32,000 bases of DNA, taken from assembly GCF_008065095.1 (NCBI RefSeq), contig NZ_CP042911.1:8910001-8942000 (forward strand). The letters are read 5' to 3'. The position numbers were made by a program, and so were the translations under genes. Source of the stretch: Gemmata obscuriglobus. Its GTDB lineage: Bacteria; Planctomycetota; Planctomycetia; Gemmatales; Gemmataceae. A model generated the notes under the pieces. It saw only the letters and a program-made list of their open reading frames with translations, made no database searches and had not been told where the DNA came from. Below, piece by piece: positions 1-32,000 of the stretch. The stretch's first letter is position 1, and every line of letters starts with the position of its first letter.

Positions 1-875
1 TCGTCGGCTCGCTCGACGCGTTCGAGCACACGGCCCCGGCGAAAAACCTGCGTTTGGACCCTGAAGGCGCACGGGTCGGGCGCGACGGAACCGTGCACCT
101 CTCAGACGAGTACGGTCCGGGGCTGTACGCGTTCAACCAAAGCGGTACGCGGGTCGCGAGTTTGCCAATGCCGGCTCACTTCTTGGCGCCGAAACCCGGG
201 AAGATGCCGGCTGACGAATTACCGCCGAAGAGCGCATCGGGCCGGCAACCGAATCGCGGCATGGAAGGGCTCGCAATTTCCCCGGACGGCAAAAAGCTGT
301 TCGGGATCATGCAAAGCCCGCTCATCCAGGACGGCGCACTCGACGACAAAAACAACCGCACGGGCCTCAACTGCCGCATCCTCGAACTCGACCTCACGAC
401 CCAGAAATCTCGCGAGTTCGTGTACCCGCTCGAAAACGCCGGGTACGGCGTGAATGAGATCCTGGCGGTCAACGATCACGAGTTCCTCGTGCTGGAGCGA
501 GACGGCAAAGGCGGTAACGAAGCCGAGTTCAAGCGGCTCTATCTGATCGATCTGACGGACGCGACTGACGTGAGCGCAGTGGCCGCGCTACCTGCGAAGG
601 GCTTGCCCGGAGCCGTAAAGTCTGTGAAGAAAAAGCCGTTCCTGGACCTGCTCGCGAAGAAGTACGGAATCGCGGGGCCGGAATGCCCCGAAAAGTTCGA
701 GGGGTTGGCGTTCGGCCCCGACCTGCCCGACGGGCGCCGACTGCTACTCGTGACCGCAGACAACGACTTTCTCGCGAACAAGCCGTTCCGGGTGTATGCG
801 TTCGCGGTGGATCGGGGCGAATTGCCGGGCTTCCGGCCGCAGCAGTTCGATCCGCAGCCACTCAAGAAGCGTTAG
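1..875 (+). CDS. phytase-like esterase family protein (5' partial, continues upstream of the window)
   Basis: The frame is open from nt 3 to the TAG at 873-875, so the TTG at 54 in the ORF track is probably internal. The sequence (NRGMEGLAISPDGKKLFGIMQSPLIQDG, LVLERDG, EKFEGLAF, LLLVTADNDF) matches my recollection of the 'esterase-like activity of phytase' beta-propeller family. Confidence 0.75.
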   Translation, partial: VGSLDAFEHTAPAKNLRLDPEGARVGRDGTVHLSDEYGPGLYAFNQSGTRVASLPMPAHFLAPKPGKMPADELPPKSASGRQPNRGMEGLAISPDGKKLFGIMQSPLIQDGALDDKNNRTGLNCRILELDLTTQKSREFVYPLENAGYGVNEILAVNDHEFLVLERDGKGGNEAEFKRLYLIDLTDATDVSAVAALPAKGLPGAVKSVKKKPFLDLLAKKYGIAGPECPEKFEGLAFGPDLPDGRRLLLVTADNDFLANKPFRVYAFAVDRGELPGFRPQQFDPQPLKKR

Positions 876-901
876 CCGCCGGCCGTGCCCCGTACATACG
901 C

Positions 902-1888
902 TCAGCGGCCGAGGTGCAACAACAATTCACGCTGCCGTAACGCCTGGAGCCGCTTCAGCCCGCCGCACCGCTCCAGGTACTCTGTGAAGTCACTCACGCC
1001 GAAAAGGTGATCGTCCAGGAACTGCGCGTGAGCGGCAGGGTCCTTCTCGACTTCCATCCAGAGTTTGAGGTGTTCCTCGTCCGAGAAGTACTCACCCGGC
1101 ATGTTCCCGGGGTACGACCCGTAGGGCACCTCGCACACCGCGTCCACGCACAGGAACGGGATCTGTGTCCGGTGCGGGTCGCGGCGCATCTCGTCGTGCG
1201 GCACCAACCGCTCGCAGGTGATAATGACCTTCTTCGCCGCTCGCGCGAGGTCCACGTCGGCGACCGAGGTGCCGCTGAAGCGACAGTTGCCGTACCGGTC
1301 GGCCTCGTGAACGTGGATCGCCGCCACATCGGGATACAGGGCCGGCACCGCGACCAGTTTCTCGCCGGTAAACGGGCACTGAATTTCCTTCGCCGGGCCG
1401 TGTGCGAGCGTGTCGGTCCCGAGCAGCGAGCGGGCCGGAACGAACGGCACACCCATCGCGGCCGCGGTGTACCGCAGCGCGAGTGTGTAGTTCGACCACT
1501 CCGCCACGTCCAGCGCCCCTGACTCCATTACACGCCGGGCGTGGGCCGACAGCCCCCGCGCCTCCAGACCGACGACGTAAGCCGCGTCGACGCGATTGAG
1601 CAACTGCCCGCGGCCCGTCAGGTTGCCGGCGCAGAGGATCTGGAAGTCGTGGGTGGTCGTATGACCCGAAAACCCGAGGTTCTGCCGCCTCTGGCGGACG
1701 ATCTCGTGGCACACCGCCGTCGGGATGCGGTTCGCCCCGAACCCGCCGGTGGCGAAGTAATCGCCGTCGCGCACGAAGCGCGAAACGGCTTCGCTCACGG
1801 ACATTATTTTGTCGACAAGGCCGCGCGGCTTGGCCGCAAACGCGGCCCTCGCCTCGTCGGACGCGGGAGAGGTGAAGAGGGTAGTCAT
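902..1888 (-). CDS. CoA-transferase family protein (glutaconate/3-oxoacid CoA-transferase subunit A-like)
   Basis: The ORF is 902..1996. I place the start at ATG 1888 (MTTLFTS...). Family-like motifs are KIMSVSEAVSRFVRDGDYFATGGFG, GLEARG and the HVHEADRYGN region. No partner B subunit lies next to it. Confidence 0.7.
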   Translation of the reverse strand: MTTLFTSPASDEARAAFAAKPRGLVDKIMSVSEAVSRFVRDGDYFATGGFGANRIPTAVCHEIVRQRRQNLGFSGHTTTHDFQILCAGNLTGRGQLLNRVDAAYVVGLEARGLSAHARRVMESGALDVAEWSNYTLALRYTAAAMGVPFVPARSLLGTDTLAHGPAKEIQCPFTGEKLVAVPALYPDVAAIHVHEADRYGNCRFSGTSVADVDLARAAKKVIITCERLVPHDEMRRDPHRTQIPFLCVDAVCEVPYGSYPGNMPGEYFSDEEHLKLWMEVEKDPAAHAQFLDDHLFGVSDFTEYLERCGGLKRLQALRQRELLLHLGR

Positions 1889-2008
1889 GCAGAAGAATTT
1901 ACCCTCCGGTCGGCACGAGCGGGCAGAGATTTTAAAGGCAAAAGAACGGCTCTTTGTCTTTGAAATTTCCGCCCGTCCGCACCGACCAGATGGCAAATTT
2001 CCGCGCGA

Positions 2009-2440
2009 TCAGTCGTGGTACTCTTTAACCAACTTACGAAACCGTGGGTCCTTGCGGATCGAATCGAGGTCGTGGTCTTCGAGCATGAACGCGAAGTCGC
2101 GGTACCCCAGTTCGACCGCCCTGCGGAGCGTCGAAATGGCCTTGTCGCGCTGTTTGAGGAGCGCGTACCGGCACGCGAGGTTGTAGTGGGCCGTCGGGTC
2201 GTGTGGGCGCACCGTCACGAGCTGCCGGTCCACGGCGAGCCCGTCCTGCATTCGCCCCTTCAGCGTCAGGTTACACGCCTGCGCCCGGAGGACGTCTGCG
2301 AAGTCCGGTATGGTCGCCAGCAGTTTCCCGTAAAACTCGAGCTCGAAATCCAGTTGGGTTCTCTCGGCTAGCAGGCCAAGAACCGAGCCCGGTGGGAACG
2401 AACTGGCACCGGTCTGGCTCGGACGCTTGGGGTGCGGCAT
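2009..2440 (-). CDS. TPR-like repeat protein
   Basis: The ORF is 2009..2470 and ATG 2440 is the likely start. The C-terminus (AHYNLACRYALLKQRDKAISTLRRAVELGYRDFAFMLEDHDLDSIRKDPRFRKLV) is a typical terminal TPR module. Confidence 0.6.
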   Translation of the reverse strand: MPHPKRPSQTGASSFPPGSVLGLLAERTQLDFELEFYGKLLATIPDFADVLRAQACNLTLKGRMQDGLAVDRQLVTVRPHDPTAHYNLACRYALLKQRDKAISTLRRAVELGYRDFAFMLEDHDLDSIRKDPRFRKLVKEYHD

Positions 2441-2575
2441 GAAACAGCCCCCGGGATGTGCCGCGGGCAAGAATAGGGACTCGCGGCACTTGCCAAATTA
2501 TACCCGTGTCCCGCAGCCTATGCAAACGCACACCTCGCGGGGAACGCGTTTGCCCGGTCGGGTTGTAACGCCCCC

Positions 2576-3343
2576 TCAATCCGGCTTCACGATCAGCCGG
2601 TAGCCGAAATTCGGTCCGCCCAGGTCATGGGCGTCGATGAGCGAGACGTAGTAAGCGCCGTCCCCGGGCAGCGTGAGCGTGACAACCGGATCGGCCGAGC
2701 CGTCCGCGTCATCGACGGTGTCGAGGATATTACGGTTCGCGTCGCAAACGGTAAGGAACCCGTCGAGCGGCGAGCCGAAGCGGGCCGCCTGCACCTCGAT
2801 CCGCACTTTTTGCCCCTTCTTCCCCACGAACTTGAACACATCCACGTCGCGTTCGCCCTTGATCGTACCTTCCACTGCGACCGGGAGTGCGATCAGTTGC
2901 GCGGAGCCGAACGCGCCGTTGTCTTCCTTTTCCGCAGCCGTCGGGAGGTTATCGCGAACGAGGAGGCGGTACTCGTTCGAGTCGCTCGCGCCCGCTGCGA
3001 TCAGTTTCACGGCGCCGGGCTTCGCGTCGTTCGGCAGTTCTAACTCGATTTCCACCTCGGAATCGCCGACGCGGTCCGCCGGATAGTTGTTCGGCACCCC
3101 AACAGCCTTCGCGCCGATCACCCGGACCTTCGCGCCGTCGGCGCCGACAACCTTCACGTCCTTGACGGACGCAAGGTGCCTCCCGCGGAGCGCGAGCTTC
3201 TGTTTCTGTCCCGGCTTCACCACCAAGGGTATCGAGTACAGAACCTTCGGCGGCGGTTCCTTCTTGGGCTCGGCCTTCTTCTCCTGGGAAGAAGTCGCGG
3301 CGCAAACGGCGAGAAGCGAAACGATCGAAACGAGAGATCGCAT
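2576..3343 (-). CDS. secreted protein with C-terminal pre-peptidase (PPC) domain
   Basis: There is an N-terminal signal peptide (MRSLVSIVSLLAVCAATSS). The C-terminal PPC-like block is GERDVDVFKFVGKKGQKVRIEVQAARFGSPLDGFLTVCD...GDGAYYVSL...GYRLIV. An alternative GTG start lies at 3379. Confidence 0.7.
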   Translation of the reverse strand: MRSLVSIVSLLAVCAATSSQEKKAEPKKEPPPKVLYSIPLVVKPGQKQKLALRGRHLASVKDVKVVGADGAKVRVIGAKAVGVPNNYPADRVGDSEVEIELELPNDAKPGAVKLIAAGASDSNEYRLLVRDNLPTAAEKEDNGAFGSAQLIALPVAVEGTIKGERDVDVFKFVGKKGQKVRIEVQAARFGSPLDGFLTVCDANRNILDTVDDADGSADPVVTLTLPGDGAYYVSLIDAHDLGGPNFGYRLIVKPD

Positions 3344-3406
3344 GAGCGGCACCAGAAACCGAAAGGCAAAGATCCGCACCGGGTCCGGGAGTCACAACGA
3401 TTGCGG

Positions 3407-4651
3407 TCACTGAGCCAGCTTCGCGAGTTCATCGGCCAGAACCTTCATGGTCTCCTTCTGGCGCTGGCGAACGAACTCGCGGGCCTTCGCGGCCTTCTCC
3501 TGCGCCGCCTTCGGGTCGGCGGCCAGGGCGAGTACCGTTTCGGCCACCCGCCCGCGGTCCTTATCCTCGTCCATGTTGAACAGCCAGTCTTTGAGCCCGA
3601 TGTCGGCCCACATGAACCCCTTCGACGTCTGTTCCGCCCACCGGCACACGACCGCGGGCACGCCGTTGCCGACGCACATGATCGGCGAGTGCATCTCGTT
3701 GCCGAACAGCCCCGCGGAGCGGACGTAGGTGCTCAGCGCCTCGTCGGTGAGCCAGTAGTCCCCGCGCCACACGACGGATTTTTTCACGTCCGCCGGCAGC
3801 GGGTCTACGAGCAGCTCTTTCCCCACAGCCATTTGGCTCCGGTCCTCCGGTCACACCAACACCTTCAGCCCGGTCTTCTTCACCACGGCAGTGATGGCGT
3901 CGCGCAGCGGCGCGTGGTCCTGCTCCTTTTTGGCCTCGTTCGTTTTGTGCTTGGCCTCGTCCTCGGCGGTCATTTTGCGGTCGTGGATCTTCCAGTACGG
4001 TGTGTACCGCAACCGCGGGATGCAGCACAGGAACTTGCCGCTCTCCAACCCGTTCACCTTCAAAGATGTCTCGGCGGCGCGGTCGTCCCGCACGTCCGTC
4101 GCGAACGCCCCGTCGGGGCCGAATTCCATGACCGGGCACTTCGCGCCGCGGTCCTTGGCGAGTTTGAGTGACACGGAGTCGCGGAAGAAGCAGAACTTCG
4201 CACCGCTGATGAGGTCGAGCGCCGGTTCGGAAGGGACGGGAAGCGTGATGCCATACACGCCGTAAGGCTTCTGCGTTTCCTTCCGCCAGCGGGCCAGGTC
4301 CTTGGCCGCGACCAGCGACGGCCCGGACCCGTGCAAAAAGAAGTCGCATTCCGCGAACGCCGCTTTCAGCGCGGCGTCGCCTTGCACGATCACGAGCTTC
4401 GGGAACCGCTTCTTCAGCAGTTCCGCGACGCCATCGTCCACCTTCGACGGCCACAGCCGCACCTCGGCGCCGGGAACGTGCGTTTCGAGCAGCGCGAGGA
4501 CGCCGGGCGTGTGAGCGATGTCGCCGATGTTCACCGTCTGCCACGAGGAGCGCAGCAGCACCCGCGGGGCGCGTTTCGCTCCGGCCCACAGCGATCCCCC
4601 GACCGCGCACGCGCCCCCGGCTGCGAGGAGTTGCCTTCGCGTGATGCCCAT
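3407..4651 (-). CDS. polysaccharide pyruvyl transferase family protein with Tat signal, interrupted by one in-frame TGA (3851-3853); Sec/readthrough candidate or recent pseudogene
   Basis: ORF-track pieces 3851..4651 and 3407..3832 are in the same frame. They are separated only by the TGA plus six sense codons (..[21 protein letters not shown]..). A GGAGGA Shine-Dalgarno precedes ATG 4651. The N-terminus is [19 protein letters not shown] (twin-arginine). The C piece carries the family core [19 protein letters not shown]. Confidence 0.6.
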
Positions 4652-4741
4652 TCGTAATCCTCCAGTGTACGGTCGCGCGAGCGGGTCGGTATATTGTGCG
4701 CGCGGACGCTACGCACCACAACGCACCGAAAAGAGGAACCG

Positions 4742-5218
4742 ATGCCGACGCCTCAGGAACTCGCCGACCAGTACCTCGCGGGTGCCGCGCAGTTACGCGC
4801 CGCAGTTGCCGGAATGACCCGCGAACAGCTCCTCGCCCGACCGGTCGCGGGGCGCTGGTCCGCGATGGAGGTGGTGTGCCACCTCAGTGACTTTGACCTG
4901 ATCCTCGCGGACCGGATGAAGCGCATCATCGCGATGGCGGCCGAGGTGCCGCTGCTGCTCGTCGCGGACGAAGACCTGTTCGTAAAGGGACTGGGCTACC
5001 ATGCCCGCGACCTGGAAGAGGAACTCGCGGTGGTGGAATCGATCCGGCGACAGATGGCCCGAATCATCGGCGGGCTGACACCGGAACAGCTCCAACTGAC
5101 GGGCAACCACAACAAGCGCGGGCTGATGACGCTCGAGAAGATCATCGGGATGGCGACCAACCACATCCCGCACCACGTCTCGTTTTTGATGGAGAAGCGC
5201 AAAGCTCTCGGGCTGTAG
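4742..5218 (+). CDS. DinB-family protein (DinB_2 / four-helix-bundle metal-dependent fold)
   Basis: ATG 4742 is preceded by AAGAGGAA. The sequence has WSAMEVVCHLSDFDLILADRMKRI and a C-terminal HIPHH, both typical DinB-like His-containing helices. Confidence 0.7.
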   Translation: MPTPQELADQYLAGAAQLRAAVAGMTREQLLARPVAGRWSAMEVVCHLSDFDLILADRMKRIIAMAAEVPLLLVADEDLFVKGLGYHARDLEEELAVVESIRRQMARIIGGLTPEQLQLTGNHNKRGLMTLEKIIGMATNHIPHHVSFLMEKRKALGL

Positions 5219-5232
5219 TCGAAAGGCAGACG

Positions 5233-5350
5233 GGCCACAAAAAAGCACAAAGGGCACAAAAGGAAACCACAGACGAAGACAAGAGAAGTGCTTTAAACTG
5301 ACTCTTGTTTCTGTGGTTTCCTTTTGTGCCCTTTGTGCTTTTTTGTGGCC
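5233..5350. repeat. 118-nt palindromic element: perfect 40-bp arms (5233-5272 / 5311-5350) plus an inner 7-bp extension (5279-5285 / 5302-5308)
   Basis: Read directly from the sequence. ggccacaaaaaagcacaaagggcacaaaaggaaaccacag and its exact reverse complement lie between the convergent stops at 5218 (+) and 5387 (-). The element is locally AT-rich in a GC-rich genome. It is a probable bidirectional terminator or REP-like element. Confidence 0.8.
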
Positions 5351-5386
5351 AATCTCCTGCTTCTTTAACGGCCAATCTGCCCGTTG

Positions 5387-8300
5387 TTACTTGTCCGCGC
5401 GGAACTGAAGTAGTCCCATGCCCTCCGGGCGCGGGTCGTGATCGGCCGGACCGCTCCACGACTGAACCCCGGCGCCGGGCACGAACCGCGACACGTTCAC
5501 CGCCCACGTTTTCCCGTGCGCGGGCCGCTCGCCGGTCAGCTCGACCAGCGGGATCGCGAGTTCCGCCGTCCAGCCGGTATCGGTCGAGTTGAACGCGACG
5601 TGGTACTTCGGGTTCCAGCTCCGGTCGCCCCAGCAGTCCTCGGCCAGGCAGCCGCGGTGGTCGATCTGGAACCGGTAGTACGTTTGGTAGTCGCGGTCCA
5701 TGTCGAGCAGAATGTCCACGCGGTCGCGCCCGCTCAGGTCGGCGTCGCGAACGCGCTTCGCCACGGGCTCGGCCTTCTTACCCGCCGGGTGGTCGCACTT
5801 CACCGCGATGTACAGGTAGCGCTCGTCGTAGCTGAACCAGCTTTCGGTCTTGTAGCTCTCGCCGAACGCCTTCGCCTCGTCGGGCTTGTCGCCCGCCGAC
5901 GCAGTTACCTTCAGGGGCATGACCTTCGCGCTGCGCGTCCAGCACGCGTCGTCGAGCTTCCCGTCGAGGAGCGGGCGGGTGTCGGTGAGCCGGCAGTAGC
6001 CGACCGGCTTGGACGGCGCGGGACCGCCGGTCGGGTTCGCGAGCCACAACTCCGCCGCGAGACAGTCACGCCACGGGTCCACGCCCGGGGCCAGCGCGAG
6101 CGCCTGCGGCGTGTGTTTGAAGTAGTCGTTGATGAACGCGGTCGCCTTATCGTGGTTGCCGACCTGGCGGTGGGCGGCGAGGAAGCACAGCCACGCAGCC
6201 GGGTCCCGCGCGTACGCCGGCCCGAATGCGGACAGCTTCGGCTCCAGGTCCAGGCACGTCTGGTGCCACTTCAGGATCATGTTCGGGCTGTAGAACCGGT
6301 ACACGTCTTCGGTCGTATTCGCGCTCCCGACACTGGCCGCGACGCCGGAAGCGGGGGTCAACTTGACCTCACCGACGCCATTCGAGTTGACCCGGACGCC
6401 ATTCGCTTCGAACGTTGTCGACTGAAGCAACATCTTCTGCTGGATCTCTGTGCGCCGGCGGGCCTCGGTGCTCGCGTGGTACCGGGTGAGCCAGCGGAAC
6501 GCCTCAACCGACAGCGGGTGCCCGGTGTAGTTCGCGGTAAGCACACCGAACACCTCGCGGGCCTCGACCCACTTGCCCTCGCGCGCCAGCCGCGTGCCGA
6601 CCGCGAACGCAGTCCGCGCCGCCACGTCGTCGGGGAGCTTCTTGAGCTCCGTGTTGAGCGCCCCGAGCAGCTTGTCCGCGCCGCCCATTTCGGCGTCCAC
6701 CACCCCGGCCAGCGTTTCGAGGCGGCGTCGCGCCTGCACGGCCTTCTGCTTCTCGGTCGCGGCGGTCGGGTCGAAGGAGGCAACAGCGGAGCGCCGGGCC
6801 ACGCCGCCCGGGGCCAGCGAGATGCCCTCCATCAGGGACGTGTGCGCGTCCGCACCCTGGAGCCGGTGCGCAACGAGTACGAAGCACCGCCGGTCGGTGA
6901 CGGCCGCATCGCCCGCCAGTACGCGCGTAGCAGCCTCGGCGAAGTCCCGCGGCGAATCGTTAAGGCGGTTACTGAACACGCTCTGGTCCAGTTTGATGGG
7001 AGCGGTCTTCGGATCGCCCGCGAGCGCGTACAGCTTTTTCGCGCCCCACGGCTTCAGGCCCAGCGTTGCGATCTGTTCGGGGAAGCAGGTCGGATCGGCG
7101 GCCTGCTTGAACGCCTCCTTAGCGGCGTTCAGCACGAGCGCGTCGGCCGGAGTGGTGTCGTTCGCGAACAGGTCGCACACGATCACTTCCGGCTGCCACA
7201 CGCGGATCGCGAGGACCGCTTGGCGCAAAAGCTGCCCGTTGGCCTGGCCCCCGTGCGCCCGGTCCCAGGTGCCGAGCAGTTCACGCGCGGGCAGCCCGGC
7301 GGCGTGAGCCGCGAGGGGAAACGCCCACCCGCTCTCACCGACCGCGCCGCCCGCGAGCCGCATCGCGTACCGAGCACGAAGCCCGTCGCTCGCCCGCTTC
7401 GGATCCGCGGTCGCGGGGTCGGCATTCGTGAGGGCGGTGGCGGCGCAGAGGTAGCCGTCGGCCGCGCCGATGGCGGCGACCACGTCGAGCGGGGTACTCT
7501 TCCCGCTGGCGTGGAGGAAGAGTGTCGCGGCCCGCTGGCCGCCGAGGCGCTGCGTTTTCCACGTCTTACCGCCGTCGATCGTACCCAGGACGCACCCCAG
7601 ATCGCCGACGATCCAGCCTTCCTTCTCGCTGACGAAGTGGATCCCGTTCGCAGGCACGGTCAACTCCGTCTTCTGGACCTCCCAGGTCTTACCCAGGTCC
7701 GCGCTGTGCAGCACGAACCCGCCCGGGCGACCCGCGACCCACACGTGCGTCCCGTAGGCGGCCACGCACTTAAAATCGCAGGACGCCAGCGCCTGAGCCG
7801 GCAGCCCGAGATCCACGTAACCCCACTTCCGCCCGCCGTCGGAGCTGGTCAGCACCGCGCCGCCGTCGCACGCGGCGAACGCACACCCCCACCCCTTCAC
7901 GCCGTGGTTGGGCGCGTACGCGACCCCGTGGACGCCGCGCCCGGCGAGCGGGTCGAGTTCGGCGTCGTGGTACGCGACCGCCACGCCCGAACGCGGGAGC
8001 AGCACTTCCCCGAGCTTTCCCCACGCACCCGCGACGAGTATGCCGCTCCGTTCGCACACCGCGGCCGCGCGACACGACGGCAGGCGAGGGCCCTTAATGG
8101 AGTCCCAGGTGGCGCCACCGTCGGTCGTGACGAACACGCCGGTGGGGAACGCATCTGAGCCGTCCCCACACACCATCCCGAGTTTCTCGTCGACGAAGCG
8201 GATCGCGTTCAGCCCGGGCATCACGTTCGTGCCCACCTCGGCCCACCCCAGGCCGCCGTCGGTGGTTTTCAGCAGCACGCCCACGGAACCGGAAGGCGTA

Positions 8301-8575
8301 TCAACGCGGCCGACAGCCCAACCGGTATACGGGTTAACGAAATGCAGCCCGCGGAGGCTGGCCCGGGTGCCGGTCTTCTGCCGCTCCCACTGCTTCCCGC
8401 CGTCGACGGTGTGCCACACGGCCCCGTCGTCGCCGCACGCCCAGCCCTCGCTCGCGTCCACGAACTGGACCGCGTGCAGTCCCGCGTCGTCGAACGCGAC
8501 CGCCGGCTGGGCGGCAGCGGGGACCGCCGCCGCGACCAGAACCGCGAGCGCGAGAAATAGCCGAACCCGATTCAT
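5387..8575 (-). CDS. large secreted multidomain protein: N-terminal BNR/Ycf48-like repeats, central LmbE/PIG-L-like region lacking the catalytic motif, C-terminal CBM9/DOMON-like domain
   Basis: The signal peptide is MNRVRLFLALAVLVAAAVPAAAQ, starting at ATG 8575. There are six D/S-x-G-G-x-x-W type repeats (VDGGKQW, TDGGLGW, TDGGATW, SDGGRKW, ADLGKTW, IDGGKTW). The C-terminus has LDGKLDDACW ... YLYIAVKC ... YYRFQID ... GWTAELAIPL. Confidence 0.7.
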   Translation of the reverse strand: MNRVRLFLALAVLVAAAVPAAAQPAVAFDDAGLHAVQFVDASEGWACGDDGAVWHTVDGGKQWERQKTGTRASLRGLHFVNPYTGWAVGRVDTPSGSVGVLLKTTDGGLGWAEVGTNVMPGLNAIRFVDEKLGMVCGDGSDAFPTGVFVTTDGGATWDSIKGPRLPSCRAAAVCERSGILVAGAWGKLGEVLLPRSGVAVAYHDAELDPLAGRGVHGVAYAPNHGVKGWGCAFAACDGGAVLTSSDGGRKWGYVDLGLPAQALASCDFKCVAAYGTHVWVAGRPGGFVLHSADLGKTWEVQKTELTVPANGIHFVSEKEGWIVGDLGCVLGTIDGGKTWKTQRLGGQRAATLFLHASGKSTPLDVVAAIGAADGYLCAATALTNADPATADPKRASDGLRARYAMRLAGGAVGESGWAFPLAAHAAGLPARELLGTWDRAHGGQANGQLLRQAVLAIRVWQPEVIVCDLFANDTTPADALVLNAAKEAFKQAADPTCFPEQIATLGLKPWGAKKLYALAGDPKTAPIKLDQSVFSNRLNDSPRDFAEAATRVLAGDAAVTDRRCFVLVAHRLQGADAHTSLMEGISLAPGGVARRSAVASFDPTAATEKQKAVQARRRLETLAGVVDAEMGGADKLLGALNTELKKLPDDVAARTAFAVGTRLAREGKWVEAREVFGVLTANYTGHPLSVEAFRWLTRYHASTEARRRTEIQQKMLLQSTTFEANGVRVNSNGVGEVKLTPASGVAASVGSANTTEDVYRFYSPNMILKWHQTCLDLEPKLSAFGPAYARDPAAWLCFLAAHRQVGNHDKATAFINDYFKHTPQALALAPGVDPWRDCLAAELWLANPTGGPAPSKPVGYCRLTDTRPLLDGKLDDACWTRSAKVMPLKVTASAGDKPDEAKAFGESYKTESWFSYDERYLYIAVKCDHPAGKKAEPVAKRVRDADLSGRDRVDILLDMDRDYQTYYRFQIDHRGCLAEDCWGDRSWNPKYHVAFNSTDTGWTAELAIPLVELTGERPAHGKTWAVNVSRFVPGAGVQSWSGPADHDPRPEGMGLLQFRADK

Positions 8576-8860
8576 GCTCCGCTCCACCGGGGGCACCTCT
8601 CAACCGCACCGAGAGGCGTGGGGGGTGGGGTAATAGGCAAGAGCGGAAAAGGATGCTAGATGAGTTTGAGGGGCACGACGGCGGGCTCGGCAAAAATCAC
8701 GAACGAATACACGATAAATGATGTAGCATCCCCTGGTAACGCAAGCGGGAGGGATGCGACATTGGCCCACGCGCCGCTCGTCAACCCTCGCAGCCATCAT
8801 CCGGGGGTGCGAGCGACAGAGCCGCACAACCATCAGCTCACTTACCGCGGAGGGCGTGTT

Positions 8861-9400
8861 GTGAGTTACCGCGTTGCTGCGCTCGGGTCCTGGCTCGCCG
8901 TGTTAGTAGGCGGCCTCTACCTTCTTGCTGCCCATCAGTTCACTCCCGGGCCAAGCGGAACCGTATCGCGTCAGTGGCCCGAACCGGCGCACAGCACCAT
9001 CCCCCGGGCGGTGATGTTCGTCCACCCTCACTGCCCCTGTACCCCAACCTCCCTGCGCAATTTCGCCGCGCTTGTGGCTAGAGAGCGTTGTGAGGCCGTA
9101 ATTTACGTCGTCGCGGGCGCCAGCGATGGTACGCCCAACGGTCGTGCTGCCGCCAACGTGCCCAAGGCCGAGTGTCGCCCCGATCCGGACGGAAGCGTCG
9201 CGAAACGATTCGGCGCGATGACATCTGGCCACGTGTTTCTGTACTCCCCCAACGGCCAGTTGGTGTTCGAGGGGGGCATAACCGATGGGCGCGGCCACGA
9301 AGGCGAGAATCCGGGACTCTGGGCGGCAAGCGCCCGGCTGTCCGGCACCGAAGGTACGCCCGTGTCGTTCCCGGTGTTCGGTTGCACGTTGCAAGACTGA
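8861..9400 (+). CDS. membrane-anchored thioredoxin-fold protein with C-P-C motif
   Basis: The ORF is 8660..9400. I prefer GTG 8861, which gives an N-terminal TM helix (LGSWLAVLVGGLYLLAA). The motif is MFVHPHCPCT, and the sequence ends with a conserved-looking GGITDGRGHEGEN ... VFGCTL. The start is uncertain. Confidence 0.5.
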   Translation: MSYRVAALGSWLAVLVGGLYLLAAHQFTPGPSGTVSRQWPEPAHSTIPRAVMFVHPHCPCTPTSLRNFAALVARERCEAVIYVVAGASDGTPNGRAAANVPKAECRPDPDGSVAKRFGAMTSGHVFLYSPNGQLVFEGGITDGRGHEGENPGLWAASARLSGTEGTPVSFPVFGCTLQD

Positions 9401-9421
9401 CCTCAATTTCGGAGCCGAACC

Positions 9422-11173
9422 TTGGCGCCTCACACCGGAGCACACGCCGAAGAACTCTACCGGACCGCGGTTGCGAACAACCGGGGCCGCGCCGACCGGT
9501 TGCTCGCCGGCCTCATGGTCGCCCAGTGGGGGTTGCTGATCGTGCTGGCACTGGTCGTCAGCCCGCGCGCCTGGGCCGGTTCGGAATCGAGCGTTCACTT
9601 CCACGTCTGGGTGGCCGTTCTGCTCGGGGCGGCGTGCGCGGCCGCTCCGGTATACCTCGCGGTCAATCAACCGGGCGAAGAGATAAACGGGTACGTGGTC
9701 GCTGTCGCGCAGATGGTGATGGGGATACTCGTGATGCACCTGACCGCCGGGCGCATCGAGTCGCACTTCCACGTGTTCGCCTCCATCGGCATGCTCGCCG
9801 TGTACCGGGAGTGGCGCGTCCTTGTGCTGGGTGTGGCCGTCGCGGCCGTCGATCACATCGCCCGCGGGTTCCTGTGGTGGCAGTCGGTGTACGGGTCGAG
9901 CGCGTACAGCAACTGGCTCTGGCTCGAGCACGCCGCCTGGGCGCTATTTTCAATGCCCGTGCTGGCCTGGATGTGCGTCCTCAGCCAGAACGAAATGCGG
10001 ACCCAGGCCGCACGCGAGGCCGCTCTCGCCGAAGCCGAACGGGCAACCGCGGCCAACATGCAGGAACTCGCGGCCAAGGCCCAGGAGATCCGCGAGCGCA
10101 CGGAGCGAGAAAACGCGATCCGCACCGAGCGCGAAGCCGCGGCGGAGCGAGCTCGCCACGCGGAGCGCGCGCACGCAGAAGAACTGAAACAAAAGGTGAG
10201 CGTCATCCTGTCGGGAATGAACGCGCTGGCCGCGGGCGACTTCACGGTATCAGTGCCGGCCCTGGGCTCCGACGATTTGGGCCAAATGGCGGTCGCCCTC
10301 AACACCGCGGTGGGTAGCGTGCGCGCGGCACTGGAGGGCATGCGCGAGGTGTCCGAGCAACTGGCCGACGCCTCGTCGCAACTGGCCGCGGCCAGCGAAG
10401 AAATCTCCACGGGCGCACAGGAACAAGCGAGCAGCCTGGAGGAAACGGCCAGCACGCTGCACGAGATCACCGCGACCGTGCGCCGCAGCGCGGACAGCGC
10501 CCAGCAGGCCCGCCAACTTGCCAACGGCTCCACGGAGGTGGCGCAAAGGGGCGGGAGCGTGGTCAGCGACGCGGTGAGTGCGATGGGCGAGATCAACGGG
10601 TCGTCGAAGAGGATCGCGGACATCATCACGACGATCGACGAGATCGCGTTCCAGACCAACCTGCTGGCCCTCAACGCGGCGGTCGAGGCGGCCCGGGCCG
10701 GCGAGCAGGGGCGCGGGTTCGCCGTCGTCGCCACCGAGGTCCGAAACCTCGCCCAGCGGTCCGCCACCGCCGCCAAAGAAATCAAAGCCCTGATCCAGGA
10801 CTCGGTGAAGAAAGTGGACGCGGGCACGGAACTGGTAAATAAGTCGGGGGACACGCTGGCCGAGATCGTGACCAGCGTGAAGCGGGTAACCGACATCGTG
10901 ACCGAGATGGCGGCGGCCAGCCGGGAGCAGTCCGCCGGCATCGAGCAGGTGAACAAGGCCGTCAGCCAGATGGACACGGTGACCCAGCGGAACGCCTCGC
11001 AAACCGAAGAGATGAGCGCCACCGCCCAGACCCTCACGGACCAAGCCGCGCAGCTCCGAGAGCTCGTCTCACGGTTCAAGCTCGGCAACACGCCGGTCAC
11101 CGCATCACGGGCACTTAAGGCTACAAAGAAAGGCCGAGCCGCACCTCACGGCTCCCGAAACCGGAGCCACTAA
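9422..11173 (+). CDS. methyl-accepting chemotaxis protein with a His-rich 6-TM N-terminal input module
   Basis: The canonical MCP signalling hairpin is present ([41 protein letters not shown]). The start is TTG 9422 with GGAG 7 nt upstream. About six predicted TM helices precede an Ala/Glu/Arg coiled coil and a HAMP-like segment. Confidence 0.85.
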
Positions 11174-11399
11174 GCGCCAACGGATCAACGCACCAGCGCG
11201 CCAGAACGGTCACGGACACGAAACGGACGGGCGATGTCGGCAACGGGTTTACCGATCGCTGAAGGCCGGTACACAATTCGGCGCCGATGCCCGCTCGCGA
11301 TTTTGAGTCAGAGATTTCACCTGCACCAACACCGCAAGCACACTTTATCGTGGTGGTCCTCTTCGCCCATCGCGCCGACGATAGCAGGCCGATCGGCAC

Positions 11400-12137
11400 T
11401 CATCCTTTTCCCAACACCAAATCCACGACCCAGCACCCGCGAACGTGTGGTCCGAGTCCGCGGCAGTGGTTCAGGATGTCGTCAGAGTCGCACCCGGCGT
11501 CCTGAAGGGCGTCGGCGAGAATCGGCATCGCGGAGAAGTCGCGGGACTCGTACATCCGCGCCGCGAGGGCGCGAACCGTGTCGGTGCGCCACTCCGGGGC
11601 GAAGGCGGCAGGTCGGAAGGGGTTCCCAAGGACGCAGCGTACAAGGTTCGCCAGTTCGGCTTCGTCGGGTCCGGTGAGTTTTTGCACCTCATCCTGTGAA
11701 GGGCGCCCAAGGTAAGCTTGGGGGCCGAGGCGGAGACGCAGATTGAGTTGTACCGATTGAGCTAACGCGCTCACCAATCCTCCGTCCCGTTGCAACGTGT
11801 AAGCGGCTAAGGAAGCCCGCTGACAGTCTCGGCACAGCGCCTCAGAGTCGGCGGATTGGGAGCCGTCCTGTCGGAGCCTTAACCCGAAGAGCCGTTGAAA
11901 GTTGTTCGCGCGCTGGCGGGCCGTCCGGTGTGCCTTTTCCAGCTCACGCGCGTGAGCGGCATTGTCTGCGTACAGCTCGGCCACCTCGACCCCGGACCGC
12001 GAGTCCTTGTCGAGCAAAGTCCACACGCGGCGGCAGCAAGCGACGGCCAACAGGCGGGCCTTCCGCGCCCCCGCGAGGTCAACGTGCGGTGCCATCGTCC
12101 AAGGTTCATCGCACGCGAGCCATTCCGCTTCGGTCAT
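11400..12137 (-). CDS. hypothetical protein (planctomycete/myxobacterial-type family ending ...HVRGCWVVDLVLGKG)
   Basis: The ORF is clean, starts at ATG 12137 and begins 9 nt after the stop of the upstream U32 gene on the same strand. The N-terminus is TEAEWLACDEPW...RLLAVACCRR. The C-terminus is RDFSAMPILADALQDAGCD..ILNHCRG. I know of no function for this family. Confidence 0.6.
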   Translation of the reverse strand: MTEAEWLACDEPWTMAPHVDLAGARKARLLAVACCRRVWTLLDKDSRSGVEVAELYADNAAHARELEKAHRTARQRANNFQRLFGLRLRQDGSQSADSEALCRDCQRASLAAYTLQRDGGLVSALAQSVQLNLRLRLGPQAYLGRPSQDEVQKLTGPDEAELANLVRCVLGNPFRPAAFAPEWRTDTVRALAARMYESRDFSAMPILADALQDAGCDSDDILNHCRGLGPHVRGCWVVDLVLGKG

Positions 12138-12146
12138 CGGTTGGCC

Positions 12147-14663
12147 TCACAACAAGTTCAGCGTTCCCCTCGTTACCCCTAACTGGTTCAGCGCCCGAAG
12201 CTGTCGCCACGTTTCGCGGCCATCGTCCACGCCCGCAACCACCCGTGCGTACCGCGTCAGCAGCGGCCCCACCTGCGCCGGCGCCTCACGCAGCAGGTCC
12301 ACGCGGAACCGTGCTAACCCCAGCTCGCGCATCCGGCTCACGTACTCCGCGGCACTCTGTGCGGCGCTGTTGAACACAGTGTTTCGGCAGCCCGTGTCCG
12401 GCAGCACCGGGAACGGAGCGCCAACCCGGTCCCGTAACTCGACCTTGTGCACCTCGCAGGGGCGCCCGCAATCGCGGTGATCCTTGCCGGTACTCAGGAA
12501 CGCCGCGAACACACAGTGCTCCATGTGGAACATGGGCATATGTTGGTGAATCACCGGCTCGAACCATTCCGGCCGCGATCGCCGCACCATTGACACAAGT
12601 TGATCCCAGTTCAGATCGTAACTCGGCACCAACCGTTCCAGGCCGGCTTCCAGAAGCACACTTGCCGTCAGTTCGTTCGCGACGTTGAGGCTGAAATCAC
12701 CGACCAGTCGCGCGTGCGGCAACTGCTCCCGGAAATAGCTGATCGATGCGAGGTTGCGCACCAGAACGATGTCGGGCTCGGCCCGCGCGACAAGCGACTG
12801 AAACCCGTCTTCCCCCGGCTTCCACACCCGCACCGGCGCCAGCCCGACCGGCACGCCCGCGGCACGTGCCCGCGGGACCGCGTCCTTGTACCGGCGCAGG
12901 TCCTCGAAGTCGCAGTACACCGCAGCCAGTTTGGGAAGACCGTCGGGCGGCGCCCACGCGAGTACGGCGTCGAGTTGATCCAAATTGCGCACGAGAACGG
13001 TGAGCGAAGCGCCGCCCTCGCGATCATCCACCCGCATGCTTCTGCTCGGCAGGAGCGAGAACTCCCGTCGCAGTTCCTCCAGCGCGTTGGGGTTGTTGAT
13101 CGCGTGTTTACGCCCGGCGCTCCGCGCTTCCGCGAGTGCGGTCGCGCCTTGTCGGCGCAAGTCGTTCAGCACGCTCCGCGGCAGCATCACGCCCGCGGGC
13201 AGGTCGAGCGATACTTCGTCCAGTTCAAACGGCGTATCCCCGAGCCGCGACAGTTGCTCCCGCACCTCTCCGGCCGAAGTCGGCTGTTTGCGGGCTAACT
13301 CGAGTGGTCCGGCCCACGCCGCAGAGGATTCGCTCGCACCATCGATCAGGGTCAACGTGAGAGTGCCACCAATCGCACCCTCCAGGCGCGCCCGGACCGG
13401 CACCCGACGGGCGGGTTTATCCTGCGAATAGCTTTGCTCCAACCGCTTGCGCAGCGCGGGATCGTCCGTCTTGTACACGTCGCACCCGACCGCCACCGAT
13501 GCGAGGTCGACCGCACCGTCGGCGAAGTACAGTTCCACCTGCGCGGGCGCCGCACGACGGACGCTCCACACACGACCGCCCGGCTCTTGCGTGTCCGGCC
13601 GCCCCAAGTCGAACAGGACACCGTCGCCGGGCTTGACGAGATCGTCGAACGCCTCGGCCAGTTCCACCCGCGCGCCCCCGCGCACGAACCCGGACACGCG
13701 CCCGAGGCGCACCCCGCGGCTTTTGGGGAACCGCCCGCGAACGAGCATCTGGTGGTTCACGCCTTCCAGAAACCCCGGCGTCAGCCCGCGGCTGAACGTT
13801 TGCGCCAGGTCCAGTTGCTCGCGCCGCGGCAGCGTGAATGCGCGATCCGCGAGCTTCGTGTCGAGCGCCTTGCGATATGTCTGCGTGGTCGCGGCGACAT
13901 ACGGGCCGCCCTTCAGTCGGCCCTCGATCTTGAACGAGATCACCCCGGCGTCCACCAAATCGCCGATGAGGTCGAACGCGGCCAAGTCTTGAGGGCTGAG
14001 CAGGTACGCGCGGTCGCCGAGGTCGCGCGCCTGCCCGTCGACGATCATCTCGTAAGGGAGCCGACACGCCTGCGCGCACTGCCCGCGGTTCGCGCTGCGC
14101 CCGCCCAGCGCCTCGCTCGTCAGGCACTGCCCGCTGTACGCCACGCACAGCGCGCCGTGAACGAACACCTCGACCGGGGTGACGGTGTTCGCGGTCACTT
14201 TCTGAATGTCCGCCAGGGACAGTTCGCGCGCGAGTACGACCCGCTCGACACCGAGTTCTGTGACGAACGCGATGCCGCGCGGCTCCGTCAGCGTCATCTG
14301 CGTGCTGCCGTGGACCGGCAGCGTCGGGGCGAGGCGCTTGATGAGTCGCACCAGCCCCAAATCCTGCACGATAACCGCGTCAACCCCGGCACCGGCGATC
14401 CGCTTCACAAACTCCGCGACCGCTTCGAGTTCGTCCGAGAAAATGAGCGTATTGAGGGTCACGAACCCTTTCACGTTCCGCCCGTGGAGGAACCGCATCA
14501 CGTCAGACAGTTCGTCCGGTGCGAAGTTGGCAGCGCGTGCGCGCGCGTTAAAGTTGGACAGCCCGAAGTAGACCGCGTCGGCCCCGTTCGCGACCGCGGC
14601 GCGCATCGCGTCCCAGTCACCCGCGGGGGCCAAAAGCTCGGGCTTTGTGTTTGGAGCAGACAT
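12147..14663 (-). CDS. U32-family peptidase-like protein, double-domain (N-terminal U32 + linker, C-terminal second U32-like Cys-rich module)
   Basis: The U32 signature EVFVHGALCVAYSGQCLTS is present, and the N-terminus is ELLAPAGDWDAMRAAVANGADAVYFG. The C-terminal half has HMEHCVFAAF..C..C Cys residues. Confidence 0.85.
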   Translation of the reverse strand: MSAPNTKPELLAPAGDWDAMRAAVANGADAVYFGLSNFNARARAANFAPDELSDVMRFLHGRNVKGFVTLNTLIFSDELEAVAEFVKRIAGAGVDAVIVQDLGLVRLIKRLAPTLPVHGSTQMTLTEPRGIAFVTELGVERVVLARELSLADIQKVTANTVTPVEVFVHGALCVAYSGQCLTSEALGGRSANRGQCAQACRLPYEMIVDGQARDLGDRAYLLSPQDLAAFDLIGDLVDAGVISFKIEGRLKGGPYVAATTQTYRKALDTKLADRAFTLPRREQLDLAQTFSRGLTPGFLEGVNHQMLVRGRFPKSRGVRLGRVSGFVRGGARVELAEAFDDLVKPGDGVLFDLGRPDTQEPGGRVWSVRRAAPAQVELYFADGAVDLASVAVGCDVYKTDDPALRKRLEQSYSQDKPARRVPVRARLEGAIGGTLTLTLIDGASESSAAWAGPLELARKQPTSAGEVREQLSRLGDTPFELDEVSLDLPAGVMLPRSVLNDLRRQGATALAEARSAGRKHAINNPNALEELRREFSLLPSRSMRVDDREGGASLTVLVRNLDQLDAVLAWAPPDGLPKLAAVYCDFEDLRRYKDAVPRARAAGVPVGLAPVRVWKPGEDGFQSLVARAEPDIVLVRNLASISYFREQLPHARLVGDFSLNVANELTASVLLEAGLERLVPSYDLNWDQLVSMVRRSRPEWFEPVIHQHMPMFHMEHCVFAAFLSTGKDHRDCGRPCEVHKVELRDRVGAPFPVLPDTGCRNTVFNSAAQSAAEYVSRMRELGLARFRVDLLREAPAQVGPLLTRYARVVAGVDDGRETWRQLRALNQLGVTRGTLNLL

Positions 14664-14706
14664 GCCAGGATTGTAGCAGAAAGGCGAAAAGCAATATTAT
14701 CCGCCG

Positions 14707-14782
14707 GCCGACGCGGGCGGACACCGATTTCGGAAACAGAAGCACCCTTCCGTCTCCGAAATCGGTGTCCGCCCGCGTCGGC
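14707..14782. repeat. perfect 28-bp inverted repeat with 20-nt spacer (hairpin/terminator)
   Basis: gccgacgcgggcggacaccgatttcgga (14707-14734) is the exact reverse complement of 14755-14782. The element lies just downstream of the minus-strand CPBP gene stop (14809) and upstream of the U32 gene start (14663). Confidence 0.75.
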
Positions 14783-14808
14783 TGACGGGGCGGATCAGTT
14801 CCGGCTTC

Positions 14809-15783
14809 TCAACCGAACGGTCGGTACGCGTCGTAGGCGACGACCGCAAGGTTGTGCAAGAAGTGCAGGAGTACGGCCAGCGGCAGTCCGCCGTACACGC
14901 GGGCGTATCCAAGGAACCCGCCAACCAGGAACAGGTACGGCATTCCGAGGATGTTCCCGAGGTGCGCACCGGCGAACGCCACGGCGGTGAGCCAGATCGC
15001 CAAGTGAACGTTCAACGATTTTCGCAGCACGCCGAGCGTCATTTGGCGGAAAAACAGCTCCTCCACAATGCCCGGCTGGACACAGATCAGCAGCACCGTA
15101 ATGAGGGTCAGCTTCATCCGCTCCGGCTCGGGCGCGCCGAGCGGCTTGAGCAGTTCGCGCAGAAGTGTGAAGAACGCCAGGTTCAGGACCAACAGGAGGC
15201 ACAGGAGCGGGAACGATGCGGCCCAGGTGAGGGCCGCCGTACCCTCCGGCACCTTTTGCCGCGCCGCCTTCCAAACGAGGCCCAGAGCGAGCAGCGTGAG
15301 CCCCGTGGTCACGACCTCGGCGAACGCCTGCCCGGCGATGAGGTCGTCGCCCTCGGTCATTCCGCCGAGTGCCACGAGCACCGCACACCCGACCAGCGAC
15401 GCGAGGAGCCCGAAGTACGCCACCGGTACGACGACCAGCGGCGGAATCAGGTACGGGCGCCGCACCGGGATCGCGTACTCGGGGCGGGGCGGGCGCCGGC
15501 CTTCGTACTCGTCGCCGGGCGCGCGGACCGGCCGGGCGCGGGGCGGGCGCCGCGGACGACCACGGGGCGCGGCACCGAGTTGGTTGCCGCACCACGGGCA
15601 CTGCCCAGCGACCGGTTCGGCCGTCTCCCCGCACCGACGGCACAGCAGCCGCTGTATCGGATAAACGATCGGCACACCGTCCGCCTCGTTGCTGGTCGCC
15701 GAATCACGTTTGGCGCCGGAGGCACCGCTCCCGAGCAGAGACGGGACCGGCTCGGCAAAACGGTCGGTGTCGTCGGGCGGCAT
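14809..15783 (-). CDS. CPBP-family intramembrane glutamic endopeptidase with N-terminal zinc-ribbon
   Basis: The CPBP motifs EELFFR, FAGAH and HFLHN are present. The N-terminal cytoplasmic segment has CRRCG...CPWCG. ATG 15783 is the chosen start; the ORF extends to 15867. Confidence 0.8.
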   Translation of the reverse strand: MPPDDTDRFAEPVPSLLGSGASGAKRDSATSNEADGVPIVYPIQRLLCRRCGETAEPVAGQCPWCGNQLGAAPRGRPRRPPRARPVRAPGDEYEGRRPPRPEYAIPVRRPYLIPPLVVVPVAYFGLLASLVGCAVLVALGGMTEGDDLIAGQAFAEVVTTGLTLLALGLVWKAARQKVPEGTAALTWAASFPLLCLLLVLNLAFFTLLRELLKPLGAPEPERMKLTLITVLLICVQPGIVEELFFRQMTLGVLRKSLNVHLAIWLTAVAFAGAHLGNILGMPYLFLVGGFLGYARVYGGLPLAVLLHFLHNLAVVAYDAYRPFG

Positions 15784-15988
15784 GAATGTTCCGACGGTCA
15801 GAGCTTGCTCGCGCAGTGGGAACCGAGAGGCACCAAATTGTAGCAAACCAATCAAGGGCACTGGCAACAGTTATCCCGCGATTGCGGCACTTTTCTCAAA
15901 GCCGCCCAGGCCGCTCCTGGGAGTCCAGAAGGTGCCGGGCGCGCCGAACCGGCTTCCACGCCATCGGCGCGCCGCACAGAGAGCCGGC

Positions 15989-16321
15989 TCACTTTTCCGC
16001 CGGCGCGGTCAGCACCGTGATGTCACCGGAGTAGCGCGGCGCCAGCACCTGCGTCACCTCTTCGAGGTCGAACTTCGCCCCCCTCTTCAGAGTAAACTTC
16101 GCTTGCCGGGTCTTGCCGTTGGTCGTGATCGTGTCGGGCTCTACCCACGGTAGAGTCGCGAGCCGCTCTTTGACGGCTTGCGGGCACGTCACTCACGTCA
16201 TGTCGGGCACTTTGAGCACCACCTGGTTCGGCGCGTCGGTCGGCATCGGCTCGTCCGACCCGCGCGGCGCCGGCGCACACCCGGCCAACGCGAGAACAAG
16301 AACCATCGCACCTGCACGCAT
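15989..16321 (-). CDS. HMA (heavy-metal-associated) domain lipoprotein with in-frame TGA at the first Cys of the CxxC motif: candidate selenoprotein (UxxC)
   Basis: My translation of the minus strand gives ATG 16321, with GGAGG 7 nt upstream. Next come MRAGAMVLVLALAGC (lipobox) and ...NQVVLKVPDMT. The TGA is at 16193-16195 and is followed by VTCPQAVKERLATLPWVE... running to the stop at 15989. The ORF track only shows the GTG-initiated 67-aa tail. Confidence 0.65.
16157..16182 (-). promoter_or_regulatory. candidate bacterial SECIS-like hairpin downstream of the in-frame UGA
   Basis: The mRNA reads 5'-CGCAAGCCG-UCAAAGAG-CGGCUCGCG-3'. It forms 8 base pairs with one A.C mismatch and starts 10 nt after the UGA. 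If the closing G-C pair opens, the loop begins with GU. I folded it by eye only. Confidence 0.35.
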
Positions 16322-16440
16322 GAAATCGCCTCCGAGAGATAAACTCGAAGTAGTTTAGACGCGCCCGCGCCGCGGGGCACAAACTTGTTTGCAGTCCCTG
16401 AAGGGATTACGCTGCAAATACGCCCGTAGGAGCCGCCCCC

Positions 16441-18507
16441 ATGTTCGCGCGCCGCCTCGCTGCTACTCTCGCTCTGCTGCTCGCCGCGGGATCGGCGAGC
16501 GCCCAACCCGGTCCGCAATTGTTGACCGTGTTCCCGCCCGGGGCAAAGGCGGGCGGCGCCGTAGAAGTGACGTTCGCGGGCGTTGGTTTCGATGGCGACG
16601 AGAAGTTGCTGTTCAGTGCGAAGGGCTTTACCGCCGAGCGCGTCGGCGTAGCGACTGCCGATCCCAAGGCGCCGAAAGGCGCACCTGCCGCGAGCGTGAA
16701 GTTCAAAGTCACCGCGCCGAGGGGATTCGCTGGGACGTGCGATGTCCGTGTGGTAAGCAAGAGCGGCCTGAGCAACCCGCGCGCGTTCGCCGTCGGCAGC
16801 GACACGGAGGTGAACGAGGTCGAACCCAACAACGACGTACCGCAGGCTCAAAAAGTCGAACTCGACACGACGATCAACGGCGTCGTGTCGGCGCCAACGG
16901 ACGTGGACTTCGTGACCTTCAAGGCGAAGGCCGGTCAGAACGTCGCGGTGTACTGCCTCACGACGAGCATCGACAGCCGGATGCAAGCCGACTTGATGGT
17001 GAGCGACTCCGAGAGCCGCCAACTCGCCTCGAACCGCAACTACAGGGGCGGCGACGCGGTACTCGACTTCAAAGCTCTGAAAGACGGCGACTACACCGTG
17101 CGCGTGTCCCAATTCGCGTACACGACCGGCGGCCCGGACCACTTCTACCGGCTCACGATCACAACCGCACCGCGGGCGTCCGCGACCTTCCCGCCAGTTG
17201 CCGAAGAAGGCGCCGGTTTGGCGTCGTGGCCCCTCGCCCCTTCGGCCGCGATGGTCGATCTGTTCGAACCGCCTTCGCGTGGTGGAACGCCACGGCTGAT
17301 GGCAGCGAACCCGATCGTAGCTGACGCCGGTACGAACCTCACTGCGGCCGAAGCACAGCTCGTCAAGGGGCCGTGTGACATCGCCGGGCGCATCGCCAAG
17401 AAAGGCGAGCGACACTGGTACAGTTTCGCCGCGAAGAAGGGCGACGTGTGGACGCTCGAAGTGTTCGCGGAGCGCATCGGCTCCCCCGTCGATGCGTACT
17501 TCATTCTCACGGACGAAAAGGGCAAGGTGATCGTCGAACAGGACGACGGTGCGGACACACTGAGCCCGAACCAGTTCTACACCAAGTCCGACGACCCCGG
17601 CCGGTACCGGTTTGCGGTACCGGCGGACGGCACTTACAAGGTGATGGTGTCCACGCGCGAGGCGGCCGTACAGTTCGGCCCGCGGGACCAGTACGTGTTG
17701 CGGATCGCAAAGGAGAAACCGGACTTCCGCCTGGCGGTAATGCCACTGACGCCACACGTCCCGGATGCCGGCACACTCACCGCGGGCAGGGCAGTCGCGC
17801 TCGTGGTGTACGCATTTCGGTTCGACGGCTTCGACGGCGCGATCGAACTCGGTGCCGAGCAACTGCCCCGAGAAGTAAAGTGCCCGAAACAGGTCATCGG
17901 CCCGGGACAAACGCGCGGCGTGCTGGTACTCACCTGCGAGAAGCCCGCAGCGGACTTCGACGGATTCGTCACGATCACCGGAACCGCAGGCAGTTTGAAG
18001 CAAACGGCGCGGCCCTTCAGTGTGACGTGGCCCGTGCAGGGACAACAGGCGAACCAGCCGCCGCCGAACAGCCCGGTACTGACCCGCATGGACCGCGGCC
18101 CCGGATTGGCCCTCGCGATCCGCGGAACAGCGCCGTTCGTTCTTACGCCAACCGAAACGGCGTTTAAGGTGAAGGGCGGCGGTAAGGTCGATGTCACGCT
18201 GAAAATCACGCGCGACACCAGCTTCAAGGAACCGGTCGCGATTTACGTTGCCACCCCGGGATTCGGGCCGCGCCCGCAGGGGAACCAACCGTTCCCGGTA
18301 GTCGGTACTGCGCAACCCAATAGTACCGATATCAAGTTGAACATCGATGTACCCGCGAACCTGCCATCGGGGACACATACGCTCGTGCTGCGCAGTCAGA
18401 GCGGAGCGCCGAACCCGAAGGGCAACAACAGTGCCCCGCGCCCGCTCCCGAACTTCGCGGTGACGCCGCTTACCGTGACAATCGAAGGTGTCCCAAAGAA
18501 GAAATAG
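16441..18507 (+). CDS. secreted protein with two PPC (pre-peptidase C-terminal) domains
   Basis: AGGAG lies 8 nt upstream of ATG 16441. The signal peptide is MFARRLAATLALLLAAGSASAQ. There are two PPC-like blocks (EPNNDVPQAQ..TDVDFVTFKAKAGQNV..GDYTVRV..FYRLTI and GERHWYSFAAKKGDVWTLEV..GTYKVMV..YVLRI). Confidence 0.8.
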   Translation: MFARRLAATLALLLAAGSASAQPGPQLLTVFPPGAKAGGAVEVTFAGVGFDGDEKLLFSAKGFTAERVGVATADPKAPKGAPAASVKFKVTAPRGFAGTCDVRVVSKSGLSNPRAFAVGSDTEVNEVEPNNDVPQAQKVELDTTINGVVSAPTDVDFVTFKAKAGQNVAVYCLTTSIDSRMQADLMVSDSESRQLASNRNYRGGDAVLDFKALKDGDYTVRVSQFAYTTGGPDHFYRLTITTAPRASATFPPVAEEGAGLASWPLAPSAAMVDLFEPPSRGGTPRLMAANPIVADAGTNLTAAEAQLVKGPCDIAGRIAKKGERHWYSFAAKKGDVWTLEVFAERIGSPVDAYFILTDEKGKVIVEQDDGADTLSPNQFYTKSDDPGRYRFAVPADGTYKVMVSTREAAVQFGPRDQYVLRIAKEKPDFRLAVMPLTPHVPDAGTLTAGRAVALVVYAFRFDGFDGAIELGAEQLPREVKCPKQVIGPGQTRGVLVLTCEKPAADFDGFVTITGTAGSLKQTARPFSVTWPVQGQQANQPPPNSPVLTRMDRGPGLALAIRGTAPFVLTPTETAFKVKGGGKVDVTLKITRDTSFKEPVAIYVATPGFGPRPQGNQPFPVVGTAQPNSTDIKLNIDVPANLPSGTHTLVLRSQSGAPNPKGNNSAPRPLPNFAVTPLTVTIEGVPKKK

Positions 18508-18584
18508 CCGTGGCCTTAACAGCGACGACGTGCGGGAAAGCCAGCAAGTGTCGGCGCTACCGCATGTCTTCGCTACGTCACGAG

Positions 18585-21032
18585 TTACTCATCTGACTTC
18601 TTGCCCCGCTTCTCGCCGGCCGACGGTGATCTCGGCGGCGCGCTCGGGCGCGACGGAGTTGCCGGGGGCGCAACAGTCGGTCGGGGCGACACGGAAGGCG
18701 ACTGAGCGGTCACGGGTCGCGATGATGGCGGCGCGGCCGGGGCTGGGGCCGGCTGTGGGCGCGGCTGAACCGGCTGTCTCGGCGTCGGCTGTGGGACCGG
18801 TGGCGCGACCGACGCTTTCGGCGTTGGTTGAACCGCCGGTGTGGGCACTGAAGCCGGAGGATTCACCCTCGGCGCGGCCGAAGGCGCCGCGGGCGAAGGA
18901 GCGAGCGGCTTCGAAGCCGGTGCCACCGGGTTCAGGCGCGGCTGCGTCGGAGCGGCAGGTATGGGCGTCGGTTGTGGGTTCGTCCGCGGCGCCGGCGAGG
19001 TCGGCGGATTCACTTTCGGCGCCGGGCTAACCGGTGTGGGTGCCGCCGGCCTCGGTTCCGTCTTCGGCTGCGGACTCGCCGGCGCGGGCGTCGGAGTCGG
19101 GTTGATCTTGGGCCGTGCGGGCATGACCGGCTCGGTTGATGGCTTCGGCTCGACACGCGGTGCCGGGTTCGTCGCGGGAGTCGGTTTCGGCTCGACCTTC
19201 GGCACCACCGGTTGCGGACGGGTTACGGGGTTCGTCGGCTGGCCCGGATCGACCTTCGGTTGCGGCCGTCCCGTGGAAGCCGCCGGTTGCTTCGGCTCAA
19301 CCTTCGGTTGCGGAGGCGTCGCCGGATTTATAACGGGGTTAGGGCCAACCGGGGGCCGCGGTTGCGGGTTCATCGCCGGGTTCACCGGCCCGCCACCAGC
19401 GGCCGGTTTCGGATCGATCCGCGTCCCCGCGCCGGGGGTACCGCTGCCGTTCGCGCGGAGCGGGTTGGGGGGCGGCGCCTTGTCATCGCTCGCCACCCGC
19501 GCCCGGGCGACCGCGGCTTTCGGCACGTCGAGCTTGATCGACTGCGGCCGCGCAACCGGTGGCGCGGCCCCAACGGCCCCGGGTGTAACCACCGGTTGGG
19601 GCTTCGACGCGACGGCCGTTTCGAGCTTCGTGCGCTGCGCGGCCACATCACGGAACTGCCGCGCCGCGGTCGCCTCCTCGCGGCGCTGCTCGGCCGCCAC
19701 CGCCTGGAACTTCGTTCGCTGGAGGTCGGGCGCGACCTTCAGCGGCGCGACCATAGCCACGTTCGCGACGTTCTGGTTCCCGACCGTCGGCGCCCCGTTC
19801 ACCACCGTGATGTTGTTCGTCACGTTGTTGATGTTCGTCTGCGTGATCTTGTTGATCACCGTGTTCTGCTGGACCAGCGTGGTCGGCGGGCGCACCACGT
19901 CACCGCGGTAGCGGCCCGCGTAAATGTCGGCCACGCCGGCGTTCCACCGCGGGCTGTGGCGGTGCTGAACCGAGTAGTAGCTCCACAGCGGGTCGTAACC
20001 CCAACTCCGGCCCACGCCGAACCCGATGCTGAACCCGCCGCGCGGGGTAGCAACCCCGCACCACGCCGAGTACCCGCGGTCAACGTACCGCCCGTCGAAG
20101 TAGTCGCCGAAGTAGTAGTTCGTGTACCCGCGACGCACGAACAGCGCGCCGGTCATACACGGCTCACTCACGACGTACATGGGCGTGTACACGAACGCCG
20201 GCCGCGCGTACACCGGCCGGGTGAACACGACCGGGGCGAACAGCACGCCGCGGGTCGCCAGCGGGTAATCCCAGTAGCCGTCCACGAACACGTAGCCGGC
20301 CGGGCTCCAGTGATAACGGGCCGGCACCCATAGCCAGTCGCGCCGGTGCTCGACCCACACGCCCGGGCGCCAGACGTAACGGTTGCGCCACACCCACGAC
20401 CCCGGCACGTAAACGCTGGTGGCGCTCGGCGCGACAACGGTCGGCCCGATTTCGAGCGACTGCGGCGGTTGCGGCAGGTATTCGATTTCCGGCTGTGCTT
20501 GTGGTTGCGCGGGCTGCTGCGGCTGCGCGGGCGCCACCTCCTGCCAGAACCCGGGAACGTACTGCCAACCGCCCTTGGCCTCGCGCCACGATCCGGGCAC
20601 CCAGACGCGCCCCGGCGGGGGCTGGCGCCAGAACCCGCTGACCCAGATGAACTGGCCGTTCTCCTCGTCCCAGTTCCAGTACCCCGGAATCCACTGGACG
20701 TTGTCGCCCTCGGGCTTCTGGTCCGGCGGCAGCTCCTCAATCGGTTCCGGCGGCTGCTTTGCCACAACCGGCGCCGCCGTCGGGGCTTCGGCCGTTGATG
20801 CGAACGCTTCGTGAACCGGCCCCTTGGCGAGCACTTCCATCCCGTCGCCCTGGCCGGCTTGCGCGGGTTGCCCCGGAGCCGGGAGCGGTAACGGGACGGG
20901 ATCGGGTTGCGGTGTGCCGGGCGGGCGCAGCGGGATCGGCTCCTGAGCCGGAACGGTATTGATGACGGCCAGCGCCACCATAAGCGAGCCGAACACGCCG
21001 AGGGGCAGCACCTTCAGCACTCGTTCGGTCAT
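18585..21032 (-). CDS. YXWGXW-repeat protein with very long Pro-rich low-complexity C-terminal tail
   Basis: The signal peptide starts at ATG 21032. The Trp-rich repeats are WIPGYWNWDEENGQFIWVSGFWRQPPPGRVWVPGSWRE and YVPGSWVWRNRYVWRPGVWVEH...VDGYWDYP. The last ~300 aa are P/A/V/K/T-rich. Confidence 0.75.
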   Translation of the reverse strand: MTERVLKVLPLGVFGSLMVALAVINTVPAQEPIPLRPPGTPQPDPVPLPLPAPGQPAQAGQGDGMEVLAKGPVHEAFASTAEAPTAAPVVAKQPPEPIEELPPDQKPEGDNVQWIPGYWNWDEENGQFIWVSGFWRQPPPGRVWVPGSWREAKGGWQYVPGFWQEVAPAQPQQPAQPQAQPEIEYLPQPPQSLEIGPTVVAPSATSVYVPGSWVWRNRYVWRPGVWVEHRRDWLWVPARYHWSPAGYVFVDGYWDYPLATRGVLFAPVVFTRPVYARPAFVYTPMYVVSEPCMTGALFVRRGYTNYYFGDYFDGRYVDRGYSAWCGVATPRGGFSIGFGVGRSWGYDPLWSYYSVQHRHSPRWNAGVADIYAGRYRGDVVRPPTTLVQQNTVINKITQTNINNVTNNITVVNGAPTVGNQNVANVAMVAPLKVAPDLQRTKFQAVAAEQRREEATAARQFRDVAAQRTKLETAVASKPQPVVTPGAVGAAPPVARPQSIKLDVPKAAVARARVASDDKAPPPNPLRANGSGTPGAGTRIDPKPAAGGGPVNPAMNPQPRPPVGPNPVINPATPPQPKVEPKQPAASTGRPQPKVDPGQPTNPVTRPQPVVPKVEPKPTPATNPAPRVEPKPSTEPVMPARPKINPTPTPAPASPQPKTEPRPAAPTPVSPAPKVNPPTSPAPRTNPQPTPIPAAPTQPRLNPVAPASKPLAPSPAAPSAAPRVNPPASVPTPAVQPTPKASVAPPVPQPTPRQPVQPRPQPAPAPAAPPSSRPVTAQSPSVSPRPTVAPPATPSRPSAPPRSPSAGEKRGKKSDE

Positions 21033-21189
21033 TGGGAGATACCTCAAGAAGCAGCGGTGCGAATCGCGTGGGCGTATGACAAACGCGGCAAGGGAGTGAA
21101 CTTGCGCGTGCCGCGAGCCTCAACCGGTATTCGTGCAAACAGAATACCAATTTATGAGAGAGGTGTAACGCGAAGGAGACTCAGGAAAC

Positions 21190-22765
21190 GTAAGCGTTCA
21201 TGGGGGTGCGCCACCCGCTTTTGCCCGTCATTTTAGCCCGTTTGGATACGCGGTTGCCACAAGCGGGCATGTTCCGTAATCGAGCAGACGTCATGACGCC
21301 TGTTCCTCAACCGCCGGAACTGCCCGATAACTTACCACCGGCGGTGGTGGCGTATATTCGCGCCTTGGAGGCCACGATCACTGCTCTGGTGGCCGAGGTC
21401 GCCGAACTCAAGGCCCGACTCAACCAGAGCTCCACCAACTCGTCGAAGCCGCCCTCGTCCGATCCTCCGCAGGTGAAACTGGCCCCGCCCAAGGCCCCTT
21501 CGGGGAAGCGTCGGGGCGGGCAACCGGGGCATCCCAAAGCCGAGCGCACGCTCCTGCCACCCGATGAGATCCGGACCCTCAAGCCGTCCGTGTGCCGGGA
21601 CTGCTCGCGGTCGCTGGCCGGGGACGATCCGGCTCCGGCCATTCATCAGGTCCACGAGTTGCCCGTTATCAAACCCCACGTGACCGAGTATCGGTGCCAC
21701 CGGCTCCGGTGCCCCCACTGCGGCACGACCACGGTGCCCGCGGTGCCGTCGGAGGCGCGCACCGGATACGGCCCCCGGGCGCAGGCGGTGGCCGCGCTTC
21801 TCACCGGCTCGTGCCGTCTGGGCAAGCGGGGCACGAGCCAACTGTTCGACGATCTGTTCGGCCTGCCCCTGAGCCCGGCCATGGTGTGCAAGCTCCAGCA
21901 CCGAACCGCCGAGGCGCTGAAGCCGGTGGCCGAACAGGCCCTGGTGTACACCCGCGGGCACCCGGCCAACGTGGACGAGACCGGTTGGAAGCAGGGGCGT
22001 CAGCGGGCCTGGCTGTGGGCCGCCGTGACCACGTTCGTGGTGGCGTTCCTGATCCGCCGGACCCGGGGCCGGGCCGCCTTTGATGACCTGCGTGCCGGGT
22101 CCACGGCCGTGCATACGACGGACCGGTATCCGGTGTACACGCACCTCGACAAGTACAAGCGTCAACTCTGCTGGGCGCACCTGCGACGCGATTTCCAGGC
22201 GATGATCGACCGGGGCGGTTCCGGACAGGCGATCGGCGCGGCTCTGTTGGCGTGTTCGGACGCCCTGTTCGAGAACTGGTATCGGGTCCGGGACGGAACC
22301 CTCGCGCGGTCCACATGTCGCTCGACCTACATCCCCGCGTTGCGTCGTCAGGTCGGCACGCACCTGCGGAACGGGGCGGCGTGCGGCTGCGCCAAGACCG
22401 CCACGACCTGCGCGGAACTGTTGTCGGTCGAGGCGTCGTTGTGGACGTTCGCGCGTGTCGTCGGCGTGGAACCGACCAACAACGCGGCCGAGCGTGAGGT
22501 GCGTCACGCCGTGTGCTGGCGCAAAACCAGCTTCGGGACCGACAGCGAACGCGGGAGCCGGTTCGTGGAACGAATCCTCACGGTGATCGCCTCGTGCCGC
22601 CGCCAGAAGCGCAACGTCTTGGCGTTCCTCATCGACGCCGTCACCGCACACCGGACCGGCGCGAAGGCACCGACGCTCGTTCCAGCTGAAGCTCAACAAC
22701 AGAACGTTGTGAATCCGCTACTCGCCAACTGTTGATACACTGCCGCATCACCCGTGAACGCTTAC
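21190..22765 (+). mobile_element. IS66-family insertion sequence (single-ORF type), 1576 bp, with 8-bp target-site duplication CAGGAAAC
   Basis: The terminal inverted repeats are GTAAGCGTTCA (21190-21200) and TGAACGCTTAC (22755-22765). They are perfect over 11 nt and match at about 21 of 25 positions with one gap. The flanks 21182-21189 and 22766-22773 are both caggaaac. Confidence 0.9.
21200..22735 (+). CDS. IS66-family transposase
   Basis: The N-terminal coiled coil (ALEATITALVAEVAELKARL) is followed by NSSKPPSSDPP...GKRRGGQPGHPK, a CxxC..CPHCG zinc-finger region, and the DETGW / HLRRDF catalytic-region motifs typical of IS66 TnpC. Alternative starts are at 21269 and 21293. Confidence 0.9.
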   Translation: MGVRHPLLPVILARLDTRLPQAGMFRNRADVMTPVPQPPELPDNLPPAVVAYIRALEATITALVAEVAELKARLNQSSTNSSKPPSSDPPQVKLAPPKAPSGKRRGGQPGHPKAERTLLPPDEIRTLKPSVCRDCSRSLAGDDPAPAIHQVHELPVIKPHVTEYRCHRLRCPHCGTTTVPAVPSEARTGYGPRAQAVAALLTGSCRLGKRGTSQLFDDLFGLPLSPAMVCKLQHRTAEALKPVAEQALVYTRGHPANVDETGWKQGRQRAWLWAAVTTFVVAFLIRRTRGRAAFDDLRAGSTAVHTTDRYPVYTHLDKYKRQLCWAHLRRDFQAMIDRGGSGQAIGAALLACSDALFENWYRVRDGTLARSTCRSTYIPALRRQVGTHLRNGAACGCAKTATTCAELLSVEASLWTFARVVGVEPTNNAAEREVRHAVCWRKTSFGTDSERGSRFVERILTVIASCRRQKRNVLAFLIDAVTAHRTGAKAPTLVPAEAQQQNVVNPLLANC

Positions 22766-22783
22766 CAGGAAACAAGTGAGATT

Positions 22784-22879
22784 GGTACGTTTCAAGTCCG
22801 GAAGGCGCACGTCGTGGCGGAAGACCTGACAATTTAGGTCTTCCGCCACGACGTGCGCCTTCCGGACTTGAAACGTACC
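22784..22879. repeat. perfect 44-bp inverted repeat with 8-nt loop (hairpin/terminator of the BBP7 gene)
   Basis: ggtacgtttcaagtccggaaggcgcacgtcgtggcggaagacct (22784-22827) is the exact reverse complement of 22836-22879. It begins 7 nt after the stop of the minus-strand gene ending at 22886 and lies 18 nt from the right end of the IS. Confidence 0.8.
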
Positions 22880-22885
22880 GAAAAA

Positions 22886-24793
22886 CTACCATCGCAGTTC
22901 CATCCCGAACTGGAGGCCGTTGATCGCGAGGTCGGACTGTTTGAACAGCGGACGCGGCCGGTACTGGCCCGAGAACCCCGCCGGCAGGCCGTTCGGCACG
23001 AACGTGAGGTCTACAACGTGGTCGATCTGGTCCCCGGGTCGAATCACGTTCGACCAGTAGAGGAAGTTGTACCCGCCGAACACACGAAAGTTCGGCGTTA
23101 CCCAGTACCCAATATTGAGCGTGAACTCTGGCGCCACACTGAACTTATCGCGTTCAAACCGGCCCAGGTTCGGTCCGGCGGCAAGCAGACCGCCGTTGTT
23201 GAACACCACCGGGGCGCCGCCCGGTTGCTGGCGCACCTGAGACCCGCTGATTTCCAGCTCTTGATGGGTCGCACCGAGCGCCACCGAGGCGCGTGCGTCC
23301 AGGTCCCACCGGCCCCAGCGCCGCTCATACGCCATCCCGACCTGACCGCCGTGGAACTGGTTCCGCGTGGCGAACCGGTCCTGAACCACGATCTGCGTTC
23401 CGATCGGGTCCGGGATCAGAAGCCGCGTCCCACCGGAGCCGATTACGGTGATGTTCTCGCGAATGGTCAAGCTCTCGCGCAGGTTCAGGTGCCGGTAACC
23501 CGCGAACACCTCCGACCGCGCCGCACAACCTTTAATCCAGCACCAGCGGGCGTTAACGTCCGCCCCCCAGAGCCGGCTGTCGGCCTCGACCGTCAGCGCC
23601 CCGCGCAGGATGTCGGGCACCGCGACGGCCTCGCCGTTCTCGCCGAGGGGCTGGTTCGTCCCCGGAATTAGGTTCGGAGCGTAAATCGGTCGCGTGATGA
23701 GTGGGAACCGATCCGGACTAATGGTCGTGCTACCCGACCGGTTACCCAGAAAGAAGAACCCGGCGTCGATCCCGCACGACTGCGCGTCGTCGAGCCAGGC
23801 TCCGGCCCGGAACCGGAACCCGCTCCGGGTGCTGTCAAGAAACGCCCCCGGACCAACAAGCGCCGTGGTTCCGGGCTCACCAAGGTAGCCGTTCAGCGCG
23901 GTGTTGGCGTTGGTGGTCGCGAGCACCGGCGTGGCGAACCCCGGAAGCCACCATTGGAGGTACTCGGCGCGTGCGAAGAACCGGTTTGACAGTCCGGCGT
24001 CCAGTTCGTCCGCAACACTCAGATCGCGCGAGTTCCCGACCACCTCGCGCAGCGGCGGGTAGTCCCGCGACAGGCGCACCGGCGGCGAGCCGAACGTCCC
24101 GCGGCCCTGCTTCGGAGTATCAAACGCGCCAGCCGGGTACATGAGTTCTGCCGGCGCGGGCTCCAACTCGGGCTGCGGTTGCGTCTGCGGCACCGAACGC
24201 GGAGTCGGCAGCGGGTTCACGCCCTTCCAGTCCGGAAACAGGCCCGGCTGTTGCGGCGGGTTCATCATCGGCGGTTCGGCCGACTTCGGGCGCACGGGGT
24301 CGTCGGACTTCGGACGCACCGGCTCCGGTTGCGGCTCAAAAGCCTCGCGCGGCGGTTCCGTGACCACAGCCAGATCCGGGCGTGCGGCCGGCGGTTCTGA
24401 TACGCCAGGCGCGACTCCCGGATTGGGAAGTTCCGGAATCGCCGGGAGCGGCCCGAGGGACTCCCCGCGCGGCCCGGCAGACTCGGAAGGTGGCGGTACG
24501 GGTTGCGAAAGCGGAACCGGTCCCGGAGGCGCGGCCCGAAAGGTCGGCTGCGGCTCTTTCGCCGCGGTTTGCACGACACCAGGCGTTGAGCCCCGCACCG
24601 GGAGCCAAATGACCCCCGAGTCCGTTGCAGGCGGTGTGCGCAGCGCGGCCGGAAGCAACCCCGGTTCGCCCGCCCGAGGGGCAGACGGCGCGGGAGGAGC
24701 GCCGACGGGGCGCCAATCACCGTCGGCCGAGAGTGCCGACCCGGCGGTCAGTGCGAGTCCCAGCCCGATCGCTTTAACCCGGAAGCGCTTCAT
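22886..24793 (-). CDS. BBP7-family outer-membrane beta-barrel protein with Pro-rich N-terminal region
   Basis: The signal peptide is MKRFRVKAIGLGLALTAGSALSA. The barrel region begins at RFFARAEYLQWWL and has alternating-pattern strands. The C-terminus is GLQFGMELRW, an aromatic end typical of outer-membrane proteins. Confidence 0.8.
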   Translation of the reverse strand: MKRFRVKAIGLGLALTAGSALSADGDWRPVGAPPAPSAPRAGEPGLLPAALRTPPATDSGVIWLPVRGSTPGVVQTAAKEPQPTFRAAPPGPVPLSQPVPPPSESAGPRGESLGPLPAIPELPNPGVAPGVSEPPAARPDLAVVTEPPREAFEPQPEPVRPKSDDPVRPKSAEPPMMNPPQQPGLFPDWKGVNPLPTPRSVPQTQPQPELEPAPAELMYPAGAFDTPKQGRGTFGSPPVRLSRDYPPLREVVGNSRDLSVADELDAGLSNRFFARAEYLQWWLPGFATPVLATTNANTALNGYLGEPGTTALVGPGAFLDSTRSGFRFRAGAWLDDAQSCGIDAGFFFLGNRSGSTTISPDRFPLITRPIYAPNLIPGTNQPLGENGEAVAVPDILRGALTVEADSRLWGADVNARWCWIKGCAARSEVFAGYRHLNLRESLTIRENITVIGSGGTRLLIPDPIGTQIVVQDRFATRNQFHGGQVGMAYERRWGRWDLDARASVALGATHQELEISGSQVRQQPGGAPVVFNNGGLLAAGPNLGRFERDKFSVAPEFTLNIGYWVTPNFRVFGGYNFLYWSNVIRPGDQIDHVVDLTFVPNGLPAGFSGQYRPRPLFKQSDLAINGLQFGMELRW

Positions 24794-25013
24794 GCCCGCC
24801 GCCCTCGATCACGGTTCACCCCCTTGATTCGGCTCGCGGGACGTGCAACCCACAAACTTTCTCGGATCGTCGCGCACAGATTTTCCGGCACCTCTTCGCC
24901 AATCTCACAGGCTTGCCTCGATCGCCACTCGGCCCGGCCCCGAGATCGGGTTGACACTAACCGGGCAATTTGGAATGTGCCGATTTGTAAGTCGGCGGAG
25001 GAGGGCCGAAACC

Positions 25014-25352
25014 ATGACGACGGCGCGAACACGAGCGAAATACGGGGACCGGCGCATGTGGGGCGCGCTGGCTGTACTTCTCGCCGGGAGCGCACCGGCT
25101 CAGGCCTTCTACTGGTACGACTGGCCCGGGAGCCGCGTGCCGCGTGAGCCGACGCTCTTAAACCCGACATCGCTGCTAACGCCGGACACGCCGCGCGAGC
25201 CCACCATCCCCAACCCGCCGAGCGGCCCGCCGGTCCCGGTCGACAAACCGCCGATCGGTCCGCCGGAGCACACCCCCGAACCGTCAACGGGTCTGATCGG
25301 CCTGATCGGTCTGGGTGCGGTCGCGGCGCGCAAGTGGTGGAAGAAGCGCTAA
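25014..25352 (+). CDS. small PEP-CTERM sorting-domain protein
   Basis: GGAGGAGGG lies about 8 nt upstream of ATG 25014. A signal peptide (WGALAVLLAGSAPAQA) and a Pro-rich middle are followed by the C-terminus PEPSTGLIGLIGLGAVAARKWWKKR (PEP motif, TM helix and basic tail). Confidence 0.8.
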   Translation: MTTARTRAKYGDRRMWGALAVLLAGSAPAQAFYWYDWPGSRVPREPTLLNPTSLLTPDTPREPTIPNPPSGPPVPVDKPPIGPPEHTPEPSTGLIGLIGLGAVAARKWWKKR

Positions 25353-25929
25353 ATCTGGAGCGGGATAACGCCCTACCGTTTGTTGGGGCCGTCGGTCGGA
25401 TGTTCCGCTTATCGGGCATTGTTCCACCGCCTTTCTCAGATGCTGCACTTCTCGAAGTCCGAGGCACGCCCTTTAGGGCGGCCGGGACTGCGGCTCTCGT
25501 CCGGGAGGTGCAGTCACGCGCGCGCATCAAAATCGTCGCAAAATATCTCGCATCAGCATGTTGCGTCGCTCTAAAGAGCACAACCGGGGCGCCACTCCGC
25601 TCGTCCGGCCATCGTATCCGGGGGGTTGAAGCGGTGGATTCGTGGGTAGCGACCGGGTAGTCCGCGGCCGGTTTGCCGCCAGTGAATGTCTCGTCGGCAC
25701 CCCAGCGCGACACCCAGGTGTGAGGCAGGAGCCCCGTTGCGTTGCCGGTTCAGCAAGAAGCGGTTAGCCGTTCGGGTAATTCTCGGACGCGGTCCGCAGG
25801 TAGAGCCGGCGATCGGTGGGGACATCTGGTGCATCAACCGGCTGATGGCAGCGGACGTGCTGCGGCACCGGGCCGCCGCCGGACGCGATTTGATTGCAAC
25901 TGCCGAATTGGGGTGGGTGGTGTCGAAAC

Positions 25930-26019
25930 GGCACCGCGGGCGCGGTCACAGCAGAAGGCACGGGGAAGGTGGTTTGAACTCACCTCGCTCCCGCCTTCTG
26001 CGACCACGCCCGCGGTGCC
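25930..26019. other. 90-nt imperfect rod hairpin in a long non-coding gap (candidate structured RNA or palindromic element)
   Basis: The outer 13-bp stem is perfect (25930-25942 / 26007-26019). An inner 8-bp stem pairs GCAGAAGG with CCTTCTGC, followed by CGGG/CCCG. The apical stem pairs AGGTGG with TCACCT around the loop TTTGAAC. All of this was read directly from the sequence. Confidence 0.5.
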
Positions 26020-26038
26020 CTTTGCGCAGTTTTGAAGC

Positions 26039-26068
26039 CGACCGGCTTTGAGAATCGGTCGCGTTTTT
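26039..26068 (+). terminator. intrinsic-terminator-like hairpin followed by T5
   Basis: CGACCG (26039-26044) pairs with CGGTCG (26056-26061) around an 11-nt loop, and is followed by CG then TTTTT (26064-26068). The stem is short, so confidence is modest. Confidence 0.4.
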
Positions 26069-26164
26069 CAACCGGCGATTCGATGCACGCCCCGCTGGTA
26101 ACGTCTGCCGCTCGAATGAACTGCGACGTTATCAGCGGGCGAACCTGCCTGTGTTACTGGCACC

Positions 26165-27337
26165 TCAAGCCGCGCGGCGGACGGCCTGGCGCAGGTACGC
26201 GCTACACACCTCGACCACCCGCTGCTGCTGCGCCTCGGTGATCTCCGGGAAGATCGGCAGCGCCACCACTTCGCCGGTGGACTGCTCGCTAGTCGGGAAG
26301 TCGCCGGTGCGGTACCCCAGGTACTTGAAGCACTCCTGCTGGTGCAGGCTGAGCGGGTAATACACCTCGACACCGACGCTGTTGTCCTTCAGGTGCTTGA
26401 CGAGCGGGTCGCGGTGGTGCGCCGGCACCCGCACCACGTACTGGTTGAACGTGTGCCGGCGGTCCGGCATCGCGACCGGGCGCCGCATGAACCCGTGCAG
26501 GTTCGCCCCCTCGATCAGCGCGTCGTACCGCTTCGCGGCCTCTTCGCGCGCCACCAGCCAGCCCGCCACGTGGGGCAGCTTCACGCGGAGCACCGCCGCG
26601 TGAACCGCGTCGAGCCGCATGTTGTACCCGACGTACTTGTGGTAGTACTTCACCTCCGACCCGTGGACCCGCAGCGCACGCAGCCGCTTGTCAAGGTCCG
26701 GGTCGTCCGTGGTGACCAGACCGGCGTCGCCCAGCGCGCCGAGGTTCTTGGTCGGGTAGAAGCTCATGCACGCGACCGCGCCCAACGTGCCGCACCGCTT
26801 GCCCTTGTACTCGCTGCCGAACGACTGCGCCGCGTCCTCCACCATGTACAGGCGGTGGTCGGACGCGATCTCGCCGATCGCGTCCATGTCGCAGCACTGG
26901 CCGAACAGGTGAACCGGCATGATCGCCCGCGTGTGCGGGGTGATCTTCGCCTCGATCTGGTTCGGGTCGATGTTGAACGTGAGCGGGTCGACGTCCACGA
27001 ACACCGGCTTCGCGCCGATGCGGGCGACGGCACTGGCGGACGCGAAGAACGTGAACGGCGGAACGATCACCTCGTCGCCCGGCCCGATGCCGAGCGCGCG
27101 GAGGGCGAGCACCAGCGCGTCGGTGCCGGACCCGCACCCGATCCCGTACCGCGCGCCGCAGAACGCCGCGGCCTCCTGCTCGAACGCCGCGACCTCGGGG
27201 CCGAGAATGGCCTGGCCCGACCCGAGAACGCGGAGCACGGCCGTGTCGATTTCGTCCTTCAGCCCGCGGTACTGGGCCTGAATGTCGCACAGCGGGACCG
27301 GCGCAGAGGGGGTAGGTGCGGTAGATGTCGGTTTCAC
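26165..27337 (-). CDS. DegT/DnrJ/EryC1/StrS-family PLP-dependent sugar aminotransferase
   Basis: The start is GTG 27337 with AGGAGG 8 nt upstream. The family pattern is present: ILGPEVAAFEQEAAAFCGARYGIGCGSGTDALVLALRALGIGPGDEVIVPPFTFFASA ... SFYPTKNLGALGDAG. Confidence 0.85.
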   Translation of the reverse strand: MKPTSTAPTPSAPVPLCDIQAQYRGLKDEIDTAVLRVLGSGQAILGPEVAAFEQEAAAFCGARYGIGCGSGTDALVLALRALGIGPGDEVIVPPFTFFASASAVARIGAKPVFVDVDPLTFNIDPNQIEAKITPHTRAIMPVHLFGQCCDMDAIGEIASDHRLYMVEDAAQSFGSEYKGKRCGTLGAVACMSFYPTKNLGALGDAGLVTTDDPDLDKRLRALRVHGSEVKYYHKYVGYNMRLDAVHAAVLRVKLPHVAGWLVAREEAAKRYDALIEGANLHGFMRRPVAMPDRRHTFNQYVVRVPAHHRDPLVKHLKDNSVGVEVYYPLSLHQQECFKYLGYRTGDFPTSEQSTGEVVALPIFPEITEAQQQRVVEVCSAYLRQAVRRAA

Positions 27338-27471
27338 GTGAGACGCCTCCTGCGCCGCGAAACTCAGAGCCGATTGCGGACCGGGGTTTAACGAAAGCAG
27401 GGTATCCCTACGTTACAGAGGGTAAACGTGTCAAGCCGGCTTGCCCGCCGGGGACTTGAGGAACTGCACGA

Positions 27472-28365
27472 ATGACGCCAGCGCCGACGACTCCGGGCAC
27501 GACCGCCGCCCCCGCTCCGGCCCCGCTCGCCGACCTCGCCCCCGAACTCAAACCGCTGTTGGACCGCATGGCGGCGGACCCGAACACGCGCGCCGCACTG
27601 CTCGAACAGTTGCTCGGCGTGAACGCGTGCCGGCAGATCGGCATCTACCCGATCCCGCCCGGGTTCAAGCTGTCGGTGGTGATCCCCGTGTACAACGAGG
27701 AGCGCTGGCTGGCCGAGTTGGTGCGCCGGGTGCAAGCGGTCGAGATCCCCAAAGAACTGATCCTGGTGAACGACTTCTCCAAGGACCGCACGCCCGAGAT
27801 CCTGGCGCAGCTCGAGAAGCAGTACGACAACGTCCGCGTATTCCACCAGCCCCGGAACATGGGCAAGGGCGCGGCCCTGCGCGAGGGGTTCAAGCACTGC
27901 ACCGGCGACCTGGTGATCGTGCAGGACGCGGACTGGGAGTACAACCCGGCCGAGTACCCGAAGCTCATCCAGCCCATCCTCGACGACAAGGCCGACGTGG
28001 TCATCGGGTCGCGGTTCATCGGCGAGAGCCACCGCGTGCTCTACTACTGGCACTCGGTCGGGAACAAGGTGCTCACCACCCTCTCGAACTGGTGTACCAA
28101 CCTGAACTTGACCGACATGGAGACCTGTTACAAGGTGTTCCGCCGGGAGGTGATTCAGGGCATGAACCTGAAGAGCAACCGGTTCGGGTTCGAGCCCGAG
28201 GTGACCGCCAAGATCGCCCGCAAGCGCGCCGGTAAGCCCCGGTGGCGCGTGTTCGAGGTGCCCATCAGCTACAGCGGCCGCACCTACGAAGAGGGCAAGA
28301 AGATCGGCATGAAGGACGGGTTCCAGGCCCTCTACTGCATCTTCCGGTACTGGCTCGCCGACTGA
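27472..28365 (+). CDS. family-2 glycosyltransferase
   Basis: The GT2 (GT-A) pattern [14 protein letters not shown] ... [10 protein letters not shown] ... [10 protein letters not shown] is present. The gene is divergent from the aminotransferase gene. Confidence 0.85.
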
Positions 28366-28578
28366 ACACGCGCCCGGCCGCCTGAGCCACGGGCTTCGGG
28401 CTCGTGCCAGCACCTTATTAGCCGTCCGGGGCGGATATCCGTTTTGGACTGATGTCTTTGTGGCGCGGACATTCCTGTCTGTGCCACAATAAACAGCCAC
28501 CACCACCCGGACCGTGAATCACGAACATCACGCGGGCGGCTCCGGTTCGTCGGGCGGAGCACCCGCTGGCGGTCCCAG

Positions 28579-29454
28579 TTACCGCTTGGCCATGTCCACG
28601 AGCGCCCGCAGCGACGGCGGGCGGAACCGCTGCTTGTGCCACACCGCACACAACGTGCGCACGGGCGTCGGCTTGCCCAGCGGCCGGTACGCGCACTGCT
28701 TGCTCGTGTCGGCGGTCGCGGCCATCTCGGGAACGATCGACACGCCCTGGCCCGCCGCGACCATCGCCAGCAGTGTCACGATCTGCTCGCCCCGGCACAC
28801 CACCCTCGGTTCGAGCCCGCCCCGGTGACACAGGCTCAGCACCTGGTCGCCGAAGCAGTGCATGTCGTCCAGCAGGATGAACGGCTCCTCCAGCACGTCG
28901 GCCAGCTTCACCTCGGTCTTGGACGCGAGTTCGTGTTTCGCCGGTAGTGCCATCACCAGCGGTTCCGCGAACAGTTTCTCGACGTGCAACCGGTCGTCGC
29001 GGACCGGCATCGCCATCAGCGCCACGTCGAGTTCACCGGCCAACAGGTCGGCCAGCAGCCGCTCGGTGAGGTCCTCCTTCAGTTGCAACTGCACGTTCGG
29101 GTGGTCCTTGCGGAACCGCGTCACCGTGCCCGGCAGCAGAAAGGGTGCGATGGTCGGAATCGCCCCGACGCGCAACGACCCGCCCTCCGCGGAGTCGCGG
29201 ACCGCGCGCTCGGCCTCTTTGACCGCGGCCAGAATCCCCTGGGCGTGTCCCAGCAGCTCCCGCCCGGCGTCGGTGAGGACCACCTTCCGCCCGAGCCGGT
29301 CGAACAGCCGCCGGCCCACCCCGTGCGGCTTGCTCTCGAGCCGCATGATCTGCTCGCTGAGCGTCGGCTGGGTCACGTCCTCGCGCTCCGCGGCGCGGGT
29401 AAAGCTGCCCGTTTCGGCCACCGCAACGAAATACCGGAGCTGATGAAGCTCCAT
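28579..29454 (-). CDS. oxyR: LysR-family transcriptional regulator, OxyR-like
   Basis: The N-terminal HTH is MELHQLRYFVAVAETGSFTRAAE. The segment LLDDMHCFGDQVLSLC keeps the same H-C-x8-C spacing as the redox Cys pair of E. coli OxyR (HCLRDQAMGFC), as I recall it. Confidence 0.65.
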   Translation of the reverse strand: MELHQLRYFVAVAETGSFTRAAEREDVTQPTLSEQIMRLESKPHGVGRRLFDRLGRKVVLTDAGRELLGHAQGILAAVKEAERAVRDSAEGGSLRVGAIPTIAPFLLPGTVTRFRKDHPNVQLQLKEDLTERLLADLLAGELDVALMAMPVRDDRLHVEKLFAEPLVMALPAKHELASKTEVKLADVLEEPFILLDDMHCFGDQVLSLCHRGGLEPRVVCRGEQIVTLLAMVAAGQGVSIVPEMAATADTSKQCAYRPLGKPTPVRTLCAVWHKQRFRPPSLRALVDMAKR

Positions 29455-29621
29455 AGTCGCCTCCGATCAATTCCACGATTTGAATCGTCATATCCTTTTT
29501 AGCAGATGTTCAGAACGTGGGAAAGTGCGCCCGGCGGTTGCGGACCGGGCGGCGCGGCGGGACAATCGTGAGGTAACGGAGCGGTAAGGCACTGTTGCTC
29601 GGGCACGCACCAGGGGGCCAC

Positions 29622-29849
29622 ATGTCGATCGAGGAAGCGGTTGCCAAAGACCTGGTCGGGGTGCTGTTCGTCACGTTCCTGTTCGGCGGTCTGGCGCTGT
29701 GGCTCATCGTTGCCACCGTCGCCGACGCCTGGCGCAAGGTCCGCGTCGCCGAGCGGAACGCACGGCTCAAGCAGACGATGATCGAGCGCGGGTACCGGGC
29801 CGACGAGATCGTCCGGGTGTTGAACGCGTCCGCGGGCGACGCGCGGTGA
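29622..29849 (+). CDS. small single-pass membrane protein (75 aa), function unknown
   Basis: ATG 29622 follows a G-rich SD-like run. There is one TM helix (LVGVLFVTFLFGGLALWLIVATV) and then a basic helical tail. The gene is divergent from the oxyR-like gene. Its last ~20 codons are duplicated at 30992-31066. Confidence 0.5.
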   Translation: MSIEEAVAKDLVGVLFVTFLFGGLALWLIVATVADAWRKVRVAERNARLKQTMIERGYRADEIVRVLNASAGDAR

Positions 29850-29856
29850 CGCCGCG
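29782..29856 (+). repeat. direct repeat copy A (75 nt, 71/75 identical to 30992-31066)
   Basis: Base-by-base comparison at an offset of 1210 nt gives mismatches only at 29785, 29814, 29824 and 29852. Confidence 0.85.
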
Positions 29857-30130
29857 ACCGGCTGAAAGCCGCGTCCCTGCTCCGGCGAGCGCCGGGCAAA
29901 GGGAGTACGAAACGGCTCAAGGGCGGGTGGGATGAGGGCTACAACCTACAAGTCCTACAAGAAATCAAACTACCTGGAGTGCGGTCGCCCTGGGGGCGGT
30001 GTCGGTACTCGGGTGACTACTCCCGACTTGGCGCGGTAGATCTCTCCGGCCCGGCCGGCGACCTTCCGCGTGCAAAAAAAGGTCAAACAGGGATGCCGAC
30101 CTTCTGCTGCTACTTGCACGGAGATTCCTC

Positions 30131-30982
30131 GTGTCGTTCTTAACACGCGCTTACCCGCGGCGGCGTATCGGCTTCACGCTCATCGAACTCCTCGTTGTGC
30201 TCGCCATCATCGCTGTGATGATTGGCCTTCTGCTACCCGCGGTGCAATCGGTGCGGGTCACGGCCAAGCGGATGCAGAACCTGAACAATTTGAAGCAACT
30301 CGGGTTGGCCGTTCATCAGTACGCGTCTGCGCGCGGCGGTCGGCTGCCGACATTTCCTTACGAGCAGGTTCCGGGCAGCATTGTACCCAGCACAGTTCAC
30401 ATGCAACTTCTCCCGTACGTCGAGCAGGAGAACCTTTACCGGGCCTACTTTCGACAGGGCACGCCGGTGACGGACTCCTACGTCAAGGTGTTCCGTTCGC
30501 CGTTCGATGACACCGACTGGGCCTACAAATCAAGTCTGACGAGTTACGCTTACAACCCGCACGTGATCTCACCCTTTCGCCGGATCGAGGGGATTACCGA
30601 CGGCACCACCGGGACCATTTTGTTTGCCGAGCGCTACGCCGTTTGTGCCGGCGAGGCGTTCCAGTTCCACAGCCCGATCTCCTACCCATACGGTTCGGCC
30701 AGTTCCCAGCGGCCAACGTTCGCGGAATTCGCACGCGGGGATTATTACCCGATCACGAGTGGCGTCCCGCCCGTGAGCGTTGCTTCTGACCGTTCGGTCA
30801 CCTTTCAAGTCCGGCCGTTGGCGGGCGAGTGCGACCCGAGGCAGTTAAGCACCGGCGACCCCAAGGGGCTGCCCTGCGCCATGGCCGACGGCAGTGTGCG
30901 GGTGGTCAGCCGCGGCGTGGCACCGGCGGCCTTCTGGTCCGCCGTCACCCCGGATGCTGGCGAAGTGGTCCCACTCGACTGA
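30131..30982 (+). CDS. DUF1559-family protein with prepilin-type N-terminal cleavage/methylation motif
   Basis: The start is GTG 30131. The N-terminus is [29 protein letters not shown] and the [13 protein letters not shown] motif is present. The C-terminal AMADGSVR matches the usual DG motif of this planctomycete-expanded family. Confidence 0.85.
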
Positions 30983-30991
30983 GTCGCAGAG

Positions 30992-31066
30992 TCGGGCGCG
31001 GGTACCGGGCCGACGAGATCGTCGGGGTGTTGAGCGCGTCCGCGGGCGACGCGCGGTGACGGCGCG
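30992..31066 (+). repeat. direct repeat copy B (remnant of the 3' end of the small membrane-protein gene)
   Basis: See copy A. In-frame translation gives GRGYRADEIVGVLSASAGDAR*, against ERGYRADEIVRVLNASAGDAR* in the intact gene. Confidence 0.85.
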
Positions 31067-31078
31067 TACACTACCCGC

Positions 31079-32000
31079 ATGAGCGACAACCCGTTCCGCG
31101 CCCTCCCGTCCGTCGCCAAGGTGCTGGCCAGTCCCGCGCTCGCGCCCGCACACGAGAGCCACCCGGCCGCGGCGGTCACCGCCCAGGTGCGCGCCGCCCT
31201 CGACCGGCTGCGCGACCGGCTGAAAGCCGGTGAACCGCTGTCCGCCGATGTCGATACGATCGCCCGCGAAGCCATGAGCGCGCTCGACGCCCAAAGCCGC
31301 CCCCTCTTGCGATCGGTCATCAACGCGACCGGCATCGTCCTGCACACCAACCTCGGGCGCTCGCCGCTCCACGAAGAGGCCGCCCGCGCCGCTTACGAGG
31401 CCGCCCGCGGGTACCTCAACCTCGAACTCGACCTCGCGACCGGTAAGCGCTCCTCGCGCCAAAGCCCCGTCCGCGCGGGCCTGAAGGCCGTCACCGGAGC
31501 CGAGGGCGCGACGGCCGTGAACAACTGCGCCGCGGCAACCGTGATCGCGCTCCGGGCGATCGCGGCCGGTAAAGAAGTGGTCGTGTCGCGCGGGCAGTTG
31601 GTCGAGATCGGCGGGAGCTTTCGCATCCCCGATGTGATGGCGGTCAGCGGCGCCGCGCTGCGCGAGGTGGGCACCACCAACATCACCCGCCTGAGCGATT
31701 ACGAGCGCGCGATCACGCCCAACACGGCGGCGCTCATGCGGGTGCATTGCAGCAACTACCGCGTGCGCGGGTACACGAAGTCGGTCGAACTCGAAGACCT
31801 CGTCGCGCTCGGGCGCAAGCACAACCTCCTCGTGATCGACGACGCGGGGAGCGGCCAGGTCGCCGACCTCACCCCCTTCGGACTGCCCGGCGAGCCGCTC
31901 ATTTCCGCGAGCGTGTCCGCCGGCGCGGACCTGGTGCTCTTCAGCGGCGACAAGCTCCTCGGCGGCCCGCAGTGCGGGCTCATCGTCGGAAAGGCCGACC
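31079..32000 (+). CDS. selA: L-seryl-tRNA(Sec) selenium transferase (selenocysteine synthase), 3' partial at window edge
   Basis: My own translation starts at ATG 31079, and the frame stays open to the window end, which is why it is absent from the ORF track. The blocks VINATGIVLHTNLGRS, GKEVVVSRGQLVEIGGSFRIPDVM, VGTTN, ALMRVHCSNYRVRGYTK and FSGDKLLGGPQCGLIVGK align with the E. coli SelA sequence as I recall it. Confidence 0.9.
   Translation, partial: MSDNPFRALPSVAKVLASPALAPAHESHPAAAVTAQVRAALDRLRDRLKAGEPLSADVDTIAREAMSALDAQSRPLLRSVINATGIVLHTNLGRSPLHEEAARAAYEAARGYLNLELDLATGKRSSRQSPVRAGLKAVTGAEGATAVNNCAAATVIALRAIAAGKEVVVSRGQLVEIGGSFRIPDVMAVSGAALREVGTTNITRLSDYERAITPNTAALMRVHCSNYRVRGYTKSVELEDLVALGRKHNLLVIDDAGSGQVADLTPFGLPGEPLISASVSAGADLVLFSGDKLLGGPQCGLIVGKAD

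What the first reader, a model, noticed from the sequence alone, without database searches (positions are those of the whole stretch)
15989..16321. Candidate new selenoprotein: HMA-domain lipoprotein with UGA at the first Cys of the CxxC metal-binding motif
The ORF track shows only a 67-aa GTG-initiated fragment (MTCPQAV...).

The minus strand reads differently. A strong SD (GGAGG, 7-nt spacer) precedes ATG 16321. That start opens a 42-codon lipoprotein signal and first beta-strand: MRAGAMVLVLALAGC...NQVVLKVPDMT. This runs in frame into TGA 16193-16195 and continues as VTCPQAVKERLATLPWVEPD...

Canonical HMA domains read ..V.GMTCxxC..V. Here the motif is D-M-T-[TGA]-V-T-C, so the stop codon sits exactly at the first metal-ligand Cys. 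U/C substitution inside a CxxC redox or metal motif is the classic signature of bacterial selenoproteins.

Three further points support this reading:
- The GTG fragment has no SD of its own.
- A hairpin (16157-16182) starts 10 nt after the UGA. That is close to the ~11-nt spacing reported for the minimal E. coli fdhF SECIS.
- selA lies in the same window.

A periplasmic or outer-leaflet Sec-containing metal-binding lipoprotein would be unusual. I cannot tell from here whether this family is already catalogued.
Basis: partly seen in the sequence, partly recalled or inferred. Interest (0 to 1): 0.85.

Follow-up and report, generated by a model that had tools for sequence, protein, structure and literature searches.

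The report
Selenocysteine MerP-like metal-binding lipoprotein, misannotated
A small Gemmata obscuriglobus gene annotated as a 67-residue fragment is really a 110-residue exported metal-binding lipoprotein whose first metal-ligand cysteine is encoded by UGA as selenocysteine, and it belongs to a Planctomycetia family that databases routinely split in two.

Summary
On the minus strand, ATG 16321 (GGAGG, 7-nt spacer) opens a lipoprotein signal that runs in frame through TGA 16195-16193 to the stop at 15989. With U read as C the protein passes Pfam HMA, and the TGA falls on the first Cys of GMTCxxC.

I recovered 21 further distinct family genes from genomes and metagenomes. Both ligand positions alternate between TGA and Cys codons: 11 UxxU, 7 UxxC (including this window) and 4 CxxC, always in frame.

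Two hairpins follow the UGA.

selA is in the window, and selA, selB, selC and selD are published for this species. A modelled Cys homolog has the HMA fold, closest to periplasmic MerP.

Sec in HMA metal sites is already catalogued (NF041115 UxxU, a ZntA-type ATPase, GOS MerP). This family fails those models' cut-offs and is nowhere named a selenoprotein. It is a solid new member of a known kind. The metal it binds is unknown.

The parts
15989..16321 (-). Complete selenoprotein gene of 110 codons plus stop. It is currently annotated only as the 67-aa GTG fragment GobsT_75420.
   Evidence: Searches give the frame. One search gives the annotation. Searches show the in-frame TGA conserved in 17 other distinct family genes.
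16329..16333 (-). Shine-Dalgarno GGAGG, 7 nt before the ATG at 16321.
   Evidence: GGAGG-like sequences also precede the equivalent ATG in relatives L005, L011, L021, L022 and L026.
16277..16321 (-). Lipoprotein signal peptide with lipobox L-A-G-C (Cys15).
   Evidence: Sequence. A hydrophobic stretch followed by Cys is present in 17 of 19 aligned family members. This is a pattern match only; no dedicated predictor was run.
16193..16195 (-). UGA-1, selenocysteine codon 43 and first metal ligand of the U-x-x-C motif.
   Evidence: It aligns to HMA profile position 9. The same codon is TGA in all 17 intact Sec forms (window included) and in L028, and TGC or TGT in 4 Cys forms.
16184..16186 (-). 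TGC, Cys46 and second metal ligand. The same codon is TGA in the 11 UxxU relatives.
   Evidence: offset 3: TGA 11, TGC 5, TGT 1 among Sec forms.
16157..16182 (-). It is variable in sequence but conserved as a structure, with its loop 19-25 nt after UGA-1.
   Evidence: Searches give the folds; mean z is -2.1 (UxxU) and -2.6 (UxxC) against +0.6 for CxxC forms; 79% of cells pair, with covariation at pair 21-39. One search gives the spacing.
16139..16155 (-). Hairpin 2, the distal SECIS hairpin CUCUACC-GUG-GGUAGAG. It is invariant in Sec forms and lost in Cys forms.
   Evidence: 100% paired in 17 of 17, with a compensatory CG to GC change in L007 and L008; the rare codons CTA (1.1% of Leu) and GTA (5.9% of Val) are used in 16/17 and 17/17 Sec forms and 0/4 Cys forms; the motif occurs only at this gene.
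16007..16219 (-). HMA (ferredoxin-like beta-alpha-beta-beta-alpha-beta) metal-binding domain with a MerP-like V-P-x-M-T-U-x-x-C-P signature.
   Evidence: Pfam. (PDB sequence matches, with MerP 1osd the best single-domain hit). (AF2 model of Cys homolog P0013, pLDDT 87.9; Foldseek top hit MerP 1osd, TM 0.89).
31034..31999 (+). selA (L-seryl-tRNA(Sec) selenium transferase), N-terminal 322 codons, cut by the window end. It is part of the decoding machinery, not of the gene itself.
   Evidence: TIGR00474 414 bits against a cut-off of 267.9, profile positions 1-302 of 455.
16441..18507 (+). Divergently transcribed 688-aa secreted PPC-domain protein. It is a conserved neighbour in close relatives only; no functional link is shown.
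   Evidence: 62-79% identical orthologs sit beside the gene in L001, L005, L006, L007, L008 and L010. Pfam PPC.

Best explanation
The gene at 15989-16321 (minus strand) encodes a 110-residue selenoprotein.

**The protein.** It is a Sec-exported, lipid-anchored, MerP-like HMA-domain protein. Its metal site is Sec43-x-x-Cys46, where canonical proteins have Cys-x-x-Cys.

**Decoding.** When the ribosome reaches UGA 16195-16193, SelB carrying Sec-tRNA(Sec) is recruited by a structured mRNA element just downstream, inside the coding sequence. The element has two parts. A proximal hairpin of variable sequence lies at 16157-16182. A distal hairpin with an invariant GUG loop lies at 16139-16155. Selenocysteine is inserted and translation continues through the rest of the HMA domain.

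**Function.** After export and lipidation the protein sits outside the cytoplasm. There its selenolate/thiolate pair binds a soft metal ion such as Hg(II) or Cu(I) more tightly, and at lower pH, than a dithiolate would. It would act as a scavenger or chaperone.

**What is shown:** the reading frame; the Sec/Cys alternation; RNA constraint specific to Sec forms; the HMA fold of a Cys homolog; and the presence of selA.

**What is inferred:** actual Sec insertion; which hairpin SelB binds; lipidation and location; the metal; and the physiological role.
For: 1. **Frame and motif.** The TGA aligns to the first Cys of the HMA motif, and the protein passes Pfam's cut-off only when read through.
2. 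**Sec/Cys alternation.** Among 22 distinct family genes the two ligand codons are TGA/TGA in 11, TGA/TGY in 7 and TGY/TGC in 4, with the frame intact in all. A profile search found about 36 further full-length proteins. Every intact one I retrieved is CxxC. It also found about 75 'hypothetical' fragments of 58-73 aa that start or stop at the UGAs.
3. **Upstream region is coding.** Against L001 the 42 upstream codons are 23 identical, 10 synonymous and 9 non-synonymous, with differences by codon position of 5/6/12.
4. **No internal restart.** The codon after UGA-1 is GTG in only 3 of 17 Sec forms, so an internal restart is not conserved.
5. **RNA.** Hairpin 2 is fully paired in 17 of 17 Sec forms, with one compensatory change. 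It is built from codons that are rare in these genomes (CTA 1.1-3.4% of Leu, GTA 3.8-5.9% of Val). These are fixed in Sec forms and absent from Cys forms, while other invariant residues vary freely at third positions. Hairpin 1 folds in all Sec forms (z about -2 to -3) but not in Cys forms (z +0.6).
6. **Machinery.** selA is in the window. selA, selB, selC and selD are listed for G. obscuriglobus in PMC4807772 Table S8.
7. **TGA is also a stop.** This gene's own terminator is TGA, so the recoding depends on context.
8. **Fold.** The AF2 model of P0013 (48% identical) has pLDDT 87.9, and its top PDB match is MerP 1osd at TM 0.89. The V-P-x-M-T-C-x-x-C-P signature is shared with MerP.
Against: - There is no direct evidence of selenium incorporation or of the full-length protein.
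- Hairpin 2 lies 44 nt from UGA-1, outside the 16-37 nt range of the published bSECIS model. Hairpin 1 has the right spacing but has a G in the first two loop positions in only 11 of 17 sequences. So neither hairpin alone is a textbook bSECIS.
- No mer or cop genes and no metal transporter are linked to the gene in any locus, so the metal and the role are guesses based on the fold.
- The lipoprotein assignment rests on a lipobox pattern only.
Confidence: 0.9

Rival explanations
1. This is a broken gene or an assembly error. The TGA would be a nonsense mutation or sequencing mistake in an ordinary CxxC HMA gene, and nothing functional would be made beyond, at most, the annotated 67-aa fragment.
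For: Public annotation treats it this way: GobsT_75420 is a 67-aa hypothetical protein. One family member, P0070, does look frameshifted.
Against: The same TGA occurs in 18 distinct sequences from independent genomes and metagenomes at 39-73% identity. Both flanks are under purifying selection. Eleven sequences also have TGA at the second ligand codon, exactly three codons later. A Sec-specific RNA structure is maintained. Recurrent identical nonsense mutations at two ligand codons are not credible.
Confidence: 0.01
2. There are two separate small products. The UGA would terminate a 42-residue lipopeptide, and the downstream 67 codons would be translated independently from GTG 16192 by termination-reinitiation coupling.
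For: In the window a GTG follows the TGA directly, and gene callers predict both halves.
Against: - The split would cut an HMA domain between strand 1 and the metal-binding loop. Neither half passes Pfam alone.
- GTG follows UGA-1 in only 3 of 17 Sec forms; the others have GCN or GGC.
- UxxU forms have a second TGA three codons later that would stop any product restarted at that point.
- There is no SD before the GTG.
- CxxC homologs are single polypeptides.
Confidence: 0.02
3. The UGA is read through, but not as selenocysteine. Near-cognate or suppressor decoding, or Cys-charged tRNA(Sec) when selenium is scarce, would insert Cys or Trp, so the mature protein would carry little or no selenium.
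For: This cannot be excluded by sequence analysis. Cys insertion at Sec codons under selenium limitation is known from established work on other systems (my own knowledge, not tested here).
Against: The alternation is strictly with Cys codons at metal-ligand positions. A dedicated downstream structure co-varies with the presence of TGA. The organism has the full Sec machinery. These three features together are the signature of SelB-dependent Sec insertion.
Confidence: 0.05
4. It is a selenoprotein, but the U-x-x-C/U pair acts as a redox centre rather than a metal site. It would be an extracytoplasmic thiol/selenol oxidoreductase or a selenium- or sulfur-trafficking protein.
For: Most bacterial selenoproteins with UxxC motifs are redox proteins (PMC13188914). 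No metal-homeostasis genes are linked to the gene. MerP itself crystallises with an oxidised CxxC disulfide (the 1osd title).
Against: The fold and the signature V-P-G-M-T-C-x-x-C-P are those of HMA metal binders, MerP in particular, and not of the thioredoxin fold. Catalogued HMA-type selenoproteins are all interpreted as metal-handling proteins.
Confidence: 0.15

Closest known systems
MerP, the periplasmic Hg(II)-binding protein of mer operons (TIGR02052; PDB 1osd, 1afi)
   Same: Both are exported single HMA domains. They share the V-P-G-M-T-C-x-x-C-P signature. MerP is the best single-domain sequence match in the PDB and the best structural match (TM 0.89).
   Different: - Family members score 22-36 bits against the equivalog cut-off of 92.55.
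- There is no merT, merA or merR nearby.
- This family is lipid-anchored rather than soluble.
- It has an extra invariant P-M-P-T-D-G-P-N-Q segment before strand 1.
- It has Sec at one or both ligand positions.
NCBIfam NF041115 UxxU_metal_bind, 'metal-binding (seleno)protein', originally the 'putative mercuric reductase' UxxU from Olavius algarvensis symbionts
   Same: It is a small HMA-like protein with selenocysteine at both positions of the CxxC metal motif, the same principle as the UxxU forms of this family.
   Different: Members of this family score only 24-36 bits against the cut-off of 95, so it is a different family. The NF041115 profile is 74 residues long; whether its members have a signal peptide or lipobox was not checked here. 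Whether the two families share a SECIS architecture could not be tested, because no NF041115 sequences were available.
UxxC cation-transporting P-type ATPase (COG2217 ZntA, Carboxydothermus hydrogenoformans ABB15669) and NF045683 MerT/CopZ fusion-like selenoprotein
   Same: Sec replaces the first Cys of an HMA-type metal motif in a metal-handling protein.
   Different: In those cases the HMA module is a cytoplasmic domain of a large membrane transporter or a fusion protein. Here it is a free-standing, extracytoplasmic lipoprotein. The NF045683 score is 17.9 bits against a cut-off of 375.
Consensus bacterial SECIS (bSECISearch model; E. coli fdhF as the paradigm)
   Same: It is a stem-loop inside the coding sequence just 3' of the UGA. 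Hairpin 2 has a 7-bp stem, a 3-nt loop beginning G-U and an MFE near -9 kcal/mol. Hairpin 1 has its loop 19-25 nt from UGA-1.
   Different: The features are split between two adjacent hairpins. The invariant G-U loop lies 44 nt from UGA-1, outside the 16-37 nt range, and 35 nt from UGA-2. The correctly spaced hairpin has no conserved loop sequence. In UxxU forms the element must serve two UGAs 9 nt apart.

Membership tests
Bacterial selenoprotein gene (SelB/SECIS-dependent UGA recoding) | An in-frame UGA with a conserved coding frame on both sides | tested here: met
Bacterial selenoprotein gene (SelB/SECIS-dependent UGA recoding) | Homologs carry Cys (or Sec) at the aligned position | tested here: met
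   Among 22 distinct sequences there are 11 UxxU, 7 UxxC and 4 CxxC forms. Further CxxC full-length proteins appear.
Bacterial selenoprotein gene (SelB/SECIS-dependent UGA recoding) | A conserved stem-loop immediately downstream of the UGA, present only when the UGA is present | tested here: met
Bacterial selenoprotein gene (SelB/SECIS-dependent UGA recoding) | The host genome encodes selA, selB, selC and selD | tested here: met
   selA was found in the window. selB, selC and selD were not testable from the window; they are taken from PMC4807772 Table S8.
Bacterial selenoprotein gene (SelB/SECIS-dependent UGA recoding) | Selenium is demonstrably incorporated at the UGA | not testable with these tools
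   This needs 75Se labelling or mass spectrometry.
Published bSECIS consensus model (PMC13188914) | A single hairpin with a 3-9 nt loop, a 4-16 bp stem, G in the first two loop positions, 16-37 nt from the UGA, and MFE of -7.5 kcal/mol or lower | tested here: inconclusive
   Hairpin 2 meets the loop, stem, G and MFE criteria in 17 of 17 sequences but lies 44 nt from UGA-1 (35 nt from UGA-2). Hairpin 1 meets the spacing in 17 of 17, G in 11 of 17 and MFE in 14 of 17. No single hairpin meets every criterion for UGA-1 in the window.
Pfam HMA (PF00403) | A score above the gathering threshold, with the CxxC aligned to the motif | tested here: met
   30.6 bits against 24.8 with U read as C; the TGA falls on profile position 9.
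Pfam HMA (PF00403) | A beta-alpha-beta-beta-alpha-beta ferredoxin-like fold with the ligands on loop 1 and the start of helix 1 | tested here: met
   The AF2 model of Cys-form homolog P0013 has pLDDT 87.9, and all top Foldseek matches are HMA domains. This is a proxy, not the window protein itself.
NCBIfam NF041115 UxxU_metal_bind | A score at or above the curated cut-off of 95 bits | tested here: not met
   23.7 bits for the window protein and 23.6-35.6 bits for six of the seven relatives tested; the seventh (the L016 CxxC form) gave no hit at E <= 0.01.
MerP (TIGR02052 equivalog) | A score at or above 92.55 bits | tested here: not met
   22-36 bits.
MerP (TIGR02052 equivalog) | Location in a mer operon with merT, merA and merR | tested here: not met
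   Neighbours are a PPC-domain protein, a CPBP protease, AroD/E, DapA, aconitase and a methyltransferase.
Bacterial lipoprotein | An N-terminal hydrophobic signal followed by a lipobox [LVI][ASTVI][GAS]C | tested here: met
   L-A-G-C lies at residues 12-15, and a Cys is conserved at this position in 17 of 19 members. This is a pattern match only; lipidation itself is not testable here.

The most novel reading that the evidence does not exclude
The two-hairpin element may be a distinct class of bacterial SECIS. In this reading the invariant distal GUG-loop hairpin is the SelB-binding site, even though it lies 44 nt from UGA-1. The variable proximal hairpin would act as a folded spacer that brings it to the right distance. 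One element could then recode two UGAs only 9 nt apart, producing an extracytoplasmic lipoprotein with a diselenolate (UxxU) or selenolate-thiolate (UxxC) metal site. The family would be the first Planctomycetia-specific selenoprotein family, present in a culturable and genetically tractable host.
Probability: 0.3. Interest if true: 0.65.

Novelty: new member of a known kind. Interest (0 to 1): 0.5.

Why it matters
**Annotation.** The gene, and at least about 75 database clusters like it, are currently split into two 'hypothetical proteins' (from Gemmata, Frigoriglobus, Isosphaera and many soil and freshwater metagenomes). A dedicated profile that allows U would repair all of them.

**Biology.** It adds a well-supported, lineage-specific family to the small set of selenoproteins in which Sec is a metal ligand rather than a redox catalyst.

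- The family sits outside the cytoplasm.
- It contains natural UxxU, UxxC and CxxC variants, with repeated switching at the second position. That makes it a ready-made series for asking what selenium contributes to soft-metal binding.

**Mechanism.** The tandem-hairpin element, with its invariant distal loop, is a testable case of a non-consensus bacterial SECIS that serves two closely spaced UGAs.

**Limits.** None of this overturns current understanding, since Sec in HMA motifs has been predicted since 2007-2008.

Tried and rejected
- **Structure prediction of the window protein.** I modelled a Cys-form homolog instead.
- **Rfam.** There was no hit at gathering thresholds over the whole window. 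The only permissive hit on the gene was a chance sRNA match at E = 2.6.
- **tRNA-Sec.** ARAGORN found no tRNA at all in the window.
- **Genome-collection scan.** It returned only one relative, partly because one of the back-translated patterns spanned the U codon. The metagenome scan with a three-sequence alignment worked better.
- **Operon context.** I looked for a conserved metal-resistance neighbourhood and found none. The CPBP protease downstream is not conserved, and the PPC-domain neighbour is syntenic only in close relatives.
- **Promoter and terminator scan.** Nothing was found around the gene.
- **selA.** My first two passes over listed ORFs missed it, because the ORF tool omits ORFs that run off the window end. 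It was found after frame-calling by GC3.
- **A single consensus register for hairpin 1.** Its pairs fall into at least two registers among sequences, so RNAalifold reports only hairpin 2.
- **Rejected readings.** Pseudogene, and two independent small ORFs; see the rival explanations.
Full report
**1. The observation**

- GGAGG lies at 16333-16329, followed by a 7-nt spacer and ATG 16321.
- Forty-two codons follow: MRAGAMVLVLALAGCAPAPRGSDEPMPTDAPNQVVLKVPDMT.
- TGA lies at 16195-16193.
- A further 67 sense codons follow: VTCPQAV...TAPAEK.
- The terminator at 15991-15989 is itself TGA.

The mechanical ORF list shows only the two halves.

With U read as C the 110-residue protein scores 30.6 bits on Pfam HMA (cut-off 24.8). 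The match runs from residue 35 at profile position 1, which places the TGA on profile position 9, the first Cys of GMTCxxC. The GTG-initiated fragment alone scores 14.7 bits.

The source is Gemmata obscuriglobus. There the gene is annotated only as the 67-aa hypothetical protein GobsT_75420.

**2. Comparative test**

*First relatives.* A 73%-identical relative from public sequencing runs (L001-L003) has the same layout, which gene callers also split into 42 + 73 aa.

- Its TGA is at the same codon, and its motif is G-M-A-[TGA]-V-T-C.
- Against it, the 42 upstream codons are 23 identical, 10 synonymous and 9 non-synonymous.
- Differences by codon position are 5/6/12, so the upstream region is coding in this frame.

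A MAG relative (L004) has TGA at both ligand positions: A-M-T-[TGA]-A-T-[TGA]-P.

*Wider sampling.* A metagenome scan added 25 loci. Across 22 distinct sequences, counting the window, the states are as follows, with the frame intact throughout:

| State | Count |
|---|---|
| UxxU | 11 |
| UxxC (including the window) | 7 |
| CxxC | 4 |

*Profile search of 5.8 billion proteins.* It returned 114 hits with a bimodal length distribution:

- About 36 are full-length, and every intact one I retrieved is CxxC. They are named 'heavy metal-associated domain-containing protein' or 'copper chaperone CopZ'.
- About 75 are 'hypothetical' pieces of 58-73 aa.
- Those pieces either begin just before TLPWVE or end exactly at ...KVPGMT. 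They come from Gemmata, Frigoriglobus tundricola, Isosphaera and many metagenomes.
- None is named a selenoprotein.

*Tree.* On a neighbour-joining tree the UxxC forms are scattered among UxxU forms, so the second ligand has switched between Sec and Cys several times. The CxxC forms sampled make one clade.

**3. The RNA element**

I number from the U of UGA-1 as nt 1 (window 16195). Every Sec form folds into two adjacent hairpins.

- It differs in sequence, and even in pairing register, among members, yet it always forms.
- Mean z is -2.1 in UxxU forms and -2.6 in UxxC forms, against +0.6 in CxxC forms.
- In one register, 79% of cells pair and pair 21-39 covaries (CG 4, GC 3, UA 2).

*Hairpin 2* (nt 41-57; window 16139-16155; CUCUACC-GUG-GGUAGAG) pairs in 100% of cells, with a compensatory C-G to G-C change in L007 and L008.

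Because hairpin 2 encodes the conserved peptide T-L-P-W-V-E, invariance alone would prove little. Codon usage is the decisive evidence:

| Codon | Share in background genes (window / locus flanks) | Sec forms | Cys forms |
|---|---|---|---|
| CTA (Leu) | 1.1% / 3.4% | 16 of 17 | 0 of 4 |
| GTA (Val) | 5.9% / 3.8% | 17 of 17 | 0 of 4 |
| U at the third position of the preceding codon (ACT is 6.1% / 4.8% of Thr) | - | 17 of 17 | 0 of 4 |

Other invariant Val, Pro and Thr residues of the same gene vary freely at third positions. The A of CUA pairs with the U of GUA, and the U of CUA pairs with the A of GUA. So these rare codons are exactly what the stem requires.

The 15-nt core of hairpin 2 occurs once in the window and once in each Sec-form locus, and never in the Cys-form loci.

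**4. Fit to the published bSECIS model**

The model (PMC13188914) requires four things:

- a 3-9 nt loop on a 4-16 bp stem;
- a G in the first two loop positions;
- 16-37 nt between the UGA and the loop;
- an MFE of -7.5 kcal/mol or lower.

Scored per sequence:

| Hairpin | Loop, stem | G in first two loop positions | MFE | Spacing from UGA-1 | Spacing from UGA-2 |
|---|---|---|---|---|---|
| 2 | 17 of 17 | 17 of 17 | 17 of 17 | 44 nt (out of range) | 35 nt (in range) |
| 1 | 15 of 17 | 11 of 17 | 14 of 17 | 19-25 nt (in range) | 10-16 nt (15 of 17 below 16) |

One reading is that each hairpin serves one UGA. Two facts argue against that. Hairpin 2 remains intact in every intact UxxC lineage, which has no UGA-2. 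And its one compensatory change lies inside such a lineage (L007/L008). So hairpin 2 is still selected when only UGA-1 must be decoded.

I therefore favour a composite element in which hairpin 2 carries the conserved recognition loop and hairpin 1 is an obligatory structured neighbour. This is inference; which hairpin SelB binds is not shown.

Rfam has no model that recognises the element.

**5. Decoding machinery**

- The window contains the 5' two-thirds of selA at 31034-31999 (+): TIGR00474 414 bits against a cut-off of 267.9. I missed it at first because ORFs that run off the window are not listed.
- No tRNA lies in the window.
- PMC4807772 states that G. obscuriglobus has the full set of Sec-insertion genes. 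Its Table S8 gives gene identifiers for selA, selB, selC and selD in G. obscuriglobus, and also in Isosphaera pallida.

**6. The protein**

- *Lipoprotein signal.* The N-terminus has a hydrophobic stretch ending in the lipobox L-A-G-C. A Cys at this position is present in 17 of 19 aligned members.
I therefore modelled Cys-form homolog P0013 (48% identical over the full length) with a 33-sequence alignment. Mean pLDDT is 87.9, the order is beta-alpha-beta-beta-alpha-beta, and the CxxC sits on the loop entering helix 1.
- *Structural neighbours.* The best Foldseek match in the PDB is MerP from Ralstonia metallidurans (1osd; TM 0.89, rmsd 2.2 Å), followed by HMA domains of copper ATPases and chaperones.
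- *Sequence neighbours.* MerP is also the best single-domain PDB match by sequence. The alignment shows a shared V-P-x-M-T-C-x-x-C-P signature, including the Pro after the second ligand, which the copper-ATPase domains lack.
- *Family-specific segment.* An invariant segment P-M-P-T-D-G-P-N-Q precedes strand 1 and is modelled with high confidence.

**7. Genomic context**

- A divergently transcribed 688-aa PPC-domain protein is syntenic in the closer relatives.
- The downstream CPBP-type protease is not conserved.
- More distant members sit among unrelated housekeeping genes.
- No mer or cop genes and no metal transporter are linked to the gene.

The functional assignment therefore rests on fold and motif alone: an extracytoplasmic soft-metal binder, with Hg(II) or Cu(I) the most plausible metals by analogy with MerP and HMA chaperones. 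A redox role for the U-x-x-C pair cannot be excluded.

**8. Comparison with what is known**

Selenocysteine in HMA-type metal motifs is already catalogued:

- NCBIfam NF041115 'UxxU_metal_bind, metal-binding (seleno)protein', originally a 'putative mercuric reductase' from Olavius symbionts.
- NF045683, 'MerT/CopZ fusion-like heavy metal transport selenoprotein'.
- A UxxC ZntA-type ATPase from Carboxydothermus.
- A 'MerP' selenoprotein in the GOS survey.

The present family is not a member of any of these models. It scores 24-36 bits against 95 for NF041115, 22-36 against 92.55 for MerP, and 17.9 against 375 for NF045683.

Neither recent review of prokaryotic selenoproteomes contains the word Planctomycetes, and PMC13188914, the one also searched for 'lipoprotein', does not contain that word either. 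The Porphyra planctomycete paper's supplementary files gave no hits for 'HMA' in my term search.

I could not compare sequences directly with the NF041115 seeds or the GOS MerP sequences. A small chance therefore remains that an isolated member was listed before.

**9. Verdict**

It is a selenoprotein gene that annotation has split, and it represents a sizeable Planctomycetia family with UxxU, UxxC and CxxC members.

What it adds:

- the family itself;
- its extracytoplasmic lipoprotein nature;
- the natural Sec/Cys series at both ligand positions;
- a non-consensus tandem-hairpin SECIS.

What it does not add is a new principle. I rate it a new member of a known kind, of moderate interest (0.5).

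Noticed in passing
window 31034-31999 (+) and 28579-29454 (-): selA runs off the 3' end of the window. About 1.6 kb upstream lies a divergent LysR-family regulator. Among many LysR models it also matches 'selenium metabolism-associated LysR' NF040786 at 153.9 bits, below that model's cut-off of 250.
   Followed up: partly
window 21200-22735 (+): An IS66-family transposase (NF033517, 297.8 bits against a cut-off of 180) lies about 5 kb from the selenoprotein gene.
   Followed up: no
L012 and L013 (contig FWPU01000006.1, 89725-96021 and 760004-766300 reversed): The same 856-kb contig carries the UxxU gene twice. The gene-region translations and the 114-nt motif/SECIS segment are identical and in inverted orientation. 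This is either a large inverted duplication or an assembly artefact.
   Followed up: no
L028 1121-1291: This UxxC member departs from the family sequence in the middle of hairpin 2 (...CTACCGTGGGTA|TGCTTTG...) and then runs on as unrelated text. The contig end is probably chimeric or rearranged. I excluded it from the RNA statistics.
   Followed up: partly
P0070 (database protein, 111 aa): This is a family member whose motif region reads as out-of-frame text (KVPEYDLTRLTRQREECPRDSTVGRG...) before returning to the family sequence. It is a probable frameshifted gene or sequencing error.
   Followed up: no
window 16225-16251 (-), residues 24-32; family alignment A5: An invariant or nearly invariant segment, (E)P-M-P-T-D-G-P-N-Q, directly precedes strand 1. 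It is not part of the canonical HMA domain, yet it is modelled at pLDDT 89-97. Its role is unknown.
   Followed up: no
window 16126-16134 and 16185-16192 (-): In the window and its closest relatives a further long-range stem (GUGACGUG with CACG.AUCAC) closes both hairpins into a three-way junction. More distant members show other closing stems, some of which include the UGA itself. I did not establish whether this is conserved or a by-product of high G+C content.
   Followed up: partly
window 16441-18507 (+): A 688-aa secreted PPC-domain protein is divergently transcribed from the selenoprotein gene. It is syntenic, at 62-79% identity, in L001, L005, L006, L007, L008 and L010. Its function is unknown, and it is not linked to the gene in more distant members.
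   Followed up: partly
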